From: Escherichia phage EP02SG
Sequence record: PQ301181
Strand: one strand, 5' to 3'
DNA length: 64,000 nt
Part shown: positions 1-64,000 of the stretch, in pieces
How the letters are laid out: each line of letters starts with the position of its first letter
Position numbering within the stretch: the stretch's first letter is position 1
The notes under the pieces: model-generated
Told to the model about the DNA's origin: nothing
Databases searched by the model: none
The model's input: the letters and a program-made list of their open reading frames with translations, nothing else
Program-made: the position numbers and the translations under genes

Positions 1-327
1 ATACGTTGCCAAATAGATTTTTGTGCTTGTTTATTAACACCAATTGAACGAATAACCGGTTGTGACTGCTGATATTCTTTATAATCTTCTTTATAGATTT
101 CGTAAGCTGCATCAACAAATGAACTGATCGCTGCCATAAAGTTTTTACGTATACCACCAGGAGCTACTCCATTAGGGAATTCGGAATTTTCTCGAATAAT
201 TAAATATAACCCAGCTCTAACTTTAACGATAGTTCCAAGATAAGCCCCGTGGTACCAAATATCCCATCCTTCCTGAGTAGGTTCTGCGCATTTACGAAGT
301 TCGTTAATAATATTCAGCTTATTCATT
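1..327 (-). CDS. hypothetical protein, partial (3' end beyond window start)
   Basis: ATG at 325-327 (rc) with GAGGAA SD; minus frame open to position 1; N-term MNKLNIINELRKCAEPTQEGWDIWYHGAYLGT; absent from ORF track because no in-window stop. Confidence 0.4.
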
Positions 328-336
328 ATGTATTCC

Positions 337-969
337 TCACAGTACGTTAGTTACAAGGGTAATGATTTCTTTGGACACATTAGGGAAGTCAATGTAAGTA
401 TATTTACCACCGATCTTAATCTTAACATCATTTTCAAGAGAAGTAAACAGCTTTGATTCAGTTTCTGACATGTTGTATGCAAATATTCTAAGACAACCAT
501 CTCGACGAATTTCGATCTGACGAATACCTAGAACTCGTTTTGCAAATCGAACTTCCAAGTTACTACGGTTTTCACCGATTTCTTTAACTTCAACTTTATC
601 TTTAATATTTTCAAAAACAAAGTTTGCTAATTCATGCATTTCAGGAGTAACTCCACGTGCTTTTCTAGTGTTACGTTTCTGAAGAAGTTCTGGAGCATTT
701 TCTTGGGCAAAGAGGTCTGCAGCTTTTTGGATAATATCCATTGCTTCGCCTGTTGCTATAAGTCCATCACCAGATTTTTCGACTAAACCTTTCTTAATCA
801 ATACACCAATGTTAGAGTTAACAACCGATGCATTGTATTCCGCTTCCAGAGCTTCACGGACATTGGCAGCAGTGGTGAAGTTGTTCTTAATGATGTAAAC
901 CATTATTGCAGCAGTTTTTTCATTAAGAGCGTTTTCGGAAGCTTTGATGATGTAAGCAATTTTAGACAT
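337..969 (-). CDS. motA: MotA middle-transcription activator
   Basis: Track ORF 337..1029 trimmed to internal MSKIAYIIKAS (ATG 967-969) with GGAG SD; ~211 aa; matches remembered T4 MotA (NVVNSNIGVLIKKGLVEKSGDGL); sits next to gene 52 as in T4. Confidence 0.85.
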   Translation of the reverse strand: MSKIAYIIKASENALNEKTAAIMVYIIKNNFTTAANVREALEAEYNASVVNSNIGVLIKKGLVEKSGDGLIATGEAMDIIQKAADLFAQENAPELLQKRNTRKARGVTPEMHELANFVFENIKDKVEVKEIGENRSNLEVRFAKRVLGIRQIEIRRDGCLRIFAYNMSETESKLFTSLENDVKIKIGGKYTYIDFPNVSKEIITLVTNVL

Positions 970-1008
970 TTTATTTCTCCAATTTGGTTGTTTTGTTTTG
1001 ATAGGTCT

Positions 1009-1037
1009 ATAATAACATGTTTGAAGCAAAAGTAAAC
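1009..1037 (-). promoter_or_regulatory. T4-type early promoter (GTTTAC -35, about 17 nt, TATTAT -10) upstream of motA; overlaps a MotA-box-like TTTGCTTCA
   Basis: rc of 1009-1037 reads GTTTAC-TTTTGCTTCAAACATGT-TATTAT. Confidence 0.5.
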
Positions 1038-1074
1038 TTTATTTTGGGCTCTTTTTCAAAAGCCCTGGTAAAAT

Positions 1075-1290
1075 TTACAAACTCATTTCTTTAATAAGGC
1101 TAATAAGTTTTGCCTTTTTAGAACGAAGCTTTTCTAAATGATGTCCATTTGAACCGCGAACCACTAAAGAATTGATTTCAACTTCTAAGAAATTTAATTC
1201 TTCAACAAGTGCTTTACGTGGAGCATTCATACCAGGTTTAACTTTACCGAAACGAGTAGTTGTGTTTTGGGTTAATTTCATTTTAGACAT
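1075..1290 (-). CDS. hypothetical small basic protein (71 aa)
   Basis: Track ORF; starts MSK with a 5' leader and promoter copy identical to motA (block 961-1030 repeated at 1290-1350). Confidence 0.5.
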   Translation of the reverse strand: MSKMKLTQNTTTRFGKVKPGMNAPRKALVEELNFLEVEINSLVVRGSNGHHLEKLRSKKAKLISLIKEMSL

Positions 1291-1329
1291 TTTATTTCTC
1301 CAATTTGGTTGTTTTGTTTTGATAGGTCT

Positions 1330-1358
1330 ATAATATCATGTTTGAAGCATATGTAAAC
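1330..1358 (-). promoter_or_regulatory. T4-type early promoter, duplicate of the motA module
   Basis: Same GTTTAC...TATTAT arrangement; part of the 961-1030 / 1290-1350 direct repeat. Confidence 0.5.
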
Positions 1359-1382
1359 TGTTTTGTGAGAAAAATGCACAAA

Positions 1383-1398
1383 AGGGAGCCGAAGCTCC
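1383..1398 (-). terminator. C(UUCG)G tetraloop hairpin downstream of gene 52
   Basis: plus GGGAGCCGAAGCTCCC; rc GGGAGCUUCGGCUCCC followed by UUUUGUG. Confidence 0.45.
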
Positions 1399-1475
1399 CT
1401 AATCATGTTTGTCCAACCAATACAGCCAAATCACTAGTGCAGCTATTGCACCGAGAAATCCTAAGGCTAGGGCAC

Positions 1476-2801
1476 TCAAAGTGCCTCCAAGTCTTTAGTG
1501 TACTCTGTCACAACATCAGTAGACTTCCAATACTCATTTTCTTCTTTCTTAGCTTTAGCTTCTTCTGCCAGTTTACGCGCTTCGTCGGAAGTGATATGGA
1601 AGATGTTAAGACCTACAAGTTTATCGACATGTTCTTTATACATTTCGATTTGTGCCAGCTCTTCAGTCAAAGCTTTACGAGTCTTGCCCTGAATCACAAT
1701 TTCACCTGTAATAACTTTTTTGATGAAGTGTGCCTTAGCAAAAGCCAGTTTAAATGCTTTTTCAGATTCAAGGATTTTGTTGTCAATACGTTTCTGAACG
1801 TAAGTCTTACGGACTTCAACAAAATCTTTGATTAAGTCCACTACGTTATCGTAGACAGCTAATTTACCCTTTTCATTAATCACTGTGATGTTTTGTGAAC
1901 GACGTTCGATGAGACTAAAATCTTTCATGATTTTTTCATGACGTAGCTCTTCATCATCAGGAAGCGAGTACTCTTTACGGAACTTCACCTTAAACCCAAA
2001 GCCGTGTTCACCGCAATCATCTTCCCATGAGATTAGACCTTTGTCTTCCAACGGGTCAAGAACCTTACTCACATACGTTTCACGGTCGAATTTATATGGG
2101 ATTTCAGTTATCTGCATTTGAGTGCGAGATGTGAACTTATATGTTCCGTGAATCTCATAACGCCCATCAACTTCATGTACTTCACCACGGAATTCCGGGA
2201 ATTCAACTTTTGGCTTAGTGACATTTTTACCTTGAAGAGCTTGTAATACAGCTTTTTTGACTGATTTAAAACTATGAGGCAGAATATTTGTTGCGTAACC
2301 GGTTGCAATACCAGAGACGCCATTCAAAAGAACTGTCGGAATAATAGGAAGATAGAATTTTGGCGGAATGTGTTCTTTATCTTCATGAGCTGGAGCATAT
2401 TCAGTATCTTTATATACGTTATAGAAATTTTTACTTACACGAGCAAAAATATAACGAGATGCTGCAGCTTTTTGGACTGTTCGAGAACCAAAGTTGCCTT
2501 GGCCATCTAACAGTGGATAGTTGTTGTTCCATGTGTTAGCCATCAATGCACCTGCATCTTGTGCAGAAGATTCACCATGGTGATAACCTAAATCTGCAAC
2601 ACCACCTGCAATTGACGCAAGTTTATGAAATTTTTCTTTATTGCCACGAGCCAAATCTAACGCACGATGAACCACAAAACGTTGAACCGGCTTAAATCCA
2701 TCAATCATGTTTGGGATTGCACGGTTTTCAACGGTGTACATCGCGTATGCTAAGGCTTCGTTATCAATAATACTTTTTAGATTACGAGAATTCAATTGCA
2801 T
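1476..2801 (-). CDS. 52: DNA topoisomerase II medium subunit gp52 (GyrA-like)
   Basis: 441-aa track ORF; N-term ...RAIPNMIDGFKPVQRFVVHRALDLARG typical of type II topo A subunit; length and position match T4 gp52. Confidence 0.9.
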   Translation of the reverse strand: MQLNSRNLKSIIDNEALAYAMYTVENRAIPNMIDGFKPVQRFVVHRALDLARGNKEKFHKLASIAGGVADLGYHHGESSAQDAGALMANTWNNNYPLLDGQGNFGSRTVQKAAASRYIFARVSKNFYNVYKDTEYAPAHEDKEHIPPKFYLPIIPTVLLNGVSGIATGYATNILPHSFKSVKKAVLQALQGKNVTKPKVEFPEFRGEVHEVDGRYEIHGTYKFTSRTQMQITEIPYKFDRETYVSKVLDPLEDKGLISWEDDCGEHGFGFKVKFRKEYSLPDDEELRHEKIMKDFSLIERRSQNITVINEKGKLAVYDNVVDLIKDFVEVRKTYVQKRIDNKILESEKAFKLAFAKAHFIKKVITGEIVIQGKTRKALTEELAQIEMYKEHVDKLVGLNIFHITSDEARKLAEEAKAKKEENEYWKSTDVVTEYTKDLEAL

Positions 2802-2805
2802 ATTT

Positions 2806-2946
2806 TCACCATATTAATGAACAAATAGCCATTATAACATCTGAAATGAAAAGCACTACTTGGATTAGCCCAAACATCACACCATAGTACAGAACCGTAA
2901 GCAACAACAAGAGCCCGAAGGCTCCTGCTAAGATTTTCTTAATCAT
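2806..2946 (-). CDS. small membrane protein (46 aa), Ac-like position
   Basis: Hand-translated MIKKILAGAFGLLLLLTVLYYGVMFGLIQVVLFISDVIMAICSLIW; start overlaps stop of upstream small ORF (TAATG); lies at the T4 ac/stp locus between 52 and ndd; below track size cutoff. Confidence 0.35.
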   Translation of the reverse strand: MIKKILAGAFGLLLLLTVLYYGVMFGLIQVVLFISDVIMAICSLIW

Positions 2947-3092
2947 TACTCGCCTTTTAATACGTTAAAAAGAGCTAAGACCGCTAAGGTACCTTGTGAC
3001 ACCGCCTGTTGAAATACTGATGTTTCGCCTGTAACTAAAGTGTTAATGAATAAAAACGACCAACACAACAATGCAATAATCCATGTTACCAT
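2946..3092 (-). CDS. small membrane protein (48 aa)
   Basis: Hand-translated MVTWIIALLCWSFLFINTLVTGETSVFQQAVSQGTLAVLALFNVLKGE; GAGGTAATTAAA-ATG SD; coupled to next small ORF. Confidence 0.35.
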   Translation of the reverse strand: MVTWIIALLCWSFLFINTLVTGETSVFQQAVSQGTLAVLALFNVLKGE

Positions 3093-3144
3093 TTTAATTA
3101 CCTCAAAAATAAATTAAAGGCTTATTAAGCTAGGCCTGTATAAA

Positions 3145-3591
3145 TTAGTAACTCTGCAGAATGAATTTGAAATTATCAGCCAGAAGACGGTTCATTTCAG
3201 TGAGTGTTTGATATTCTGATGTATGATTGCGAGTGAATGCCAGAGCCAATTGACCTTTACCATAACCAGTAGTCAGGGGTTTCATGTTCTTAGCTGCAAC
3301 AAAAATTACATCATATTCAATATTGTTAGTGCCCATAGTACGGGCTAGTTGCGAACGGCCTTGACGAATGTGAGAAAGAATTGCATCCAACCCTTGTTTA
3401 GAACGTTGACGTCCTACAAAGAATCGTGCTGCTACTTGTCGCCAATCAGATGAACCTTTAACAAAGAAGTAAAAACCTTCACGAGAACGAAACTCTTTAG
3501 AAACTTCAGAACCGTATTCGCCATTACGAACTACTGCAACAACTTCACCACCAACTGCCAGAAGGTCTTTACGAGTTAAATATTTGGACAT
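3145..3591 (-). CDS. ndd: Ndd-like nucleoid disruption protein
   Basis: 148-aa track ORF; motifs [48 protein letters not shown] resemble remembered T4 Ndd; position between 52 and rIIB. Confidence 0.55.
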
Positions 3592-3634
3592 GCTAATTTC
3601 CTCAATTGATTAATGTTTTGTAATCCATGAGAGC

Positions 3635-3663
3635 ATTATACTCTGCTCTCAAGAGTTTGTACA
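3635..3663 (-). promoter_or_regulatory. sigma70-like early promoter upstream of ndd
   Basis: rc reads TTGTAC-N18-TATAAT with palindromic CTCTTGAGAG in the spacer; module recurs at about 47508-47545. Confidence 0.4.
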
Positions 3664-3666
3664 ATT

Positions 3667-3867
3667 TTATTCGGCTATATCAGAACGTTCAAAAAGCTCT
3701 TCAACAGTTAAACATTCAGTGTCATCCTCAATAAAGAATCGGGTCCAATATGTTGGGGCGATGCAGTTATGAGTTTGTCCGGCTATAGAAGCTACACGAA
3801 TAAGCTGCTGACCATTATTCAGAACAAATTTTTCACCAATTTCAACATCTTTAAAAAGCTTAGCCAT
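3667..3867 (-). CDS. hypothetical protein (66 aa)
   Basis: Track ORF preceded by GTTTAC-N18-TATAGT early promoter and GAGGAA SD. Confidence 0.4.
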   Translation of the reverse strand: MAKLFKDVEIGEKFVLNNGQQLIRVASIAGQTHNCIAPTYWTRFFIEDDTECLTVEELFERSDIAE

Positions 3868-3895
3868 TTTGTATTCCTCATGTTTTGATAGGACT

Positions 3896-3925
3896 ACTAT
3901 ACCATAATCCTACCTTGATGTAAAC
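3896..3925 (-). promoter_or_regulatory. T4-type early promoter
   Basis: rc: GTTTAC-N18-TATAGT followed by AGTCCTATCAAAACA leader. Confidence 0.5.
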
Positions 3926-4117
3926 AATTAAATTACATTAAAATATGTTAAAGCCAACCATGTTCCGGTGAACGAACATGCGATGTAAAAACCTGTATCG
4001 CAAATTGTTCTTAGTACAATAATAAGTGCATTTTTCATAAGTACCTCAATGCAATTGAAAATATTATACAAATCATAGGGATACTAAGCAACCATATTCC
4101 GATCCACGTTTTAGAGC

Positions 4118-4381
4118 TCATATCTCAACTTCCGCGAGTTCCATATATCCTTTGTTGATAACCTCTTTAAGGTCTTTAGAAAGAATAACACTAAAATGGT
4201 CGTTCATGTGTCCATTAACCAGACGAGTTATTTCGGCTTCAGATGACATATAAGGCACGTCTGAGTCCCAATGAGATAGACCCAAATGGGTATAAATCAT
4301 CCCTTCGTCATCTGCAGTGTTGTACATTGAAACAAATTCGCCTGTTACTTTATGTTTTGCGTAGAAAAATTTAAATTTCAT
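4118..4381 (-). CDS. hypothetical protein (87 aa)
   Basis: Track ORF with its own early promoter (4408-4437) and SD. Confidence 0.45.
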   Translation of the reverse strand: MKFKFFYAKHKVTGEFVSMYNTADDEGMIYTHLGLSHWDSDVPYMSSEAEITRLVNGHMNDHFSVILSKDLKEVINKGYMELAEVEI

Positions 4382-4407
4382 GATGTTATCCTCTTTTAGA
4401 TAGGACT

Positions 4408-4437
4408 ACTATATCATAGTCCTACTTAGTTGTAAAC
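4408..4437 (-). promoter_or_regulatory. T4-type early promoter with TAGGACTA/TAGTCCTA inverted repeat around -10
   Basis: rc: GTTTAC-N18-TATAGT; palindrome TAGGACTACTATATCATAGTCCTA at 4401-4424. Confidence 0.5.
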
Positions 4438-4449
4438 ACTTTTATGAAA

Positions 4450-5007
4450 TTAAAGTTGAAGATACCACCCGTTGTAGTTGCTCTTGCGGACGATTTTCTT
4501 TAGGTCTTCATGGTCTCCCACGAACTTTATAGAATAAGAGAAGACGTCAGGTGAGGTTTCTTTGACATCTAATATAATAATGCAATCTGCGACTCGATGG
4601 TTCAAGAAGGGCCCTATATTGATTCCATTACCACCCGGATAATCACCACTGTATCCTGTGGTAACAGAAATCCATTTAGAATCTATCTGGTGTGTCTTGA
4701 CTTCTACACGAATTCCACAATACTTGGGATGGGCTAACACGTCCCATGCATACGTGTACGGGTCTTCTACGTCTTCAATACCTTTATTAACATACCCGTC
4801 TAGCCAATTTGCTACTACATACTCTGCAAAGACCGCAACCTTACAACGTCGAACTACATCTTCTTTGTTTTGGCCAGGATTTTGGCTCAGGGAATACCGA
4901 GCAGTGTCAGCAATCTTCACCTTCATTTCACTAGTCAAAAACTCATTCGACAGGATAAATGTCGGAAGATTCTTCAGTCTCAACAGTCCCAAGTTCGTCT
5001 TTACCAT
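4450..5007 (-). CDS. hypothetical protein (about 185 aa) at the T4 denB position
   Basis: Track ORF 4450..5058 trimmed to MVKTNL (AGAGG SD); the 185-aa length and location just downstream of rIIB parallel T4 denB, but I cannot confirm similarity. Confidence 0.4.
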   Translation of the reverse strand: MVKTNLGLLRLKNLPTFILSNEFLTSEMKVKIADTARYSLSQNPGQNKEDVVRRCKVAVFAEYVVANWLDGYVNKGIEDVEDPYTYAWDVLAHPKYCGIRVEVKTHQIDSKWISVTTGYSGDYPGGNGINIGPFLNHRVADCIIILDVKETSPDVFSYSIKFVGDHEDLKKIVRKSNYNGWYLQL

Positions 5008-5230
5008 AGATACCTCTGATGTGTAGTTCGCCAAAATAAATGCGGTCACCTTCTTCAAGATATTCTGCGTCTACCGGTGGGATTTCAATAACAACTTCGT
5101 CGCATTCTAACCAGCCGTAGTGTGCATCACCAGGATGTTTTACCAATTTAGCGCAATAAACTGATTTACACTTATGATGACCACGAAGATTAGCAATTTT
5201 GGATTCTGATACGTCAAATGGATGAATCAT
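4943..5230 (-). CDS. hypothetical protein (95 aa)
   Basis: Track ORF 4943..5284 trimmed to MIHPFDV (AGGGG SD) just after the rIIB terminator. Confidence 0.4.
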   Translation of the reverse strand: MIHPFDVSESKIANLRGHHKCKSVYCAKLVKHPGDAHYGWLECDEVVIEIPPVDAEYLEEGDRIYFGELHIRGIYGKDELGTVETEESSDIYPVE

Positions 5231-5243
5231 AATTACCCCTAAA

Positions 5244-5268
5244 GAAAAAAAAGGGGACCAAAGTCCCC
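5244..5268 (-). terminator. rho-independent terminator after rIIB
   Basis: rc GGGGACUUUGGUCCCC followed by U9. Confidence 0.6.
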
Positions 5269-5273
5269 AATTA

Positions 5274-6221
5274 TTATTCTGCAAATAATTCAGTAACGTC
5301 TGAAATTACTTCATAACGACAAGTACGCATCTTAGCATCACCATAGTCAACTGGGATGGACACAACATCACGTGGATGAACTTTAACCTTAACAACTTTA
5401 TCTGAGCTAGAACCAAAGTAACGAATATATGATTTAGCACAAACATGTAGACCACGGGAACAAGTTTGAGTATCATCATCGTTAACACGAGTACGAGGCA
5501 TTGAAACAACTTTACCAGGCGAGTTATCAAATGTGCCGCTATAGCAATCTAAATAGTCCTTACGAACTACTTTCCATGCGTAGAAATGCCCATCTTCAGT
5601 GATTTCAATATCGTTTGCAACCAAGAAGTCGAATAAACGTTGTACAGCTTTTTCACTTGGGTTTTCTAACAGGTTTTCAAGGAATGGCAGATAGAATTTA
5701 AAGTCTTCGCCTTTTTCCATGGAATCAATAATACGATTAACCAGTCCTGAACGAATTTCTATACCTTGATAAAATAAACTACCACCTTCAATAGTAACAT
5801 TACCGTCAACAAACTTACTAATAGCTTTCTTGATGTTAATAAGTTCGACAGCTTTACTAAGGTTTCCTGCGACCAAATTAGCTTTAATTTCTTCAAAATT
5901 TGCATGACTTGATGGGGTCGCATTGTATGCTACGCGTCCTTCAATAATTGAAATAAATTTAGATGACGCGTTCCATACGATTTCTGGACGATGACCGCCG
6001 ATAATAGGTTCATCATTTTCTGGAACTTCTTCGATTACATAAGAGGCATCGTTTGCTTCAGGGACAACGCCTTCTGCTTTAAAATTCTTAACAATCTTAC
6101 GAAGAGTATCTGTTGAAATGTCGAAGTAATCGGCAATTTCTTTACGAGTCCATTTGCCTGATTCAACCAGGCCATAAGCTTCTAACTGTTCTTCTTGGGA
6201 CAAGCATTTAATATTGTACAT
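5274..6221 (-). CDS. rIIB: rIIB protein
   Basis: 315-aa track ORF; MYNIKCL... N-term and C-terminal block FYAWKVVR...DDDTQTCSRGLHVC...KVKVHPRDVVSIP match remembered T4 rIIB. Confidence 0.9.
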   Translation of the reverse strand: MYNIKCLSQEEQLEAYGLVESGKWTRKEIADYFDISTDTLRKIVKNFKAEGVVPEANDASYVIEEVPENDEPIIGGHRPEIVWNASSKFISIIEGRVAYNATPSSHANFEEIKANLVAGNLSKAVELINIKKAISKFVDGNVTIEGGSLFYQGIEIRSGLVNRIIDSMEKGEDFKFYLPFLENLLENPSEKAVQRLFDFLVANDIEITEDGHFYAWKVVRKDYLDCYSGTFDNSPGKVVSMPRTRVNDDDTQTCSRGLHVCAKSYIRYFGSSSDKVVKVKVHPRDVVSIPVDYGDAKMRTCRYEVISDVTELFAE

Positions 6222-6230
6222 AATGTTTCC

Positions 6231-8444
6231 TTATTTGGCCGCTTCCACGGCCTTCATGAATTTAACGATTTGAGCGACTTGTTCTTTAGAAAGAGTACCA
6301 CGTCGTCCCATGTAGTCTGACACAATATGATAATTGGTTTCGAATTCAATAACCATTTTATCATCATTATCGTAAGCATTATCTTTAAGCTTATCGAAAA
6401 TTTTAGCACACAATTCTAACTTCTTATTCAGTTCTGTATTAGTAGCACCTGCGAATCGATTCCATCCCCAACGATTATTTACTGTTGAGAGTTTTGCAAA
6501 ATCTTTACTGATTTCTTTGTTTTTAGAGCTAAAATACTTACTAAGGAAGTTAAGCTCTTCATTACGAGTAATATGATTCAAATAAGGCTGTGCTCTACGA
6601 CTTGGTGATACATACTCATCATAATCCACTTTATCGATTAGCGTAATATAGTCATTAATTGATTTTTCGAACAAGCATTCTACTTCACCAAGTTTACGAA
6701 CTTTCTTAGCAATCTGTGGACGAACTACAGTGAACTCTTTAATACCTGACAAATCAGCAATACGGGTCAAGAAATTGGAGTCATAGTTCAACCAACCTTT
6801 ATCTGCGTCAAGACATTCAGCATTAGAACGATTACGAATTACAACATAACCTTGAATCTCATCAGCTTTACCGGCCGGAATAAAGAGATCTTCTGATACC
6901 CAAACATCGTTTTCATTCTTAAAGAACCGATGAGCACTTGGGGATTTAGGACGAGGCTGTGATGAACGTTCTTTAACTTCAATCCACGGTTTAACTAATG
7001 CAAGAATTTCAGATGTCTTATAAAATTTAAGGCTATCACCAGCGAAAATAACCTTTAATCGTTCCAGAAGTTTCATTGCAACTTCATCTTCCGGGTTAAC
7101 GAATAATACGCTACTACCCCATCCGGAAGGAACCTTATCAACGAGTGTTGATGCATCGGTGGAAGTCAAAGCATCGTTCAGAGCACGCATCATTGGTACG
7201 CGGCCTTTCACATCGTCAATAACAATATCAATATGCTTACGACTAATACCTAACAGGCTATTAATTGAAATAGTTGAAGACGAGCTTCCGCTTTCACGAA
7301 TACGACGAAGTCGTGGGTCTGAAACTATATCGTATACGACGCCGAGATTACACCATTCAGGTCCCATTTTAAAACGTTTGTACAACTCAGAATAGGTTAG
7401 TTGTTCTTTAGAATATTTCAGTGATTCAATATTAGAACCGGCTTTTTCCATGTATTTACGAGCAGAGTAACCAAGAGAATCGATTTCACGGAATACATGA
7501 CGTGGATATTCACAATCAATCCATTTCTTAGAATCTTCAGCGAACAATTTAGCATCGATTTCTGCAACGCGTTTATGGATATTTGCTACAGTACGTTTAT
7601 CAAATGACAATGCTTCACGAGACGGGGCTACATCTAGTTCACCCATAGGGAATTTAATATAAGCTGTAGTGCATCGCGTCATCATCCATGTTTGTTCTTT
7701 AATAACACTTCCAATTGGATATACAATACCACCATAAACAGCCATGATATTACCACGTTCACCCCATGGAGCTTCCTTGGCTAAATAAACATCATCGAAT
7801 TCCGGGAAGTATTTGATATCTTTAACACCACGAACTTCTGCAATATCACCTAGAGGACGCATAACATATGCAATTTCGGATGCGAACTTTTCAAAATCTT
7901 CCGGGTTAACCGGTACAACTACTTCTACACCCGTACGGTCATCAGGACCCATCTTATCTACAAAGGTCGGCTTAATTTGTGGACCTGTGTCATCTTGGTA
8001 GATTACGTAACCACGAACTTCACCGTTGTGATAAGACGTAAGGTTAAATGTATCGGTATATGCTAGCGGAGCTTTAGAGCCGAGTCCGAATCCACCAATG
8101 AAATCGTTACTCGATGTTTTAGTTGAAGCAAAATATGAGTTATAGATTCCTGGCTCTTCGTCATTACCTCTAATGGTGAAATCACTCATACCAGGACCAA
8201 AGTCTCGAACTACAAAACGTGGGTCTAAACGACCTGGAGCCTGAACAATAAACTTATCAGTGCAACCATTAAGAATTTGTCCATCAATACAGTTTGTGAT
8301 TAATTCACGTACACAAGCCAATTCTTTGTTTGTATAAAGGTCATTAGACAAAATCTTATAAACTTTGCTATTGCCTTGAATAGTGAATGCTGTGCTCTTA
8401 CCGCCTGAACCAATAATCGTTTCTTTAGCCGTTTCAATAATCAT
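6231..8444 (-). CDS. rIIA: rIIA protein (GHKL-type ATPase fold)
   Basis: 737-aa track ORF; N-term MIIETAKETIIGSGGKS...VRELITNCIDG...GRLDPRFVVRDFGPGMS matches remembered T4 rIIA; adjacent to rIIB. Confidence 0.9.
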   Translation of the reverse strand: MIIETAKETIIGSGGKSTAFTIQGNSKVYKILSNDLYTNKELACVRELITNCIDGQILNGCTDKFIVQAPGRLDPRFVVRDFGPGMSDFTIRGNDEEPGIYNSYFASTKTSSNDFIGGFGLGSKAPLAYTDTFNLTSYHNGEVRGYVIYQDDTGPQIKPTFVDKMGPDDRTGVEVVVPVNPEDFEKFASEIAYVMRPLGDIAEVRGVKDIKYFPEFDDVYLAKEAPWGERGNIMAVYGGIVYPIGSVIKEQTWMMTRCTTAYIKFPMGELDVAPSREALSFDKRTVANIHKRVAEIDAKLFAEDSKKWIDCEYPRHVFREIDSLGYSARKYMEKAGSNIESLKYSKEQLTYSELYKRFKMGPEWCNLGVVYDIVSDPRLRRIRESGSSSSTISINSLLGISRKHIDIVIDDVKGRVPMMRALNDALTSTDASTLVDKVPSGWGSSVLFVNPEDEVAMKLLERLKVIFAGDSLKFYKTSEILALVKPWIEVKERSSQPRPKSPSAHRFFKNENDVWVSEDLFIPAGKADEIQGYVVIRNRSNAECLDADKGWLNYDSNFLTRIADLSGIKEFTVVRPQIAKKVRKLGEVECLFEKSINDYITLIDKVDYDEYVSPSRRAQPYLNHITRNEELNFLSKYFSSKNKEISKDFAKLSTVNNRWGWNRFAGATNTELNKKLELCAKIFDKLKDNAYDNDDKMVIEFETNYHIVSDYMGRRGTLSKEQVAQIVKFMKAVEAAK

Positions 8445-8456
8445 ATTTTTCTCTCA

Positions 8457-8657
8457 TCACAAGTTACGTTTAAAAATTTCTGCTACTTCAAGAAGTTCTT
8501 CTTTAGTAGCTGTATCGGTTTGTATTTTATATCGAATTTCTTTAAAGCGTTCTTTAAAGGACTCTGCTGACTCGATATCAAAAAATCTTTGGATAAGCCG
8601 GAATTCCCGGAGCACTGCTTTATCAAAAAGTTCCAAGTCCACGTTATATGTTCTCAT
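8457..8657 (-). CDS. hypothetical protein (rIIA.1 position)
   Basis: 66-aa track ORF immediately upstream of rIIA. Confidence 0.5.
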   Translation of the reverse strand: MRTYNVDLELFDKAVLREFRLIQRFFDIESAESFKERFKEIRYKIQTDTATKEELLEVAEIFKRNL

Positions 8658-8682
8658 AATATTCTCTTCAGTAGATTCCTAG

Positions 8683-8733
8683 GGCACTATTACTAAAGAC
8701 CATATAATCTATCATCTTATGTGTAATAGTGCC
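8683..8733. repeat. 11-bp perfect inverted repeat with 29-bp spacer upstream of rIIA.1
   Basis: GGCACTATTAC (8683-8693) and GTAATAGTGCC (8723-8733). Confidence 0.5.
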
Positions 8734-8749
8734 TCAGGCGATTCAGGAT

Positions 8750-9850
8750 TTACGCTGTGAAGATTTTATCCCACATCGCAACAACCGCATCTCGGTTATA
8801 CTTCTTCCATACTGCTTCAGCACGTTTAACTCGAGCTTCGTATGTGTCAGTGAATTCTAATACCGCTTTTGTGTAAAGCGCAACTACTTCTTTCTTAGGA
8901 GTAGAGGAATCAATTTCTACACGCACAGTATCCGGGTCATATTCGAATGTCGCGTGCGGATAATCCTTAAAAACTAACTGAATCACAGGGACACCTTTAG
9001 AGATGGCTTCAATAGAACTATTCTCTACCGTACCCGTGTCAGGACACGTATTGATAAGTGCTTTAGCTGTTTTAAGACGTTCCATGATTTCACTGTGTGG
9101 AGCATCAATAATAACAGGATACTTAGCCGGTGGTGCCCATTTACTAGGACAGTATCCTACACCATTTTCGCCTAGTGCTTTAATCGCTTCAAGAGCAACA
9201 TCAGTACGACGCATTTTAGTGTCATAACGTTGTGCACTAATAATCAGATCAGTCGCCGGAAGAACTTCAGGTTTCTCATTCAAACAAATAACCGGATAAT
9301 CTTCGGCTTCAAACAACGGATTTGCTCGCCAATAATCGTAATCAATTTTGTCAGTCAGACCTGAAGTCATATAACAATATTTGCGTTCAAATTCACGGAA
9401 GGCTTTAGTAGGAGCATAACTCTTACCACCATTCTTATGAATTTGAATAGTCTGGTCCCAAATTTGAACAATGCCACGAGATACCGGTTCAAATGGTGTT
9501 GCCATAAAATTCTTATGAACTTTAGAGAGACCTGCGTCTTTAATTGCCTGAACGGTTAGTTTAGTCGGTTCCATAGTAACAACAAAATCGTATTCATGGA
9601 TGCCGGCTAGTTCAACAATCTTACGAGCCATAGTATAACTCATACCTAGACTGAATTTAGTCAGATGACCAACAGGATGGTGTGTAACTTTCCAGTCACC
9701 AAACGTGTCATTATCAAAGCCGATATAATCAATATCAGCACCGATGGACACAAGATATTTCAACACATTTAAATGTACTGCTTCAAGGCCACCTTGTACG
9801 CGGTCAGGATTAAATGGGACTGCACGAGATGGGATAAACATAACTTTCAT
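8750..9850 (-). CDS. GT-B fold glycosyltransferase, putative DNA (hmC) glycosyl/arabinosyl-transferase
   Basis: 366-aa track ORF; C-terminal GTVENSSIEAISKGVPVIQL resembles the GT4/GT-B E-x7-E donor-binding motif; occupies the slot where T4 has gene 60 and mobA. Confidence 0.6.
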   Translation of the reverse strand: MKVMFIPSRAVPFNPDRVQGGLEAVHLNVLKYLVSIGADIDYIGFDNDTFGDWKVTHHPVGHLTKFSLGMSYTMARKIVELAGIHEYDFVVTMEPTKLTVQAIKDAGLSKVHKNFMATPFEPVSRGIVQIWDQTIQIHKNGGKSYAPTKAFREFERKYCYMTSGLTDKIDYDYWRANPLFEAEDYPVICLNEKPEVLPATDLIISAQRYDTKMRRTDVALEAIKALGENGVGYCPSKWAPPAKYPVIIDAPHSEIMERLKTAKALINTCPDTGTVENSSIEAISKGVPVIQLVFKDYPHATFEYDPDTVRVEIDSSTPKKEVVALYTKAVLEFTDTYEARVKRAEAVWKKYNRDAVVAMWDKIFTA

Positions 9851-9892
9851 AATTAAGCCTTATTAAAATTAAAATGAAGCTCCAGAAGGAGC

Positions 9893-11710
9893 TTAGGACA
9901 TCCATTCTTTACGAAGTTCTGAATCATCACCCAACAACATTTCAAAGAGTTCTTTCCAATTTTCAGGAAGTTTAACTACGTCGTACACAGGGTTCTGAAT
10001 CATTTCACGATATTCTGACTTTTCAAGGGAGCCTAATCCCTTGATGTATCGAATACTATGCTTAGGCAGTGTATCTTTAGCTTCTTCATACTCAGCTACA
10101 GTATAAAACCATTTTTGAGTTTTGCCAATTTGTGCAATAATTACAGGCGTTTTAACAAAGCGAATACGTCCTTGTTCAAACAATTCAGGCCAATTACTAA
10201 AGAAAGCAAGCAAAGCCGGATAAATACTTCCAAGACCGTCATGATCGGCATCGGTCATAATTGCAATATTACGATAGTTCGTATTCTCTGCCTTTTCACC
10301 AAGAATAAGACCTGTGATAGCACAGATATCAAAGAGCTCTTTGTTCTTCATCATATCAGCATATGACATACCCCAGCTATTCATCACCTTACCGCGTAAT
10401 GGGAATCCACCGTGTAGTTCACGGTCACGAACATCGATGAGATAACCAATTGCCGAATCACCTTCTGTTAAGAACAACGTCGTATCTGCATCTTTACCAC
10501 ATTGGTTAGCTTTAATATGCTTATGAACCTTAGCTTTAGTTGCCTTTTTAGCTGCTTTAGTTTCTGCAGCCTTTTCTGCCGCCAATTTACGAGCTAATGC
10601 TGCTTCGACAATAGGCATAATCAAGGCTTCGTTTTTAAGAAGTGCCTGAGCAATTTTCTTAGCATCTAATTGGATATGATTACGAATATCACCATACGTT
10701 GACGTTAAACGTTCTTTAGTCTGAGAATCAAAACGCATGTTGCTCATGTCTCTAATAAACATCAACATTGTGAGACATTCTTTAACACGAGCTTTAGTGA
10801 CTTCAATACCTTTATATTTCTTTTTAATACCGGGCAAAAGATGTTCGCAGATATCATCCATTACACATTCAACATGATGACCACCATTTTTAGTATGGAT
10901 GTTATTCACATAAGTTAAATGACGGAAGCCATCTGGCGATGTTGTGAATGCTATAGAGACTTTATCATTTTCTTGAATGATGTTATCTTCGCCAAATTGT
11001 TTAGCAAATCGTTTAAAATTACCGTCAACCTTTTTACCATTAAATGTGAACTTGATATCAGGATAAACGACTGCCAACGTTTGAAGTCGGTCTAAAGTAA
11101 TATCTAAATAAATTTGAGATAAATTATGCTCTTCAAATGAAGAGAAATCAGGAGTGAAGATTACTTTAGTGCCTTTACCTTTAGATTTCTTAGAAGACCA
11201 TGATTTGTTTTCCATTCCGTTTGAACAGTTAACAGTGATTTCATTTTCGCCATCTGACGTTATGCCTGTAAACAACGTAGAGAAGATATTAGTTAAACTA
11301 CTCCCGACGCCGTTCATACCACCGGTCTTACGTTCAGAGTCATCGCCAAAGTTACCGCCAGCCTTTGGAATAGTCCAGGCTGCTACAGGCCCAGGAATTT
11401 GTTCACCTGTTTGGTCGGTAACTAAACCTTGAGGAATACCACGTCCGTTATCTTCCACCGAAACTTGATTATTTTTAATTTGAACATCAATTTTATTTGC
11501 AAACTTAAATGATGTACGAATAGCTTCATCAACCGAGTTGTCAATAATCTCATCGATTAATTTAACCAGACCAGGAACATATTCAACTTGTTGATATTTA
11601 CCAAACAAAAAACGCTCATGTGCTTCTTTGGCCGAAGAACCAATATACATACCACTACGTTTCTTAATATGTTCTACATCTGACAATACCTTAATTTCAT
11701 TTTTAATCAT
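9893..11710 (-). CDS. 39: DNA topoisomerase II large subunit gp39 (GyrB-like), unsplit 39+60 form
   Basis: 605-aa track ORF; GHKL ATPase motifs (EIIDNSVDEA, DNGRGIP, GGMNGVGSS) and Toprim-like C-terminus in one frame; GAGGAG SD. Confidence 0.9.
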   Translation of the reverse strand: MIKNEIKVLSDVEHIKKRSGMYIGSSAKEAHERFLFGKYQQVEYVPGLVKLIDEIIDNSVDEAIRTSFKFANKIDVQIKNNQVSVEDNGRGIPQGLVTDQTGEQIPGPVAAWTIPKAGGNFGDDSERKTGGMNGVGSSLTNIFSTLFTGITSDGENEITVNCSNGMENKSWSSKKSKGKGTKVIFTPDFSSFEEHNLSQIYLDITLDRLQTLAVVYPDIKFTFNGKKVDGNFKRFAKQFGEDNIIQENDKVSIAFTTSPDGFRHLTYVNNIHTKNGGHHVECVMDDICEHLLPGIKKKYKGIEVTKARVKECLTMLMFIRDMSNMRFDSQTKERLTSTYGDIRNHIQLDAKKIAQALLKNEALIMPIVEAALARKLAAEKAAETKAAKKATKAKVHKHIKANQCGKDADTTLFLTEGDSAIGYLIDVRDRELHGGFPLRGKVMNSWGMSYADMMKNKELFDICAITGLILGEKAENTNYRNIAIMTDADHDGLGSIYPALLAFFSNWPELFEQGRIRFVKTPVIIAQIGKTQKWFYTVAEYEEAKDTLPKHSIRYIKGLGSLEKSEYREMIQNPVYDVVKLPENWKELFEMLLGDDSELRKEWMS

Positions 11711-11732
11711 GTTGTCTCCTCGTTATGAAGGT

Positions 11733-11759
11733 ATTCTATCATCCGAAATCTAAAGCAAA
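11733..11759 (-). promoter_or_regulatory. MotA-dependent middle promoter upstream of gene 39
   Basis: rc: TTTGCTTTA (MotA box) - 12 nt - TAGAAT, then GAGGAG SD and ATG at 11710; box overlaps the T-run of the terminator at 11762-11773. Confidence 0.5.
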
Positions 11760-11773
11760 AAGGGCCGAAGCCC
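11750..11773 (-). terminator. C(UUCG)G hairpin terminator
   Basis: rc GGGCUUCGGCCC + UUUUUGCUUU, directly after stop of ORF 11774-12199. Confidence 0.55.
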
Positions 11774-12199
11774 TTATTTAAATTTAATTTTCTGAAGTGC
11801 ATCAATTGCAGCCAAACGCCCTTGTTCACTTTTAACTGTAATGACCACATCGCCTGATACGATCACCGAACCATCAACAAATTCTATAGAGCCTTTTTTG
11901 AAATCGACAGCTGTATCTGATTCCGGAACTTCTTCAAAGAATTTAAATTCTGCACCATAAAGCAGAATATCACCTTGCATACTATGAATAGTTCGGCCAT
12001 AATCGCCTACGGCTTCTACAGCAATAACCGAAACGCCGTAACCAATCATCTCTTCCACAATAAAATCTTTAGACAATAAAGTAGTATGCAGATTAGTATT
12101 AAGACGTTTACCAGTCGTATTAAGAATTCTCAAGAAATTATCTTCCTGTCCTTTGATAATACGATATTTCTTACCAACTTCAAAACCTTTAAAAGCCAT
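11774..12199 (-). CDS. hypothetical protein (141 aa)
   Basis: Track ORF followed directly by C(UUCG)G terminator hairpin. Confidence 0.5.
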   Translation of the reverse strand: MAFKGFEVGKKYRIIKGQEDNFLRILNTTGKRLNTNLHTTLLSKDFIVEEMIGYGVSVIAVEAVGDYGRTIHSMQGDILLYGAEFKFFEEVPESDTAVDFKKGSIEFVDGSVIVSGDVVITVKSEQGRLAAIDALQKIKFK

Positions 12200-12201
12200 A
12201 A

Positions 12202-12381
12202 TTAACCCTTCTTAAGTAAGTCGTAAAAACCACCGTTCACATGTTTAGGAGCAGAAACCCGACGAGTAGACAGACGATGACATTCAGGGCAAACATCGTT
12301 TTCTCGTTCAGAAATCCTTTTAATTTTTTCATATTCATGACCACAATCTTCAGATTGACATTTATAGTCGTATAACGGCAT
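12202..12381 (-). CDS. FmdB-like zinc-ribbon protein (59 aa)
   Basis: Hand-translated MPLYDYKCQSEDCGHEYEKIKRISERENDVCPECHRLSTRRVSAPKHVNGGFYDLLKKG; CxxxxC...CxxC pattern; packed between flanking ORFs; under 60 aa so absent from track. Confidence 0.45.
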   Translation of the reverse strand: MPLYDYKCQSEDCGHEYEKIKRISERENDVCPECHRLSTRRVSAPKHVNGGFYDLLKKG

Positions 12382-12383
12382 TA

Positions 12384-12794
12384 TTATTCCTTAAAATGTG
12401 CTTTCAACATTTGATACAAAGACCATGCCTGGTCATTATTTTCGATAGTAATCGTCATCACAGGAAATTCAGACAATTCTTCAAGTTCACCAGAATCTTG
12501 CTCTTCGGACGCTTGATATGGATTTTCAACTTCGTCAAAGAACTCTGCTTCATTCGTGGAGAGCCAGATAAAGTTTTCATCAAGGATATCACCGCCTGTT
12601 GCGTATCCAACCGTGCCAGTAGATGTCACAATTTTAGTAGGACGACCAAGATGGTCAACATCTAATACTTTAAATGGTTCCATGCCAAGACGTCGTGCAT
12701 AAATCCCATTATCAGTGTGGTCTTTAATAAACTCTTCTTGGGCACGTTTATCTATAAATTGGTACCATGAGTTAACGCGGAATTTATTAGCCAT
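12384..12794 (-). CDS. hypothetical acidic protein
   Basis: Track ORF 12384..12812 trimmed to MANKFRV; its ATG overlaps the stop of the upstream ORF (TAATG). Confidence 0.5.
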
Positions 12795-13066
12795 TAGTAA
12801 GTTTCCTTCCAATAAGTTGTACCGTTTTCAGTGATTTCACGGAAGATGCCATAGATAGGCATTTCGTCACCGGGTTTTTCGTAAACGTAAACCACTTCGG
12901 TGTAGCATAAAAATTCAGTCCAATTTTTCTGTACAACAACTAAATCAGGATTAAACAGAACATCTTCAAACTCATCGATGTTTGAATCAGTAGTTACGTT
13001 TTTAATGATTTGACGTTTCATAATATTCTCCTCTTGTTTTGATAGGTCTATAGTATCATAGGCCAT
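12794..13066 (-). CDS. hypothetical protein (90 aa)
   Basis: Track ORF with promoter-like region 13050-13077 upstream. Confidence 0.5.
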
Positions 13067-13078
13067 AGTTGTTGTACA

Positions 13079-13603
13079 TCATTTTAGCAAAATAAAATCA
13101 ACTTGTTCTGCCAATGAACGTCTAAACATTAATTGACAACTTCCGAGGATGAAATCAGGTGCTTCATAGACCGCGATGTAGTATCCTTTAGCTTTCAAGA
13201 GTTCAACATCCACCTGGTCATCAAACCATGCATAAACCGCGTCAACACTTTCAAATCCAAAATAGAACCCTTGGGCCCAATCTTCACTCAATTCAAATGT
13301 GTGCTCAATTCTATAGTATCTTAAGATATTTTGTTCAAGGAGTTTATCTTCATTTACTGTAGGACGATTAGGAACATTATAGTTGTCGCCGTGATGGTAG
13401 AAGTTACCTGAGATTATTCCATGTTTATCAAGGAACTCCCATGTTTCTTCAGAGTTGTCGGTGCCCGACCATCCGTATGGCGAACGAGGTTCTTTATTCC
13501 AAGAGGTTTCCCAAATTCTGACGGCTTTACCATCTTCGATAGCAATTCCTGGTAATGATTCACGTTGAGTACAAAAACTACGTTCTACGCGGTAAACTAA
13601 CAT
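13079..13603 (-). CDS. hypothetical protein (174 aa)
   Basis: Track ORF; GAGGAG SD; early promoter 13630-13658. Confidence 0.5.
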   Translation of the reverse strand: MLVYRVERSFCTQRESLPGIAIEDGKAVRIWETSWNKEPRSPYGWSGTDNSEETWEFLDKHGIISGNFYHHGDNYNVPNRPTVNEDKLLEQNILRYYRIEHTFELSEDWAQGFYFGFESVDAVYAWFDDQVDVELLKAKGYYIAVYEAPDFILGSCQLMFRRSLAEQVDFILLK

Positions 13604-13629
13604 ATTATTCTCCTCTAGTTGATATGGTT

Positions 13630-13658
13630 ATAATATCAAAACCAGAGGAGAAGTAAAC
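13630..13658 (-). promoter_or_regulatory. T4-type early promoter
   Basis: rc: GTTTAC-N17-TATTAT. Confidence 0.5.
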
Positions 13659-13662
13659 AACT

Positions 13663-14082
13663 TTATGCGAAAGCAGCTTGGATATATTTTTTAATTTGGA
13701 ATTCAGGAACTACCATGAACTGACCAGCGAAAACGATGTTATAAAGCTTAACACCGTCTTCAACCCATTGGTCACTAATGAAGCCGGCGATTTGCTTAGT
13801 TTTCCACGGCGTTCCATCAGTTGCCGAAGCAATAGTGAATTCATGGTCTTTTTCAACAGAAACTGATCTGCATAGTCCCCATTTGAACGCTTTTTCTTCT
13901 GGTTCAATGAATTGGCTTGAGACGTAGCCAATATTACCATTAGCATCACGAACTTTAACTTGGTTACGACCAAAAACCGGATCACTCACAGAAAGAACTT
14001 CAACCAACTTCCCGGCAACTTTAGAGCGAGAAGCAACAGATACATATACGTAATCACCTGTAGAGAGATTTACAATATTCAT
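13663..14082 (-). CDS. hypothetical protein, paralog family member A
   Basis: 139-aa track ORF; shares C-terminal block GFISDQWVEDGVKLYNIVFAGQF.VVPE with the next two ORFs. Confidence 0.5.
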   Translation of the reverse strand: MNIVNLSTGDYVYVSVASRSKVAGKLVEVLSVSDPVFGRNQVKVRDANGNIGYVSSQFIEPEEKAFKWGLCRSVSVEKDHEFTIASATDGTPWKTKQIAGFISDQWVEDGVKLYNIVFAGQFMVVPEFQIKKYIQAAFA

Positions 14083-14091
14083 AATAATTCC

Positions 14092-14547
14092 TTAAGCTTT
14101 ACGAGGAGACACATAGCGAGTGATTTCAGATTCTTTAACAACTCGGAAGTCACCTAAGAATACGATATTGTATAACTTTTCACCATCTTCAACCCATTGG
14201 TCACTGATGAAGCCGCACATAATATCAGTTTTGTTTGGATAACCATATTCGTCGATGAAATCAAATTCTTTATCAGTCCGGAATTCAACGCCTTTGCAAA
14301 GGGCCCATTTGAACTGTACATTAGGTTCAGTAGAAGCAAAATGAGCGCTCACATGAGTTTCCAAGAATTTAGGACTTACGTAAGCGTACTGAGTTTCAGT
14401 TTTTCCAGAACTAGGAATGATTCGAACTTTAACTTCTTTAACACGTCCAGTACCATTAGTACGAAGTCCTACCACTTCAACTAGACGACCTGCAGCTTTA
14501 GAACGAGATGCAGACGATACACGCTTAATTTCACCAATAGTAATCAT
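14092..14547 (-). CDS. hypothetical protein, paralog family member B
   Basis: 151-aa track ORF; N-term RSKAAGRLVEVV and C-term GFISDQWVEDGEKLYNIVFLGDFRVV shared with 13663-14082. Confidence 0.5.
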   Translation of the reverse strand: MITIGEIKRVSSASRSKAAGRLVEVVGLRTNGTGRVKEVKVRIIPSSGKTETQYAYVSPKFLETHVSAHFASTEPNVQFKWALCKGVEFRTDKEFDFIDEYGYPNKTDIMCGFISDQWVEDGEKLYNIVFLGDFRVVKESEITRYVSPRKA

Positions 14548-14611
14548 AATTTCTCTCTCTCTTTGTTTAAATTGAATTCATTATACTCCATCCATCCTTG
14601 GATGTACAACA

Positions 14612-15148
14612 TTAATTAAGGATATTAACCACAGCACTACGTGGAACTACACTAAAATCACCTGCATGAACAACGTTCAGAAGTTCAACACCGTCTTCAA
14701 TCCACTGATCAGTTACCCATCCATTTACTGGACCTGCGAACGGACGTCGAATTGAAACATATTTACACAACAAATCAGTAGGCTCAATAGGCTTAATCAG
14801 AGTACCGTACATACAAGCGATATCCATATCAATACAGATATCTTTAACGGGTTCTACTTCTTTAATCAACAGTTCAAAGTCGGTGCTTGGAAGGGCGGTA
14901 GTAGAAATTGTACCATATGAATTTTTAATTTCTAAGAATAACCAAGGGCCTTCAACTTGTTTGATGAAGTTAACAATAGTGAAACTATTACCTTGAGTGG
15001 CACCTAAAATTTCACAAAACTTTTCATAAGCTCGCACTGAAGCACCATACCAGTTGATTTGTTTTTCATCTTTCAGGATGTAAGTAGCCGTTGTATTGAT
15101 ATTCATAATGTTTTCCTGTTTGGTTAAGATAGAAAGATTATACTCCAA
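14612..15148 (-). CDS. hypothetical protein, paralog family member C
   Basis: 178-aa track ORF; C-term GWVTDQWIEDGVELLNVVHAGDFSVVP matches the family block; own early promoter. Confidence 0.5.
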   Translation of the reverse strand: MEYNLSILTKQENIMNINTTATYILKDEKQINWYGASVRAYEKFCEILGATQGNSFTIVNFIKQVEGPWLFLEIKNSYGTISTTALPSTDFELLIKEVEPVKDICIDMDIACMYGTLIKPIEPTDLLCKYVSIRRPFAGPVNGWVTDQWIEDGVELLNVVHAGDFSVVPRSAVVNILN

Positions 15149-15166
15149 CCATCCTTGGTTGTAAAC
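15137..15166 (-). promoter_or_regulatory. T4-type early promoter with palindromic spacer
   Basis: rc: GTTTAC-AACCAAGGATGGTTGGAG-TATAAT; CAACCA/TGGTTG inverted repeat; variant copy at 14580-14610. Confidence 0.55.
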
Positions 15167-15171
15167 TGGTT

Positions 15172-15849
15172 TTATCGCTGTTTTACACTTAACGGGTCAG
15201 GATTCTCAGGGACATCTTCAAGGCCAAGCGCATAACGCTGAGCATATTTTAACATCAAAATATCTTTAGCACAATCGTGAATACTATCATGGGCAACGAA
15301 TCCTTTTAGCGTACCCATCGGTAATGGACACATACTTAATCCTCGTGTCAACGAGTAAGCTTCGATTGCTGTACGAATATCACGTTGAGCCCAGAATTTA
15401 ACCGGTTCTAATTTATCAGTATCAATATCTGGTTCAAGAACACCTTCATCACGATAGAGATCACGAATCAAATCTACCAAGATCGGGAAGTCAAAGCTCA
15501 TACCACGGCACCACATCTGTGATTTCCATTGGTCAACTTTATTAGCTCGGCAATAGTCTAAAAAGATTTTAATGCCTTCAAGCGTAGTGACATCGTCTTC
15601 AGACGGAGCCAAGTTTTTACGTGCTTCAGCTGATTGTTCTTTCCACCATTTCATAGTGGTTTTAGCGAAAACTCGCTTCCCTTTCTGAGAAGCTAAATTA
15701 AATTTAATTCGTTTACCTCGTTGAACAAGTTCTTCAAATGATTCAACAACTTCAGGGTCGGAATTATATGCAATAACCGCAAGGTCAATAACAGCCGCTT
15801 TTGATGTATTGCCGAATGTTTCAAAATCTATAATAACATCAGTGCTCAT
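15172..15849 (-). CDS. dexA: exonuclease A (DEDDh 3'-5' exonuclease)
   Basis: 225-aa track ORF; N-term IIDFETFGN...AVIDLAVIA and later HDSIHDC match remembered T4 DexA; precedes dda as in T4. Confidence 0.85.
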   Translation of the reverse strand: MSTDVIIDFETFGNTSKAAVIDLAVIAYNSDPEVVESFEELVQRGKRIKFNLASQKGKRVFAKTTMKWWKEQSAEARKNLAPSEDDVTTLEGIKIFLDYCRANKVDQWKSQMWCRGMSFDFPILVDLIRDLYRDEGVLEPDIDTDKLEPVKFWAQRDIRTAIEAYSLTRGLSMCPLPMGTLKGFVAHDSIHDCAKDILMLKYAQRYALGLEDVPENPDPLSVKQR

Positions 15850-15858
15850 AATTTTCTC

Positions 15859-17172
15859 TCAAATAAAATGGACGTCAAACCGACCACGAGTTGTGCCGAC
15901 ATACAATAACTGTTTAGCTAATTCTGAATCAGCATAATGGATACACGGTGTATAAACAAAGGCCGTGTCAACAGACATACCCTGGGCCTTATGGAAGGTT
16001 GATACTGGTAGTGCCTTCACCTTAGTGAACATACGTTTAGCATCCCAGAATTCGCTCCATGGAGCTTTACCACCTTTATTCCAAAATTTGTATGTTTCTG
16101 CGGTCTTAGCCAAAAACAAATTGAATTTATAAAGCTCTTCTTCAGAAGAAATAACCTTTATATCTTCGCGGATATATTCTTCATCATCCCCATATGTTTC
16201 TACTGTAAGATTCCAGTATCGTATCATATATTCGCCTGAAACACCACGTGCTTTAACGAATGTAGACGTTTCTACAGCATCTCGAATACGAACGAATTGA
16301 CCGTTATTGAAAAGCATTTCGGTCATATTTTTACCATCTAGCTTATATGTCTTAGTAAACGGCTCTTGTAGAACAATGACTTCGTCTTTAATAAATGGTT
16401 TTTCTGTTTCAAGAAGTTTTCGTCGAATAATTGAATTTAACTTGTCCACCGACTTATTTGTGAATGCCATCATTCGATTTTCGAAAAGGTCTTCAGGAGT
16501 TTTAACGACGTTAAAATAGTTCATCATATATGATTTAAGGTCTGTATATCCATGAACACCATGTCCATCAACTACTTTATCATAAATCCATTTGCCATTA
16601 CGAATATCAGTCGCAACATCAATAATTGGTGCGTTGCTACGTTTAACTTCTGTAAGGTTGCATTGCACGAAGTCTTTGTGAGTGAAGAAAGGACTTAGAT
16701 ACGCAGTTGATTCGCCTGGGTCTACCGGACGAATCTGACATCGGTCGCCGATTCCAATTACTGTACACCATTTAGGGATACTAGCTAACATTATTTTAAA
16801 CAGAGAACGGTCGCACATTGACGCTTCATCAAATAACAGTACACGGCACAAGGCTAAGTCTGGAACCTTTTTCTGTTCAAACAATACGTTTTCTTCGTAT
16901 GTAGTTGGGTTGATTTTAAGAATGCTATGAATAGTCGATGCTTCTTGACCAGCGAGTTTGCTTAGAACCTTTTTAGCAGCATGTGTAGGGGCTGCTAAAA
17001 TAATACCTGATTCTCCAGAAGAAATAAGGGCTTCAACGATGAATCTAGTAAGGGTTGTTTTACCTGTACCAGCGGGCCCATTAATAGTTACGTGATGTTT
17101 CTTTTCTTTAATAGCGTTCATAACAACGTTGAAGGCGTTTTTCTGGCCTTCAGTCAAATCATCAAATGTCAT
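15859..17172 (-). CDS. dda: Dda DNA helicase (SF1B)
   Basis: 437-aa track ORF; MTFDDLTEGQKNAFNVV...TINGPAGTGKTT Walker A, near-identical to remembered T4 Dda. Confidence 0.9.
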   Translation of the reverse strand: MTFDDLTEGQKNAFNVVMNAIKEKKHHVTINGPAGTGKTTLTRFIVEALISSGESGIILAAPTHAAKKVLSKLAGQEASTIHSILKINPTTYEENVLFEQKKVPDLALCRVLLFDEASMCDRSLFKIMLASIPKWCTVIGIGDRCQIRPVDPGESTAYLSPFFTHKDFVQCNLTEVKRSNAPIIDVATDIRNGKWIYDKVVDGHGVHGYTDLKSYMMNYFNVVKTPEDLFENRMMAFTNKSVDKLNSIIRRKLLETEKPFIKDEVIVLQEPFTKTYKLDGKNMTEMLFNNGQFVRIRDAVETSTFVKARGVSGEYMIRYWNLTVETYGDDEEYIREDIKVISSEEELYKFNLFLAKTAETYKFWNKGGKAPWSEFWDAKRMFTKVKALPVSTFHKAQGMSVDTAFVYTPCIHYADSELAKQLLYVGTTRGRFDVHFI

Positions 17173-17480
17173 CGTAAAGTCCCTGCAATTGGAATACTAA
17201 CAATACGGCCTGTGTCCAGGATTCGCTGATACAATTTTTGCGTCTCCGCATCTAGTTTAACGTGTTTCATTTCAAGCTTATTAAACCAGAACTTACGCGG
17301 AGTTTCGACCATTCTTAGAACTCCCATTTTTAAATCTGTTTTATACTGTGTTTTCAAAGTATCGAAAACTTTATCTGCAATATCCTTTCTAAAAAATACT
17401 GCAGGACGATGCTCATCAAGTGGAACCGGGACAGTAAATCCTTCCATATCTCGATAAACTATTGCATATACATAAACCAT
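17169..17480 (-). CDS. hypothetical protein (dda.1 position)
   Basis: 103-aa track ORF; stop overlaps dda start. Confidence 0.5.
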   Translation of the reverse strand: MVYVYAIVYRDMEGFTVPVPLDEHRPAVFFRKDIADKVFDTLKTQYKTDLKMGVLRMVETPRKFWFNKLEMKHVKLDAETQKLYQRILDTGRIVSIPIAGTLR

Positions 17481-17482
17481 AA

Positions 17483-18229
17483 TTAACCTTTAATCAGTTG
17501 GAATAATGATGCGCTAAGTGGTAAGCCACGTTTCAATTTTAATTTGCCAATGAAACCAATCTTTTCAAAACGTTGCAGACCTTGGATAACTTTATCATAT
17601 GTATCGAAAAGCGATTCAGCGTCAGTTAATTTAGTTTTAGTTTTCCAGTCAGAGCCTTTAAGAAGAACGTTGAGTTTAGTAAGTTCATGGCCTTCTGCTT
17701 GATGTGAGCCATTAATGCGTGCTTTCAAAGCAACAATTCTAAGTTTAGATTCGTTAGATAAAGGTTGATTTTTCATCATGTTCGCCATATGCTTAACACG
17801 ATTTTCACGTTTTGCTCGGATTTTTAAAATAGTACCATAAACCTTTTTAATTTGGGCCCATTTCTTCTCGTCGAGATTAAGTTTCTCTACTTTACGGGCA
17901 GAAGGATTAGCGATACGTCTTGCAATGGCATCACGTTTTTCAATAAGTTCTTCTAATGTTAAATCAGAACGAGCCGTGTTATATTTTTTCTTAACCGGGA
18001 TAACATTACCTTTAATGTAGCCGATATCGTTATTAAAACGTTCTAAGGATAATTTCTCACCTTCAACAGAGTTATTGAAAGATTCACCTGAGTAAGCGCA
18101 GACCTTTTGATCAAGAATGTTTTTAAGGTAATTAAAGTCTAAGTTAAAATCCTTAGAGCGTCTCTTCGCAGAAGCTCTGGTGTGGTCAAGACGACGATTG
18201 ATTTTGTTAATTTTATTATTTGATAACAT
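17483..18229 (-). CDS. srd: Srd-like protein (position of T4 srd)
   Basis: 248-aa track ORF; assignment is by length and position between dda.1 and the mod-like gene only. Confidence 0.45.
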   Translation of the reverse strand: MLSNNKINKINRRLDHTRASAKRRSKDFNLDFNYLKNILDQKVCAYSGESFNNSVEGEKLSLERFNNDIGYIKGNVIPVKKKYNTARSDLTLEELIEKRDAIARRIANPSARKVEKLNLDEKKWAQIKKVYGTILKIRAKRENRVKHMANMMKNQPLSNESKLRIVALKARINGSHQAEGHELTKLNVLLKGSDWKTKTKLTDAESLFDTYDKVIQGLQRFEKIGFIGKLKLKRGLPLSASLFQLIKG

Positions 18230-18380
18230 AATATTTTCCTCTGTCTTACGGACGTTAGGTCATTTATCTGATAGGTCTATAATATCATGCCCTCAGGTAG
18301 TGTACACTCTTTTTCATAAAATGCTTTAATTTTTTATGTGTTATAATGGTTCTGAGTTCCATCCGGTTATTCCAATCCAG

Positions 18381-18989
18381 TCAGTAACCAACAATAGACA
18401 GATTCCAGATTGTATAACGTCCATCTTGAATAATAGAATCTACACGCAGTGTAGTCCCTATAGGGAGCATAAATTCACATTCGTCAGATATAAGTCTAGC
18501 ATTAGACCGTCTTGTCGCTTCAGGGAAAGCTCCATTGAACTCGCAAGATGGTGCAGCCAGAATCATATTAAGCATATGTTCACGGAAGTTGAAAGCAAAT
18601 GGTGCATCTTTGATGCAGAACATATTAAATGTTCCATAAAAATTATATGAAGCGAAGTTACGTGCTACACCAAACACCGGACTGAAGCTCATTACTCTGT
18701 CAAATTTAATAATACTACCAATGCCTTTATCATCAAGTGTGGCCATAGTTTTCTTAGAGATTCCACGATACATTGTCTCAGGAACAGAAGACGACCAATT
18801 TCTACGAACAATTGCACTTAAATCTTGTTGGATGCTGTCTGGCTTGTTTTCCATACATTGCCACAGTACACTTTGTTCAATGTCGCTGAATTGACTATCA
18901 ATTTCGTACTGCAATACATCTTGATATTCGGGGTTTTGAGCACGACGAACCATTTCTTCAATTTCACACTCGTTATACGGCATAAACAT
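18381..18989 (-). CDS. ModA/ModB-like ADP-ribosyltransferase
   Basis: 202-aa track ORF; R-S-ExE type ART motifs in order (MYRGISK, VMSFSPVF, SDECEFMLP); T4 has two such genes here, this window has one. Confidence 0.6.
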   Translation of the reverse strand: MFMPYNECEIEEMVRRAQNPEYQDVLQYEIDSQFSDIEQSVLWQCMENKPDSIQQDLSAIVRRNWSSSVPETMYRGISKKTMATLDDKGIGSIIKFDRVMSFSPVFGVARNFASYNFYGTFNMFCIKDAPFAFNFREHMLNMILAAPSCEFNGAFPEATRRSNARLISDECEFMLPIGTTLRVDSIIQDGRYTIWNLSIVGY

Positions 18990-19336
18990 TTAGGTTTCTC
19001 CTGTGGTTGATAAAAGTATAGTATCATCGTCAGTAGAGTTTGTACACTAAAAATTCAACATTTTCAAATGAATGATTTTGTTAGGTATTCGCGTTCTTGA
19101 AGTTCAGATTGACATGTCATGATAGACCTCCATTTAAAGATAAGCCTATCATAACACGAGAGGAGGGAATGTAAACTACTTTTTAAGCTTTCCTACTAAA
19201 GGTCCATCAGGTCCAGGTTGTTCTAACATGAATAATGATGCTTTAAAAAGCAATGCCAACCCTTTCACCATTCGATACCATGTCTCAAAGTCTTTTTCCT
19301 TGATTTCTAGTAAGAATTTCTCTTTCAATTTCTCTT

Positions 19337-19525
19337 TCATTTCCAAGGACTCCATGGTGGAGGGTCGTCATAATAAGATGCAAGGTCTTTCAGGGCTTCA
19401 ACAGGTAAACTAAAGCCGTGTCGTTGTATAATACTATCTAGTTCATCAATAAGTTCACTACGATGCACTTTAGGAGCCTCAACTTCAGGCTCGTCAAACA
19501 TACTCATAAGGTCCATATTATTCAC
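19337..19525 (-). CDS. hypothetical acidic protein (62 aa)
   Basis: Track ORF; stop overlaps upstream ORF. Confidence 0.35.
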   Translation of the reverse strand: MNNMDLMSMFDEPEVEAPKVHRSELIDELDSIIQRHGFSLPVEALKDLASYYDDPPPWSPWK

Positions 19526-19982
19526 CTAGATAAAAACTAGCAGGTTCAGAGAATGTTTCTAGCGCTACACCTTTTGTCTTAAAAAATTTCCAAATAGCTC
19601 GTTGCAAATGGACTAAATCTGCTAATGATGTAATAAAGTATTTTTTGGCAAAATACTTATGGTCTCGCTTTTCAAACAAGTCTAAACGCTTTTCAGGATT
19701 CACATAAACTGCATTTTCCGTAGATTCATAACCTAAGTCCTTTATGCCTTCTTCAAGACTAAACGGAGAATTTTTAGAACGAGTAATAGCTCCAACTCGC
19801 TCTACACGAATTTTGTAACCTTTAGGAATCTGCAATTTGCAGAATTCTTCTACGATATATTGCGGATTATTTAGACTTTTGTTAATTAGAATAGCTATTT
19901 CTAGTGGAGTCTTATCTTCCACTGGTATATGTTTAAATGACTTGGCTTCAAGCAAATACATTTTAAATAGCATAGCATCCAT
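19518..19982 (-). CDS. hypothetical protein (154 aa)
   Basis: Track ORF in the mod-to-soc interval. Confidence 0.45.
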   Translation of the reverse strand: MDAMLFKMYLLEAKSFKHIPVEDKTPLEIAILINKSLNNPQYIVEEFCKLQIPKGYKIRVERVGAITRSKNSPFSLEEGIKDLGYESTENAVYVNPEKRLDLFEKRDHKYFAKKYFITSLADLVHLQRAIWKFFKTKGVALETFSEPASFYLGE

Positions 19983-20016
19983 TATAATTTCCTCGATGGT
20001 TCACCCATATAAAGTT

Positions 20017-20202
20017 TTACAATACGTATGAATGATTATAATCGGAAGAGCTTGAAGCATTAACCTGTTTTGTTTTTGGATGAACAACTTCTTCCATCAT
20101 TCCGTCGCCGATATATTCCCAACTTTTTTCGTGTGTATCAGGAATAGGCACCATACCTTCGCCTGGTTTAACAGCAAACAACTTCTTCAGCATCGTAAGC
20201 AT
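20017..20202 (-). CDS. hypothetical protein (about 61 aa)
   Basis: Track ORF 20017..20277 trimmed to the ATG with GAGGAA SD; overlaps the preceding ORF out of frame, so one of the two may be wrong. Confidence 0.3.
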   Translation of the reverse strand: MLTMLKKLFAVKPGEGMVPIPDTHEKSWEYIGDGMMEEVVHPKTKQVNASSSSDYNHSYVL

Positions 20203-20395
20203 TAATTGTTCCTCGAACAAAACGAACACCACCGTCATCCCAGCGGATTTCAGCATTAAATTTGACGTCTTCACCATCCATCATGAATGAGTGTACGACT
20301 ACATCATCATAATATCCAAGGCCGTATTTCAACGAAACTTCTTGAGCAATCAAAGCACCTAATGTGTTATTAGGTTTAATCCAACGATTTAACAT
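20168..20395 (-). CDS. hypothetical protein (75 aa)
   Basis: Track ORF 20168..20464 trimmed to MLNRWIK with strong AGGAG SD; early promoter upstream. Confidence 0.4.
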   Translation of the reverse strand: MLNRWIKPNNTLGALIAQEVSLKYGLGYYDDVVVHSFMMDGEDVKFNAEIRWDDGGVRFVRGTINAYDAEEVVCC

Positions 20396-20462
20396 ATTGT
20401 TCTCCTCTTGAGTAAGTAAGAATATCTTAACACAGTTTTTAGTGGTTGTAAACTGTAGAAAC

Positions 20463-20487
20463 AAAAAAAGGAATCCCGAAGGATTCC
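20463..20487 (-). terminator. rho-independent terminator after soc
   Basis: rc GGAAUCCUUCGGGAUUCC + UUUUUUUG. Confidence 0.6.
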
Positions 20488-20496
20488 TTAAATTAT

Positions 20497-20733
20497 TTAA
20501 CCGCTTACTGGTGTAGGGGTAAACATTGCAGCGTTCTTAGTTTTCCAATCAGCTGCATCAGAAACTACAGTAGAATATGCTGCCTTTTCTGACGGAAAGA
20601 TTTGATAATGAGAATCAGCAATCCGATGTTCGTTTGAATAAATCTCAAACGGCACAGAAACTTCCATACCTTTAACTTCTTTACCTTCACCAGCAGGATG
20701 CGTAAAGGTTTTGATGTTTACATAACCACCCAT
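20497..20733 (-). CDS. soc: small outer capsid protein Soc
   Basis: 78-aa track ORF; GYVNIKTF...HYQIFPSEKAAYSTV matches remembered T4 Soc; followed by C(UUCG)G hairpin plus T-run terminator. Confidence 0.85.
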   Translation of the reverse strand: MGGYVNIKTFTHPAGEGKEVKGMEVSVPFEIYSNEHRIADSHYQIFPSEKAAYSTVVSDAADWKTKNAAMFTPTPVSG

Positions 20734-20735
20734 AA

Positions 20736-20960
20736 TTAACTCCTTTGTTGTTTAATTACAGGTGTATTTATAATGAATTTCTTCGGGACAATAAAATATC
20801 CGAATTTAGCTAATATAACAACATCACCGTTAATTATTACCGGAGAATAATCATCTGGAGTATTAAATTTCCAGTGGAGTCTAGTATTATATCCATCAGA
20901 GCCGAATGCTTTATTAGCCGGTCTCCCGGCTTTTTGCCATGCATAAAAATCAAGTTTCAT
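20736..20960 (-). CDS. hypothetical protein
   Basis: Track ORF 20736..21056 trimmed to internal MKLDFYAWQ; the N-terminal part of the track ORF may be leader; my hand reading of this stretch disagreed with the track frame, so the start is uncertain. Confidence 0.3.
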   Translation of the reverse strand: MKLDFYAWQKAGRPANKAFGSDGYNTRLHWKFNTPDDYSPVIINGDVVILAKFGYFIVPKKFIINTPVIKQQRS

Positions 20961-21122
20961 TTGCAACCCAATCAACCATATGTAGATGGTCTGATAATTG
21001 ACTAACATGCTGAAGCTGATTAGATAGGAGCTTACAAATAAGCTCACTGTTATCATTTTTAAATAGCTGGTCGATACGTTTCTTGTGGGCTTTCTTAAGC
21101 TGTCGTTTATTTAAACGAGCCA

Positions 21123-21644
21123 TTAGTAACCTCGGTCTTGGCGGGAGAAGTTTTCAGCATTCTTCAAGTAATACAGTTTAAAGATTTCTTCAGCGGAAAG
21201 TCCCAGACCTTGGAACATATTCAGAACAAAGTGGAGGATATCAATCATCTCGAATTTAATTTCAAGCTGGTCTTCAGGAGACAGTTCATCGATACGACGA
21301 TTTCGATATTCAGCATGTTGTGCTTTCCATGGCTTCCATACAGAGCTAGCGGCTTTTTCACCATTGCTCATACCACCAAGTGAAGTCAGCAGTTCACGGA
21401 ATTCATCATCAATATAATCTTTCTGATTACGCAGCCAATCAACAACATCGCCAGCAGTGGCTAATTCATCAGGATGTTTGTTATGTTCAGGCTTGTCATT
21501 TGCCAGACGAACCTGTAAAGATTTCTGCATATCAAGCATTACCTGCAGAGGGTCTTTATCTTCGTGAATCAGGGCATTAAAATAAGCTTCTTCTGCTTTA
21601 TCAACACCAGAAATAAGTTGTGAACATTCGTTAAAGTGCGCCAT
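21123..21644 (-). CDS. 56: dCTP pyrophosphatase gp56 (dCTPase/dUTPase)
   Basis: Track ORF 21123..21659 trimmed to MAHFNECSQ; PLQVMLDMQ, ETAGDVV, DDEFRELLTSLG, FHFVLNMF, EEIFKLYYLKN match remembered T4 gp56. Confidence 0.85.
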   Translation of the reverse strand: MAHFNECSQLISGVDKAEEAYFNALIHEDKDPLQVMLDMQKSLQVRLANDKPEHNKHPDELATAGDVVDWLRNQKDYIDDEFRELLTSLGGMSNGEKAASSVWKPWKAQHAEYRNRRIDELSPEDQLEIKFEMIDILHFVLNMFQGLGLSAEEIFKLYYLKNAENFSRQDRGY

Positions 21645-21677
21645 TATTTTTCCTTTCAATTCAGTATAAGAGAAGTT

Positions 21678-21706
21678 AATTCTAACATTAATTTTATAAA
21701 GCGTAA
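21678..21706 (-). promoter_or_regulatory. possible MotA-type middle promoter upstream of gene 56
   Basis: rc: ACGCTTTA box-like - about 12 nt - TAGAAT; one mismatch to MotA box; approximate coordinates. Confidence 0.3.
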
Positions 21707-21734
21707 TAAATAATAAGGTAACTAAGGAGATATT

Positions 21735-21932
21735 ATGTTTAAACTTCCATCGTTAATCAACGCTATTAAAGGCAATAAAAAGAAAACTGCTATCGCTGCA
21801 ATAGTTGTAGGTGGCATTATTTCATGGAACTTCGGGATTGCACCATTGTTAGTTGCCCATGGTATTATAGTTCCTTCTGTTCCATTGGATACTGTAGTTG
21901 ACCTAGCCTTTGCTATTATAGGGCTTGTTTAA
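21735..21932 (+). CDS. small membrane protein (65 aa), only plus-strand gene in window
   Basis: Track ORF; strong AAGGAG SD 7 nt upstream of ATG; hydrophobic with two predicted TM segments; 3' end overlaps the 3' end of gene 61 on the opposite strand. Confidence 0.5.
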   Translation: MFKLPSLINAIKGNKKKTAIAAIVVGGIISWNFGIAPLLVAHGIIVPSVPLDTVVDLAFAIIGLV

Positions 21933-22951
21933 ATCTTCGAATAACGAGATAATCTCATTTTAGCATGCAACCCACTTGAAATATTCTGTTTCATATATTC
22001 TAAAATTTCTTGTGGTGTTGCATTTTCTTTCATTACCATATCATTCACATCCTTTGATCTCCATGGAGCTCGGTCCCAGAACATGACACGTTCGCCTGCA
22101 TCAACTAATCGCTTCATGCGAGCTATAGTATCCGGATGCCTAGGTTCATTATCCATTACCCATACCCGACGTTCTTTAAATGGTACCACATCTAAATCTA
22201 TTGAGCCGCCTGTAATAGCGATTGCATTGGGTATGAATAAACTATCAATAGGGCCTTCCATTACCCAGACGTCCCCTTCCTTAACACGTTCAACACCATA
22301 AATTTTTGTTGCAGACTCAAACGCTTTAATAGTGATATATTTCTGAGGAGCATCTTTACGAAGTGCACGTCCTTGGAATGACTCGGCCTTACCATCTTTA
22401 TTAAAAATAGGAATCACTAAACGTGGTTCGGGAATCTCTTTCTTATACGTACCAGGTTGAATCTTGTTGACCAATTTGGGCCATTCTAATGTGAACCATA
22501 ATCTGTTCCATGATTCTTTAGGAATACACCGAGACTTAACATATTTCACAATAGGATGCTCTTCAGGCAACTTGTCTAGACGAGAACAAGACGGCAAAGA
22601 ATTTATAGTCTTTTTCTCTGGCTCAGGCTTAGCTTCAGGAACCTTTTCAATCTTTGGTTCCATTCTAGCTTTTTCTTTACGAACTTCCATTAGATATTCG
22701 CGATAAAGCTCTTCATCATACTCTTTTAAGTATCCGGAAATTGTATTGTGGTATTGACAATTATAGCAATGTACATTACCAGGAGTACCGCCATAATACC
22801 ATCCACGAGCTTTCATTGCATCTGTCTGGGAGTCGCCACATACTGGACATCGAAATGTTAATTTAAATGTGCTTGAATTATTGATTTGTCTAAAACGAGG
22901 TAGGTGAGAAAACGCACGATAAGCAAATTCATTATCTATCCATTCAGCCAT
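21929..22951 (-). CDS. 61: DNA primase gp61
   Basis: 340-aa track ORF; MAEWIDNEFAYRAF, zinc-binding CPVCGDS...CYNC and Toprim region match remembered T4 gp61. Confidence 0.9.
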   Translation of the reverse strand: MAEWIDNEFAYRAFSHLPRFRQINNSSTFKLTFRCPVCGDSQTDAMKARGWYYGGTPGNVHCYNCQYHNTISGYLKEYDEELYREYLMEVRKEKARMEPKIEKVPEAKPEPEKKTINSLPSCSRLDKLPEEHPIVKYVKSRCIPKESWNRLWFTLEWPKLVNKIQPGTYKKEIPEPRLVIPIFNKDGKAESFQGRALRKDAPQKYITIKAFESATKIYGVERVKEGDVWVMEGPIDSLFIPNAIAITGGSIDLDVVPFKERRVWVMDNEPRHPDTIARMKRLVDAGERVMFWDRAPWRSKDVNDMVMKENATPQEILEYMKQNISSGLHAKMRLSRYSKI

Positions 22952-22990
22952 AGTATTCTCCAGAGGCCTTAAATTAATAAGGCCATCATA

Positions 22991-23458
22991 TCACAACTTA
23001 TTAATATTTACTTTAATTCGCTTTCTTTTCTTGGAAGGAATTTGTTCTGGACCTTTATTTACGACTGCACCTGTAGTTGTTCCTGATGCAATAGCTTGAG
23101 GGCTGCCACCTGAATCACCAGCAACCATATCCTCAAATAAAGGGAGTTCTTTAAATATTTCTTTCTGTTGTTCTTCTGTAATGTTATAGCGGGATGCTAC
23201 AGCACTCCAGGCAGACATCATTGAGGCCATTCCATTAAGACCTGGAACAGTGCTCATCATTCGCTTCATTGAACGAACTGAAGCATGAAAAGGTGTATAA
23301 GCCGCTTTCTCTTCAGGAGTGGAAGGGCGTTTAAGAACACTTCCACGTTCATCGATGATTTTGGCTTCATACGCTTTCCATTCGGTAAAAGGTTTTTGCA
23401 TTAGTCGGATAAACTTATATGCGTAAACAGAATCTATTGCAGTGTTAATAATACCCAT
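22991..23458 (-). CDS. hypothetical protein (61.1 position)
   Basis: Track ORF 22991..23485 trimmed to MGIINTAIDS with AGGAGG SD. Confidence 0.5.
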   Translation of the reverse strand: MGIINTAIDSVYAYKFIRLMQKPFTEWKAYEAKIIDERGSVLKRPSTPEEKAAYTPFHASVRSMKRMMSTVPGLNGMASMMSAWSAVASRYNITEEQQKEIFKELPLFEDMVAGDSGGSPQAIASGTTTGAVVNKGPEQIPSKKRKRIKVNINKL

Positions 23459-23477
23459 AGGTACCTCCTGAGTATAT

Positions 23478-23675
23478 TTAATCAATTACAAAGATTGCTT
23501 TGTCACCATTTATATCCGTGACTTCATATGTAGTGCCTTCATACTGTGGAATATTCCAAATTACACCATCATTAGCTTTTACGCTAATACGGCATTGGTG
23601 TTTTGAAACAACTTCATAATCTTCAAAACTTGTAAAAACACTAATTTTAGAACCAGTGCAAATTGCAGTAGTCAT
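23478..23675 (-). CDS. hypothetical protein (65 aa)
   Basis: Track ORF; tight packing. Confidence 0.4.
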   Translation of the reverse strand: MTTAICTGSKISVFTSFEDYEVVSKHQCRISVKANDGVIWNIPQYEGTTYEVTDINGDKAIFVID

Positions 23676-23676
23676 T

Positions 23677-24336
23677 TTAACCTCGATTCATAAATGCATT
23701 AAATATTTGGTCATCAACAGAAATTTCTAATTTGACTTCAATTGCTTCAGCCTTTTCTTCAGGTGGTAATTCGTATCCACACACTACAATTTTTTCATCG
23801 ATATCAAAATATACAGAAGCAATATGATTAATGTTATTTTCAGTTAAGTCTAAATCAACATCAACATCTTTTTGACCTACACTTAAAGGATAACTAATAC
23901 GGGTTATTTTATTATCTTTAACAAAGAGTCCACCGACATACTCTGTACTACGTTTGAAGTTTACACGTTTCCGAAATGAAAGATATGATGCATCTTTACC
24001 GTGAGCTCGGCTCATAGGACATAATGAATAGCTAGAATAAGAGATGTCAAATCCTACACCTTCAATATGAGCCAACGCGTCGTGATTAAACCAATTATAA
24101 TCATATGCCAAATCCATTATATTGTAATATGTGAAAGGCACCGGATTAACATCATACGTTGTACCTTTAAAATCTGCCCAGGCAACGATTTCGTTATCTT
24201 TAACAATTACAAAAATTACACCAATATGGTATCCGTTATTATTTTCATTCGGCGTTATATTATAACATTGTGCATTAGGAAATTTACCATATTTAAATGG
24301 CGCATTTTTGTGCATATAATAAATCATATTATTCAC
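23677..24336 (-). CDS. hypothetical protein (219 aa)
   Basis: Track ORF; stop overlaps sp start. Confidence 0.5.
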   Translation of the reverse strand: MNNMIYYMHKNAPFKYGKFPNAQCYNITPNENNNGYHIGVIFVIVKDNEIVAWADFKGTTYDVNPVPFTYYNIMDLAYDYNWFNHDALAHIEGVGFDISYSSYSLCPMSRAHGKDASYLSFRKRVNFKRSTEYVGGLFVKDNKITRISYPLSVGQKDVDVDLDLTENNINHIASVYFDIDEKIVVCGYELPPEEKAEAIEVKLEISVDDQIFNAFMNRG

Positions 24337-24622
24337 CTGTGATTTCGGTTACGATATCTTTGTTATCGAAATTAGGGTCACAATACAAAACATAATTGTA
24401 CTGCATGATACCACCGGACTTAAGTTGTTCAACAACTTTATTAACCATATTAGGACGGTCTCGTTTAGTGATGTTCATGATATCAGAGAAGATTTGTTGT
24501 TCAACATCTTCTTGATTTGCAGTCATTGACCACTCACAGAGGTCTTTATCATAACCTGCCGTAACTGGAGCTGGTGCACATGATACTGCGAGTAAGATTG
24601 CTGCCAATGATAACTTTTTCAT
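24329..24622 (-). CDS. sp: Spackle periplasmic protein (lysozyme inhibitor/superinfection exclusion)
   Basis: 97-aa track ORF; signal peptide then GYDKDLCEWSMTA...KSGGIMQYNYVLYCD matches remembered T4 Sp. Confidence 0.8.
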   Translation of the reverse strand: MKKLSLAAILLAVSCAPAPVTAGYDKDLCEWSMTANQEDVEQQIFSDIMNITKRDRPNMVNKVVEQLKSGGIMQYNYVLYCDPNFDNKDIVTEITGE

Positions 24623-24651
24623 TTTAACTCCTTAGTTGATTTGATAGGACT

Positions 24652-24681
24652 ACTATACTATAGTCCATCTATAATGTAAAC
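24652..24681 (-). promoter_or_regulatory. T4-type early promoter upstream of sp
   Basis: rc: GTTTAC-N18-TATAGT with TAGGACTA...TATAGTCC inverted repeat. Confidence 0.5.
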
Positions 24682-24685
24682 AAGT

Positions 24686-24934
24686 TTATTCTTTTTCGCG
24701 AATAATAATTACTTGTTGAGGCTGCTGAGCAGATTTCTTTTCGGCAACGATAGACCAAATTAAAGTTCCAATCCAACCAATCATCGTCCAGTTAAAGAGT
24801 AAAGATACAAAGAAGATTGCTGTTGTGCTTTTTGTGCCACGAATAAGTGCGATTACCCAAGGCAACATGTAAATGATGATTGAACCAATACCTGCGATTA
24901 AAACTGCTACTGAACTAGCTACGAATAATTCCAT
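24686..24934 (-). CDS. Imm-family (superinfection immunity-like) membrane protein
   Basis: 82-aa track ORF; two TM helices and motif NWTMIGWIGTLIWS resembling the Imm GW...GW...LIW signature. Confidence 0.5.
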   Translation of the reverse strand: MELFVASSVAVLIAGIGSIIIYMLPWVIALIRGTKSTTAIFFVSLLFNWTMIGWIGTLIWSIVAEKKSAQQPQQVIIIREKE

Positions 24935-24996
24935 GTTAATTTCCTCTTGATTTGTTATGTTTATAGTATCTTATTTTTAACTTTGGCGTAAACCAA

Positions 24997-25365
24997 TTAG
25001 TTAAATTTGTTTAAACGTTCAATACACTGGACGTAGTTATTTGCGATTTGTTTCTGGGTAGGCTCTTTACCAGTTGTTTCAACATAGCGAATGAATGCGA
25101 TTTCAGTAGCCTGTAAGCAATGTTCTTTAACGCGCTGTTCTTTTGACACAGCTACGGTATCAGAATCACGATAACGTTGAGCATGAGCATCAGCTTGAAT
25201 CATTCGATTACCTACAGTAACCGGGTCTTCCACTTCAACTTTAGGTTGGTCATACTGTTTAACATTCGGATTGTAAATCAGTTGGCCAACGTTATTAGGG
25301 ATAAAGCCATGGGCACCACATCCGGTTAATCCAAATACCATTGCTAAAGCGATTAATTTTTTCAT
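24997..25365 (-). CDS. putative lipoprotein
   Basis: 122-aa track ORF; signal peptide with lipobox LTGC. Confidence 0.5.
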   Translation of the reverse strand: MKKLIALAMVFGLTGCGAHGFIPNNVGQLIYNPNVKQYDQPKVEVEDPVTVGNRMIQADAHAQRYRDSDTVAVSKEQRVKEHCLQATEIAFIRYVETTGKEPTQKQIANNYVQCIERLNKFN

Positions 25366-25393
25366 TTCAATTTCCTCTGTAGTTGATAGAAAG

Positions 25394-25423
25394 ATAGTAA
25401 CACAGTATGTGGTGCTTGTAAAC
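25394..25423 (-). promoter_or_regulatory. T4-type early promoter upstream of lipoprotein gene
   Basis: rc: GTTTAC-N18-TACTAT. Confidence 0.45.
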
Positions 25424-25435
25424 AGTTATTTAAAA

Positions 25436-25624
25436 TTATTGAAAATCTGCTTCGAAAACTTTCTCGTCATTAACAAATGCTTTAACTAATGCGTTGTTCA
25501 CTTCAGCAAGTTGTACCGTAACCCACTCGATTTCTTCGCGATCACCTGATAACATGATATCTTTAGTGAACATCTCACCGCTTTTAAACCAACCGATAAA
25601 AGTAACTTTAGTTAATTTGTTCAT
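25436..25624 (-). CDS. dmd: Dmd (discriminator of mRNA degradation; RnlA/LsoA antitoxin)
   Basis: Track ORF 25436..25645 trimmed to MNKLTKVTFIGWFK; FMGWFK...MFTKEI...AEVNKALVKAF pattern matches remembered T4 Dmd; ATGA overlap with upstream ORF. Confidence 0.8.
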   Translation of the reverse strand: MNKLTKVTFIGWFKSGEMFTKDIMLSGDREEIEWVTVQLAEVNNALVKAFVNDEKVFEADFQ

Positions 25625-25938
25625 ATTTCCTCGCAAAATGCCCATTCAGCGTGATAAACTGTAGCACCTTTAGTATTATTCATTTGAACTACGTCTACCG
25701 GAGAAATTACTCGATAGAGACGTGGTTCACCTCCATAAGAGCGTGCTGCTCGTCCTGCATAAATCTTTGCTAAACCGATATCTTCAGTAAAGAATACACG
25801 ATCCAAGTTTTTCTTACGTCCTGTTTCAGACAGAACTCCTGTTTCTTCAGGAGGACAAAGCATGTTTTCGATGTTAGCTGAACTACTTGAACCGTGATAA
25901 AAAATCTTAAATTCTGCTTTACAATCGATGGTTTTCAT
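25621..25938 (-). CDS. hypothetical protein (105 aa), weak ADP-ribosyltransferase-like motif pattern
   Basis: Track ORF; ordered FYHGSS ... YAGRAARSY ... YHAEW loosely fits an H-Y-E ART arrangement; speculative. Confidence 0.4.
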   Translation of the reverse strand: MKTIDCKAEFKIFYHGSSSSANIENMLCPPEETGVLSETGRKKNLDRVFFTEDIGLAKIYAGRAARSYGGEPRLYRVISPVDVVQMNNTKGATVYHAEWAFCEEI

Positions 25939-25967
25939 TTTGTTCTCCTCTTGGTTGGTGTAAGTAC

Positions 25968-25997
25968 ATCATATCATGCCTAGAGGAAGATGTAAAC
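25968..25997 (-). promoter_or_regulatory. T4-type early promoter upstream of the 105-aa ORF
   Basis: rc: GTTTAC-N18-TATGAT, immediately after the gp41 stop and hairpin. Confidence 0.45.
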
Positions 25998-26004
25998 CCC
26001 GAAA

Positions 26005-26020
26005 GGAGACCGAAGTCTCC
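26005..26020 (-). other. intercistronic C(UUCG)G hairpin after gene 41
   Basis: rc GGAGACUUCGGUCUCC; no T-run on the minus-strand 3' side, so probably an RNA stability/processing element rather than a terminator. Confidence 0.4.
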
Positions 26021-26026
26021 TTTTTA

Positions 26027-27469
26027 TTAAAATTTTAACTCATTGGCTAAGCTATCTAGGTCAGCACGTGTTGCTTTGGCTTTACCTACGCGTTCCGTAC
26101 GATTCACCTCTGCCTGACGCATCTGAGCACCTGCGTTTTCATTTACTGTGTTAGGTGTGTTCATGCCTTCTTGCTCAATCTCAATCCATTTCTGGTTGCC
26201 TTTACGTACACCCATCAGGAATTTATTCCACTTATTCTTATCACCGTATCGTGATTTGATTTGTTTGATAAGTTGTTGTTCAGCTTGTGCAAGTTCTTCG
26301 GTTTCAATTACGGCCAACATGAAATCTGCCGTTGCTGGTAAACCTGCTGATTCTGCAATATCGCTCATGTTCATGTCCGAAGCATCCCATGCTGCGCGTC
26401 CTACTTGAGCGGCAGTCCATAGAACTGTTTCAGATTCTACTGCTAATGCACGAAGTTCTTCTGCGATAGCTTTAACTAATGTGTAGCTATTTTCAGTGTA
26501 AACTCTGATACGACAAGACCCACAAATACCTAAGTAATCAACCATGATTACAGATGGCACAAAGTTCTTCTTGAGTTTCAATTCATTAAGCAATGCACGG
26601 AATGTATTAGCATTAGCTCCACCAGTAGGATACTGTTTAACTACTAAACGTCCTAATGTGGATTTTGAACGCCATTTTTCCATCTTGGCTTTATATTCAG
26701 CATAAGATACGTTACCATCATCGATATCATCAAGTGATACGTCAAGCATGTTTGCATCTATACGCTTAGCACAAACTTCTTCAGCCATTTCCATAGAAAT
26801 ATAAAGAACATTATGGCCCGTTTGAAGATAATCTGCAGCAAGTGAACAAAGGCCTAAAGATTTACCAACGTTAACACCAGCCATTAAAACATTCAGTGTA
26901 CCGGTTTCTGCACCACCTTTAGTAATTTTATTTAGAATGTTTAATTTGAACGGGACCTTACGTGCTTTGTTCAGATAAGAAAGCCAGCGTGCTTCGTAGT
27001 CTTCCATCCAGTCATGTCCAACATAACTATCAAACGAAATTGAAAGTGCTTGACGCATAATATCAGGAATAGCTCCTACGTCAGGCATTTTCTTGTTACG
27101 TTGTTCTGGAGGTAGTTCAGCATTAGACTGAATCTCAATGATTTTGGATGTAGCATTATACATCGCTTTTTGCTGGACATATTTCTCAGTTTCTTTAACC
27201 AACCATTCATGGTCTTCAGGAGTATCAGCCAATTTTTCAATTAGGTCTGAAGTTCCTTTATATTCGGCTTCAGTTAAAGAACTGTTATCTAAAGCCACCT
27301 TTAATGCATTGATAGATGGCATTGCATTATATTCGTTAACGTGGCTCTTTATAATTTTAAAGACGTTTTTTGCCGGTCCACGCTCAAAATACTCAGAATC
27401 CATATAAGGCCAGACCTTAGAAAAATAAGCCTGGTCGTATACTAGATGAGACAAAATAATTTCTACCAC
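26027..27469 (-). CDS. 41: replicative DNA helicase gp41 (DnaB-like)
   Basis: 480-aa track ORF; Walker A GVNVGKSLGL and overall match to remembered T4 gp41. Confidence 0.9.
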   Translation of the reverse strand: MVEIILSHLVYDQAYFSKVWPYMDSEYFERGPAKNVFKIIKSHVNEYNAMPSINALKVALDNSSLTEAEYKGTSDLIEKLADTPEDHEWLVKETEKYVQQKAMYNATSKIIEIQSNAELPPEQRNKKMPDVGAIPDIMRQALSISFDSYVGHDWMEDYEARWLSYLNKARKVPFKLNILNKITKGGAETGTLNVLMAGVNVGKSLGLCSLAADYLQTGHNVLYISMEMAEEVCAKRIDANMLDVSLDDIDDGNVSYAEYKAKMEKWRSKSTLGRLVVKQYPTGGANANTFRALLNELKLKKNFVPSVIMVDYLGICGSCRIRVYTENSYTLVKAIAEELRALAVESETVLWTAAQVGRAAWDASDMNMSDIAESAGLPATADFMLAVIETEELAQAEQQLIKQIKSRYGDKNKWNKFLMGVRKGNQKWIEIEQEGMNTPNTVNENAGAQMRQAEVNRTERVGKAKATRADLDSLANELKF

Positions 27470-27478
27470 GATAACTCC

Positions 27479-27820
27479 TTAAAAGAATTTAAATTTTTTC
27501 TTGGTCCGTTCATTAAAAGCTTGTTGTACTTGCATTGTAACACATTTTTCAACATGTGGTGCAAGTTCTGCTTTTCTGTCCTGGTCAAGAACTGCAAAGT
27601 CCATTACGATTTTACCATCAACCCAGTCTAGTTTTGTAATATAGACTATATGATGAGAACCATCTTCAAGTGTAATCAGAATCTCTTGAATGACATTTTC
27701 CATTGCTGAACGGATAATTTTAAGAGATTCATTAAACACTCGTTCTTTGCGAATGTCTTCCCCTTCCGAAGAAGGGGATTCATCAACGATTTCTAGATTT
27801 AAATCATCGAGATTATTCAT
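27479..27820 (-). CDS. 40: gp40-like head vertex assembly protein
   Basis: Track ORF 27479..27841 trimmed to MNNLDD; position between 41 and uvsX as in T4; similarity not verified. Confidence 0.5.
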   Translation of the reverse strand: MNNLDDLNLEIVDESPSSEGEDIRKERVFNESLKIIRSAMENVIQEILITLEDGSHHIVYITKLDWVDGKIVMDFAVLDQDRKAELAPHVEKCVTMQVQQAFNERTKKKFKFF

Positions 27821-28985
27821 CGAAATCTTCCATTTCGTCAAGGTCGTTTTCTATATCTGCTGCAGACGGAGCATCAGAAGTTTTAACCGGAACTTTAGTT
27901 GTTGCTTTGCAATTAATAAGGTCGTTAACAGCGTCATCAACTTCTTTAATAGAAGAGATAGCACCTAGTTTATATTTAGTTTCAATTGCATCTCGGAAAG
28001 GTTTGTGTTTAAACAAAGGTCCCCAGAATTCTACACAATCAGTAGCTTTAGCACGCCACGATTTCTCTTCACGAATCATTTCGCCTGTTTCTTCGTCAAG
28101 GAATTCACGAGCATACCAACCGGCTTTAGGCTTAACCACAAAACCGATTTCAGTTGCCATTTCTAACAAGCCACTGAATGGGTCAATACCACCATCGAAA
28201 TTAACCGTGATTGGGAAAGTAGATTTCTCTTTAACTGTACGAGATTTTTCTGCTTTCAACGTGAAGTCATAACCGGTCAATTCTGTACCTTCTTTAACCT
28301 GACGTTTAGAGATAAAAAATACCGTGTTGGCAGAATAAAGAATACCTGTACCACCGCCCATAATCTCTTTAGGATACAATCCACCAATTTCCATTGCGGT
28401 ATGGTTAATTGCAACACACGGAATATCTTTAATAGTCAGATAAGGAGTCACAATACGGAAAAGAGATTTAAGTGCCTTAGCACGAGACATATCACCTACA
28501 ACTTTCTCGTTCAACGCATCTTCGGTTTCTTTCTTAGATGCAGTATTACCGATTGAATCGATAAAGATAATAACTTTATCACCGCGTTCAATCGCGTCAA
28601 GCTGATTAGTCATATCAACTTTAAGTTGTTCGACGGACTGAATTGGCGTATGAACTACACGGTCTAAATCAACACCCATTGAACGAAAATAAGATTCTGA
28701 AGCACCGAATTCTGAGTCATAAAACAAACAGATTGCATCTTTATATTTCTTCATATATGCTGCAACCATAGTTAGTCCAAACAACGTTTTAAAGTGTTTA
28801 GAAGGAGCAGCAAAAATAGTTAAGCCTGATTGCAACCCTGCATTCAGTGCACCACCTAATGCAATATTCAACATCGGAATACGAGTAGGGACTTCATCAC
28901 GATTATTAAACAGCTTAGACTTAGTCAAGTCTGCAGTCATTTTAGAAGTAGAAGCTTTAATCAGACGAGATTTTAAATCAGACAT
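27813..28985 (-). CDS. uvsX: UvsX recombinase (RecA-like)
   Basis: 390-aa track ORF; RecA fold with Walker A GLTIFAAPSKHFKT and acidic C-tail; matches remembered T4 UvsX. Confidence 0.9.
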   Translation of the reverse strand: MSDLKSRLIKASTSKMTADLTKSKLFNNRDEVPTRIPMLNIALGGALNAGLQSGLTIFAAPSKHFKTLFGLTMVAAYMKKYKDAICLFYDSEFGASESYFRSMGVDLDRVVHTPIQSVEQLKVDMTNQLDAIERGDKVIIFIDSIGNTASKKETEDALNEKVVGDMSRAKALKSLFRIVTPYLTIKDIPCVAINHTAMEIGGLYPKEIMGGGTGILYSANTVFFISKRQVKEGTELTGYDFTLKAEKSRTVKEKSTFPITVNFDGGIDPFSGLLEMATEIGFVVKPKAGWYAREFLDEETGEMIREEKSWRAKATDCVEFWGPLFKHKPFRDAIETKYKLGAISSIKEVDDAVNDLINCKATTKVPVKTSDAPSAADIENDLDEMEDFDE

Positions 28986-29085
28986 TGTATTTTTCCATAG
29001 GCATCATTATATTTTACTCATGTTTAAAAGATAAGACGATTATATACTAAGGGTTATACAGCATTTAAAAACTTTAAACAGGCTC

Positions 29086-29634
29086 TTAACGAGCCCATTT
29101 GATAATTTCTGTAATCAAATAATTACGTTCGCTTGCATTAAATCCTATAACTTTGTTAGCACCGTCATGATTAAGTAATTGATACGTTTGGATTTTGTTA
29201 TGAATTGCAAACTCTTCAAAATATGAAATGACTGTATTAAAACCGAATGAAGACAAAGTAATAAGGTCGTCTTCAAAACTTTCAGTCATTTCGTTACGTG
29301 TTAAAATAATTGTGAACACATCATGGTTTTGGCAAAGACGAACATAATCCTGTTCATAAACATCAAGAACCGAGTCCGCATCTTGTCGAATACGTCCATA
29401 AACCCAGTTACTAATATATCCACGGTCTAACAGATAAATCTTAGTAGGGTCTAAATAATTCAACATCGTTTCGAAACAACCAACTTCATTTCGAGACTTA
29501 ACATCGAAACGTCCATCAACTGTTCGTTTAGGGAAATCAATCTTTACATATCTTTCACTAATTTCCATTATGTCATTAATGAAAGTTGTTTTACCAGCAT
29601 TATCCGGGCCATCTACTAAAATAATTTTAGCCAT
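29086..29634 (-). CDS. P-loop kinase (nucleoside/nucleotide or sugar kinase-like)
   Basis: 182-aa track ORF; Walker A GPDNAGKTT at N-terminus; start within 2 nt of upstream ORF stop. Confidence 0.55.
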   Translation of the reverse strand: MAKIILVDGPDNAGKTTFINDIMEISERYVKIDFPKRTVDGRFDVKSRNEVGCFETMLNYLDPTKIYLLDRGYISNWVYGRIRQDADSVLDVYEQDYVRLCQNHDVFTIILTRNEMTESFEDDLITLSSFGFNTVISYFEEFAIHNKIQTYQLLNHDGANKVIGFNASERNYLITEIIKWAR

Positions 29635-29635
29635 T

Positions 29636-30535
29636 TTATTCCTCGATTACGACATCTTCATATTTAGGTATATTATACGGCGAAGAAATTAAAGCATTAA
29701 AGTAGATGAACTCGCCAAGACCTGGATGGAATACTTCTTCAGGATTTTCGAAATATTGAATCTTCGGACGTCCTTTAAGAATTTGATAGTACTCAGTTTT
29801 AGTTGGATTAAAAATTCGAATCAGCGCTTCTTCAGGATACTTATTTCTGTCGAAACTATTATTTGGATCAGTTATATAAAGCGGTTGACCTAATTGAATT
29901 GCGCATTCAACCACTTGTTCAAAACGATAGCATGGGTCACTAATTCGAAATGGATGAAAAATACCATCTAGATGAATAGGAGCCAAATCACCTACAAGAC
30001 GCTGCATGACGGAAGGACGTATAACTTTCTGTGTTACGATAATCTTATTACCATCTGCACCTGCGTTAACCAGCACTTCTTTTTGACGTTCATTCAACAC
30101 AGTAGTTTGAAGTGAACGATTAACAGACAACATGTCGGTTTTTAAGAATTCATCAATATAAAAACGTGGTTTATTAGGGTCTGCAGTGATATTGAAATTG
30201 AATTCTACGTCAAAAGCGCCATCATATCCAGTGATATCTGTGATTAGAAAATCACAATCATAATAAGCAATTAATGAATCAACCACAAATTCATTTTCAG
30301 ACCAGAAATATTTACGAGTGTTATACGCGTTATCTTTATACCATAATGGAACAAACTTAAATTCCGGAAAAAGACGTTCGCATTCTTTAATATCAGATGC
30401 ATTACGTGGATATGTAATCACATCACCTGGATTAGCACGGTGCAAATGAAGTTGGAAGTTGCCATCCTTAAGGATAGCATACTGACCAGTTTCATAAGAC
30501 CGCATACTCAAGATAGGTACACGGAAAATAGCCAT
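29636..30535 (-). CDS. hypothetical protein (299 aa) at the T4 beta-gt position
   Basis: Track ORF; start overlaps gp42 stop at 30535; no recognisable resemblance to T4 beta-glucosyltransferase. Confidence 0.5.
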   Translation of the reverse strand: MAIFRVPILSMRSYETGQYAILKDGNFQLHLHRANPGDVITYPRNASDIKECERLFPEFKFVPLWYKDNAYNTRKYFWSENEFVVDSLIAYYDCDFLITDITGYDGAFDVEFNFNITADPNKPRFYIDEFLKTDMLSVNRSLQTTVLNERQKEVLVNAGADGNKIIVTQKVIRPSVMQRLVGDLAPIHLDGIFHPFRISDPCYRFEQVVECAIQLGQPLYITDPNNSFDRNKYPEEALIRIFNPTKTEYYQILKGRPKIQYFENPEEVFHPGLGEFIYFNALISSPYNIPKYEDVVIEE

Positions 30536-31251
30536 TAGTCAAGGAATCCTTTAACATAATCAAAATCACGTTCAAACACATGGGCACTTACCATGGTATG
30601 AGTATAATCACCAACTTCTACACCACATTCATTAGCGATATAATGAAGTAATTTTCCTTGGAGATAAAAATCCAACTGCATAACAACAGCACAGTTCTGA
30701 GAACGCATATGACAGTGGGTATAAAGCTTACCATCACGAATATAATAAGTCACTGAGTCAGTACATGGATATTCAAGTGTTTCGTCCGAATCAAGCAAAG
30801 CCTGATCTGAACTTTCTAGAATTTGGAACACAACTCTTCGGGAGTTAGGCTTCTCTTTAAGTTCTTTTAGAAGAGCTGGTAATTGGGCCGCAATGCGAGG
30901 ACCATAGAAAGTGTTGAAGTTCGCCGGCAAAACATCTGATTTTGGTTTAGAAATAAATTTAGCGACATTAGGATATGCCTTAAACGCTTCTTCTGCGTTG
31001 GTACCACCAGAAATCATAAACTTCCAGAAGTCTTCGGCATATTCATAAGAGATGCGGTTAATACGTGGGTCGGTCATTTTGAATGATGATGGAGTGTCAA
31101 CAACTACTGTCATAGACCCAATTTCATTACAACGTCCAATACGAGAATCAGTTACGAATTCCGGGTTTTCTAAAATTTCACGATTGACTGCTTTAAATGC
31201 GGTTTGAAAATCTGCGGCTTTAATATATTTCATTGTGTTATGTTTTCCCAT
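30535..31251 (-). CDS. 42: dCMP hydroxymethylase gp42 (thymidylate synthase family)
   Basis: 238-aa track ORF; TS-fold block PCTDSVTYYIRDGKLYTHCHMRSQNCAVVMQLDFYLQGKLLHYIANECGVEVGDYTHTMVSAHVF; length and position match gene 42 rather than td. Confidence 0.8.
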   Translation of the reverse strand: MGKHNTMKYIKAADFQTAFKAVNREILENPEFVTDSRIGRCNEIGSMTVVVDTPSSFKMTDPRINRISYEYAEDFWKFMISGGTNAEEAFKAYPNVAKFISKPKSDVLPANFNTFYGPRIAAQLPALLKELKEKPNSRRVVFQILESSDQALLDSDETLEYPCTDSVTYYIRDGKLYTHCHMRSQNCAVVMQLDFYLQGKLLHYIANECGVEVGDYTHTMVSAHVFERDFDYVKGFLD

Positions 31252-31269
31252 GTTTACCTCAATACAGTT

Positions 31270-31295
31270 ATTATATACTCAATTCATAAAGCTTA
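31270..31295 (-). promoter_or_regulatory. possible MotA-type middle promoter upstream of gene 42
   Basis: rc: TAAGCTTTA - 11 nt - TATAAT then GAGGTAAAC SD and ATG at 31251; one mismatch to MotA box. Confidence 0.35.
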
Positions 31296-31374
31296 TTTGA
31301 ATTTCTTAGCGATGTTGATATAACGTAAAGCTTCAGCATCGATATTTCCAAGAACACTATGAAGAAATGCATCA

Positions 31375-31533
31375 GCGTAGTATTCTAGTTGAACAGGTTT
31401 CTTTAATCACTTTAGCCGCTTTAGTTTCAAACAGGCCCATAAGGGCCTTTTTAAGAATTTGTTCGTTGCTGTTAATTTTAATAGTCAAAATCTCTTCGTT
31501 AAGTTGGTGGTTAAAAGTTTTTCTAGAAATCAT
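31375..31533 (-). CDS. small hypothetical protein (about 52 aa)
   Basis: Hand-translated MISRKTFNHQLNEEIL...; ATGA overlap with stop of the 386-aa ORF; coordinates approximate. Confidence 0.25.
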
Positions 31534-32690
31534 TCTGGGTACCTCAAAGCGTCATCAGAGTTAGTTATATCAATAATAGATATAGAGTTTTCTGATAACC
31601 CATTTTTAGATAACTGACGTTTATAATATCTTTCACAATATGTACACGTCGTCCCACAGATTTCATTAGCACAATCGAAATCTGGATGTTTGAACCACCT
31701 TTTTTCTAAAAAGCCGTCTAACAAAGAGGTTTCAATATTTACCGTATGTGAAAACTCAGTCTCATTTTCAAGAGTGAAAATGGTCTCTAAAGGCTTCCAC
31801 AATTCCAACAAATTACCTTCAAACTTTTCAGAAGCGTAAGCTTCAAGAACTTTTAAAATGTAGTCGGTGCTACCTGTACGTCCTGAAACTTTAAATTGAG
31901 TGATACCAATATCATTATAAAGTTTCAAATCTTGAGGACGAACAAAACGAGTTCTCAACCAGTTAAATGGATCTGTATCACGAGCTTTAATACAGTGTTG
32001 CATTGGATATCCATTTAAAGATTTGGCATCATCTACTGTAACATCGGTGCTATGGAAAATATAGCAAGAGTCACGATAGCTACAATGTGTTGTATACCCT
32101 TTACCAGCATTAGAACAGAACTCATTTACAAGAACTTCAAATATTATATTGTTCTTATTGCAAAACTCTGCTGCACGCTTCAGGAAAGAAACTGAACGGT
32201 TCTTATGAATTCCACAACAGACCTTTTTGATATTATACTGGTCATGCAAGTATTTGATTTGAGTTACAGCATCAACATGTAGAATTGTTGAAACTTCAAT
32301 CTCAATGTCTTTATTGACTTCACGAACAATTTCCATAACAACAGGGTTAGCGATAGTAATACGCCATACGCCTATTGACCAAAGATACTGAACATAATCC
32401 TGAATAGCTTTCTTCTTCCACTCAACTAGTTCTCTTTTTGAACCAGGATTTATCGTGTTGAGTGTATAGTTAAAGCAAATACCTAATTCGTTACAACGTT
32501 TAACGTAATCTTCTAACATCTTTTTGTCAACGTCAGGAAGCCTAAAATCAGGTCTGGCTGCTACAAAAGCCATTTCTCTTGTAGAGCCGTATACTTCGTT
32601 TATCAAGCTATTAGGATAAGTTTTATTGAGCTCTACGATTTTATCAAGAAGAGCTAAATCAAAATTCGTTCCGATTTTAAAAGTATTCAT
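31530..32690 (-). CDS. Cys-rich putative metalloenzyme (386 aa), possibly TIM-barrel/Fe-S (peptidase U32-like?)
   Basis: Track ORF; Cys clusters NEFCSNAGKGYTTHCSYRDSCYIF and CANEICGTTCTYCERYY; family assignment uncertain. Confidence 0.5.
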   Translation of the reverse strand: MNTFKIGTNFDLALLDKIVELNKTYPNSLINEVYGSTREMAFVAARPDFRLPDVDKKMLEDYVKRCNELGICFNYTLNTINPGSKRELVEWKKKAIQDYVQYLWSIGVWRITIANPVVMEIVREVNKDIEIEVSTILHVDAVTQIKYLHDQYNIKKVCCGIHKNRSVSFLKRAAEFCNKNNIIFEVLVNEFCSNAGKGYTTHCSYRDSCYIFHSTDVTVDDAKSLNGYPMQHCIKARDTDPFNWLRTRFVRPQDLKLYNDIGITQFKVSGRTGSTDYILKVLEAYASEKFEGNLLELWKPLETIFTLENETEFSHTVNIETSLLDGFLEKRWFKHPDFDCANEICGTTCTYCERYYKRQLSKNGLSENSISIIDITNSDDALRYPE

Positions 32691-32753
32691 TTTTTTTTTT
32701 TTTGCATCCCACGTTAATTGATGCGATGGTTTTTGCAGGTCTTACTTAAATTA

Positions 32754-33140
32754 TTATAGATTCGGTTTATATGATTTAAATGTTTCGAATTCGCCTTTAT
32801 TCATAAGAGCTTTGAATTCGTCAGGACGCATAGCTTTGTCGTCGATAATCCAATCATATACTGGTTTATGTGTTAGCAAATTATGGTACTTCAATCCAAT
32901 GTTTGCCAAGTTCTGAATCAGACTTGGGAGAATGTCAATTGCTATACGACCAGGACCGACTGACTTCATACCGCGAGCAGTGTAAAGCGTTATGGTATGC
33001 CCTGCATCATACAGGGCATTAATGGCAGACACCATTTCGACGTCTGGTTTGAAGTTCACGTAATCACGATTGTTATTCCACTCTGTTATACAATCATCGA
33101 CATCAAAACAAAGATTAAGCATGTTTTCTACACGGTGCAT
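32754..33140 (-). CDS. HAD-superfamily sugar-phosphate phosphatase (KdsC-like)
   Basis: Track ORF 32754..33155 trimmed to MHRVEN (TAATG overlap with upstream stop); HAD motif I FDVDDCIT, motif II TLYTARG, motif IV WIIDDK. Confidence 0.55.
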   Translation of the reverse strand: MHRVENMLNLCFDVDDCITEWNNNRDYVNFKPDVEMVSAINALYDAGHTITLYTARGMKSVGPGRIAIDILPSLIQNLANIGLKYHNLLTHKPVYDWIIDDKAMRPDEFKALMNKGEFETFKSYKPNL

Positions 33141-34828
33141 TAGATTCGTTCCCATTGATGAGTGATATCGCCACCGATTGGACGATAAGAAACACCAGTT
33201 TCTTTATCAGTTAGTACCCATTTACCAGGATTTTTTGTAATCAGAGTAGCCGTTACAGGTTCTGCTACATCATAACTAATAGTGCCGTCCTGAAGTACAC
33301 GGCCCATGTTACGTAATTGCTTAGTCAGAAGTTCCATACCTTTATAATATGCGGCTACCGCTTTAAGTGGATTATTCTTGAAATAACCACCTAATGCAAT
33401 CCAGATAATTGCCACTGCCAAATGATGATACTCGTTAAACGAACTCATCTTTCCATATTTGTAAACTAACGGATTGATGTTAATAGTCACATTACAAGTT
33501 GTTTCATCAATAGTAAACTGTCCCCAAGTCGGATTAGCGTTGAATTCATCATAACCTGAAACAGCGTAAAGCACTTTAGCTTCATCATACAATTTTGGCC
33601 CATAAATCTTGGTTTCACCAAAATATCCACGAGGGTCGATAAACTTGACTTCACCATTATCAGTAATCATAGTATTACTGAAGTTCGGGTCACCATGAAT
33701 AACAGAGTACTGTCCCTGAGAACGGTTATGATAACGAATAAGGTGTTCTAAAGCTTGTTTCAACATTGGCTTCAGACGCCCAATCTTAGTGTAGTTCACA
33801 TGTGTGATTTTACCAAATGAATCAATCAATGGTTGAATACTTTCACAACGATCAATAACTTTAGTATAGAATTCTTTAGTGAAATCACGACGAACAGTTT
33901 CAGGACTTACAAAATAAGTGTCTGTGCTGAATTTCAGTGCATCTAAAATTGCATCAATAATTTGTGGACGAGCAAGACTTGATTTGGATTTAATATATTC
34001 AAATGCTGGCTTACCTTTAATACGTTCCATAATAAAGTGGCCGCCAGGATGATAACTTACAATCCGTGGAACTGAATCTGATTTAACTTTCTTATACCAA
34101 TTGACTTCATCTTTTTGAAGTGCAACGCCCTGTTCTGTTAAAGCAATCTTTGTTACCGTTTCTTCGCCAATTTCAACTGCATTAAAACTACGATTAAGTT
34201 CACGAACTTCATGAGCTTTTTCAAGTTTAGGCATATCACCAAGATCGATGATATTCATAAGCTCTGATTTATTGAATGCGCTGCCGTAAAGGAATTCTAC
34301 GAAATCACGTCCTTTGCAGTATTCATGAATTTCCTCATCAGTAGAACCCATATAGAATTCCCAGTCTTTGAACTGATAAATTCCTACAACATTACCACCT
34401 GTTGAACCTACATTAGTGATATTTTCACCGTCGAAATTATATCGACATTCGTCACCCTTAACATAGATTGCGTTAACATTCCAAGACCACGAACCAAAAT
34501 CAGGAATAATATCACACCAGTTAACAATTACATTATGGCCGTCTAAATCTTTGTGCAATTTAGCAAGAGCATAAGCAGAACCATACGCTTCATCAACTGT
34601 ACGAATAGTCACATTGAACCCTTCTTGCTCACAATAAGCTCGAACAGTTTCAGCAAATTTTGAATGAACTACTACAATAATTTCATCTGCGCCAAGGTCA
34701 GAATAAATTGTATACAAATTGCTCAGAATAGTGTCTTGTTTATAGTTAACAAGCACCTTAGGAATATGATGCGTTATTGGATACAAACGAGTTGCCAGTC
34801 CAGCACCAAGAATAACAGCTTTTTTCAT
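33140..34828 (-). CDS. bifunctional sugar-1-phosphate nucleotidyltransferase / sugar kinase
   Basis: 562-aa track ORF; N-term MKKAVILGAGLATRLYPIT..PKVLV (RmlA/GalU-type NTP-transferase); C-term HGDPNFSNTMI...FIDPRG (APH/choline-kinase Brenner motif); TGAGGA SD. Confidence 0.65.
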   Translation of the reverse strand: MKKAVILGAGLATRLYPITHHIPKVLVNYKQDTILSNLYTIYSDLGADEIIVVVHSKFAETVRAYCEQEGFNVTIRTVDEAYGSAYALAKLHKDLDGHNVIVNWCDIIPDFGSWSWNVNAIYVKGDECRYNFDGENITNVGSTGGNVVGIYQFKDWEFYMGSTDEEIHEYCKGRDFVEFLYGSAFNKSELMNIIDLGDMPKLEKAHEVRELNRSFNAVEIGEETVTKIALTEQGVALQKDEVNWYKKVKSDSVPRIVSYHPGGHFIMERIKGKPAFEYIKSKSSLARPQIIDAILDALKFSTDTYFVSPETVRRDFTKEFYTKVIDRCESIQPLIDSFGKITHVNYTKIGRLKPMLKQALEHLIRYHNRSQGQYSVIHGDPNFSNTMITDNGEVKFIDPRGYFGETKIYGPKLYDEAKVLYAVSGYDEFNANPTWGQFTIDETTCNVTININPLVYKYGKMSSFNEYHHLAVAIIWIALGGYFKNNPLKAVAAYYKGMELLTKQLRNMGRVLQDGTISYDVAEPVTATLITKNPGKWVLTDKETGVSYRPIGGDITHQWERI

Positions 34829-34869
34829 GTTGTGGTCCTCATTGGTAAGTAGGAGTATTGTACACTATT

Positions 34870-35013
34870 CTAGTTAAAGCATTCATACTTTGCTTGTAGT
34901 CCAATCATAATCCATCCGATTATAAGAGTCGGAATCATTACTGGAGCCGTTAAGCTCCAGTAGATAGTCATGACAAGCATCAATAGTAAAAGTCCTATTG
35001 TTATTGCTTTCAT
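34870..35013 (-). CDS. small membrane protein (about 47 aa)
   Basis: Hand-translated MKAITIGLLLLMLVMTIYWSLTAPVMIPTLIIGWIMIGLQAKYECFN; ATGA overlap with stop of the SIS-domain gene. Confidence 0.3.
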   Translation of the reverse strand: MKAITIGLLLLMLVMTIYWSLTAPVMIPTLIIGWIMIGLQAKYECFN

Positions 35014-35645
35014 TGTTCGCCTCGTAACATGGCACCTAGTGCACCGCCGGGGTGGAACTTAAGGAAGTCATTAGAGGTAAATCCACGTTCAGACGAAAGG
35101 TTGATAGCAAACGTATCGATAAGCGCTAACAACAATGTAGTGGACATGGTCGGAGCCAGAGAATTCTCATCAACCTCTACTGCGATGCCTGTACAGAACG
35201 TATAATCAAAAAGAGCTTCGTATTCTTGTGGAATGTCCGGGTTACAATGCAACAGAATCTGTTTGACGTTCGGACGAATCATTTTAAGATGCTTAGCCAC
35301 GCCTATCATTTCTTCAGTTTTACCAGAACGACTAATATGAATCAACACATCATTAGGCGCAATGAATCCTGCATCACCGTGAGAATAATGCCCAGTGTTC
35401 AAGTACATACTCGGGATACCGAGTGAAGCAAATGTCTCAGAAGCTTTAGTTGCAATATTAGCATTCTTACCAACACCTGTAATAATTACTCGGCTTTCAT
35501 AATTACTAAGTCCTGGGCGTCGAAGAGTTTCTAGAATAGCATTATAACGAGCAGGGTTTTGACTAATTACTTTGGCCATAGCGGCCAAAGAAGAAGCTTG
35601 TTTTATGATTGCGTCAATAGCGATAGTAATAGGAGTAGTTTTCAT
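35010..35645 (-). CDS. SIS-domain sugar-phosphate isomerase, arabinose-5-phosphate isomerase (KdsD/GutQ/KpsF)-like
   Basis: 211-aa track ORF; ITGVGKNANIATKASETFASLGIPS...HGDAGFI...VLIHISRSGKTEE...LAPTMSTTLLLALIDTF...FHPGGALG match SIS/API signature; no CBS domains. Confidence 0.7.
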   Translation of the reverse strand: MKTTPITIAIDAIIKQASSLAAMAKVISQNPARYNAILETLRRPGLSNYESRVIITGVGKNANIATKASETFASLGIPSMYLNTGHYSHGDAGFIAPNDVLIHISRSGKTEEMIGVAKHLKMIRPNVKQILLHCNPDIPQEYEALFDYTFCTGIAVEVDENSLAPTMSTTLLLALIDTFAINLSSERGFTSNDFLKFHPGGALGAMLRGEQ

Positions 35646-35685
35646 ATTTCTCTCATTTAATTAGTTTACCGTCCATGACATTATA

Positions 35686-38397
35686 TCAAAAATCGAACAT
35701 ATCGAACAGAGATGCTTTCTTCTCATAATCGAGTTTCGCTGCTGATGTGAATCCTTCAAGTGGTTTAATAAATGTCTTCTCAAGGAGAACAGTGTAGTCC
35801 ATCCAGTGAAGTACATCGTCTTTAATTAAATCTGTGATTTCAGTACCAGAAGGCCATGCGATACATTTATCACCGAATGGGTTTCCTTCACGTAAAGGCA
35901 GAACATATACTTTTTCACCTTCTACAACTTGCGGTGCATCGATATTACCTTTGATAGCACGGTTATACGTCAGAATTCCACGAATATGGAACGGGCATTT
36001 GGGACCAGGGAATCCACCTACATCATATTTAGCAATGTTATTCGCAGAAGATACCGACGCGATGCTAATATAATTCAATTGACGGAATTCTTTTTCAAAC
36101 TCTTTAAAATATTCTTGTAATGATTCTTCACCTTCTTGAAGCATACGACGAATACATTCTTTAAGAGCTTTCTGTACTGCTTTAGGAGTCGAAGATTTCT
36201 GAGTCTCTAGACCCATGATTTTGAGTTTAGGCTCAGCGTAACGAGTACCTTCCATATCCCACACGTTTAATGCATAACGTTTCTTACCAGTCCAGAATCC
36301 ACCAATACCTTTAGAACCGAGTGGAGGCCCAGCGATAGCTTCTCGGTCCATGAACATTAAGTGTTGTTTATTGTTCATGTATTCACACATTTCACGGAAA
36401 CCTCTATCAATAGCTGGTTCCATACGTTCACGTGCAAACTTATCTAAGAAGTCTACCCAATGGTTGGTATCACGGAATTTAGATTCACCAACCTTATCGA
36501 TAATTTTATCAGCAGATACGTAAATAGAGTCTGTATCACCATAAAGAACGAAAGCTTCACCTTCTGTGCCACAAACTTCATTCAGATATTCATTAACTTT
36601 ACGTTCAATCCACTGTAAAGCCATTTGACCAAATGTTGTGATTGCAGTAGCATTACGCAAATCATAATAACGGAACCAAACGTTGCCAAGTGCACCATAA
36701 AGTGAGTTGATAAGCAATTTACGGTTAATTTGGGCAGTCATACCTGCAACTTCAGTACGTTGAGCTCTAAACAACATTTCATTAAGAGATTTAGCAGACA
36801 ACTTTTTAATCTTTTCTTTAATCTCATCACTGAAGTCGAAACGATAATCAACATCTAATGGTTCATCAACAGAAAGATTAGGATTATGCAATGCCTCTTT
36901 AATTATTTCACCATTACGTTGAGCTGCAAGCATGTAACCTTTATGTTCTTTACGTTGATTAAAGACCTTAGTGATTTCAGTTGGAACTACACCATCACGG
37001 TCTTTATAATACATCATGCCGTTAGGAGAACAACTGTACACATCAGAAGGACGTTCAGCAACAGCGTTAATATAATCATGCAATGGAGCTACTTTAAACG
37101 TTCCTGCTATTGTTTCTGGGCTAATATTCACTTGGCGAATAATACTTGGATACAGGGATGTAAGGTCGAAACTCATTACATATTTGTATCGATTTGGAAT
37201 AGGTTCCTTAACAAAAGCGCCTGGATAAGGTTGAACCGGATGAGAACGACCTTGTGGAATCACCTTGTTCTGCTCTTTAAGGCTATTAAAAATAATAGCA
37301 TCCCAAGTTTTAATTGGACTGAACACAGATTGAATCTGAATTTTAGCATAATAACCCATGTCCAAGCTCAAGTTAATGAACTGGCGTTTAGCATCAATTT
37401 GCAATACACGATACACGTCGATAATGTTATAAGAAATATATCGTTGGTGATTGCTTTCACGAAGCTTAGAAATAGGGCCGTCATATTTCAGTTTACCAAC
37501 GTTCAATTCAAATTCTGAAATGTAATCCAAAGAATATGACGGTTGATTGGTAAAAGAGAATTTTTTGTAAAGGTCAATATAATCAAGAACAGAGATACCG
37601 AACAATGTAATGATTTCACGAGAACCATACATGTTTTCGATAACTTTAACACGAGTTTTACGATGTGGTGATAAACGTTTCGCAGTAGATTCGCCAAAAA
37701 TATTCTTGATTCGGTTATACACATATGGAATATCAAATGACTCAACGTTCCATCCAGTCAAAATGACAGGAGTTTTCTGTTGCCAGAAGTTGAGATATTC
37801 CATCAACAATTCTTTTTCGTTATCGAACGGCATATAAATGATTTTATCGATAATTTCGGATGGAACTTCATCACCGCCTTGTTCTTGAAGCTTAGCCGCA
37901 ATTTCGATAGACCATTCTTCTACATTACCATATGGAGAATTCAATAGATCAAATACGTAGAACCTGTCATCAATTGAGTCATAATGGGTGATAGCATCAA
38001 TCGGATGTTTTGCTTGGGACGGCTCAGGGAACCCGTCCGGAGATGTTACTTCGATGTCGAAGTTAGCCACACGAATTTTTGTATGGTCGTATTTGATTTC
38101 ATAGTTATAAGTGTCAGACAAATACGCCAATTTGAAATCGTCCATGCCAAGTGCTTCAAGACCGATATCTTCCATGCGTTTAATCCATTGGGAGGCATCA
38201 CGCATATTAGCGAACAACTTACGAGTACACGGCTTACCGTAGATATCGAAATATTTCGTAGCCTGACTTTCTGGACAATGAGCAAACAGTGATGGTTTAT
38301 ATTCTACTTCACGAGTACGTTCACGGCCGTTAGAATCGATGTAACGTTCAAAAATTGAATCACCAATCTGTTCAACCGTTAAGTAAAATTCTTTCAT
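35686..38397 (-). CDS. 43: DNA polymerase gp43 (family B, with 3'-5' exonuclease)
   Basis: 903-aa track ORF; exo motif FDIEV, pol motifs KLLINSLYGALG and YGDTDS; N-terminus MKEFYLTVEQIGDSIFERYIDSNGRER as I remember RB69 gp43. Confidence 0.95.
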   Translation of the reverse strand: MKEFYLTVEQIGDSIFERYIDSNGRERTREVEYKPSLFAHCPESQATKYFDIYGKPCTRKLFANMRDASQWIKRMEDIGLEALGMDDFKLAYLSDTYNYEIKYDHTKIRVANFDIEVTSPDGFPEPSQAKHPIDAITHYDSIDDRFYVFDLLNSPYGNVEEWSIEIAAKLQEQGGDEVPSEIIDKIIYMPFDNEKELLMEYLNFWQQKTPVILTGWNVESFDIPYVYNRIKNIFGESTAKRLSPHRKTRVKVIENMYGSREIITLFGISVLDYIDLYKKFSFTNQPSYSLDYISEFELNVGKLKYDGPISKLRESNHQRYISYNIIDVYRVLQIDAKRQFINLSLDMGYYAKIQIQSVFSPIKTWDAIIFNSLKEQNKVIPQGRSHPVQPYPGAFVKEPIPNRYKYVMSFDLTSLYPSIIRQVNISPETIAGTFKVAPLHDYINAVAERPSDVYSCSPNGMMYYKDRDGVVPTEITKVFNQRKEHKGYMLAAQRNGEIIKEALHNPNLSVDEPLDVDYRFDFSDEIKEKIKKLSAKSLNEMLFRAQRTEVAGMTAQINRKLLINSLYGALGNVWFRYYDLRNATAITTFGQMALQWIERKVNEYLNEVCGTEGEAFVLYGDTDSIYVSADKIIDKVGESKFRDTNHWVDFLDKFARERMEPAIDRGFREMCEYMNNKQHLMFMDREAIAGPPLGSKGIGGFWTGKKRYALNVWDMEGTRYAEPKLKIMGLETQKSSTPKAVQKALKECIRRMLQEGEESLQEYFKEFEKEFRQLNYISIASVSSANNIAKYDVGGFPGPKCPFHIRGILTYNRAIKGNIDAPQVVEGEKVYVLPLREGNPFGDKCIAWPSGTEITDLIKDDVLHWMDYTVLLEKTFIKPLEGFTSAAKLDYEKKASLFDMFDF

Positions 38398-38454
38398 TTA
38401 ATTTCCTTTAGACGAGTTATTGTCTTTTGTTTGTTGATGAACTTATTATACTCC

Positions 38455-38474
38455 AAATGGGACCGAAGTCCCAT
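38455..38474 (-). other. C(UUCG)G hairpin between regA and gene 43
   Basis: rc AAUGGGACUUCGGUCCCAUU followed by UGGAGUAUAAU. Confidence 0.4.
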
Positions 38475-38478
38475 TGCT

Positions 38479-38847
38479 TTAATTACCAATTGTATATTTT
38501 GCTTTCAAAGTCCAGTCATCTTTCTGTTTAAAAGAGATAACACGGAAGTTATTAGTCAGGCTAAATAGATCTTCACGAGCAGAATCTTCAATAACAATCA
38601 ATCCCCAGTCTTCAAGCAACTGAGCAATCGAATCACGTCGCTGATAGTCTTCACCATCAATATCAACCTGACGTCCGTCCATACGCAGCATTTCTTTAAA
38701 GTGGACGATATAGTATTTACCTTGTTTTTGGAGGATATGACAAGACTGGTAAAGGACTTTATCCTTGTTATTAGCGATGCCCATACGGGTCAAAGTCTCT
38801 TTGACTTTCAGAAAATCTTCAGGGTTCTTCAATTTAATTTCAATCAT
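38479..38847 (-). CDS. regA: RegA translational repressor
   Basis: Track ORF 38479..38856 trimmed to MIEIKLK; KPEDFLKVKETLTRMGIANNKDKVLYQSCHILQK...NNFRVISFKQK match remembered T4 RegA. Confidence 0.85.
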   Translation of the reverse strand: MIEIKLKNPEDFLKVKETLTRMGIANNKDKVLYQSCHILQKQGKYYIVHFKEMLRMDGRQVDIDGEDYQRRDSIAQLLEDWGLIVIEDSAREDLFSLTNNFRVISFKQKDDWTLKAKYTIGN

Positions 38848-38849
38848 TT

Positions 38850-39413
38850 TTACCATTCCAATGCTAATTTTTTAAATTGTTTTTGTTCTTTCACATTTTT
38901 TGTAACTTCTTTGAGAAACTCATCAGTGACCATGGCCTTCAGTTCTTTAAGGACTATTGGCAACTTGTTATTTTTTTCAAGGAGCCGCTTATACTCAGTA
39001 GCATCATTCATGTTGATTGTGTAATGTTTCATCAACAGTTTGATAACTAGTAACTCTGAAGTGTCTTCGACTAGTTTAGCCCATTTAGAGAATCGACGAC
39101 CACGCGGAATTGCCGCCATCATATAGTTGAAGTGCGCTTCATCACTTAATTCAGAACCGACTAAGTTCATCATGTAAACAGCTGGCATACATTCTGGGAA
39201 CTGGGATAATGAGTTCTCAACCATAAATTTTGAGTAGTCGACCTGAGCAATTGACATAGATTTCTTTTCATTAATAGCATTAATGATTTTAAAGAATTCA
39301 TTCTCAGGTTTTTCTTTAAACATATCAGCACATTTTTGAATCGCATCGGCGTCATTAGACTTCCATGCAATTTGGTGCTCGTTAAGCTGGACGTCATCAT
39401 CAAATAAGTTCAT
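38850..39413 (-). CDS. 62: clamp-loader small subunit gp62
   Basis: 187-aa track ORF; [12 protein letters not shown]...[20 protein letters not shown]...[13 protein letters not shown] match remembered T4 gp62. Confidence 0.9.
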
Positions 39414-39414
39414 A

Positions 39415-40377
39415 TTATTTCCAAGTTAATTCGCAGGTCAGTTGAAGAAGCATATACATAACATGTAATTCAATATTACTTGCTAATCCATGAAACTTAT
39501 TGTTTTCGCCTGCAATTTCATAAAGCGAAATAATACTTTTACCAGGTGCAACTTGGTCATAACATTCTGAAACTAATTTATCGATGAACCATGAATAATC
39601 TGCGGCATATTTTGGAGCTAATGCACGAAGCTGTTTGATATCTTTGTTCTTCATTGCTTCGATAACATCAGAGACTGTGCCACGGTCATTAGTTACGATA
39701 GACAAAATACCTGCATCAAGAACACCTTTAGACGAGTACTGGTCTAATTGTCCAATTGTACGACGAAAGTCCGGAAAGTTCTTTTTAACCAGAGCTGCAA
39801 CAACTTTCATATCAGCGATTTCGATATTTTCATTCTTACAGATTTCAACCATACGATGAATCATTTTCTTCATCATCGAGATTTTATCTTCTTCGGTTGG
39901 ACGTCCGAATTCGATAACTCGACAACGACTACGTAATGGTTCAATAATTCCATCGATGTTGTTAGCAGTAATAACAATAGAGCAGTTACTAGAGAATTCT
40001 TCCATAAACGTACGAAGGTGACGTTGTGATTCGGCGAGGCCACTACGGTCAAATTCATCAATAACAATAACTTTAGGCTTGCCTTCCATTGAGACTGAAC
40101 GAGCGAATGCGGTTAACGGACCCCGCACAAAATCAATCTTACAATCAGAACCGTTGACGAACATCATTTCGGCATTGATATCATTACATAATGCTTTTGC
40201 TACGGTTGTTTTACCTGTACCAGGAGAAGGAGAGTGCAAAATAATATGAGGAAGTTTTCCTTTAGATACTAAAGACTTGAATGTTTCATGGTCATACGCA
40301 GGCAGAATACATTCGTCAATGGAAGAAGGACGATATTTCTGTTCTAGAATGTGTTCTTTAGAATTGATAGTAATCAT
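39415..40377 (-). CDS. 44: clamp-loader large subunit gp44 (AAA+)
   Basis: 320-aa track ORF; Walker [21 protein letters not shown]; matches remembered T4 gp44. Confidence 0.9.
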
Positions 40378-40452
40378 GTAATTTTCCTCATTATCATTAA
40401 ACTGGAGGATTTCTCCTCCATAATCGTATTACAATAAACGTAAAGCTTTGAC

Positions 40453-41139
40453 TTAGAAGTCGTGAGTAGAATCAGCTTCCATCGCAATAACATAACTTAC
40501 TTGAGAGCTTTCAAACTTGGCTGCAACTTTATCACCAGCTCCCCACAACATTACTTTATAGTTACCTGGCTGAATTTTCATATTAGCCATATTGATTACG
40601 AAGTTAAAGTTGTTAGAACCATCATAATCGGTAAGAGTCAAAGAATACTTAGGACGAGTTAGTCCAGAATCTTCAACTTTATTATAGCCATTGATAACAA
40701 TTTTACCATCTTTATTTGTAATAGCAATTGTATCAATCTGAAGACCACGTGAAACTCGAAGCAATTGTTGAAGGTCTTCAGCTTTAATTTCAGTAATCAC
40801 AGAAGCCACTGGGAATTGAATTGGCTTATTAGGAAAAACAATGGTGCTCTTGTCAGCGGCTGGCCAATAAACTGTGGAACGTGTATCTGCAATTTTAATA
40901 TTGCCATCGGTGTGCATTGAAATTTCGGCGTCATCAGACACTAGACTCAAAATGCTTAAGAAGCTATTCAAATCATAAAGTGCTACGTCAAAATCAATTT
41001 CATCAGAGATATTTGCTTCCGCATAAGTGGTGCCATTAACTGCACGAGTCATAATAAATTTACCTTGACTCAGCAGAATGCCGGAGTTAATAGAGGCAAA
41101 GTTTTTCAGAATAGCGATAGTATCTTTAGACAGTTTCAT
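40453..41139 (-). CDS. 45: sliding clamp gp45
   Basis: Track ORF 40453..41154 trimmed to MKLSKDT; LLKNFA.INSGI...QLLRVSRGLQIDTIAIT match remembered T4 gp45. Confidence 0.9.
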   Translation of the reverse strand: MKLSKDTIAILKNFASINSGILLSQGKFIMTRAVNGTTYAEANISDEIDFDVALYDLNSFLSILSLVSDDAEISMHTDGNIKIADTRSTVYWPAADKSTIVFPNKPIQFPVASVITEIKAEDLQQLLRVSRGLQIDTIAITNKDGKIVINGYNKVEDSGLTRPKYSLTLTDYDGSNNFNFVINMANMKIQPGNYKVMLWGAGDKVAAKFESSQVSYVIAMEADSTHDF

Positions 41140-41179
41140 TTTATTTCCTTTCAAGACAATTCAAAGTTTAACAAATTTA

Positions 41180-41596
41180 TTATGCAGCAACCATCTGCTT
41201 TTTAATAGCTTCAGGCAGTGATTCAATATATTCTGGAATTTTAGAAGCAACAATTTCACCAGCTGCAATTAGTTGTTCGTCGGCATCAACACAGTAGAAA
41301 TCTTCCAGACGCTCAGAACCATCTTTATCAAGAACGATTTTTCCACCGGCTTCAATAGAATCTTTATAGTGCTTACGCATCAGATGAATCCACATATCAG
41401 ATACATCATTATCAATAAAACCATAAATCATAAAACGAGTTTCTTGTGGCAAAGATTGGAGTTTTTTAGCACTTGCGTCATCACAATGCAGGACCCATGC
41501 TTTACGAACACGGTTATGGTTATGTGGGTTAGCGTCAGTACGGATAGAAGTAACTTTCAGATCAGCAGCAGTGAAACCTTTAGCAGTAGTAAACAT
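41180..41596 (-). CDS. rpbA: RpbA-like RNA polymerase-binding protein (by position)
   Basis: 138-aa track ORF directly after gene 45 as in T4; similarity not verified. Confidence 0.5.
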   Translation of the reverse strand: MFTTAKGFTAADLKVTSIRTDANPHNHNRVRKAWVLHCDDASAKKLQSLPQETRFMIYGFIDNDVSDMWIHLMRKHYKDSIEAGGKIVLDKDGSERLEDFYCVDADEQLIAAGEIVASKIPEYIESLPEAIKKQMVAA

Positions 41597-41608
41597 ATTA
41601 TTTCTCTC

Positions 41609-41809
41609 TTATTCGTAGAAGTCGGTAACTGTCCATGCAGAATTGCGATTAGACATTATTTTATTATACTCGTCTTTAAAAGCAGATTTGAGCATTTGTT
41701 CAGTAACAATATGTTCTTCACCTGAAAACGTATTGGTCAAAACATATTTTTTAATTTCAGGGACAACGAGAAGATGTTGGCCAGTTGAATACTCCATGTT
41801 GTTCTCCAT
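41609..41809 (-). CDS. hypothetical protein (45.2 position)
   Basis: 66-aa track ORF. Confidence 0.4.
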   Translation of the reverse strand: MENNMEYSTGQHLLVVPEIKKYVLTNTFSGEEHIVTEQMLKSAFKDEYNKIMSNRNSAWTVTDFYE

Positions 41810-41851
41810 TTAATTTGATGTGGTCATTATAACCACATCGTGTTAAAGCGT

Positions 41852-43540
41852 TTATGAAACAGTCATTACCGTAAATCGTCCAACTTTGCTCATCTGAAGA
41901 TGTTGTCCATAACGTTGAGGGTCATGGTCTCGATGAGAGATAATGAACACATTAGTATTTTGTAAACTTCCAAGAATGGTATCTATAGCCTTAACAGCCT
42001 CAGAATCGACAGCACCATCAAAAACCTCATCAAGAATCAGAGTGTTGATTTTAACGCCAGAGACCTTTTCAGCAATATCTCGCCATGTAAACAACAATGC
42101 GATATCGATACGTGCCTTTTCACCTTGACTAAATGAAGCGTAACTAAAGTCTTCACGACCACGTGATTTTATAGATTCATTGAATTCTTCGTCAATAGAA
42201 AACACGTAATCAGCTTCCATGATTTTAAGATAGTGGTTAATCTGCTTGTTAAACAGAGGCACATATTTTTTAATGATAGCACCTTTAATACCAGAATCTT
42301 TTAACATATCTGTGATAATACCACGATGGTATTTTTCAAGAACGATATCAGATTTTGTTTTAATGATTTTATCAAGTTCTTTTTGAAGCAAAGCTATCTC
42401 ATCGGCATGGTCGATAAATTCCGCTGAGGCTTGTTCTATTGCAGCTTTAACTTTCTTAGCTTTATCAATAGTGGCAATCATTGCTTGTTTCTTGGTACGA
42501 ATATCAGATGCAAGGTCCTGTTTAGTCTTAACATTAGCTCTATATTCGTCCACTAGGACACTCAGATTATCTCTGTGACATGTAAGTTGCTCGAATGAGT
42601 GATTACATTCATGAAGCTTATCGGTAATCTTAGAGACAATAGGATCACCCTGGTGCAACTGTGACGCACAAGTAGGACATGTACCACCATCATGATACAT
42701 CTTAATAACTTTGTTATATGAGTCAATTTTAGATTTAATCAAGAATGCTTCTTGTCCTATCTTGTTGAATGCCTCAGTAGGGTCTTCATCAAGAACGATA
42801 TTAAGTAGACGCTCGTTAGCTTCTTCGATTTCTGCTTTTAATGAACGAGCTTCTTTGGCTAGGTCGTCATACATATTCTGTAGACGCGCTACATTATCAC
42901 CAGATAATTTCTTTTGACGTTCGATATTCTCGTTATAAATCTTAATTTGTTGGATAATACCATCTTTCTTGGCATCGAGAACTTGACCCTGGGAATTAAG
43001 TTCTCGAACTTGAGACTTATTGATTTTATCCATTTCAGCGAGTGTGCCGACTTCTAAAAGGTCTTCGACAAGTTTTCTACGAGCAGGGGTGCTAAGAGCC
43101 ATGAAAGGGGTATACCCTGCCGTCCCAAGCACAACGATTTGTTTAAAAGACGCGTATGACATTCCGATGCTACGTTCAAATTCTTCTTGGAAGTCACGAC
43201 TGCTGGCAGATTCATCAAGACGAACACCGTCAACGGAGATTTCGAAAATATTGGGCTTTTGGCCGCGTTTAATGAAGTATTTTTTACCATCGAATTCCAT
43301 CCAAAGCTCAACTAAGAGCTCTTTCTTGTTCGTGCTATTAATGATTTGCCCTTTCTTAACATCACGAAATGGTTTACCGAAAAGTCCGAAAGTAATGGCT
43401 TCTAACATCGTAGATTTACCACCACCATTTTTACCAGTGATTAATGTCTTTTGGACTTTATCTAATTGGATATCAATAGGATTCCCACCTACCGACATGA
43501 TATTTTGATAACGAACACGATTTAATTTAAATGATTTCAT
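41852..43540 (-). CDS. 46: recombination endonuclease subunit gp46 (Rad50/SbcC-like)
   Basis: 562-aa track ORF; Walker A GKNGGGKSTMLEAITFGLFG, central coiled coil with CPTC hook, signature and Walker B at C-terminus. Confidence 0.9.
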   Translation of the reverse strand: MKSFKLNRVRYQNIMSVGGNPIDIQLDKVQKTLITGKNGGGKSTMLEAITFGLFGKPFRDVKKGQIINSTNKKELLVELWMEFDGKKYFIKRGQKPNIFEISVDGVRLDESASSRDFQEEFERSIGMSYASFKQIVVLGTAGYTPFMALSTPARRKLVEDLLEVGTLAEMDKINKSQVRELNSQGQVLDAKKDGIIQQIKIYNENIERQKKLSGDNVARLQNMYDDLAKEARSLKAEIEEANERLLNIVLDEDPTEAFNKIGQEAFLIKSKIDSYNKVIKMYHDGGTCPTCASQLHQGDPIVSKITDKLHECNHSFEQLTCHRDNLSVLVDEYRANVKTKQDLASDIRTKKQAMIATIDKAKKVKAAIEQASAEFIDHADEIALLQKELDKIIKTKSDIVLEKYHRGIITDMLKDSGIKGAIIKKYVPLFNKQINHYLKIMEADYVFSIDEEFNESIKSRGREDFSYASFSQGEKARIDIALLFTWRDIAEKVSGVKINTLILDEVFDGAVDSEAVKAIDTILGSLQNTNVFIISHRDHDPQRYGQHLQMSKVGRFTVMTVS

Positions 43541-43776
43541 ATGTATTCTCTTCGAATGAAGTCCTCTACATATTTTAACATGTCATCTCTATCAGCAAAA
43601 TATTCATCTAGTTCTGCATACATAACAACACCTGGTGCGTACTCACAGGTAACATACATTGTTCCAAAGAAACGAGGAGTTGATTCCTCGTAATTCTCAG
43701 TCCATTCAACGACACCAATATAACCGTCACCAATACTAAATTCATGACGATGGATTTCATAGTCAGTCTTCGTCAT
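43537..43776 (-). CDS. hypothetical protein (46.1 position)
   Basis: Track ORF 43537..43791; start chosen at MTKTDYE; stop overlaps gp46 start. Confidence 0.45.
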   Translation of the reverse strand: MTKTDYEIHRHEFSIGDGYIGVVEWTENYEESTPRFFGTMYVTCEYAPGVVMYAELDEYFADRDDMLKYVEDFIRREYI

Positions 43777-44020
43777 TATACGCATCCTCAATACACGCTT
43801 CAGCCATTTTAAGAATAGAGCCAGGAGTATCGTTGTCCATTATATTAAAGCTAAATTCAATAGCCCAGTCTGTGCAGACATGAACTGCTTTAACTTCATT
43901 GCCTTCAACGCGTAATGGCTCAATCCAATACTTGATAGTGTTCTCGAATCCATCATCATCTTTAACGTCTATTTCAACTTCAAGCCCGAGCCCAGCATTG
44001 TTAAATTCATCTAAAGTCAT
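43763..44020 (-). CDS. hypothetical acidic protein (46.2 position)
   Basis: 85-aa track ORF; stop overlaps gp47 start. Confidence 0.45.
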   Translation of the reverse strand: MTLDEFNNAGLGLEVEIDVKDDDGFENTIKYWIEPLRVEGNEVKAVHVCTDWAIEFSFNIMDNDTPGSILKMAEACIEDAYNDED

Positions 44021-45036
44021 TGTGTTGCCTCAATATAAAGTTCGTTAGAATATTTGACCAGCGCTTCTCTGTCTTCGTCTGAGATATCTGGAATCGCGTC
44101 AATATATTCTTTAATGATATCTTGAAGTGATTTAATCTCGATTTCCTGGTCGTCATCAGATTCAACACTGTTATCAACTTTAGAAACCATACGAAGAGAG
44201 TGAACTACTTTTTCAAGTTCAGATTCAAACTTAGTCAACTCTGAATCAATTTCTGATACTATAACACGTAAGGCTAGATTAGTATAATCAGAATAATTGA
44301 TTTTGCCTTTAAACGGATAAGTGATTCGTCGATGCCATGTTGTTTCATTAGGAATAAATTCCATACGTTCAACATCAGTGTCAAATACCCAGAATCCTCG
44401 AGGGTCGTTTTCATCACCTGCAGTAAGGGTCCATGGTGTCCCAATATATTTGACGTTAGCAGCTTCAGAGATTGTGTGGAAGTGGCCGGACCAGACTTGT
44501 TTATAGGTCTTTAAGAAATCAGGTTCAAGCCCATGAGACTTCATTCCTTTATAGAAATAAAAACCATTCAGTTCCCAATGCCCAACACAATAAGCGGCAG
44601 AAGAAGTCTTGATGTGCTCTAAGATTTCACCTGTATTTTCTTCGCACATCCAAGGAATTAAATCAATCAAACATCCGTCAAAATCTACTGTAGTAGGCTT
44701 ATCATATACTTTAACATTAGGATATTTAGCCAAAAGCTCAGTAGAAGCATTTGGAGTTAAAGTATTTTTAAAGTGCATATCATGGTTTCCTACAACGGTA
44801 TGTAGTGCAATACCAGCATCATCAAGCATTTGAACTATTTCACGGGCGAATTCCATAGTTTTATGTGTGATTGCTTTTCGCACATCAAAAATATCGCCAT
44901 ATTGAATCCATGTAGTAATTCCGTTTTTCTTAGAATATTCTATTGCTTGTTTAATTCCATCCAACTGAATGGATTGAACCCACTCATCATCGGCTTTAAC
45001 ACCTAAATGCCAATCACCTAAATTTAAAATTTTCAT
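44017..45036 (-). CDS. 47: recombination endonuclease subunit gp47 (Mre11/SbcD-like)
   Basis: 339-aa track ORF; phosphoesterase motifs GDWHLG, GDIFD, GNHD, GHWE, GHFH; GAGGAA SD. Confidence 0.9.
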   Translation of the reverse strand: MKILNLGDWHLGVKADDEWVQSIQLDGIKQAIEYSKKNGITTWIQYGDIFDVRKAITHKTMEFAREIVQMLDDAGIALHTVVGNHDMHFKNTLTPNASTELLAKYPNVKVYDKPTTVDFDGCLIDLIPWMCEENTGEILEHIKTSSAAYCVGHWELNGFYFYKGMKSHGLEPDFLKTYKQVWSGHFHTISEAANVKYIGTPWTLTAGDENDPRGFWVFDTDVERMEFIPNETTWHRRITYPFKGKINYSDYTNLALRVIVSEIDSELTKFESELEKVVHSLRMVSKVDNSVESDDDQEIEIKSLQDIIKEYIDAIPDISDEDREALVKYSNELYIEATQ

Positions 45037-45059
45037 ATTATTTCCTCATTAGTTAATTC

Positions 45060-45085
45060 ATTCTATCATCCGTTTATAAAGCAAA
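45060..45085 (-). promoter_or_regulatory. MotA-dependent middle promoter upstream of gene 47
   Basis: rc: TTTGCTTTA - 11 nt - TAGAAT; shares ATTCTATCATCCG...TAAAGCAAAA block with the gene 39 promoter. Confidence 0.5.
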
Positions 45086-45110
45086 AAAAAAAGGAACTCC
45101 GAAGAGTTCC
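45083..45110 (-). terminator. rho-independent terminator upstream of gene 47
   Basis: rc GGAACUCUUCGGAGUUCC followed by U10. Confidence 0.6.
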
Positions 45111-45283
45111 TATCCACATAGTACACCGTACAGAGGCTCATTTGAACTTTTAAATCGAATGGGCTTGTATGTAATAGTTCCTTCGGCTTTAGCTTTATCA
45201 TAAGACTCTTTAAAACGTCTCATTCTTTCTGCTTTGCCTTTACGGATTTTATCGAAATTTTCAGAGGTCAGGTCGTTCGTCAT
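45110..45283 (-). CDS. small hypothetical basic protein (57 aa)
   Basis: Hand-translated MTNDLTSENFDKIRKGKAERMRRFKESYDKAKAEGTITYKPIRFKSSNEPLYGVLCG; GAGGTG SD; followed by strong terminator; sits where T4 has alpha-gt. Confidence 0.3.
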   Translation of the reverse strand: MTNDLTSENFDKIRKGKAERMRRFKESYDKAKAEGTITYKPIRFKSSNEPLYGVLCG

Positions 45284-45322
45284 GCATAATCACCTCTCAG
45301 AAAATACCTAAATCGATTTCTC

Positions 45323-45529
45323 TCATCGTTTCCACCATTTCTTAACTTGAAATGAATCAACCCACACGAGTTGTTTTGGGTCTGCCTTTACAATAGGCGG
45401 ACAAATTTCTGTAATAGAACCGTCGTGATATTCCTTTTCGGAAATTTTAACACAAAGAGGACCTCCCAATTTAAGGGTGAATCCTGCGTTCAGATTAAGA
45501 CGTTTAAACTTTGTTTGAACTAGCGCCAT
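45323..45529 (-). CDS. hypothetical protein
   Basis: Track ORF 45323..45544, start uncertain. Confidence 0.35.
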   Translation of the reverse strand: MALVQTKFKRLNLNAGFTLKLGGPLCVKISEKEYHDGSITEICPPIVKADPKQLVWVDSFQVKKWWKR

Positions 45530-45827
45530 TAATGATGTCCTCAATAGCCTGACGAGTAGTAACCCACTGGATTTTAATTAACTTGTCATTATATGGTTGT
45601 CGTAGAATATCCCGAGATTTCTTAATAGCATATTCGTAAGCTTCGAAGTTGTTTTGAATTGCTGCTTCTTGAGCATGAGCATAAAGACGGTTTAGCTCAA
45701 AACGATTCTTTTTAAGAATCTTTTCGGATTTTTTACGTGCTTCAGCTTCATTTTTCTTTTGGATTTCTTGTAGCATTTTAGCTACTGCATCTTCTGCTTC
45801 TTTATTTTCAATAATCTCGGTAGTCAT
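45504..45827 (-). CDS. hypothetical protein (107 aa), helical/coiled-coil
   Basis: Track ORF. Confidence 0.45.
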   Translation of the reverse strand: MTTEIIENKEAEDAVAKMLQEIQKKNEAEARKKSEKILKKNRFELNRLYAHAQEAAIQNNFEAYEYAIKKSRDILRQPYNDKLIKIQWVTTRQAIEDIINGASSNKV

Positions 45828-45828
45828 A

Positions 45829-46044
45829 TTATCTCATTAAATTAAAATAAAAACGTCCATCCTCTTCAATACAGAACTCATACTCAACCGGAGTCCCATT
45901 TATCGAAAATGACACGTCATGTGGGTTCAAAGGGTCGATGTCAAAATTAATTTTAAATTCACGACCCAACAGTTTTACCAAATAAGGGATTGCTTCGTCA
46001 AAAGGTTCTTCTAAGTAGTTAGAGATGTCAATTGTCATCCTCAT
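45829..46044 (-). CDS. hypothetical protein
   Basis: Track ORF 45829..46122 trimmed; candidate ATGs overlap the end of gene 55. Confidence 0.35.
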
Positions 46045-46585
46045 ATAAAAAATCCAAACTAGGCGAATCGCTAACAACTTCCTTCTTTTCAGCCCCAGGA
46101 GCTTTATAAGCGGATTCTTCATAATGCGTCATTTTATCGTAGATGTCTTGAATAAACGTTTCATCTACCAACGCTACCATATCATCGTCATGACTGTCGT
46201 AGACGTTATGAACGAAGTAACTATATTTCTTTGCAACTTCCTTACGCTCTTTTTTGATACGTTGGACAAAAGCATTAAAACAAGCTCGAGTTATGTATGC
46301 ATGTGGGTTATTGTACTTAGTTTCGTCGAAATTATGAAGTCCCTTAATAGAGGCTTCAATCCCATCTGCAATCATCTCCTGCTTCCAAGACTGGGTATAT
46401 CCTGAAAAGTTGAAACGTTTGGACAGGCCTTCGGCGATAAGCATAATTGCTAAACCGATGGTATCATTCTGACGAATAATTTTGTTTGGGTCTTTATTAT
46501 TTAAGAGCTCCTTTTTCCACTCGATTATAGCGGCGAGAAGCTCTTTATTATTCACATAGTTATTTTTAGGTTTTTGTTCAGTCAT
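46028..46585 (-). CDS. 55: late-transcription sigma factor gp55
   Basis: 185-aa track ORF; [63 protein letters not shown] near-identical to remembered T4 gp55. Confidence 0.9.
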
Positions 46586-46657
46586 AAGTACCTCTTAGCT
46601 CAATTCATAGGTCTATTATATCATAATATTTAGAGACCTATCTTAAAGCACGAGATA

Positions 46658-46927
46658 CTATCGGAGCAAACAATAAGCCTGAAACACTTTTTCCATTAAA
46701 CGTTTGAACTCATGGATATCGATATAAAGCTCAGTAAGACCGGCATTATAAAGAAAATCTAAAAAGTTCTCATGTGTTTCGTTATAGTCGCCTTCGTTTA
46801 ATTGAGATACATGAGTTTCCCAAAAACCAACACCTTTAACGAATGGAAAATACGTGACTTTCATGTATTCGTCAACATAAAATTCGCCCAGCTTTTCTTC
46901 AGTTATACTGATTCGAGCTAATTTCAT
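46658..46927 (-). CDS. hypothetical protein (89 aa)
   Basis: Track ORF. Confidence 0.45.
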   Translation of the reverse strand: MKLARISITEEKLGEFYVDEYMKVTYFPFVKGVGFWETHVSQLNEGDYNETHENFLDFLYNAGLTELYIDIHEFKRLMEKVFQAYCLLR

Positions 46928-47151
46928 TCTAGTTCCTTTGCTGCTTCAAGAGCATCATCCAACGAATCAAATTGGTCAACGAAATCGATATTCAACGCAT
47001 CGTCAGCCGTAGCATATAGCCACCATTGTTTGAATTCATATTCTAGGATAAATCCAAGCCCTTCAATCTGAGAAAGACCTAGGCTATTTGTACCAACTTC
47101 GTAACCAGCTAGACGCAGGTCATTAATCAAAGATTCTGTTAATACGCTCAT
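46924..47151 (-). CDS. hypothetical acidic protein (75 aa)
   Basis: Track ORF; ATGA-style overlaps both sides. Confidence 0.45.
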   Translation of the reverse strand: MSVLTESLINDLRLAGYEVGTNSLGLSQIEGLGFILEYEFKQWWLYATADDALNIDFVDQFDSLDDALEAAKELE

Positions 47152-47480
47152 TTTACCGCCTTAACAATTTTCAGGTCAACGAATTTTTTCTTACGTTGAT
47201 TTTTCATACGACGGATAGTCTTTTCAGAGATTTCATGTTTCTGATAAGCTTTAGATTCAACACCAAATGCAGCAACGTCAAATTCAGAAAGAATATATTG
47301 TACTAGAATTTCACGAATAGAATTACGTCCAATTTTCTGGTCGTGTTTTTGCATGATTTCATAAAGACGGAATTCCCACGCGTCAAGGACTTGAGGAGTA
47401 ACAATATTGCCGGATTCCAGAAGAGCAACAACTTTATCGAAAGCGAAAGAATTAACTACGTTTTTGATTTTAGTAGACAT
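47148..47480 (-). CDS. hypothetical protein
   Basis: Track ORF 47148..47510 trimmed to MSTKIKNV with GAGGAA SD. Confidence 0.45.
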   Translation of the reverse strand: MSTKIKNVVNSFAFDKVVALLESGNIVTPQVLDAWEFRLYEIMQKHDQKIGRNSIREILVQYILSEFDVAAFGVESKAYQKHEISEKTIRRMKNQRKKKFVDLKIVKAVK

Positions 47481-47546
47481 ATTATTTTCCTCGGTTATTT
47501 TATTATCCAATGAGAGAATTATACTCTGCTCTCAAGAGTTTATATA

Positions 47547-47786
47547 CTATTTTTTAAGCATGAAAAGTAAGTAATTTGTATCACGTGGAGTAATATCAAC
47601 ACCCATATCAAAGATGCCTTTATAGATTGGGTATTTATTTTCGGTTGTATCGAAGCTGAAACTATTTCCATCACAACTAACAGTAATAGCATCTGTTAAA
47701 ATGTCATACTCAATCCTAACAATTGAATCCCCAATTTTAACGTCGAGGTGTTTTTTGAATTTGATAAAATCTAATTCTTGGGCCAT
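47547..47786 (-). CDS. hypothetical protein (79 aa)
   Basis: Track ORF. Confidence 0.45.
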   Translation of the reverse strand: MAQELDFIKFKKHLDVKIGDSIVRIEYDILTDAITVSCDGNSFSFDTTENKYPIYKGIFDMGVDITPRDTNYLLFMLKK

Positions 47787-47849
47787 GATATTTTCCTCAT
47801 TTTAAGACGATAGGAAGATAATAACATGTCTTCCTATCGTCGTACATTA

Positions 47850-48050
47850 TTAACCTAACTTTTTAGCGCCTTTCCAGCCTTCATACATAGCTGCGCAAGT
47901 CAATAGCACGGCATGTTGGCATTCTTTGTATTTGTAAATCCAGAACCAACGTAAAAAGTCTTCGTCCTCAACACCATTGAGTTTCATATTGGCAAAGAAT
48001 TCGGCACGTTCTTCACGAAGTTGCCATGACACAATATTTTCAGGATTCAT
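47850..48050 (-). CDS. hypothetical protein
   Basis: Track ORF 47850..48062 trimmed to MNPENIV; overlaps upstream stop. Confidence 0.4.
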   Translation of the reverse strand: MNPENIVSWQLREERAEFFANMKLNGVEDEDFLRWFWIYKYKECQHAVLLTCAAMYEGWKGAKKLG

Positions 48051-48181
48051 TTTGTGTTCCACGCCCCATTTTCATCGATGAACTTAATCCAGTCATTTAC
48101 AGACCATTTAGTTGTATCACCCTTTGGATTAACATTTAAAGTATATAATCCCTGCTTAAAAAGCATTCGTTTGATATTCAT
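48047..48181 (-). CDS. small hypothetical protein (44 aa)
   Basis: Track ORF 48047..48274 trimmed to MNIKRMLF with GAGGAA SD; the track's N-terminal extension overlaps the preceding gene. Confidence 0.3.
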   Translation of the reverse strand: MNIKRMLFKQGLYTLNVNPKGDTTKWSVNDWIKFIDENGAWNTK

Positions 48182-48188
48182 AATTTCC

Positions 48189-48482
48189 TCAACTATAACG
48201 ATAACATTCATTAGCTTTACGTTTGGCTTCAGTATGAGAAGTATTATAATCATAATCTTCTTTACTGTAAACATCTTTTTTCAACTTACGAACTTCTTTG
48301 CGGAGTTGTCGATTCATTTCGTTCTTGACTTCGGAATCAACGCCTTTCATACGTTTCCATTTATCTGAGCGGAAAATGTTTTCAACCATGTCTTTGTGGC
48401 TAACACCGTCAGGAGCTTTACGTTTACCAAAATAGTCGTAATCACGAACTTTCAAATCTTTACGACGATACGTTTTACCCAT
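48189..48482 (-). CDS. hypothetical highly basic protein
   Basis: Track ORF 48189..48509 trimmed to MGKTYRRKD; Lys/Arg-rich. Confidence 0.4.
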   Translation of the reverse strand: MGKTYRRKDLKVRDYDYFGKRKAPDGVSHKDMVENIFRSDKWKRMKGVDSEVKNEMNRQLRKEVRKLKKDVYSKEDYDYNTSHTEAKRKANECYRYS

Positions 48483-48489
48483 AAGTACC

Positions 48490-48738
48490 TCAGAGGTTGA
48501 TTGATACAATGCGTTTGATAAAATTCACTTCACTTACTGAAAGGTCTTTAAGACCGATTGATTCTAAACGCTGAGTAAGCGTCAACATTGGGATATAGTC
48601 CCATTGTGTTTTAGACGTTTGATAAGTACGGACGCCATTAGCAATTTCAACATGCAAATCGGAAATGGTAACGAATACTGTACGCTCATCATTAACTTTA
48701 AGGGTTAGAACAACTTTCTTTGAATCTAAACTAATCAT
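48490..48738 (-). CDS. hypothetical protein (82 aa)
   Basis: Track ORF. Confidence 0.45.
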   Translation of the reverse strand: MISLDSKKVVLTLKVNDERTVFVTISDLHVEIANGVRTYQTSKTQWDYIPMLTLTQRLESIGLKDLSVSEVNFIKRIVSINL

Positions 48739-48917
48739 GGCTTAATTTCCTTCGCAATTGAACAGAAGATACCGCGGTCACAAAGCATTTCACCAATTTC
48801 TGGATATTTGATCGAACGGTACCAAACATCCAGGCTTGAAACTCTGGTTATCTGTACTGCATTACCGTTGACAGAATAGTACTGGTCGACCTTAATTTCT
48901 TTATCTTCAATTGTCAT
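48735..48917 (-). CDS. hypothetical protein (60 aa)
   Basis: Track ORF 48735..49079 trimmed to MTIEDKEIK (GAGGAA SD); upstream part of the track ORF is promoter sequence. Confidence 0.35.
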   Translation of the reverse strand: MTIEDKEIKVDQYYSVNGNAVQITRVSSLDVWYRSIKYPEIGEMLCDRGIFCSIAKEIKP

Positions 48918-48944
48918 TTTATTTTCCTCTATAGTAGATTGTTT

Positions 48945-48974
48945 AATCTTAACACATCTATTGAGGATGTAAAC
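48945..48974 (-). promoter_or_regulatory. T4-type early promoter
   Basis: rc: GTTTAC-N17-TAAGAT then GAGGAA SD. Confidence 0.4.
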
Positions 48975-49083
48975 TGTTTTATGAAAATATTTTTTGATTT
49001 GAGAGGGGCACAAGGAGATAGTGAAGTGAAGATTCCAATGGATTATATTAGAAATGAGATAAAGAAGACCAGGCGGCACCTGG

Positions 49084-49407
49084 TCAATCTTCTATGATAT
49101 CAGAGTCATATCCTAATGAAATCAAGGACTTTTTAAACTCTGCAATATTCTTTTGTTTCTTATCATTTAAAAATATGACAGGATAACGAATATTAAGTGA
49201 AGTGAATCCTGCACGTTTAGCAAGAGATACGATTAAAGGACGGTCATATTCAATCTTACCATTATTAGTGAGGACTTTATAAAATGTATAAGGAGCATTG
49301 AGCTCCTTTAAAAGTTTTGTAACAGTATAACATCCCGGACAACGTCCTACTTCTTCAGGGATGCCATAAATTTCAATCTTGTTCTTTAAGTTCGAGTTTT
49401 GTTCCAC
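49084..49407 (-). CDS. thioredoxin-fold protein (glutaredoxin/NrdH-like), CPGC active site
   Basis: Track ORF 49084..49536; redox motif EVGRCPGCY; proposed GTG start with AAGGAA SD because the domain has no ATG; a membrane-anchored longer form is an alternative. Confidence 0.45.
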   Translation of the reverse strand: MEQNSNLKNKIEIYGIPEEVGRCPGCYTVTKLLKELNAPYTFYKVLTNNGKIEYDRPLIVSLAKRAGFTSLNIRYPVIFLNDKKQKNIAEFKKSLISLGYDSDIIED

Positions 49408-49690
49408 GAGAAATAATTCCTTGGTAAGCCCAATAAGGAGGATTAACAGAATCCTCGCCAGAGTTTTCTTCAGGAAAATAAACCTGGATAACAAATCCAG
49501 ATTCATCAAAGGTAAAATAAACTGTAGGCAGTTCACCTAACAATTCGGCACGAGCATTAATTTCTTCGAGATCTCGTTCACGTCCAGCCCAAAAACTAGG
49601 ATTTAGATTACATTCGTAAAAATAATAGTCATTACCGAACATATCAAAACCTTTCCAACTCTCTACCACATACCGCTCAAAACTAATCAT
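49373..49690 (-). CDS. hypothetical protein (105 aa)
   Basis: Track ORF; overlaps the 5' region of the 150-aa track ORF out of frame. Confidence 0.4.
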   Translation of the reverse strand: MISFERYVVESWKGFDMFGNDYYFYECNLNPSFWAGRERDLEEINARAELLGELPTVYFTFDESGFVIQVYFPEENSGEDSVNPPYWAYQGIISRGTKLELKEQD

Positions 49691-49692
49691 AA

Positions 49693-49908
49693 TTAAGCCT
49701 TTTTATCAAGAACAGAATTCAGTTTATTAGTAATTTTGTCCAAACGTTCATTGAATTCGCTGGAGGATAAACCCTTTTCCGGAGAAATTAAACTAATCAA
49801 GAAAAATACAACAGTAAAAGGAATAAGAAAAATAGCTCCAACTGCCATAAACAAAAAGAACGTTACAGTTGTAAGAAAATCAGCTAAACCTTTACGAAAT
49901 TTATACAT
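49693..49908 (-). CDS. small membrane protein (71 aa)
   Basis: Track ORF; one or two TM helices. Confidence 0.45.
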   Translation of the reverse strand: MYKFRKGLADFLTTVTFFLFMAVGAIFLIPFTVVFFLISLISPEKGLSSSEFNERLDKITNKLNSVLDKKA

Positions 49909-50018
49909 ATTTACCCTTAATTAACTAAGCATTGATAAACACCAAACTATACTGCGAATAAAATTCTGGACCAAAACGAAAAATCATATCATTTATAGTA
50001 TCCATAATGTAATTCAAT

Positions 50019-50489
50019 TTAATCATGTTTCCACACCCCATCGGTATTTGACCAAAGTCGCTGATTATCTGATCCTCGCCACATCTTTTTAGTCGGAAGA
50101 TTTTTCTCATACTTCCCATCAATAATAACATCAACATATTTAAGCATTTCTAGTTGTTTAATATCTTCAAACTTATATCCTGTCCACAACCAAATGCTTT
50201 TATTGGGATAAAGATTTTTTACTGTTTGAGCAATGCAATGAACAACATCTCTGTTATCGGGATAGAGAGGGTCTCCTCCAGTTATAGTTAATCCTTCTAT
50301 ATAATCATTATTCAAACATTCAATTAATTGCTCTAGTGTTTCACCCGTGAATGGAATACCATTTCTAGCGTTCCATGTTGATTTATTATAACACCCTTCG
50401 CATTTATGCAAACAACCTGTAACGAAAAGAACGACCCTGCAACCAGGGCCATTCACAAAATCGCAAGGATAAAATCTATCATAATTCAT
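50019..50489 (-). CDS. nrdG: anaerobic ribonucleotide reductase activating protein NrdG (radical SAM)
   Basis: 156-aa track ORF; CLHKCEGC (Cx3Cx2C) and match to remembered T4 NrdG. Confidence 0.85.
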   Translation of the reverse strand: MNYDRFYPCDFVNGPGCRVVLFVTGCLHKCEGCYNKSTWNARNGIPFTGETLEQLIECLNNDYIEGLTITGGDPLYPDNRDVVHCIAQTVKNLYPNKSIWLWTGYKFEDIKQLEMLKYVDVIIDGKYEKNLPTKKMWRGSDNQRLWSNTDGVWKHD

Positions 50490-52303
50490 TGGTGTTTAAC
50501 CCTATGCATGATTTCTTTATTTTTGCCGAGATTAAATCCGCGTTCGTTAGGATTTCCAAGATAACCGCATGTTCTTCTTATGGTGTTCATCTTTTTAGGG
50601 TCAGTTTCTCCGCAAACTGAACAAACAAATCCGTTTTCAGTAGGAGTCATTTCATGGGTACTTCCACACGTAAAACATTTATCTACTGGCATGTTAACAC
50701 CAAAATAATCTAAATGTTGCGCAGCATAATCCCAGACAGCCTCAAGACCTTTTAAGTTATTTTTCATATCAGGAAGTTCAACATAAGAAATGTGTCCGCC
50801 AGTCGCAATGAAATGATATGGCGCTTCACGAGAAATCTTTTCAAACGGAGTAATATTTTCTTCTACTGAAACATGGAAACTATTAGTGTACCAGCCTTTA
50901 TCAGTAACATCTTTTACACTTCCATATTTTTCTGTATCAAGTTTACAGAAGCGATAACAAAGGTTTTCAGCAGGAGTAGAATACAAGCTAAAAGCAAAAC
51001 CGGTTCTTTCAGTCCACTGCTTAAGACGAGCATTCATTTTAGTTAAAATTTCCTGTCCAATATCACGTCCGACAAGAATATTCAATTCGTGAATACCAAT
51101 GTATCCTAAGGACACTGAACTTCTACCGTTTTTAAATAACTCAATTATATCGTCATCAGGTTTAAGACGAACCCCGAATGCACCTTCTTGGTAAAGAATA
51201 GGAGCAACTGTTGCTTTAACACCCTTTAAAGAACTAATTCTACACATCAAGGCTTCAAAACACAGATCCATTCGTTCATTAAATAGCTCAACAAATTTCT
51301 GTTCATTGAATTGTGTTCCAATATAAGAATCTAACGCAATACGAGGAAGATTCAGTGTTACAACACCAAGATTATTACGTCCATCAAGAATTTCATTACC
51401 GGTCGAATCTTTCCATACACTCAAGAAACTACGACAACCCATTGGAGAAACAGGAATAGATGAACCAGTGATAGCTTTATTGTTCTTAGCTGAAATAATA
51501 TCAGGATACATTCTTTTGCTTGCGCACTCTAGAGCAAGCTGCTTAATATCATAGTTCGGATCGTCTTTATAAAGATTAACACCTTCTTCAACGAACATAA
51601 CAAGCTTAGGGAAAATAGGAGTTATTCCATCACGACCAAGGCCTTTAATGCGGTTTTTAAGAATTGCCTTCTGAATAATTCGTTCAGTCCAGTCAGTTCC
51701 AGTACCAAATGTAATTGTCACAAAAGGCGTTTGTCCGTTTGAACTAAAGAGAGTATTTACTTCATACTCATAAGCTTGAAATGCATCGTATACGTCTTTT
51801 TCTGTTTTAGATTGGGCATAATTCAACGCATCAGCGATTTGCCATTTTTCTGCATCCTCAATATGTTTTGCATATGTGCGTTTAACATAAGGAGAAAGAA
51901 CTTTATCAACATTCGCAAATGTAGTTCCACCATACTGATGTGAAGCAACCTGTGCGGTAATTTGTGCCATAATTGCAGTAGCAACACCAATCGATTTAGG
52001 CGTTTCAATTTGAGCATTGCCTAATTTAAATCCGTTTTCAAGCATTCCTTTTAAATCTACTAAACAACAATTAGTAAATGGAAGAGCAGGGGAATAATCA
52101 ATATCATGGAAATGGATAATTCCGCTTTCATGTGCTTTCATAATAAAAGACGGGACCATATTTTTGGCAATGTGCTTAGACACAATACCAGCCATAAGGT
52201 CCCGTTGAGTTGGAAAAACACGAGAATCTTTATTAGCATTCTCGTTCAAAAGATCTTTATTAGTTTTATGAATTAATCCTTCAATTTCTTTTTCAATTTT
52301 CAT
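50486..52303 (-). CDS. nrdD: anaerobic ribonucleoside-triphosphate reductase NrdD (glycyl radical enzyme), intronless
   Basis: 605-aa single track ORF; C-terminal Zn ribbon CFTCGS...CSVCG and glycyl radical motif RRTCGYLG. Confidence 0.9.
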   Translation of the reverse strand: MKIEKEIEGLIHKTNKDLLNENANKDSRVFPTQRDLMAGIVSKHIAKNMVPSFIMKAHESGIIHFHDIDYSPALPFTNCCLVDLKGMLENGFKLGNAQIETPKSIGVATAIMAQITAQVASHQYGGTTFANVDKVLSPYVKRTYAKHIEDAEKWQIADALNYAQSKTEKDVYDAFQAYEYEVNTLFSSNGQTPFVTITFGTGTDWTERIIQKAILKNRIKGLGRDGITPIFPKLVMFVEEGVNLYKDDPNYDIKQLALECASKRMYPDIISAKNNKAITGSSIPVSPMGCRSFLSVWKDSTGNEILDGRNNLGVVTLNLPRIALDSYIGTQFNEQKFVELFNERMDLCFEALMCRISSLKGVKATVAPILYQEGAFGVRLKPDDDIIELFKNGRSSVSLGYIGIHELNILVGRDIGQEILTKMNARLKQWTERTGFAFSLYSTPAENLCYRFCKLDTEKYGSVKDVTDKGWYTNSFHVSVEENITPFEKISREAPYHFIATGGHISYVELPDMKNNLKGLEAVWDYAAQHLDYFGVNMPVDKCFTCGSTHEMTPTENGFVCSVCGETDPKKMNTIRRTCGYLGNPNERGFNLGKNKEIMHRVKHQ

Positions 52304-52773
52304 TTTAAACTCTTTCTAAGCTGCTTTTTGAATGAAGCTATTAATTGTGTTTTGGTATCAGATTCATTATATTCAAATCCTCTTTGAAGCATCTCAGCCA
52401 TCATTTCCTCTTTACCTAGTCTTGAGAACTCTTTAGTTTTGTCTGGAACAAAATTAGGATGGATATTATTATCAGAATAATCTTGTTTCAAATAAGCAAG
52501 AAGAGCTTCAAGCCATTCGAGGTAGTCGACATCACGTCCTTTAAGACCTGAACGGTTGAACTTATGCTTCATTTGACCTTCTGCTGCGTTGCACAGATTA
52601 CAGAGTAACCCACGAACTCTACCTGCTTTTGGCCCGTTTAATTCGTGGTCGTGGTCAAGATGGTTACCTTGAACATCAGGGTCTAATTCACGGTGGCAAA
52701 TAGGACACTTACCATTCTGTGCATCATAAAATTTTTGTTTTTCTTCTTTATATTTTGCGCCTGATAATAACAT
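52300..52773 (-). CDS. 49: endonuclease VII gp49 (Holliday junction resolvase)
   Basis: 157-aa track ORF; MLLSGAKYKEEKQKFYDAQNGKCPIC...HLDHDHELNGPKAG.VRGLLCNLCN near-identical to remembered T4 gp49. Confidence 0.9.
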   Translation of the reverse strand: MLLSGAKYKEEKQKFYDAQNGKCPICHRELDPDVQGNHLDHDHELNGPKAGRVRGLLCNLCNAAEGQMKHKFNRSGLKGRDVDYLEWLEALLAYLKQDYSDNNIHPNFVPDKTKEFSRLGKEEMMAEMLQRGFEYNESDTKTQLIASFKKQLRKSLK

Positions 52774-52812
52774 GATAAACCCTTACCTTAAATAGATAAG
52801 GGTATTTATAAT

Positions 52813-52992
52813 TTAATAAATGTTATAAAAGTCACGATGGAAACGTTTGTATTGGCGAATCATTCTTTTAGTAGGACGTGTTACCGAAATGATTGAAGTC
52901 CTCATGTTCGGATTGTTTGGAGCACCAATTATAACAAATTTCCAAGATTTTTGACCGTTTATTCTTTCGCCAAAAAATAATGCAGTTTTCAT
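52813..52992 (-). CDS. small basic protein (59 aa), paralog of 53417-53587
   Basis: Hand-translated MKTALFFGERINGQKSWKFVIIGAPNNPNMRTSIISVTRPTKRMIRQYKRFHRDFYNIY; shares TRPTKR...R..HR.FY C-terminus and nucleotide similarity with 53417-53587. Confidence 0.3.
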   Translation of the reverse strand: MKTALFFGERINGQKSWKFVIIGAPNNPNMRTSIISVTRPTKRMIRQYKRFHRDFYNIY

Positions 52993-53001
52993 AATAAGCC
53001 C

Positions 53002-53415
53002 TTAACTTAAACGTCTTTCTAAATATTCAATGTATTCCGCTGCGACTTGCATCAGATTACCTTCATAACCGTCATTATTTTCTTGGGCGGCTAATTTAGC
53101 TAAAGCATAAGAAATACGTTCACCTTCGAATTCGCCAAGTCCACCATCACAAACTACTTGGTCAATTTCTTCGAGTTCATCTATTGAATGGGATTCCCAG
53201 AAGCACCAAAGAGAAGTATCACGGTCATAGATGCAAAGTTTCTCACCTGTGTTCAACATCACTTCGATAATGCCATGGTCGCCATAACCACCTTCGGCAG
53301 TAGTACCAATTACCTTGATGAGTGTTCCTTTCTTTAATTCAGGAAACTTGACTTGTAGTTCTTCATCTTCTTTAACAATCTTGAACCATTTACCGCGAGT
53401 TTCAGAAATATTCAT
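53002..53415 (-). CDS. hypothetical acidic protein
   Basis: Track ORF 53002..53553 trimmed to MNISETRGKWF. Confidence 0.4.
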   Translation of the reverse strand: MNISETRGKWFKIVKEDEELQVKFPELKKGTLIKVIGTTAEGGYGDHGIIEVMLNTGEKLCIYDRDTSLWCFWESHSIDELEEIDQVVCDGGLGEFEGERISYALAKLAAQENNDGYEGNLMQVAAEYIEYLERRLS

Positions 53416-53416
53416 A

Positions 53417-53587
53417 TCAATATTCTCTATAAAAGTTACGATGAGAACGTTTAGCTTTGCGAAGCTGACGTTTAGTAGGACGAACTGTAAATGGTTGTCC
53501 AGAGAAAAAATTCGGATCGGTTTTAATAAGCAAATACCAATCATGCTTGCCATTTTTTAATAAACGGTACAATAATTTAACTTGCAT
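53417..53587 (-). CDS. small basic protein (56 aa), paralog of 52813-52992
   Basis: Track ORF 53417..53614 trimmed to MQVKLLYRLL; C-term FTVRPTKRQLRKAKRSHRNFYREY. Confidence 0.35.
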   Translation of the reverse strand: MQVKLLYRLLKNGKHDWYLLIKTDPNFFSGQPFTVRPTKRQLRKAKRSHRNFYREY

Positions 53588-53715
53588 AATAATCTCTTCC
53601 CATTTCCATATCAATTAATTCATTTATTGAAGGTTCATCATAACACGTTTCTTCGTCATTGTAAACTGTTTCGACGTCTGGCTCGACTGTCTCCCATCGA
53701 GCCGAATACCACGGT

Positions 53716-54072
53716 TTAACCCCGGAGTTTATTGAGCTCTTCATAATCAATCCAGGATTCTAGCCCTGAAGGCAGGTCACATTCAATGTTCCACAGAAGC
53801 TCTTCAATGGCTTGCAGGCGATTATATTCTTCAACGGTAATGGTAACCATTGGTGCAACCGGTTCTGCCTTTTTAACCATCATATCGTTCATCAGGACGT
53901 AAAGGTCATCACGAACGACAGTGTCGTTCCAACCCCATGATTTGGCTTCGTAAGCTAATGATGAAGGGAGCACATTTAAAACTTCAATAATAGTTGGAGC
54001 ATCAGGACCAAGTTCATTGGCACAAACTTCGTATACATCTTGGAAATCTTTAAGATTTAATGAATATGTCAT
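53716..54072 (-). CDS. hypothetical acidic protein (118 aa)
   Basis: Track ORF; stop overlaps nrdC start. Confidence 0.45.
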   Translation of the reverse strand: MTYSLNLKDFQDVYEVCANELGPDAPTIIEVLNVLPSSLAYEAKSWGWNDTVVRDDLYVLMNDMMVKKAEPVAPMVTITVEEYNRLQAIEELLWNIECDLPSGLESWIDYEELNKLRG

Positions 54073-54332
54073 TTAAAATATTCTCGTAGTTGGTCAAAGC
54101 CACCGATCGAAGTTCCATCAGGAGCAAACACTTGAGGCATAGTCAATCCGACTTGTGATTCACGTCCAAGCTTAACCAGAAGCTCAGCAATTTTCTCATC
54201 ATCGAACACACCTTTTTCTGGCATAACATTAATGAATTCGAATGGCTGTTTCTTAACAGTCAGCAATCGTTTCGCATTATCGCAATAAATGCATTTATGA
54301 ATAGTAGAGTCATACCCGTACACTTTAAACAT
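54069..54332 (-). CDS. nrdC: thioredoxin NrdC
   Basis: Track ORF 54069..54350 trimmed to MFKVYGYD; CIYCDNAKRLL...PQVFAPDG..IGGFDQLREYFK near-identical to remembered T4 NrdC. Confidence 0.85.
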   Translation of the reverse strand: MFKVYGYDSTIHKCIYCDNAKRLLTVKKQPFEFINVMPEKGVFDDEKIAELLVKLGRESQVGLTMPQVFAPDGTSIGGFDQLREYFK

Positions 54333-54738
54333 TATTTTTCCTTTCATCAATTAAATATGCAACGCCAAATACAGTACATGTAATAAAACCTGTGATACAG
54401 ATAGAAACCAACAACACTGTACCAAAGAACCAAATCAAGTTATCTTTAGTAGTTTGTTTAATATCCATCTCACGAATTTCTATAGCTATCGTATCACCTT
54501 TATTCAGAAGCGTATAAAACGACGGTGATACATGCCTGTCAAAAACACGGCCTTGTTCATCTTTATAAACTGCAATAAATTCCAATTTAGAATATTTTCC
54601 TGTAGATTGGCCTGAGATTAATTCCACTACCTCCACAGGAATTACTTTAGTTTCCATGTAAGTATTCTGGCTGTTCCAAATGAATGGAATGATGGCAAAA
54701 ACTAAAGCTGCAATAAAGCAACGAAGGCTATATCTCAT
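54325..54738 (-). CDS. membrane protein (137 aa)
   Basis: Track ORF; N-terminal and C-terminal TM helices. Confidence 0.45.
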   Translation of the reverse strand: MRYSLRCFIAALVFAIIPFIWNSQNTYMETKVIPVEVVELISGQSTGKYSKLEFIAVYKDEQGRVFDRHVSPSFYTLLNKGDTIAIEIREMDIKQTTKDNLIWFFGTVLLVSICITGFITCTVFGVAYLIDERKNNV

Positions 54739-55043
54739 TATAATGTTCTCTCAAATTTGTGGAAGCATTTACGGCATTTCAATTTCAAGTTATCAGTGGT
54801 CCAGTTAACCAGTTGGACTTGGATAGTTCCACATTCCGGACATGGATGTTTTGCTGCCGATTTGGCAGCATTTTCACGTCGTTCAACCATTTTCATTATT
54901 TCGTTCCATGCCGGAGGAACGAACTCTTCTTCACCGTGGATTTTATCTCGCTGAACAAATTCAATCTTTGAACTATCGTCAATAAACTTAACCAAGCCAT
55001 GATTAGTGCTCATATCAATATCCTCTAAAAGACGTAGTTTCAT
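54738..55043 (-). CDS. zinc-ribbon protein (101 aa)
   Basis: Track ORF; CPECG...CRKC motif. Confidence 0.45.
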   Translation of the reverse strand: MKLRLLEDIDMSTNHGLVKFIDDSSKIEFVQRDKIHGEEEFVPPAWNEIMKMVERRENAAKSAAKHPCPECGTIQVQLVNWTTDNLKLKCRKCFHKFERTL

Positions 55044-55993
55044 TATAACACCTCAATGGCATTTCGTAAGCCATCCGCTTTCGCATTCAGAGCTTTTAAT
55101 GATTTAGTTTGTTCAGCAATCTGGGCTTCGACTTCTTTCAGACGAGATTTGAGATATTCGCGTTCTTCTCTTAAATTATCAACTTTTTCTGCTTTAGTCT
55201 CTTTAATAGGCTTAGGCTTATACTCATTAGGGTTCTTCAACTTAATTTGAATGCGAGAACTGTATAACATTGAACCGTTATCTTCGGTTTCGCTGAACAT
55301 TTCAACAACATCCATAGTCTGTAATATCATACGAAGTTTATAAGACAGCGAACTAACGGTTTTGTTGCGCTTATTAATTTCTTCGGCTTTCATGGTACCG
55401 AGATTACGTGAGTAGTAATAAGGAACCTGGATATCAATTGACAATGATGCGTTACCATTACCAGTTGGTTTGAATACTGCAGTAACCCAATCTTTAACAT
55501 GAACTTTATTTGTACGACCGTCGCCGCCTGTGAATAATTTACGTGAATGTTTAAAAAGCATATTCACTTGGTTATTGAATTCACAAGCAAATTTATCAGC
55601 AAATTTAGTTTCAGGAATGGTAGATAACCAATCAGCCAAATGAGTCTTTTTAACATCGTTAATAATAGTAAATTCAACTAAATCAGTTTTAGATGTCACA
55701 GATTTAATAAAGCTCGGCTTCATAAAGTTTTTAATGTTATCGCGAGCTACAGTAGAAGATAATAAACGAGAACGTTTGAACCATTGAAGCAGTGTCCCTA
55801 ATGAATGAGAATACGCATTCTGAGTATCTTTACAGATATGATTTTCTTGGCCTGTGTATATACCAAAATCGCGAAGAATACCACTTACTACAACTCGGTG
55901 TGGAACATCAAATCCTAATGAACCAGAAGCACGTTGGGCATGAACGTTAGCGATAAGACCTGCAAAATAATCAACATAATGTGAACGTGTCAT
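55043..55993 (-). CDS. hypothetical protein with C-terminal coiled coil (316 aa)
   Basis: Track ORF; consensus early promoter 56022-56051 directly upstream. Confidence 0.5.
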   Translation of the reverse strand: MTRSHYVDYFAGLIANVHAQRASGSLGFDVPHRVVVSGILRDFGIYTGQENHICKDTQNAYSHSLGTLLQWFKRSRLLSSTVARDNIKNFMKPSFIKSVTSKTDLVEFTIINDVKKTHLADWLSTIPETKFADKFACEFNNQVNMLFKHSRKLFTGGDGRTNKVHVKDWVTAVFKPTGNGNASLSIDIQVPYYYSRNLGTMKAEEINKRNKTVSSLSYKLRMILQTMDVVEMFSETEDNGSMLYSSRIQIKLKNPNEYKPKPIKETKAEKVDNLREEREYLKSRLKEVEAQIAEQTKSLKALNAKADGLRNAIEVL

Positions 55994-56021
55994 AATATTT
56001 TCCTCTAGTTAAGATAGAAAG

Positions 56022-56051
56022 ATTATACTCCAACCATCCTTGGTTGTAAAC
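56022..56051 (-). promoter_or_regulatory. T4-type early promoter with palindromic spacer
   Basis: plus ATTATACTCCAACCATCCTTGGTTGTAAAC; rc gives GTTTAC-N18-TATAAT; identical module at 15137-15166, variant at 57042-57071. Confidence 0.55.
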
Positions 56052-56055
56052 TGAT

Positions 56056-57015
56056 TTATGATTTTAATGCATTCATTGCGTTAAAAAGTTTAGAGTACTG
56101 CAACTGGAGATTCGTTACAACACTTTGAGCATCACGAAGCTTAGCTTGTGCTTTGTCAAGTTCAACAGACAGTTGGTCCATAGTGGCCTTGATTTGATTG
56201 TAATGGTAATCTTCGGCCGGAAGAAGGTCATTAGAAACATTTAGTTTTACTGCAGACAGTTTGCACACATTTGGCAAACCTTTAAACATTGATTTACCCG
56301 AAGTAGAATAAGCACTTAGGACTTCGGCCTGTTCAATTGGGGTCCCAGTAAGCGATGCTTCAAACAATGCATTTTCCTTTTTAAGATTTTTATAATATTC
56401 AGAGTCTTTGTGCCACCATGGCGCAGGAACCTTTTTACCAATAGATACACGAGCCTGGATAGCGATATGGCCCTTATTCTTGATAACGTCGATAATATTA
56501 AGCTCACGAGAATAAATTGCTTTAATCTGGTGAATATTATCACCTAACACTTCCAACGCTTGGTGGAATACACGAGCAACGTTATCATTCTTAGGTTTAT
56601 ACGTAAGAGTGAACTCGTTCTCACTGATAACCATGATTTCCAACTTATCGTAAGTATATTTCAAATGTTTCATGTTAATTGCTTGAGGACGAATACGAGA
56701 AGCAATGGCCATCAGATTGTTAAGGTTATTCCGGAACTGCTTAGCGAAATATTGTCCTTCACCGCCAATACAAAAATTAAGAAGTTTCTGTTTGGCTAAT
56801 AAACGGCTGAACTCACCATTTTTAATGAACTCTTTAACGGGTGTGTTAGTAACGCATTCAAATTGAGTAAACTTACGAGAAGTAATCCCATAATATGAAC
56901 AGATTTCCTCAATCTCTTCAGGAGTCTTTACAGGCATACGGATAGGATTAGGACCTGGGGTATATGCGTTCGAGGTAAATTCTTTGATAAGTTCTCTACG
57001 TGTAATAGAAGCCAT
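56056..57015 (-). CDS. hypothetical protein with C-terminal coiled coil (319 aa)
   Basis: Track ORF; same promoter module upstream (57042-57071). Confidence 0.5.
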   Translation of the reverse strand: MASITRRELIKEFTSNAYTPGPNPIRMPVKTPEEIEEICSYYGITSRKFTQFECVTNTPVKEFIKNGEFSRLLAKQKLLNFCIGGEGQYFAKQFRNNLNNLMAIASRIRPQAINMKHLKYTYDKLEIMVISENEFTLTYKPKNDNVARVFHQALEVLGDNIHQIKAIYSRELNIIDVIKNKGHIAIQARVSIGKKVPAPWWHKDSEYYKNLKKENALFEASLTGTPIEQAEVLSAYSTSGKSMFKGLPNVCKLSAVKLNVSNDLLPAEDYHYNQIKATMDQLSVELDKAQAKLRDAQSVVTNLQLQYSKLFNAMNALKS

Positions 57016-57070
57016 TTTATATTCCTCATGTTGAAAAATTTATTATACTCCAACCATCCTTGGTTGTACA

Positions 57071-58066
57071 TCATTCCTTAAGAAGTTTTACTACTTGAAT
57101 AAGATTAGCTCGTTCTGTTTTATTTTTACCGTTTAAGCCTGCTAATCGTGAGATTTCATCATCAGTCTGTTGAATAGTTACATTAAGTTCGTTAATCAAA
57201 GCTTCAAAGTATTTGATTTGCTCAGCATGTTTTGATTCAAATTTTTGAACCGGAATAACGTCTTGGTTTAGTTCATCAATAAGGTCTTTAAGAGCATCTT
57301 CTTGGTTGATATCATATTCAACTTCTTTTATTTCTTCAACGAGCTCGTCTTTATATCTAACGTCTTTTAGTCCTGGTGCTGGTCCTGAAATCTCTTCTTT
57401 AAGAGTACAAACATATCCAATACGGTATCCAATACCGTCTCGCTTGATAACAACTTCGTCAATAAATCCACAATGTTTAAGTCCAGAGCCGATTACGTCA
57501 AAATATCCTTGACGTCGTCCTTCAAACGTTACACGAACTACTAAGACAGTTTTACCTGCAACCTTTTGAAGCTCACATTTATAAAAGTCAGTTGAACCTG
57601 AATAACGTGGATGAGTTTTAAAGTTCATCTGACGATCTAGGCCCATTTGTAAGCGTGCTGATACGGCCATAAAACGTGTTTGATTCTCGTTAAGATGAGC
57701 AACAATCCATTTCAAAGGCATTTTACACTGTTCACGGCCGAACAAATCAGTACGTCCTAGATTACGCAGGATGTTGTTAGAGTTAATCATCGACAGAACG
57801 TTAAGTTTATTCAGCGCGCTGAAGATTCCATCGGCCATTGATTTTCCGTAACCTTTACACGCTTTAATAAGCGCTCGCGGTAGATTAGTATAGATTTCAG
57901 ACGGCATATGAAAATCAAATTTACTAGTCAGTAATTGATGAACTTGGATAGCAATTTGCTCATAATTAAGTGCTCTTCGATCATTATGGTCTTTAAACCA
58001 TACTTTAATCTGTGAAGCACATAAACCGTTAATTTCATGTTTTACCGCATCAGATGTAATGCTCAT
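57071..58066 (-). CDS. hypothetical protein with C-terminal coiled coil (331 aa)
   Basis: Track ORF. Confidence 0.5.
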   Translation of the reverse strand: MSITSDAVKHEINGLCASQIKVWFKDHNDRRALNYEQIAIQVHQLLTSKFDFHMPSEIYTNLPRALIKACKGYGKSMADGIFSALNKLNVLSMINSNNILRNLGRTDLFGREQCKMPLKWIVAHLNENQTRFMAVSARLQMGLDRQMNFKTHPRYSGSTDFYKCELQKVAGKTVLVVRVTFEGRRQGYFDVIGSGLKHCGFIDEVVIKRDGIGYRIGYVCTLKEEISGPAPGLKDVRYKDELVEEIKEVEYDINQEDALKDLIDELNQDVIPVQKFESKHAEQIKYFEALINELNVTIQQTDDEISRLAGLNGKNKTERANLIQVVKLLKE

Positions 58067-58128
58067 AACTATTTCCTCAGATTGAATTGGAACTCAAAAC
58101 CATTATAACCCGTCCTTGGGTAAAGCGT

Positions 58129-58656
58129 TTATGCGTGAACCGTCTTTAAACGTTCTTCAAATTTCCGAAGAGTACTAATACGTTCTGCTTTCTGTTTTGT
58201 ATAGTTTGCAATACGTTCTGAAGTGAGAGCGTATCGTTCGTTTACTGTTTCTTTCATGAAGTCAGGGATTTCACGAGAAGCTTTAATTTCATCAAACTTA
58301 TCGAGTACTGCCTGGTCTTCAGCGATTAAATTTTCGTACATCTCGATATCTTTCTTGATAAACTCGATATCTTCCTGGGTTACTTTGGATAAACGAGATG
58401 CTTTATCCTTTTTGTACTGCTCGTTAGTTTCACGAGACCAGAATAATGTACGTTTTTTGTTAGTGTTTTTGTAGACTTCCACAATTCCAACTGAATCGAT
58501 GATAGCAATCCAATTCCAGCGAGATTTGAAAATCTGACCTCCGTCCACGGTAATCTCGTTACCATAAGCAACGTCATTAAAGAACTTGCTTTGTGCTTCA
58601 GATTTAAATTTACCGTCGTTATAATTTACCAGGTTGAAAATATCTTTAGCGTTCAT
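58129..58656 (-). CDS. hypothetical protein (175 aa)
   Basis: Track ORF; early promoter 58673-58701 and SD upstream. Confidence 0.5.
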   Translation of the reverse strand: MNAKDIFNLVNYNDGKFKSEAQSKFFNDVAYGNEITVDGGQIFKSRWNWIAIIDSVGIVEVYKNTNKKRTLFWSRETNEQYKKDKASRLSKVTQEDIEFIKKDIEMYENLIAEDQAVLDKFDEIKASREIPDFMKETVNERYALTSERIANYTKQKAERISTLRKFEERLKTVHA

Positions 58657-58672
58657 GTTTTACCTCCAGTAG

Positions 58673-58701
58673 TTGATAGGTCTATAATAACATAACCATA
58701 G
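58673..58701 (-). promoter_or_regulatory. T4-type early promoter with AGGTCTAT/ATAGACCT inverted repeat
   Basis: rc: GTTTAC-N17-TATTAT. Confidence 0.5.
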
Positions 58702-58714
58702 ACCTTGTAAACAA

Positions 58715-59002
58715 CTAAAAGAAACTTTTTTCGGTATTTTTTCCACTGAACCAAACCGATTTCGGAATTTTCTGTAATTTTTCAGATTTAAGTTTCTCTT
58801 CCTGTTCTTTCTTATATGCATCCTTGTCGTACTGGAACAACTCTAAGGCATTCTTTTGTAGACGGTCTAAGGTAATTAAGGCTTTAGTTTTTCCTTTCAA
58901 GGAAGAGTCCTGGCGAACCTCCTCGCTATATTGCATCGTAGAACTAACCATACGATGAGCATAGAGTTCTACTGCGGCTTTAATTTTTTGCATAAAATCC
59001 AT
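58715..59002 (-). CDS. hypothetical protein (95 aa)
   Basis: Track ORF. Confidence 0.45.
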   Translation of the reverse strand: MDFMQKIKAAVELYAHRMVSSTMQYSEEVRQDSSLKGKTKALITLDRLQKNALELFQYDKDAYKKEQEEKLKSEKLQKIPKSVWFSGKNTEKSFF

Positions 59003-59140
59003 AACATATCCTCTTTGATTTGTACATCATTATTTTTAAATATTTCTATGCCCTCAGTAGGTTCCTGGTGTCCTTATTTGAGGTAAGCCATATGATTATT
59101 CATCTTTATGGCTTTTGTTACCTCAGAACTTCCTATAAGC

Positions 59141-60121
59141 TTATTTCAGTAAAGTTACTTCAGAGATTTCCTCCCAACCATCTTTATCAGTTGAAATAAA
59201 ATCTGCTACGTAAAGAGCCGTACGTAATGATACATTGCGAAGACGAGATACGTTAGCCTTCATCCAGGACAATGCTTTATACGTTTCTGCATCTGTCAGA
59301 CCACGTTTCTGCATCATGTCAGTAGATAATATTACATCTTCAACTCGAACCATAATCTCTTCATTAGAGTGTACTCCAAGGTCGAGATACACTGAACGAG
59401 ATACTAAAGCTTGAAGGTGTGGGGCAAGTTTCGAACCGCGTTCTAACTCTTTATCGATATCAACGTTTGTAATGAAAACGATAGTACCTTCAAACTCAAA
59501 TTCTTTATCAATACCCTTATCATCGAGATAAGATGACGCAGTGCTCCAACAAACTTTGCGTTTATCTCCAGTATCTAATGCTGCTTTAAGAAGGTTCAAG
59601 ATGTCCATATCTGAGAATACGTCAACGTCGTCGATTAAGAGAACGCTGTCTGCATCACGGTTGAGCCAAAGTTGTTCGTAAAGGCCGATACCAGAGATTT
59701 TACCATTAATGCTTTTGTATTTGATGAAACCATTATCATTAGCGTTATTAAGTGCTTTATCCAGAGAATACGTCTTACCAATACCAGCTGCACCTGAAAT
59801 AATGAGTGAACGAATTTTGCCATCGATAATGCCATTCGTCATCATGTTCATTACTTTAAAGCGTTTGTTGATACGAGTTTTCATATCTTCAGTGCTTTCA
59901 ACGACTGCAACTGGTGATGTCTCAACTCCTTCCATTACGATGTCTGATTTGAAGACCCATACTCCACGTTCAGAACCGTCAATCATAACGAAAATTTTAC
60001 CATCACCTAAGTGGGAACATTCAGGATTAAGCTTTGCCGGGAACCAGGTCTTTGTGGCAACATAAGAACCAGAGATTTCGTTATTACGATAGATACCTTT
60101 TTTGATTTGAACGTTGAACAT
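59141..60121 (-). CDS. AAA-family ATPase
   Basis: Track ORF 59141..60142 trimmed to MFNVQIK (TTGGAGAATAAA-ATG); Walker A GAAGIGKTY, Walker B LLIDDVD. Confidence 0.5.
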   Translation of the reverse strand: MFNVQIKKGIYRNNEISGSYVATKTWFPAKLNPECSHLGDGKIFVMIDGSERGVWVFKSDIVMEGVETSPVAVVESTEDMKTRINKRFKVMNMMTNGIIDGKIRSLIISGAAGIGKTYSLDKALNNANDNGFIKYKSINGKISGIGLYEQLWLNRDADSVLLIDDVDVFSDMDILNLLKAALDTGDKRKVCWSTASSYLDDKGIDKEFEFEGTIVFITNVDIDKELERGSKLAPHLQALVSRSVYLDLGVHSNEEIMVRVEDVILSTDMMQKRGLTDAETYKALSWMKANVSRLRNVSLRTALYVADFISTDKDGWEEISEVTLLK

Positions 60122-60219
60122 TTTATTCTCCAATTTACTCATTTCGTTTCGATAGGTCTATAGTATCATATCCTAAAAGCATGTACACTACTTTTTTAAA
60201 AATATTTTAACCCCCTAAA

Positions 60220-60235
60220 GGGACCCGAAGGTCCC
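60220..60235 (-). other. C(UUCG)G hairpin after ORF 60241-60522
   Basis: rc GGGACCUUCGGGUCCC. Confidence 0.4.
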
Positions 60236-60240
60236 CACAT

Positions 60241-60522
60241 TTACTTATCGCACTTAGCAACATAATTAGGCATATCACAGAATACGGAGCGAGTAACTAC
60301 TCGGCCCTTTGACCATGCTTCAGTTGCTTGTCCGGCTGTGCTATTAATATAGCTTGATCTAATGTTCTCAATACCCTGAGAATGTGAGGCATTTACCGAA
60401 CCATTAGAAGACCCAGAAGTCTGGTTACCGCCAGCTCCTGCACTACCGCTGGCTGCACCCGTGGTAGCACCAACAGAGAATGCCATCATTACTGCGAATA
60501 AACCAATTACTAATTTTTTCAT
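60241..60522 (-). CDS. secreted Gly/Ser-rich protein with signal peptide
   Basis: 93-aa track ORF; N-terminal signal sequence, low-complexity GS region, two C-terminal Cys. Confidence 0.45.
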   Translation of the reverse strand: MKKLVIGLFAVMMAFSVGATTGAASGSAGAGGNQTSGSSNGSVNASHSQGIENIRSSYINSTAGQATEAWSKGRVVTRSVFCDMPNYVAKCDK

Positions 60523-60553
60523 ATTTACCTCAAGTTAATGGTTATTTATCTAC

Positions 60554-61543
60554 TTATTTATAGTAAGAATTATGATTTTCGAGATAGACTTGTTCAAGGA
60601 AGTCATCCCAGAAACTCATATCTACTTTTTGTTGCATACCGTTCTTGGCAGCTTGTTCTGACGCATGTTCAACTTGGTCAACGATATCTTCTAGGAATTC
60701 TTGTACAGTTTTAAACGTATGTTTACCAAGCTTAACATCGAGAATAAATGGAGCATCCTGAAGTGGGTAAACCAGGTCGCCTGTTTTGTAAATTTCCAAT
60801 AATTGAAGTCCACCACGACATGCATGACTCAATGCTTTCCAGTCAATACCTTCGTTAGCTTCTGCCTTACGAGCACGTTCGCCATAGTTCTCTTCCAGTT
60901 TAACAAGGATGGCATTGAACTCTTTATTGGTTAACGTGTCTTGGAATTTACGGTCTAACAGATTATAGAATGTTTGCTTACCTGTTTTCTCGTTTTCAGT
61001 TTCAACCCACGAAGCAAATTCACCTACAGGCAGAACATTCTTCATATGTGATAAACGAATTACTGCACCATTATCAAAGTATGGTCCCCATTCATTAGAA
61101 CGTTTAAGGGCTTGACGAAGAACAGCCAGTCGAGAACCCTTGACACCGTATTTAGAAGCTTGCTTACGGACATACCCTAAATAAGATTTCATGTTAGTGG
61201 TATAGAAACGAGACCTGTTATCTTGAATATACTTCCACACGTCAGGCAAATCAGATTTAACTACTAAACTTGGTGGAGTGTGAAGCATATCTAATGCGAC
61301 AGTTTCACCATCCGCAGCTAGTTTAAAGAAATATTTGAGACTATACAACTCATGGTCCACGTCGTCTTTTGTGTTCTTAGAAGATGTGTTATTCGTGTTC
61401 TTGCTCATGTGTTCTTTAACGTTACCGGTCAAGATATCACGAGCATGAGGGACATAAATTTCTTTAAAATCGACGTCAGATTCAGGAGTAGACGTTCCAT
61501 AAAGGTGGCTACCAAAGTAGCCTTTCATAATTGTTTTCATCAT
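60554..61543 (-). CDS. Pol-beta superfamily nucleotidyltransferase (function unknown)
   Basis: 329-aa track ORF; N-terminal GSHLYGTSTPESDVDF (GS-x9-SDxD) plus downstream acidic residue (VALDML); start overlaps stop of upstream membrane ORF. Confidence 0.5.
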   Translation of the reverse strand: MMKTIMKGYFGSHLYGTSTPESDVDFKEIYVPHARDILTGNVKEHMSKNTNNTSSKNTKDDVDHELYSLKYFFKLAADGETVALDMLHTPPSLVVKSDLPDVWKYIQDNRSRFYTTNMKSYLGYVRKQASKYGVKGSRLAVLRQALKRSNEWGPYFDNGAVIRLSHMKNVLPVGEFASWVETENEKTGKQTFYNLLDRKFQDTLTNKEFNAILVKLEENYGERARKAEANEGIDWKALSHACRGGLQLLEIYKTGDLVYPLQDAPFILDVKLGKHTFKTVQEFLEDIVDQVEHASEQAAKNGMQQKVDMSFWDDFLEQVYLENHNSYYK

Positions 61544-62013
61544 TTAGCCTTATATTCAAGAGTAGGACAGACTTTTTCTTTACGAGCTTTAATGTATTCA
61601 CCTATTAATGATTTCTTACGTTCAATAGGTTCAAGTCCATTTTTAATTCGTTCTTGGTTTTGTGCAATGAACTCAATTTCTTTATAATATTTTCTGTCGT
61701 TATATTTGTCTAACAACCAAGACGGACCAATTACCAACCCGGCAGAAATAAAAGCCATGACTGCTACCATTAAAATGCCTACGCCAATTGAGGCTGGAAC
61801 TAATGTCCATAGACTGCTAAAAACAAAGAATCTAGTTAAAATTTCCTGGCCAATGATTGTTACTGCTGCTAAAATCGCAAATCCGATAATTGAAACAGAC
61901 AATACCGGGATTAACGTTTTCCAAAAATAAGCACACAACGTTTTAGGGCGGTTCCATGTACTATTGAACGCTGCATAAATTTTAAAGTGCCAAGAGTTTT
62001 CATTGATAATCAT
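61540..62013 (-). CDS. membrane protein (157 aa)
   Basis: Track ORF; 2-3 TM helices then Lys-rich soluble tail; translationally coupled to the nucleotidyltransferase. Confidence 0.45.
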   Translation of the reverse strand: MIINENSWHFKIYAAFNSTWNRPKTLCAYFWKTLIPVLSVSIIGFAILAAVTIIGQEILTRFFVFSSLWTLVPASIGVGILMVAVMAFISAGLVIGPSWLLDKYNDRKYYKEIEFIAQNQERIKNGLEPIERKKSLIGEYIKARKEKVCPTLEYKAK

Positions 62014-62022
62014 AATAATTCC

Positions 62023-62553
62023 TTATTTCAAAGTCGGGATAATAGAATCAAGATAAGCTTTAAGAGCTACAGCTTCGTCTTTGGTAAATGTAGTAACATG
62101 TGAACGTAAATCATCATTTTGGCGAATAGTTACGACATCACCATCTTCATAAGAATTCATGACTGCCAAAGTCGTGGTATAGTTTGGAGCTATTGGATTA
62201 ATAATGTAAGCACCACGACTGATACCCCATTTAAGTTTAGCCTTTTCAGGTGGTTCGGATTCCAAGAATTCTTTCACCTTAGCAACGAATGTTTTCCAGT
62301 TATCGATAGAAAGGCATTTGTCTTCAGTTTCGATATTAGCACCGTTATAAAGCCCATGATAAAAACGAGCCTGAAGGTCTCCACCAATATTAATTGCCGA
62401 TGCATGACCAGGCGGATTGAGTTTCAAAATCTCGTCTAGTTCCATAGGACAAATAGTAATACCATCATCTTCCTGAGTCAGAACGTATACATTACCACGT
62501 TTTTCGATAGTCAAATCACCGAACAGTTCGGTTGTTTCAATTACAGTTTTCAT
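62023..62553 (-). CDS. hypothetical protein
   Basis: Track ORF 62023..62565, start possibly MKTVIETTE. Confidence 0.45.
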   Translation of the reverse strand: MKTVIETTELFGDLTIEKRGNVYVLTQEDDGITICPMELDEILKLNPPGHASAINIGGDLQARFYHGLYNGANIETEDKCLSIDNWKTFVAKVKEFLESEPPEKAKLKWGISRGAYIINPIAPNYTTTLAVMNSYEDGDVVTIRQNDDLRSHVTTFTKDEAVALKAYLDSIIPTLK

Positions 62554-62567
62554 ATTATTCACCAATT

Positions 62568-62735
62568 AAAGTTTCAACAAAATTCACCAAATCATTCTGA
62601 CGAGAATCAACTTGTTTTTCATAAAAGTCTCCACAGTCATTTACTGCATGATAAGCTACATCATTTAAATCTGAATCAGCTTCACGTAAGTCATGGATAA
62701 GGTCCATCAATTTATTAGCTTGTTCACGGGTCATT
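62568..62735 (-). CDS. small hypothetical acidic protein (about 55 aa)
   Basis: Hand-derived minus-strand ORF starting MTREQANKLMDLIHDL; approximate coordinates. Confidence 0.25.
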
Positions 62736-62869
62736 TTACCATACTCGTTTCAATAAGATTCACTATGCCGTTTACCATGTTATAAGTAAACATCGGATAA
62801 TTGTATTGTACTACAACATAAGCGATAAGCAAAAGTTTCATTTTGTTCTCCGTTTGTTTTGATAGGACT

Positions 62870-62899
62870 ACTATAACATAGTCCTACCAAGACGTAAAC
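62870..62899 (-). promoter_or_regulatory. T4-type early promoter with TAGGACTA/TAGTCCTA inverted repeat
   Basis: rc: GTTTAC-N18-TATAGT. Confidence 0.5.
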
Positions 62900-63135
62900 T
62901 ACCGATTATGTTTTAAAATGCTATAAAGAGCTTCTACTTGGCTTGCATCCAGGTAAATAACATCATCATCTTGCTCAATGGAAATTCCGCCAGTATTACC
63001 TTCAACGAAATTACATTCACATACTTCAACGGTGCGATATACATCACCAACTGGATGCTCAGGCTCCAGAACAATCACGCCATCTTCAGAACAACCGCTT
63101 GGGTCATATAACATTACAGTTTCCTCGCCAACCAT
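62899..63135 (-). CDS. hypothetical Cys-containing small protein, paralog of 63206-63370
   Basis: Track ORF 62899..63189 trimmed; shares MLYD..G.SEDGV..L.PE block with the next ORF. Confidence 0.4.
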   Translation of the reverse strand: MVGEETVMLYDPSGCSEDGVIVLEPEHPVGDVYRTVEVCECNFVEGNTGGISIEQDDDVIYLDASQVEALYSILKHNR

Positions 63136-63205
63136 GAAAAGAATAAACCAATTAAAACAGGTCCTACAGCCATTGTTAACCAAGCCCAAGGTTCAAGATA
63201 ATAAA

Positions 63206-63370
63206 TCATCTCATGCTCCTGTGCCAACAGTTTCTTGGTTCACGTTTAAAAATTTCATCATGCATTGATTGACAACCAACACAATATATCACCACCATAT
63301 CATCTTCAGCGCTTTCAGGTAAAAGTTCAAGTACACCGTCTTCAGATTTTCCAGTATAATCGTAAAGCAT
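63206..63370 (-). CDS. hypothetical small protein with CxxC, paralog of 62899-63135
   Basis: Track ORF 63206..63397 trimmed to MLYDYTGKSEDGVLELLPE; CVGC motif. Confidence 0.4.
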   Translation of the reverse strand: MLYDYTGKSEDGVLELLPESAEDDMVVIYCVGCQSMHDEIFKREPRNCWHRSMR

Positions 63371-63377
63371 AATATCC

Positions 63378-63557
63378 TCACATAATCTCGTTAACATACA
63401 TTTGCAATTCGGTGTGCGTATCAGCCATCTTTTTCATAGCTCTGTTAATGTCGATGTCTCCATCTTCGCAACCATGAGCATTTTCCCAATCAGATACCGC
63501 ATTAGCGTACTCTTCAATCAAAAACATTAACTTAGAAATTTTTTCTTTACGTGACAT
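63378..63557 (-). CDS. hypothetical protein (about 59 aa)
   Basis: Track ORF 63378..63626 trimmed to MSRKEKISK with GAGGAG SD; early promoter upstream. Confidence 0.4.
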   Translation of the reverse strand: MSRKEKISKLMFLIEEYANAVSDWENAHGCEDGDIDINRAMKKMADTHTELQMYVNEIM

Positions 63558-63658
63558 AACGTTCTCCTCTAGTAAGTAAGGACTACTATAACACAACCTG
63601 AGGAGAAGTAAACTGATAGATGCCAAAAAGCCCCAACCATAAGGAAGGGGCTAGTAAA

Positions 63659-63961
63659 TTAGATAGATGTAGGCTCTAATTTTATTTTCATGAACTCGGC
63701 AAATTGTCTGGCAGTTTTTATGCCTTGTTCATGACATTCAAATGCATCATCACAGGGGCTATTTTTGTAATGCTTTACCATATACTTATAGAATTTTTCA
63801 GAATTCTCGACATTTTGAATTTCAAACAAAGTATATACGTTTTTAATCCCTGATTCCATAAAGTTGTCAAAATATGGGTCGGTGTACGCAGTACCAACGA
63901 TAGGAGTTGTTGCTGCAAAAAACCCCAGCATCGCCATGACAGCTATCGCTCTTAAGGCCAT
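63659..63961 (-). CDS. secreted protein with signal peptide (100 aa)
   Basis: Track ORF; hydrophobic N-terminus MALRAIAVMAMLGFFAATTP. Confidence 0.45.
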   Translation of the reverse strand: MALRAIAVMAMLGFFAATTPIVGTAYTDPYFDNFMESGIKNVYTLFEIQNVENSEKFYKYMVKHYKNSPCDDAFECHEQGIKTARQFAEFMKIKLEPTSI

Positions 63962-64000
63962 ATAGGCCTCCTGTTAATTTTGGCCAGTATTTATTTTTCG

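Follow-up and report, generated by a model that had tools for sequence, protein, structure and literature searches.

Repeated early promoters with a spacer hairpin in the RB69-like phage EP02SG are probably PeSL-type cassettes

What is a palindrome doing between the two boxes of an early promoter, and why does the same promoter recur almost letter for letter elsewhere in the genome? Positions 56022-56051 of Escherichia phage EP02SG raise this question. They lie in a 64,000-nucleotide stretch of sequence record PQ301181 (hereafter, the window), and an earlier note on this DNA had read in them a class of early promoters, repeated as a 30-mer, whose internal palindrome suggested a shared regulator or a recombination-prone repeat. 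The window is 96-98% identical to many coliphages by megablast and represents an RB69-like Mosigvirus whose genes, judged from GC skew and open reading frames, are encoded on the minus strand. Weighing promoter sequence, palindrome variation and gene order across related phages, we judge the modules likely to be cassettes of the PeSL (promoter-early stem-loop) type in a T4-type, RB69-like phage, each uniting a promoter, a hairpin and a recombination linker.

The repeat itself is real. Searching the whole window for the 30-mer ATTATACTCCAACCATCCTTGGTTGTAAAC returned exact copies at 15137-15166 (module A) and 56022-56051 (module B), and a copy with two mismatches, both at the -35 end, at 57042-57071 (module C), against zero matches in 100 shuffles of the window. 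A copy with four mismatches lies at 14580-14609 (module D); chance alone would be expected to give none of these copies. Two of the four mismatches in module D form a complementary pair that converts CAACCA/TGGTTG to CATCCA/TGGATG. All four modules lie on the minus strand, where they read (G)TTTACA or TGTACA, 17 nt and TATAAT, scoring 11/12 (TTTACA modules) or 10/12 (TGTACA modules) against the sigma-70 consensus. The palindrome CAACCA-AGGA-TGGTTG, 16 nt long, takes in the final two bases of the -35 hexamer and stops 3 nt short of the -10, with GAG filling the interval. In module B, these parts fall at 56050-56045 (-35, TTTACA), 56046-56031 (palindrome), 56031-56028 (GGAG) and 56027-22 (-10, TATAAT), and in module C at 57070-57065 (-35, TGTACA), 57066-57051 (palindrome CAACCA-AGGA-TGGTTG) and 57047-57042 (-10); module D combines TGTACA, the compensatory variant CATCCA-AGGA-TGGATG and TATAAT. 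Modules A and B share 46 identical nucleotides, beginning 3 nt ahead of the -35 hexamer and ending immediately short of the Shine-Dalgarno sequence; outside this stretch, the flanks of the two are unrelated. No place in the window besides modules A-D holds AAGGAT together with a stem of at least 6 bp.

In sequence, spacing and position, the modules fit the class of early promoters that had been proposed for them. T4-type early promoters have the boxes GTTTAC (-35) and TATAAT (-10) (Nolan et al. 2006). An upstream stop codon lies 4-13 nt before the module, and in modules A-D a Shine-Dalgarno sequence and ATG follow 25-35 nt downstream of the -10. The 25 nt upstream of the modules are A-rich, though the enrichment is modest (64-76% A+T vs 63% in the window). 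Of the 58 RB69 early promoters predicted with a hidden Markov model (HMM) by Nolan et al. (2006), Pe:8947, Pe:8387, Pe:51019 and Pe:52042 correspond to modules A, D, B and C, respectively, meaning that the promoter reading of these four sites has already been published as a prediction. Consensus and earlier prediction together support the assignment of modules A-D as T4-type sigma-70 early promoters. None of the four has a TGn extended -10 (positions -15 to -13), with GAG present instead, whereas TGA or TGT precedes the -10 in most of the window's other early-promoter candidates.

A fifth, degenerate member of the family, overlooked in the earlier note, was found at 58102-58126 (minus strand) between the nrdC.8 and nrdC.6 homologues. 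It reads GCTTTAC-CC-AAGGAC-GG-GT-TATAAT (also written GCTTTAC-CCAAGGACGGG-TTATAAT), with the stem ACCC/GGGT and a -35-like box too near the -10, and it has no entry in the RB69 promoter list of Nolan et al. (2006). This site is orthologous to the T4/JS98 site TTTATACCAAGGATGGTATAAT. The window holds five copies of the family, located in the dexA-motB and nrdC regions, and RB69 (NC_004928) carries all five sites.

The element at 38436-38474, previously taken for a relative with a hairpin in its spacer, turned out to be something else. It is the regA-gene 43 intergenic region, where the GGGACUUCGGUCCC hairpin takes the -35 position rather than the spacer, and the only sequence that it has in common with the modules is TTGGAGTATAAT. 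The hairpin there, AAUGGGAC-UUCG-GUCCCAUU (38445-38481, minus strand; centroid -11.7 kcal/mol), lies 3 nt past the regA stop codon and is followed by UUGGAGUAUAAU, which comprises a module-like GGAG and a -10-like box; no recognisable -35 is present at this element. Lying ahead of the DNA polymerase gene, it may combine a terminator or stabiliser hairpin with a promoter of the -10-only or middle type, or else be a RegB-like site.

Which genes stand behind these promoters? Downstream genes, assigned via homology to T4 and RB69, all lie on the minus strand. Module A adjoins the dexA stop codon and precedes the motB.1 homologue (14612-15106; 164 aa, with a MotB-family C-terminal region), which lies between modules A and D. 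Behind module D come the motB homologue (14092-14547; 151 aa, Pfam motB) and then a tandem MotB paralogue (13663-14082), and all three genes after modules A and D match Pfam motB. In the nrdC region, the nrdC.6 homologue (57071-58066; 331 aa) is found downstream of the fifth member, the nrdC.5 homologue (56056-57015; 319 aa, DUF7235) follows module C and forms a single-gene cassette between modules C and B, and the nrdC.3 homologue (55043-55993; 316 aa, 55% identity to T4 NrdC.3) follows module B. The earlier note had the modules drive tandem paralogues and a trio of coiled-coil genes. Three MotB-family genes do follow modules A and D; the nrdC trio are not demonstrable paralogues. Each of the trio falls into a PHROG of its own, none with an assigned function, and comparing the three proteins with one another by BLASTP gave no significant hit, though weak links via T4 NrdC.4 exist. 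On the annotation side, RB69 motB.1 (L132:3377-3873) is listed as a 132-aa gene plus a separate 29-aa ORF, compared with the one 164-aa ORF at 14612-15106 in the window, a split for which a frameshift or sequencing difference of the RB69 reference is the probable cause.

The palindrome is part of a wider family with the core CC-A-AGGA-Y-GG, found in T4, RB69-like and JS98-like phages. In T4, it takes the form TTATACCA-AGGA-TGGTATAA upstream of nrdC.7, CCACA-AGGA-TGTGG upstream of nrdC.4 and AGCCA-AGGA-TGGCT upstream of nrdC.3; JS98-like phages have CATCCA-AGGA-(T/C)GGATG upstream of nrdC.4. About 7 of the 58 predicted RB69 promoters carry this hairpin in the spacer, and these seven differ otherwise in their -35, -10 and downstream sequences. 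Two of them lie outside the window's equivalent: Pe:72567 upstream of ORF146c (CACCA-AGGA-TGGTG; NC_004928 ~72539, L136) and Pe:138093 upstream of alc (ACACC-AAGGAA-GGTGT; NC_004928 ~138065, L137), both with the -10 TACTAT. Arm variants across the family include AACCA, ATCCA, GCCA, CACA, TACCA and CACC, and even a single site may have more than one allele, as seen at site D, where the window and RB69 carry CATCCA/TGGATG and LH01 carries CAACCA/TGGTTG.

We aligned 14 distinct family sequences from T4, RB69-like and JS98-like phages on the loop; in this alignment, whose rows are related to one another (12 picked by promoter context and 2 by a stem-requiring scan), standard pairs make up 88% of cells, compared with 64% after shuffling of the columns (0/500) and 17-42% for slid partners. 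Double-sided changes are present at four of the six pairs, one of which is seen as AU, UA, CG and GC, and the loop AGGA is invariant along with the adjacent C and A. The hairpin core is kept in all three groups of phages and the arms co-vary; the comparison indicates that it is self-complementarity, not arm sequence, that is conserved. A scan of IMG/VR viral contigs with the pattern CAAGGATGN{2,10}TATAAT returned, among the matches listed, almost all chance hits, with stem lengths near the chance distribution and no usable family members. One T4-like contig from IMG/VR (L006) has nrdC.4 split in two ORFs (4910-5953), together with a nrdC.3-upstream hairpin that carries a stem-breaking G to A and a -10 of TACAAA; there, the cassette seems to be degenerating along with the gene.

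Compensatory arms around an invariant loop fit a selected hairpin and do not fit a conserved operator, and this bears directly on the idea of a shared regulator. Read as an operator, the palindrome would bind a dimeric regulator, from phage or host, through which this subset of promoters is controlled together, for example in early-promoter shut-off, a mechanism that is incompletely understood (Uzan and Miller review). A 16-bp palindrome within the -35/-10 spacer is indeed in a classic place for a repressor, the CCAAGGA core and the GG vary little or not at all over the three genera, and the module promoters lack the extended -10 (TGn) that typical T4 early promoters have. Yet a dimer that reads sequence would not tolerate arms that vary with compensation, and the invariant centre, AGGA, is itself asymmetric. 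The distance from the loop to the -10 ranges from 3 to 10 nt among family members, a shift of up to 7 nt that leaves no fixed geometry to RNA polymerase. The orthologous T4 promoter after dexA, moreover, is an ordinary one without the palindrome; the window sequence is common with T4 only up to the GTTTAC box, past which T4 has motB.2 and the window has motB.1. The element at 38436 is also a different one. A shared regulator finds no support here, and we hold an operator to be highly improbable. To our knowledge, the palindrome has no candidate regulator.

Some features of the family fit a structural account less neatly. A purely structural role leaves the invariant CCAAGGA core unexplained. 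Changes on one side of the stem only (a T to C beside the loop, which recurs, and one G to A) produce A.C or C.A rather than G.U on the sense strand, a mismatch pattern that, as it reads in these sequences, does not favour a sense-RNA hairpin. The T to C change at the loop-closing position occurs in several lineages and sites (window 58112, RB69 site D, L004 site C and dhaeg L010:4016) and turns A-U into A.C, with a G.T wobble on the opposite strand; it could represent a tolerated 6-nt loop, a mutational hotspot or a structure of the other strand. The compensatory changes could alternatively be mutational, through quasi-palindrome template switching, or arise by conversion between copies, rather than by selection on each pair.

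Extended to the modules as a whole, the mutational account would make them leftovers of duplication, with a functionless palindrome kept by quasi-palindrome mutation and gene conversion and with any recombination incidental. Modules C/B and A/D do flank neighbouring genes of duplication-prone families, the MotB paralogues being an example, and the predicted stability of the hairpin is no better than that of shuffled sequence. The two alleles of site D differ by exactly one symmetric pair, just as a single conversion or template switch would give, and the T4 dexA site works without a palindrome. But orthologous sites retain the hairpin core across three genera in which the flanking proteins are only 25-83% identical, the hairpin recurs in the seven RB69 promoters of otherwise different sequence, and its AGGA loop stays invariant where the arms vary. 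Inverted repeats are, in addition, enriched over the early-promoter candidates of the window generally: a perfect inverted repeat of at least 6 bp occurs in 8 of 18 candidates vs 1.75 expected (~4.5-fold; 0/500 shuffles), indicating that hairpin-bearing early promoters are a general trait of this phage genome. Modules that are merely passive repeats are thus very improbable in our judgement.

Other promoter-associated repeats were seen in the window. The main early-promoter class has a different inverted repeat, in which the spacer pairs with the conserved start region and the -10 is enclosed (AGGTCTAT...ATAGACCT and TAGGACTA...TAGTCCTA); its sites (families D1-D3) include 58675-58716, 4377-4437, 24621-24681, 3865-3925 and 62839-62899, among others. 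A 56-nt repeat at 3616-3671 and 47499-47554 (80% identity, 44 kb apart) holds TGAGAGCA-GAGTATAA-TGCTCTCA, an 8-bp hairpin with the -10 box as its loop, and looks like another dispersed promoter/stem-loop cassette. Closer to the start of the window, an 88-nt tandem repeat (959-1046 and 1280-1367; 93% identity, 321 bp apart) spans a promoter with GTTTAC and a TGCTTCA MotA-box-like spacer, the 5' UTR and the starts of two small genes, which suggests a promoter-gene cassette that was duplicated in tandem recently.

If the hairpin is what is conserved, what might it do as RNA? Its predicted form is a perfect 6-bp stem with a 4-nt loop, in which three of the six pairs are G-C, and it is weak (centroid -6.9 kcal/mol; z -0.2 to -0.8 vs shuffles). 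No U-tract follows the module hairpins, with GAGUAUAAUC after the stem instead, and a terminator scan of the window made no terminator-like call at any module. Lacking a U-tract and having a weak stem, the hairpin is not a canonical terminator, and termination of the RB49 type is unlikely here; an intrinsic terminator was rejected for the weak, A/T-containing stem, the missing U-tract and the absence of a scan call. A competing fold of AGGAUGG with a downstream CUAUCUU, which is the minimum free energy (MFE) structure for modules A and B, was likewise discarded, being impossible in C and D and hence incidental. A comparison of 55500-58500 with the covariance models of Rfam 15 gave no match at E up to 1.

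Directly 3' of the module hairpin on the coding strand lies GGAGUAUAAU, and this neighbourhood resembles a RegB cleavage site: GGAGUAUAAUC / GGAGUAUAAU(C/A/G) agrees with the RegB/S1 consensus GGAGRAYARAA in 8 of its 11 positions, and the U that it has at position 5 is tolerated (Durand 2006). The window contains GGAGTATAAT five times, each copy lying on the coding strand just after a hairpin, one of these being the CUUCGG hairpin of regA-gene 43. RNA processing could then be the primary function of the modules, with the hairpin and GGAG-UAUAAU acting as a site for RegB/S1 or another RNase in read-through transcripts, the upstream message keeping a 3' stem-loop and the promoter boxes doubling as the A/U-rich 3' part. 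Beyond the consensus match and the five sites behind hairpins, GGAGUAUAAAU is kept at the T4 nrdC.3 upstream site, RegB targets intergenic GGAG motifs of early transcripts, and regB is present in RB69; the loop, moreover, presents an unpaired GGA with a paired fourth base, like an S1-independent substrate (Uzan and Miller review). Several family members, however, have the hairpin without GGAG, both in T4 (upstream of nrdC.4 and nrdC.7) and in RB69 (Pe:72567 and Pe:138093), which makes the RegB match a lead and not a result. Positions 10-11 of the consensus are not A in the modules, 42 of the 68 intergenic GGAG/U motifs tested in T4 were resistant, structured ones usually so (Durand 2006), and the GGAG beside TATAAT may simply be inherited promoter sequence without an RNA function. 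We regard processing as the primary function as quite unlikely.

An RNA role can also be framed around the hairpin family itself. The CC-A-AGGA-Y-GG hairpin, often together with GGAG-UAUAAU, would then be a dedicated RNA signal bound by RegB/S1, by the 30S subunit through its Shine-Dalgarno-like AGGA loop, or by another protein, so that the message is cut or silenced at cassette boundaries. This strikes us as unlikely. On this reading, T-even PeSLs without a terminator would insulate neighbouring genes post-transcriptionally, and promoter, RNA-processing site and recombination linker would be combined in a single 28-bp unit.

The evidence on recombination is more direct. We found the module in 209 phage records, RB69-like Mosigviruses in almost every case, usually at three places per genome. 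Two Mosigviruses, AV115 and PTE-Eco05, have no nrdC.5, and their nrdC.6 is followed by one module and then by nrdC.3. Alignment of this junction revealed the upstream flank of module C, the core ACAACCAAGGATGGTTGGAGTATAAT (28-bp) and the downstream flank of module B, with the absent nrdC.5 cassette amounting to 1020 bp. Such a chimeric C/B junction means that the repeats do recombine, and the aligned sequences indicate that the nrdC.5 cassette was lost or gained precisely, by exchange between two direct repeats. The expectation of a recombination-prone repeat is thus well served by these two phages, which lack the gene between C and B and retain one chimeric module. A fourth module copy in LH01 had been considered as a candidate tandem duplication of nrdC.5, but the nrdC region of LH01 is window-like and the extra copy is site D with its CAACCA/TGGTTG allele, and the candidate was dropped.

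Gene order across the wider group points the same way. Writing the nrdC genes by suffix and the hairpin module as [HP], the order is.8-[HP]-.7-.6-.5-[HP]-.4-[HP]-.3 in T4,.8-[HP]-.6-[HP]-.5-[HP]-.3-.2-.7 in RB69-like phages and.8-[HP]-.6-orf-.5-[HP]-.4-.2 in JS98-like phages, the T4-like order resting on seven NrdC.3-related loci, too few for population statistics. From nrdC.8 to nrdC.2, the gene content of the three groups differs mostly at hairpin modules. The nrdC.7 homologue of the window (54325-54738, minus strand) occupies the RB69-like site between nrdC.2 and nrdC, where it replaces nrdC.1; T4 nrdC.7 is located just downstream of the hairpin promoter behind nrdC.8. RB69-like phages are without nrdC.4, and JS98-like phages are without nrdC.3 and nrdC.7.

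As PeSL-type cassettes, the modules would plausibly work as follows. Host sigma-70 RNA polymerase would use TTTACA/TGTACA-17 nt-TATAAT right after infection, as sequence and prior prediction suggest, and would transcribe small non-essential genes in two hyperplastic regions, dexA-motB and nrdC. By comparison across phages, the spacer palindrome would be maintained as a hairpin-forming sequence and not as a fixed protein-binding sequence. Because the promoter begins 4-13 nt past the upstream stop codon, the palindrome would be transcribed only in upstream read-through RNA, in which it is predicted to form a weak stem-loop of about -7 kcal/mol followed by GGAGUAUAAU. We infer that this stem-loop may attenuate mildly, stabilise 3' ends or serve as a processing signal by which one cassette is insulated from the next. 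The identical 28-46 bp copies, which flank single genes in direct orientation, would act as recombination linkers, and with linker copies at gene edges, genes could be deleted, inserted or swapped at the modules, each gene retaining a working promoter.

This reading carries the PeSL model of modular gene shuffling into Mosigvirus, a third T4-type lineage, and supplies an unusually clean natural example: one gene apparently lost or gained with its boundaries exactly at two copies of a 28-bp promoter core. The hairpin family also offers a cheap and concrete target for work on the function of T-even PeSL stem-loops, where the look of a terminator is missing. For annotation and phage engineering, the repeats would mark predictable points of deletion and insertion in the nrdC and motB regions.

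Compared with known systems, the modules share with T4-type early promoters (reviewed in Hinton 2010) the GTTTAC(A) and TATAAT boxes, the 17-nt spacer, the A-rich upstream DNA and a site 5' to early or novel ORFs. They differ from the "uber" T4 early promoters (UP/-35/TGn/-10) in having no TGn, modules C and D are without the ...CTATC start region kept in most other early promoters of the window, and a spacer palindrome lies outside the published T4-type early promoter consensus. The likeness to RegB/S1 sites consists of an intergenic GGAG on early read-through RNA followed by A/U-rich sequence; the module GGAG, however, is not a Shine-Dalgarno sequence, and its first G is the last, paired base of the stem; it is a candidate site. 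The C(UUCG)G intercistronic hairpins of T4, represented here at regA-gene 43 (38445-38475), are likewise intergenic, on the coding strand and just past a stop codon, but the regA-gene 43 hairpin is stable, with 8 bp and a UUCG tetraloop, sits at the -35 position and falls outside the CC-AAGGAY-GG family.

The closest match is to the PeSLs themselves. Arbiol et al. (2010) distinguish five positional subclasses, with stem-loops commonest between the -35 and -10 or overlapping the -10, and describe the PeSLs of RB49 and phi1 as clustered in hyperplastic regions, where they mediate insertion, deletion and replacement of ORFans, mini-circle formation included. In RB49, PeSL211/210 acts as a terminator or attenuator by reporter assay, and the G/C-rich stems terminate as well as rrnB T1. 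Comeau et al. (2014) later added PST/T4 and nt-1/KVP40; their PST/T4 promoter, TTTACW-N17-TAYWAT, is one that the modules fit, and in PST they noted PeSLs that are degraded but keep their stem-loops intact, located at about 50 kb and so in the nrdC region. Like these PeSLs, the modules have a sigma-70-like early promoter with a 17-nt spacer and a stem-loop between the -35 and -10, occur as repeated copies in hyperplastic regions beside small genes of no known function, and bound indels or replacements between related phages, here with a precise single-gene deletion. Their stem is short (6 bp), A/T-containing and weak (about -7 kcal/mol) where those described for RB49 are G-run/C-run stems, it is unlike the AGNA-loop-TCNT form described for PST, and the conserved length is about 28-50 bp vs about 100 bp for the PeSLs in these descriptions. 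The modules show every PeSL feature that can be read from sequence, and terminator activity is doubtful. The promoters were already predicted in 2006 and the cassette type already described in 2010 and 2014; two things that we did not see in Arbiol 2010 and Comeau 2014 are the Mosigvirus deletion example and a PeSL subfamily, spread over three genera, in which the loop and its closing CC/GG are invariant and the arms co-vary.

Follow-up and report, generated by a model that had tools for sequence, protein, structure and literature searches.

An nrdC.11 orthologue of the RlaP nucleotidyltransferase family and the overlapping phrog_944 membrane-protein gene of a T4-like phage

The window, i.e. 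the whole 64000-nucleotide stretch of Escherichia phage EP02SG that was analysed, is Mosigvirus (T4-like) DNA with 95–98% identity to Mosigvirus genomes. Two genes in the early nrdC–mobD region of this lytic phage are considered here, one encoding a small membrane protein and the other, overlapping its end, a nucleotidyltransferase (NTase). The features of the locus are as follows.

60554–61543, minus strand: nrdC.11 orthologue, an RlaP-family (PF10127) Pol-β nucleotidyltransferase of 329 aa (Pfam, PHROG, tblastn)
61540–62013, minus strand: phrog_944 membrane protein of 157 aa with two predicted TM (transmembrane) helices (phrog_944 match, E=6.1e-53; AF2)
61469–61513, minus strand: catalytic NTase motif G11-S12-x9-S22-D23-V24-D25 (sequence and eight orthologues)
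61289–61291, minus strand: codon of D85 (in 'ALDMLH'), the third catalytic acidic residue (eight-orthologue alignment)
61540–61543, minus strand: start/stop overlap ATGA, 4 nt, between the membrane-protein ORF and nrdC.11 (sequence ...AAA TGA TG AAA...)
61918–62013, minus strand: N-terminal motif of the membrane-protein family, aa 1–32, MxINxNSWHY...LCxYFWK (150 diverse representatives)
61555–61596, minus strand: C-terminal motif of the membrane-protein family, aa 140–153, YIKARKEKVCPTLE (150 representatives)
62023–62565, minus strand: y05I/MobD.1-like upstream neighbour, given as context outside the pair (PF24449, E=1.9e-36; PF24448, E=1.1e-13)

Both ORFs are real rather than chance reading frames, as tblastn found the NTase in 1541 phage records and the membrane protein in 1256. 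The junction between them reads ...GCT AAA TGA TG AAA..., and the first ATG of nrdC.11 (position 61543) overlaps the last codon and the TGA of the membrane-protein ORF by 4 nt. The start annotated in the RefSeq phage ST0 is another in-frame ATG, at 61540, which would give a protein of 328 aa and a 1-nt overlap. A −4 or −1 junction was common to all of the Mosig-, Tequatro- and Gaprivervirus-type loci examined. The original prediction had taken the overlap as a sign of translational coupling. Although the overlap is real, 99 pairs of neighbouring same-strand genes were counted in the window, of which 18 overlap by 1–8 nt and 11 have the identical 4-nt overlap. Because such overlaps are routine in the window, this one says little about a partnership between the two proteins. 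Scanning for promoters and terminators gave chance-level results only and was uninformative. The gene order in the window (y05I/mobD.1, the membrane gene, nrdC.11, an ORF for a secreted protein of 93 aa, and a gene for an nrdC.10-like AAA protein) parallels that of T2, T4 and VR7. Three proteins of ~320 aa are encoded further downstream (55043–58066), and no paralogy among them was detectable by BLAST.

The 329-aa ORF had been predicted to carry a minimal nucleotidyltransferase signature, GS-x9-SDVD, with a further acidic residue downstream, and this proved to be exact. The N-terminus reads M-M-K-T-I-M-K-G-Y-F-G11-S12-HLYGTSTPE-S22-D23-V24-D25, and the Pol-β catalytic signature, in which G[GS] is combined with a [DE]x[DE] pair and one more acidic residue, is formed by G11-S12, D23-V24-D25 and D85, with D23 and D25 as the metal-binding Asp pair of the motif. 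An alignment of eight orthologues, reaching down to 29% identity, showed that G11, S12, S22, D23 and D25 were invariant, and that position 85 was Asp in seven orthologues and Glu in that of Phaeobacter phage MD18, flanked by an invariant A83 and M86.

Profile searches revealed a match of the NTase to Pfam RlaP (PF10127) at 49.3 bits (cutoff 23; E=7.1e-13), which spanned only residues 7–152 (the N-terminal 146) and positions 23–148 of the 249 in the profile. This was the sole Pfam match above threshold, and the PF10127 label was present in precomputed Pfam assignments on every close homologue. The protein also matched phrog_388 ('nucleotidyltransferase') with E=1.8e-126, and neither it nor the membrane protein had a match in NCBIfam. 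By tblastn, it was 78.6% identical over 100% of its length to T4 and T2, the latter annotated as nrdC.11, and it lies, as nrdC.11 does in T4, between the mobD.1 side and nrdC.10. Thus, from both identity and position, the 329-aa ORF is the orthologue of T4/T2 NrdC.11, a protein of the Pol-β superfamily with its acidic triad intact. T4 NrdC.11 has itself been named as a member of RlaP (PF10127), in SSN cluster 5 (PMC12776372), although many GenBank records mislabel the gene as 'thioredoxin'. As the orthologue of a named T4 gene from a described family, the NTase is far less open to interpretation than the original prediction assumed. The aminoglycoside NTase, CCA-like and MNT alternatives that it listed received no supporting family match, and no strong homology to a housekeeping NTase was found.

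Structural modelling was less informative for this protein. PfRlaP has two domains, an NTase domain followed by a helical one, and a terminal helix that folds back against the former. The AF2 model, made from a shallow alignment of ten sequences, had a pLDDT of 61.6, with residues 1–97 below 50 and the N-terminal third thus unusable. The C-terminal half was predicted, with moderate model confidence, to be helical as originally proposed, with helices between residues 206 and 323 (pLDDT ~60–90). Foldseek comparison of this low-confidence model with the PDB returned nothing significant, a result that is meaningless because the model is poor. Sequence and profile searches of the PDB also gave no relative of the NTase; the missing match to PfRlaP, one of the characterized Pseudomonas RlaP enzymes, means either that its crystal structure lies outside the PDB copy searched or that it is too distant.

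The 157-aa protein matched phrog_944 (annotated as 'membrane protein', in the category of moron, auxiliary metabolic gene and host takeover) over its full length. Two or three TM helices had been suggested for it. Hydropathy analysis gave two hydrophobic stretches (~29–60 and 62–102), and the AF2 model (pLDDT 85.8) contained two long helices (26–65 and 69–124) with short strands at 2–4 and 153–155, which argues for two TM helices and not three. The model is a bare TM hairpin plus a small terminal domain, leaving ~85 cytoplasmic residues. The N-terminal segment has four Lys and Arg residues, the loop one and the C-terminal tail 15, and the protein is predicted to be an inner-membrane protein with both termini in the cytoplasm. 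Among 150 diverse representatives of the family, C27 and Tyr29 (Y29) at the N-terminal end and K147, C149 and P150 at the C-terminal end were invariant, and S7, W8, H9, Y10, L26, W31, A143 and K145 were at least 90% conserved; K142 was invariant or almost so in smaller alignments. The resulting bipartite motif, SWHY...LCxYFW and KAKKxKxCP, flanks the two predicted TM helices, and its two parts seem to come together in one fold at the cytoplasmic side.

The membrane-protein family comprised 7061 clusters (50% identity) at E≤1e-3 and 2763 at E≤1e-10, and the EP02SG protein shares its length class and bipartite motifs with phrog_944 members of ICP1, Pakpunavirus, Acinetobacter and jumbo phages. 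No Pfam or PADLOC match and no recognizable nucleotide-sensing domain were found in it, and structural searches yielded nothing in the PDB and only uncharacterized phage proteins in BFVD. A scan of the representative genomes of 185579 bacterial and archaeal species, made with a narrow pattern that falls short of proving absence from cells, gave one marginal match, to a CPR MAG with an uninformative context. Taken together, these results describe a very large, uncharacterized family that is essentially phage-restricted.

We analysed how constantly the membrane gene and nrdC.11 occur together. In T4, the homing endonuclease gene mobD occupies the slot of the membrane gene and nrdC.11 is retained, and in T2 the membrane gene is frameshifted and in two pieces. 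One to three genes are inserted between the two in Gelderlandvirus, Klebsiella phage Roth04 and Acinetobacter phages. RlaP was found with no phrog_944 gene in the flanks examined in Citrof4, 50AhydR13PP and MD18, and in CC2 no phrog_944 gene lies near RlaP, although a family member is present ~155 kb away. In T4-like phages, the gene most often conserved next to the membrane gene is that for the y05I/MobD.1-like protein; y05I domains were the commonest family at ±1 (seven of 85 proteins) and stood at −1 in seven clusters. More widely, in 13 of 44 sampled lineages the membrane gene had RlaP, the Rnl1 ligase together with a Pnk-like kinase, or phosphatases of the PNKP type beside it. Two further neighbours, a 343-aa 'GDIDVLV' protein at one locus (L020) and ICP1 gp170, were excluded from the repair-gene counts because hhalign and PDB searches gave no link to RlaP or the Pnk-like kinase, and recurrent neighbours of 239 and 178 aa in jumbo-phage contigs had no Pfam domains. 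We regard the adjacency to RNA-repair genes as a modest lead (p ~0.02) and no proof of partnership.

What RlaP enzymes do is known from two Pseudomonas proteins, PfRlaP and PaRlaP, which attach one or two NMPs to the 3′-OH of RNA (PMC12776372; bioRxiv 10.64898/2025.12.29.696909). They prefer Mn2+ and are inactive on DNA and protein, and they enhance the aminoacylation, after ligation, of a tRNA lacking one anticodon-loop nucleotide (PMC12776372). A matching repair function has been predicted for phage RlaP (PMC7824862). On these grounds, NrdC.11 is probably an RlaP-type NTase for the repair of RNA 3′-ends, with the membrane gene a neighbour in the same block and not part of an obligate module. 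By analogy with the Pseudomonas enzymes, the D23/D25/D85 metal site would add one or two NMPs, without a template, to the 3′-OH of broken RNA, and the preferred substrate would be cleaved tRNA. The enzyme may work in trans with the phage polynucleotide kinase/phosphatase and the Rnl1 ligase, restoring tRNAs whose loop an RloC-type anticodon nuclease of the host had cut and stripped of a nucleotide, which would keep the synthesis of phage proteins going. The place of the MD18 RlaP gene within a cluster of tRNA genes fits such a connection to tRNA. The neighbourhood can be described as a conserved T4-like early block of y05I/mobD.1, the membrane gene, zero to three variable inserts and nrdC.11; the 4-nt overlap would then be the block with zero inserts, in the usual packing of T4 genes, and not evidence of an obligate two-component module. 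T4 tolerates deletion of nrdC.11–mobD.3 in the laboratory, which fits an accessory counter-defence role but is no positive evidence for one.

The recurring adjacency of the membrane-protein family to RNA-repair genes means that a view of mere packing may be too dismissive. An alternative, which we consider possible but distinctly the weaker bet, is that phage RNA-repair enzymes have a dedicated partner in the phrog_944 protein, as a two-component module. Such a partner could anchor RlaP, Rnl1 or Pnkp to the inner membrane or activate them there, could bind damaged tRNA by its Lys/Arg-rich cytoplasmic tail, or could sense a tRNase delivered through the membrane, and the nrdC.11 overlap would provide co-expression at a fixed stoichiometry. 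Across phage lineages the membrane gene directly adjoins four families of RNA-repair type: RlaP in the T4-like phages; in Pakpunavirus SPA01, an Rnl1 ligase with a P-loop kinase resembling Pnk after it (a second locus, L037, has these genes at +3 and +4); HAD_PNKP (PF25109, E=3.1e-25) in L023; and HAD_SAK_2 (PF18143, E=4.7e-12) in L027. Among 43 dereplicated loci, RlaP, Rnl1 or HAD_PNKP accounted for four of 85 neighbours at ±1 and for none of 147 controls at ±5 and ±6 (one-sided Fisher p ~0.017), a comparison made with the 25 of 47 control families that were listed, in which weak control matches may be hidden. RlaP was always downstream of the membrane gene, at +1 to +4, in nine T4-like clusters, and the unusual constraint on the bipartite motif, with its invariant C27, C149, K147 and P150, is also consistent with a partner. 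However, these nine cases represent one inherited synteny and not independent events, 31 of 44 clusters had no recognizable repair gene within ~6 kb, and neither the L020 protein nor ICP1 gp170 showed a link to RlaP or Pnk by hhalign. Moreover, the two genes are separable, as T4, T2 and CC2 show, several RlaP phages lack the membrane gene beside RlaP, and both gene types occur in hypervariable early regions, where genes adjoin by chance more often. A broader proposal, that phrog_944 is an unrecognized membrane-anchored component of RNA repair, whose Cys/His/Lys-rich mini-domain recruits or regulates RlaP, Pnkp-type phosphatases/kinases or Rnl1, or binds damaged tRNA, we hold to be rather unlikely; it might serve to oppose tRNases that are active at the membrane or pass through it, and the nrdC.11 overlap would be one case of a general partnership.

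Two other readings concern the NTase itself. NrdC.11 could, with no need for ligation, repair or tag the 3′ (acceptor) ends of full-length tRNAs or of further RNAs, for example by mending CCA ends that host toxins had trimmed or by marking host RNAs. In total E. coli RNA, RlaP labels species of rRNA size and of full-length tRNA size, and it accepts all four NTPs and dATP (PMC12776372); in addition, nrdC.11 is not ligase-linked in T4-like genomes, and the MD18 gene is embedded in a cluster of tRNA genes. On the other hand, PfRlaP and PaRlaP favour the 5′ half in a mimic of cleaved tRNA over its 3′-acceptor end (PMC12776372), the genomic link of the family as a whole is to RNA ligases (PMC12776372, PMC7824862), and no Pfam match to the CCA-adding enzyme family was found, which makes this reading improbable. 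Least probable by far is a signalling or toxin NTase with a membrane effector (CD-NTase/CBASS-, OAS-, MNT-HEPN- or AbiEii-like), in which the NTase would make a nucleotide signal or modify a target and the membrane protein would execute or sense. The original prediction had noted a resemblance to cyclic-nucleotide signalling modules, but only the generic Pol-β motif and a membrane neighbour speak for it. Neither protein matched any PADLOC model at E≤0.1, including those for CD-NTase, MNT and AbiEii, and we therefore rejected a defence system. NTP_transf_2 and AbiEii likewise gave no match at E≤0.1, which leaves MNT-HEPN, AbiEii and MenT unsupported, and the NTase has a TM protein and a secreted protein of 93 aa as its neighbours rather than HEPN. 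Pfam gave no match to the CD-NTase, OAS, MNT, KNTase or PolyA_pol families, and neither Pfam nor NCBIfam gave one to the CCA-adding enzyme/poly(A) polymerase family (PF01743). As for CD-NTase/CBASS membership, the TM neighbour is a bare hairpin whose few cytoplasmic residues contain no known sensor domain. Furthermore, the pair sits in an early region conserved in more than 1200 phage records and not in defence islands, and the pattern scan of cellular genomes had given the membrane-protein family its single marginal match.

Our finding mostly tidies annotation, in that the gene is nrdC.11 and encodes an RlaP-type NTase, neither a signalling enzyme nor a 'thioredoxin'. T4-like phages also offer tractable genetics for the idea, as yet unproven, that the nucleotides which 'smart' anticodon nucleases such as RloC take out are replaced by RlaP. 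As phrog_944 is among the larger phage families without a known function, its placement by four repair families gives a cheap and concrete hypothesis. Should the membrane link hold, RNA repair, now viewed as purely cytoplasmic, would gain a membrane-associated step.

Among known systems, the superficially similar one is CBASS with a TM effector of the Cap14/Cap15 type, where a Pol-β-fold CD-NTase likewise adjoins a small TM protein. Unlike CBASS, however, the EP02SG pair has no match to CD-NTase or effector HMMs, the TM protein is without a nucleotide-binding domain, the genes are phage early genes and not a bacterial defence operon, and the Pol-β family of the NTase is another one. The closest counterpart is T4 NrdC.11, whose genomic slot upstream of nrdC.10 is the one held by the NTase in the window. 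This NTase has the GS...DxD...D signature of the RlaP family, and its C-terminal half is predicted, at moderate model confidence, to be helical. PfRlaP and PaRlaP, in contrast, belong to similarity cluster 1a and the phage subfamily to cluster 5, and the biochemistry comes from a single preprint. The phage proteins further differ from them in a phage-specific insert at about residues 40–65, NTNNTSSKNTKDDVDHE, with invariant D61 and D63, and in a β-hairpin insertion at ~177–201. The phage gene is not beside RtcB/RtcA or any ligase, and no RNA ligase was found in the nrdC region, either in the window or in related phages. The link to RNA ligases that gave the family its name holds for a subset only (PMC12776372), and is thus not strictly defining. 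In ST0, the closest RefSeq genome, Rnl1 (91080–92204) and polynucleotide kinase (94158–95057) lie ~86–90 kb from nrdC.11.

The proposed mending of nuclease-damaged host tRNA has its precedent in T4 RNA repair, in which Pnkp/PseT and Rnl1/gp63 act against the anticodon nuclease PrrC, an abortive-infection nuclease, and the closest relative, ST0, encodes both Pnk and Rnl1. In position, nrdC.11 is unlinked to pseT and rnlA. By analogy with the Pseudomonas enzymes, NrdC.11 would supply the nucleotide-replacement step that the classical two-enzyme pathway of T4 lacks.

The window has a GC content of ~37%, and nearly all of its genes lie closely spaced on the minus strand. The region 59000-63000 was 95-98% identical to Mosigvirus genomes (e.g. 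Escherichia phages ST0 and vB_VIPECOMC06), indicating that the phage is T4-like, and the gene order around the nucleotidyltransferase was that of the T4/T2/VR7 nrdC-mobD region. Both ORFs of the original prediction, of 329 and 157 aa, were found exactly at the predicted positions and are among the genes listed below.

Genes of the nucleotidyltransferase locus
59141-60142, minus strand: nrdC.10-like 333-aa protein, phrog_1250
60241-60522, minus strand: 93-aa Gly/Ser/Ala-rich protein with a signal-like N-terminal segment, phrog_2243
60554-61543, minus strand: nucleotidyltransferase, 329 aa
61540-62013, minus strand: membrane protein, 157 aa
62023-62565, minus strand: y05I/MobD.1-like protein, PF24449 and PF24448 ('putative transcription factor')

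The nrdC.10-like gene likewise follows nrdC.11 in T4, in T2 and in an Acinetobacter-type phage contig (L025); its product gave P-loop matches (AAA_22, AAA_16 and nSTAND3) that were all sub-threshold, and a weak C-terminal HTH_37 match. The 93-aa protein, with a weak, sub-threshold YbgS-like match, separates nrdC.11 from the nrdC.10-like gene. At this slot T2 has a gene of 486 nt with the annotation 'RNA polymerase ADP-ribosylase', and because the two contents differ the slot is a variable insertion site. Further upstream, two adjacent small minus-strand ORFs (62899-63189 and 63206-63397) share a 28-residue motif, MLYDxxGxSEDGV..., with 54% identity (E about 3e-6), and are probably tandem paralogues of the mobD.2-mobD.5 type.

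The nucleotidyltransferase is the orthologue of the named T4 gene nrdC.11 and a member of the described family RlaP. RlaP (PF10127, 'RNA repair pathway DNA polymerase beta family') was the sole Pfam family above threshold (49.3 bits, cutoff 23), the PHROGs match was phrog_388 'nucleotidyltransferase' (E=1.8e-126), and tblastn gave matches in 1,541 phage records, with 78.6% identity to the T4 and T2 counterparts; the T2 record names the gene nrdC.11. The predicted signature GS-x9-SDVD was read in the N-terminus MMKTIMKGYF-GS-HLYGTSTPE-SDVD, and the downstream acidic residue proved to be Asp85, within 'ALDMLH'. Across eight orthologues with identity down to 29%, Gly11, Ser12, Ser22, Asp23 and Asp25 were invariant, position 85 was always Asp or Glu, and the C-terminal motif G232-x-D234-W235-K236...H240-A241-x-R243 was likewise invariant. 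Sequence and profile searches returned no PDB relatives, and a fold model from a shallow alignment was unreliable over the catalytic domain. Many GenBank phage records call the nrdC.11 orthologue 'thioredoxin', apparently an annotation error spread from the name of the neighbouring nrdC gene, and others carry the label nucleotidyltransferase or RNA repair pathway DNA polymerase beta.

The resemblance to cyclic-nucleotide signalling modules suggested at the outset gained no support. PADLOC defence models gave no match at E<=0.1 to either the nucleotidyltransferase or the membrane protein, and the CD-NTase and OAS families were not matched in Pfam or NCBIfam, leaving the generic Pol-beta motif as what spoke for such a role; we rejected it on these empty searches. 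The MNT and CCA-like alternatives fared no better, as the MNT, KNTase and CCA-adding families were also without a match in Pfam and NCBIfam.

Translational coupling of the two genes had also been proposed. The overlap itself is there: at the junction AAA-TGA-TG, the overlap with the upstream stop is 4 nt from the first ATG of the nucleotidyltransferase and 1 nt from a second. However, it says little about a partnership, since 18 of the 99 adjacent same-strand gene pairs in the window overlap by 1-8 nt (11 of them by the identical 4 nt), as is usual for the packing of T4 genes. The two genes can, moreover, be found apart. The gene mobD, for an HNH homing endonuclease, stands in the exact place of the membrane gene in T4, in T2 the membrane gene is broken into two pieces, and in one viral contig an HNH gene is inserted behind it. 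One to three genes separate it from RlaP in Acinetobacter phages, Gelderlandvirus and Klebsiella phage Roth04; no phrog_944 neighbour of RlaP (phrog_944 being the membrane-protein family) was present in the examined flanks of Citrof4, 50AhydR13PP and MD18, and in Aeromonas phage CC2, with none near RlaP, a family member lies ~155 kb from nrdC.11. The conserved T4-like block reads y05I/mobD.1, membrane gene, zero to three inserts, nrdC.11. Nine membrane-protein clusters have RlaP at +1 to +4, and seven of them also have y05I at -1. The y05I/MobD.1-like gene was the commonest conserved neighbour of the membrane gene, and in T4-like clusters its position at -1 was steadier than that of nrdC.11 at +1. 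In the Acinetobacter-type contig (L025/L085, 4510-5390), the phrog_944 gene is tandemly duplicated as two copies of diverged sequence with ORFs overlapping by 4 nt, followed by a 98-aa ORF and then RlaP.

For the membrane protein, phrog_944 was the match (E=6.1e-53), whereas Pfam, NCBIfam and PADLOC gave none. In an exhaustive HMMER search, the number of clusters (50% identity) was 7,061 at E<=1e-3 and 2,763 at E<=1e-10; every match was full-length, to a protein of ~125-175 aa. The family appears essentially phage-restricted, judging from a narrow pattern scan that covered representative genomes of 185,579 species of bacteria and archaea and gave one marginal match. Among 150 diverse representatives, Cys27, Tyr29, Lys147, Cys149 and Pro150 were invariant, and Ser7, Trp8, His9, Tyr10, Leu26, Trp31, Ala143 and Lys145 almost so. 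The AF2 model (39-sequence alignment, pLDDT 85.8) comprised a strand (2-4), a helix (8-17), two long helices (26-65 and 69-124), a further helix (136-146) and a strand (153-155), which we read as a two-TM hairpin; of the two to three TM helices originally predicted, the model thus favours two. The two short terminal strands suggest that the conserved segments at the N- and C-terminus come together, possibly in one small domain, and the positive-inside rule puts this predicted domain in the cytoplasm, given four Lys and Arg residues in the N-terminal segment, one in the loop and 15 in the C-terminal tail. Structure searches found no solved or annotated structure resembling the protein.

With an ordinary overlap and a nucleotidyltransferase from a described family, the finding as first written is of low to moderate interest. 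What remains of interest is the large phrog_944 family, located repeatedly beside RNA-repair genes in the compared phage genomes and contigs (L-numbers).

RNA-repair-type genes beside phrog_944 outside T4-like phages
Pakpunavirus SPA01 (L005): Rnl1-type ligase, then Pnk-like P-loop kinase
L037: Rnl1-type ligase and Pnk-like P-loop kinase at +3 and +4
L023: PNKP-type HAD phosphatase (PF25109, E=3.1e-25)
L027: 'Swiss-army-knife RNA repair' HAD domain (PF18143, E=4.7e-12)

The adjacency was analysed in 72 loci, which form 44 clusters at 50% identity. In 43 dereplicated loci, the 85 neighbours at +/-1 included, by Pfam, RlaP twice and HAD_PNKP and Rnl1 once each, with y05I the top family; for the 147 controls at +/-5 and +/-6, none of the three was among the 25 of 47 families listed (one-sided Fisher test, p about 0.017). 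With local HMMs, a repair-type gene lay within four genes of phrog_944 in 13 of the 44 clusters, nine of which represent the single T4-like synteny, and in none of the other 31. Eight further contexts with precomputed Pfam labels held mostly nothing relevant, and two ambiguous neighbours could not be tied to repair families. Several lineages do show the adjacency, but it is the pattern of a minority and statistically weak, and we treat a link of phrog_944 to RNA repair as a hypothesis that is rather unlikely to hold. The SPA01 segment 1923-4764 (metallophosphoesterase, two small ORFs, phrog_944, ligase, kinase) is a candidate for a compact RNA-repair cassette; a ribose-phosphate pyrophosphokinase comes after the kinase, and L037 is arranged similarly. 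In one lineage (L020/L035), the gene after phrog_944 encodes a 343-aa protein (L020 5478-6509; phrog_24943, annotated 'DNA polymerase') that has a 'GDIDVLV' motif and may be another Pol-beta-like enzyme; searches of Pfam, NCBIfam and the PDB gave no match for it, and hhalign detected no relation to RlaP. In jumbo-phage contigs of 355-390 kb (L087, L094, L097, L098 and L101) and in L041, phrog_944 belongs to a different conserved block, between a ~239-aa protein at -1/-2 and a ~178-aa protein at +1 to +3, both devoid of Pfam domains.

Our literature search found no experiment on nrdC.11 itself; loss of nrdC.11-mobD.3 is tolerated by T4 in the laboratory. The unrelated 149 kb Phaeobacter phage MD18 (L031) carries an RlaP homologue without a membrane partner (3501-4490) inside a tRNA gene cluster (Met, Pro, Arg, Tyr, Phe and Val), a setting consistent with a tRNA-directed function. 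By family membership, the nucleotidyltransferase is likely to add one or two nucleotides to broken RNA without a template, and its product would feed the phage's own Pnkp/Rnl1 repair pathway; the closest RefSeq relative has Rnl1 and polynucleotide kinase genes elsewhere in its genome. A December 2025 preprint assigned T4 NrdC.11 by name to PF10127 and reported that two RlaP enzymes from Pseudomonas extend RNA 3'-OH ends by one or two NMPs, preferring Mn2+ and the 5' half of a nicked-tRNA mimic, do not use DNA or protein as substrates, and partly recover aminoacylation of a tRNA lacking one anticodon-loop nucleotide (PMC12776372). Its authors proposed that RlaP is the antidote to 'smart' ribotoxins such as RloC (PMC12776372), and an antidote of the same type had been predicted for phage RlaP in an earlier comparative paper (PMC7824862).
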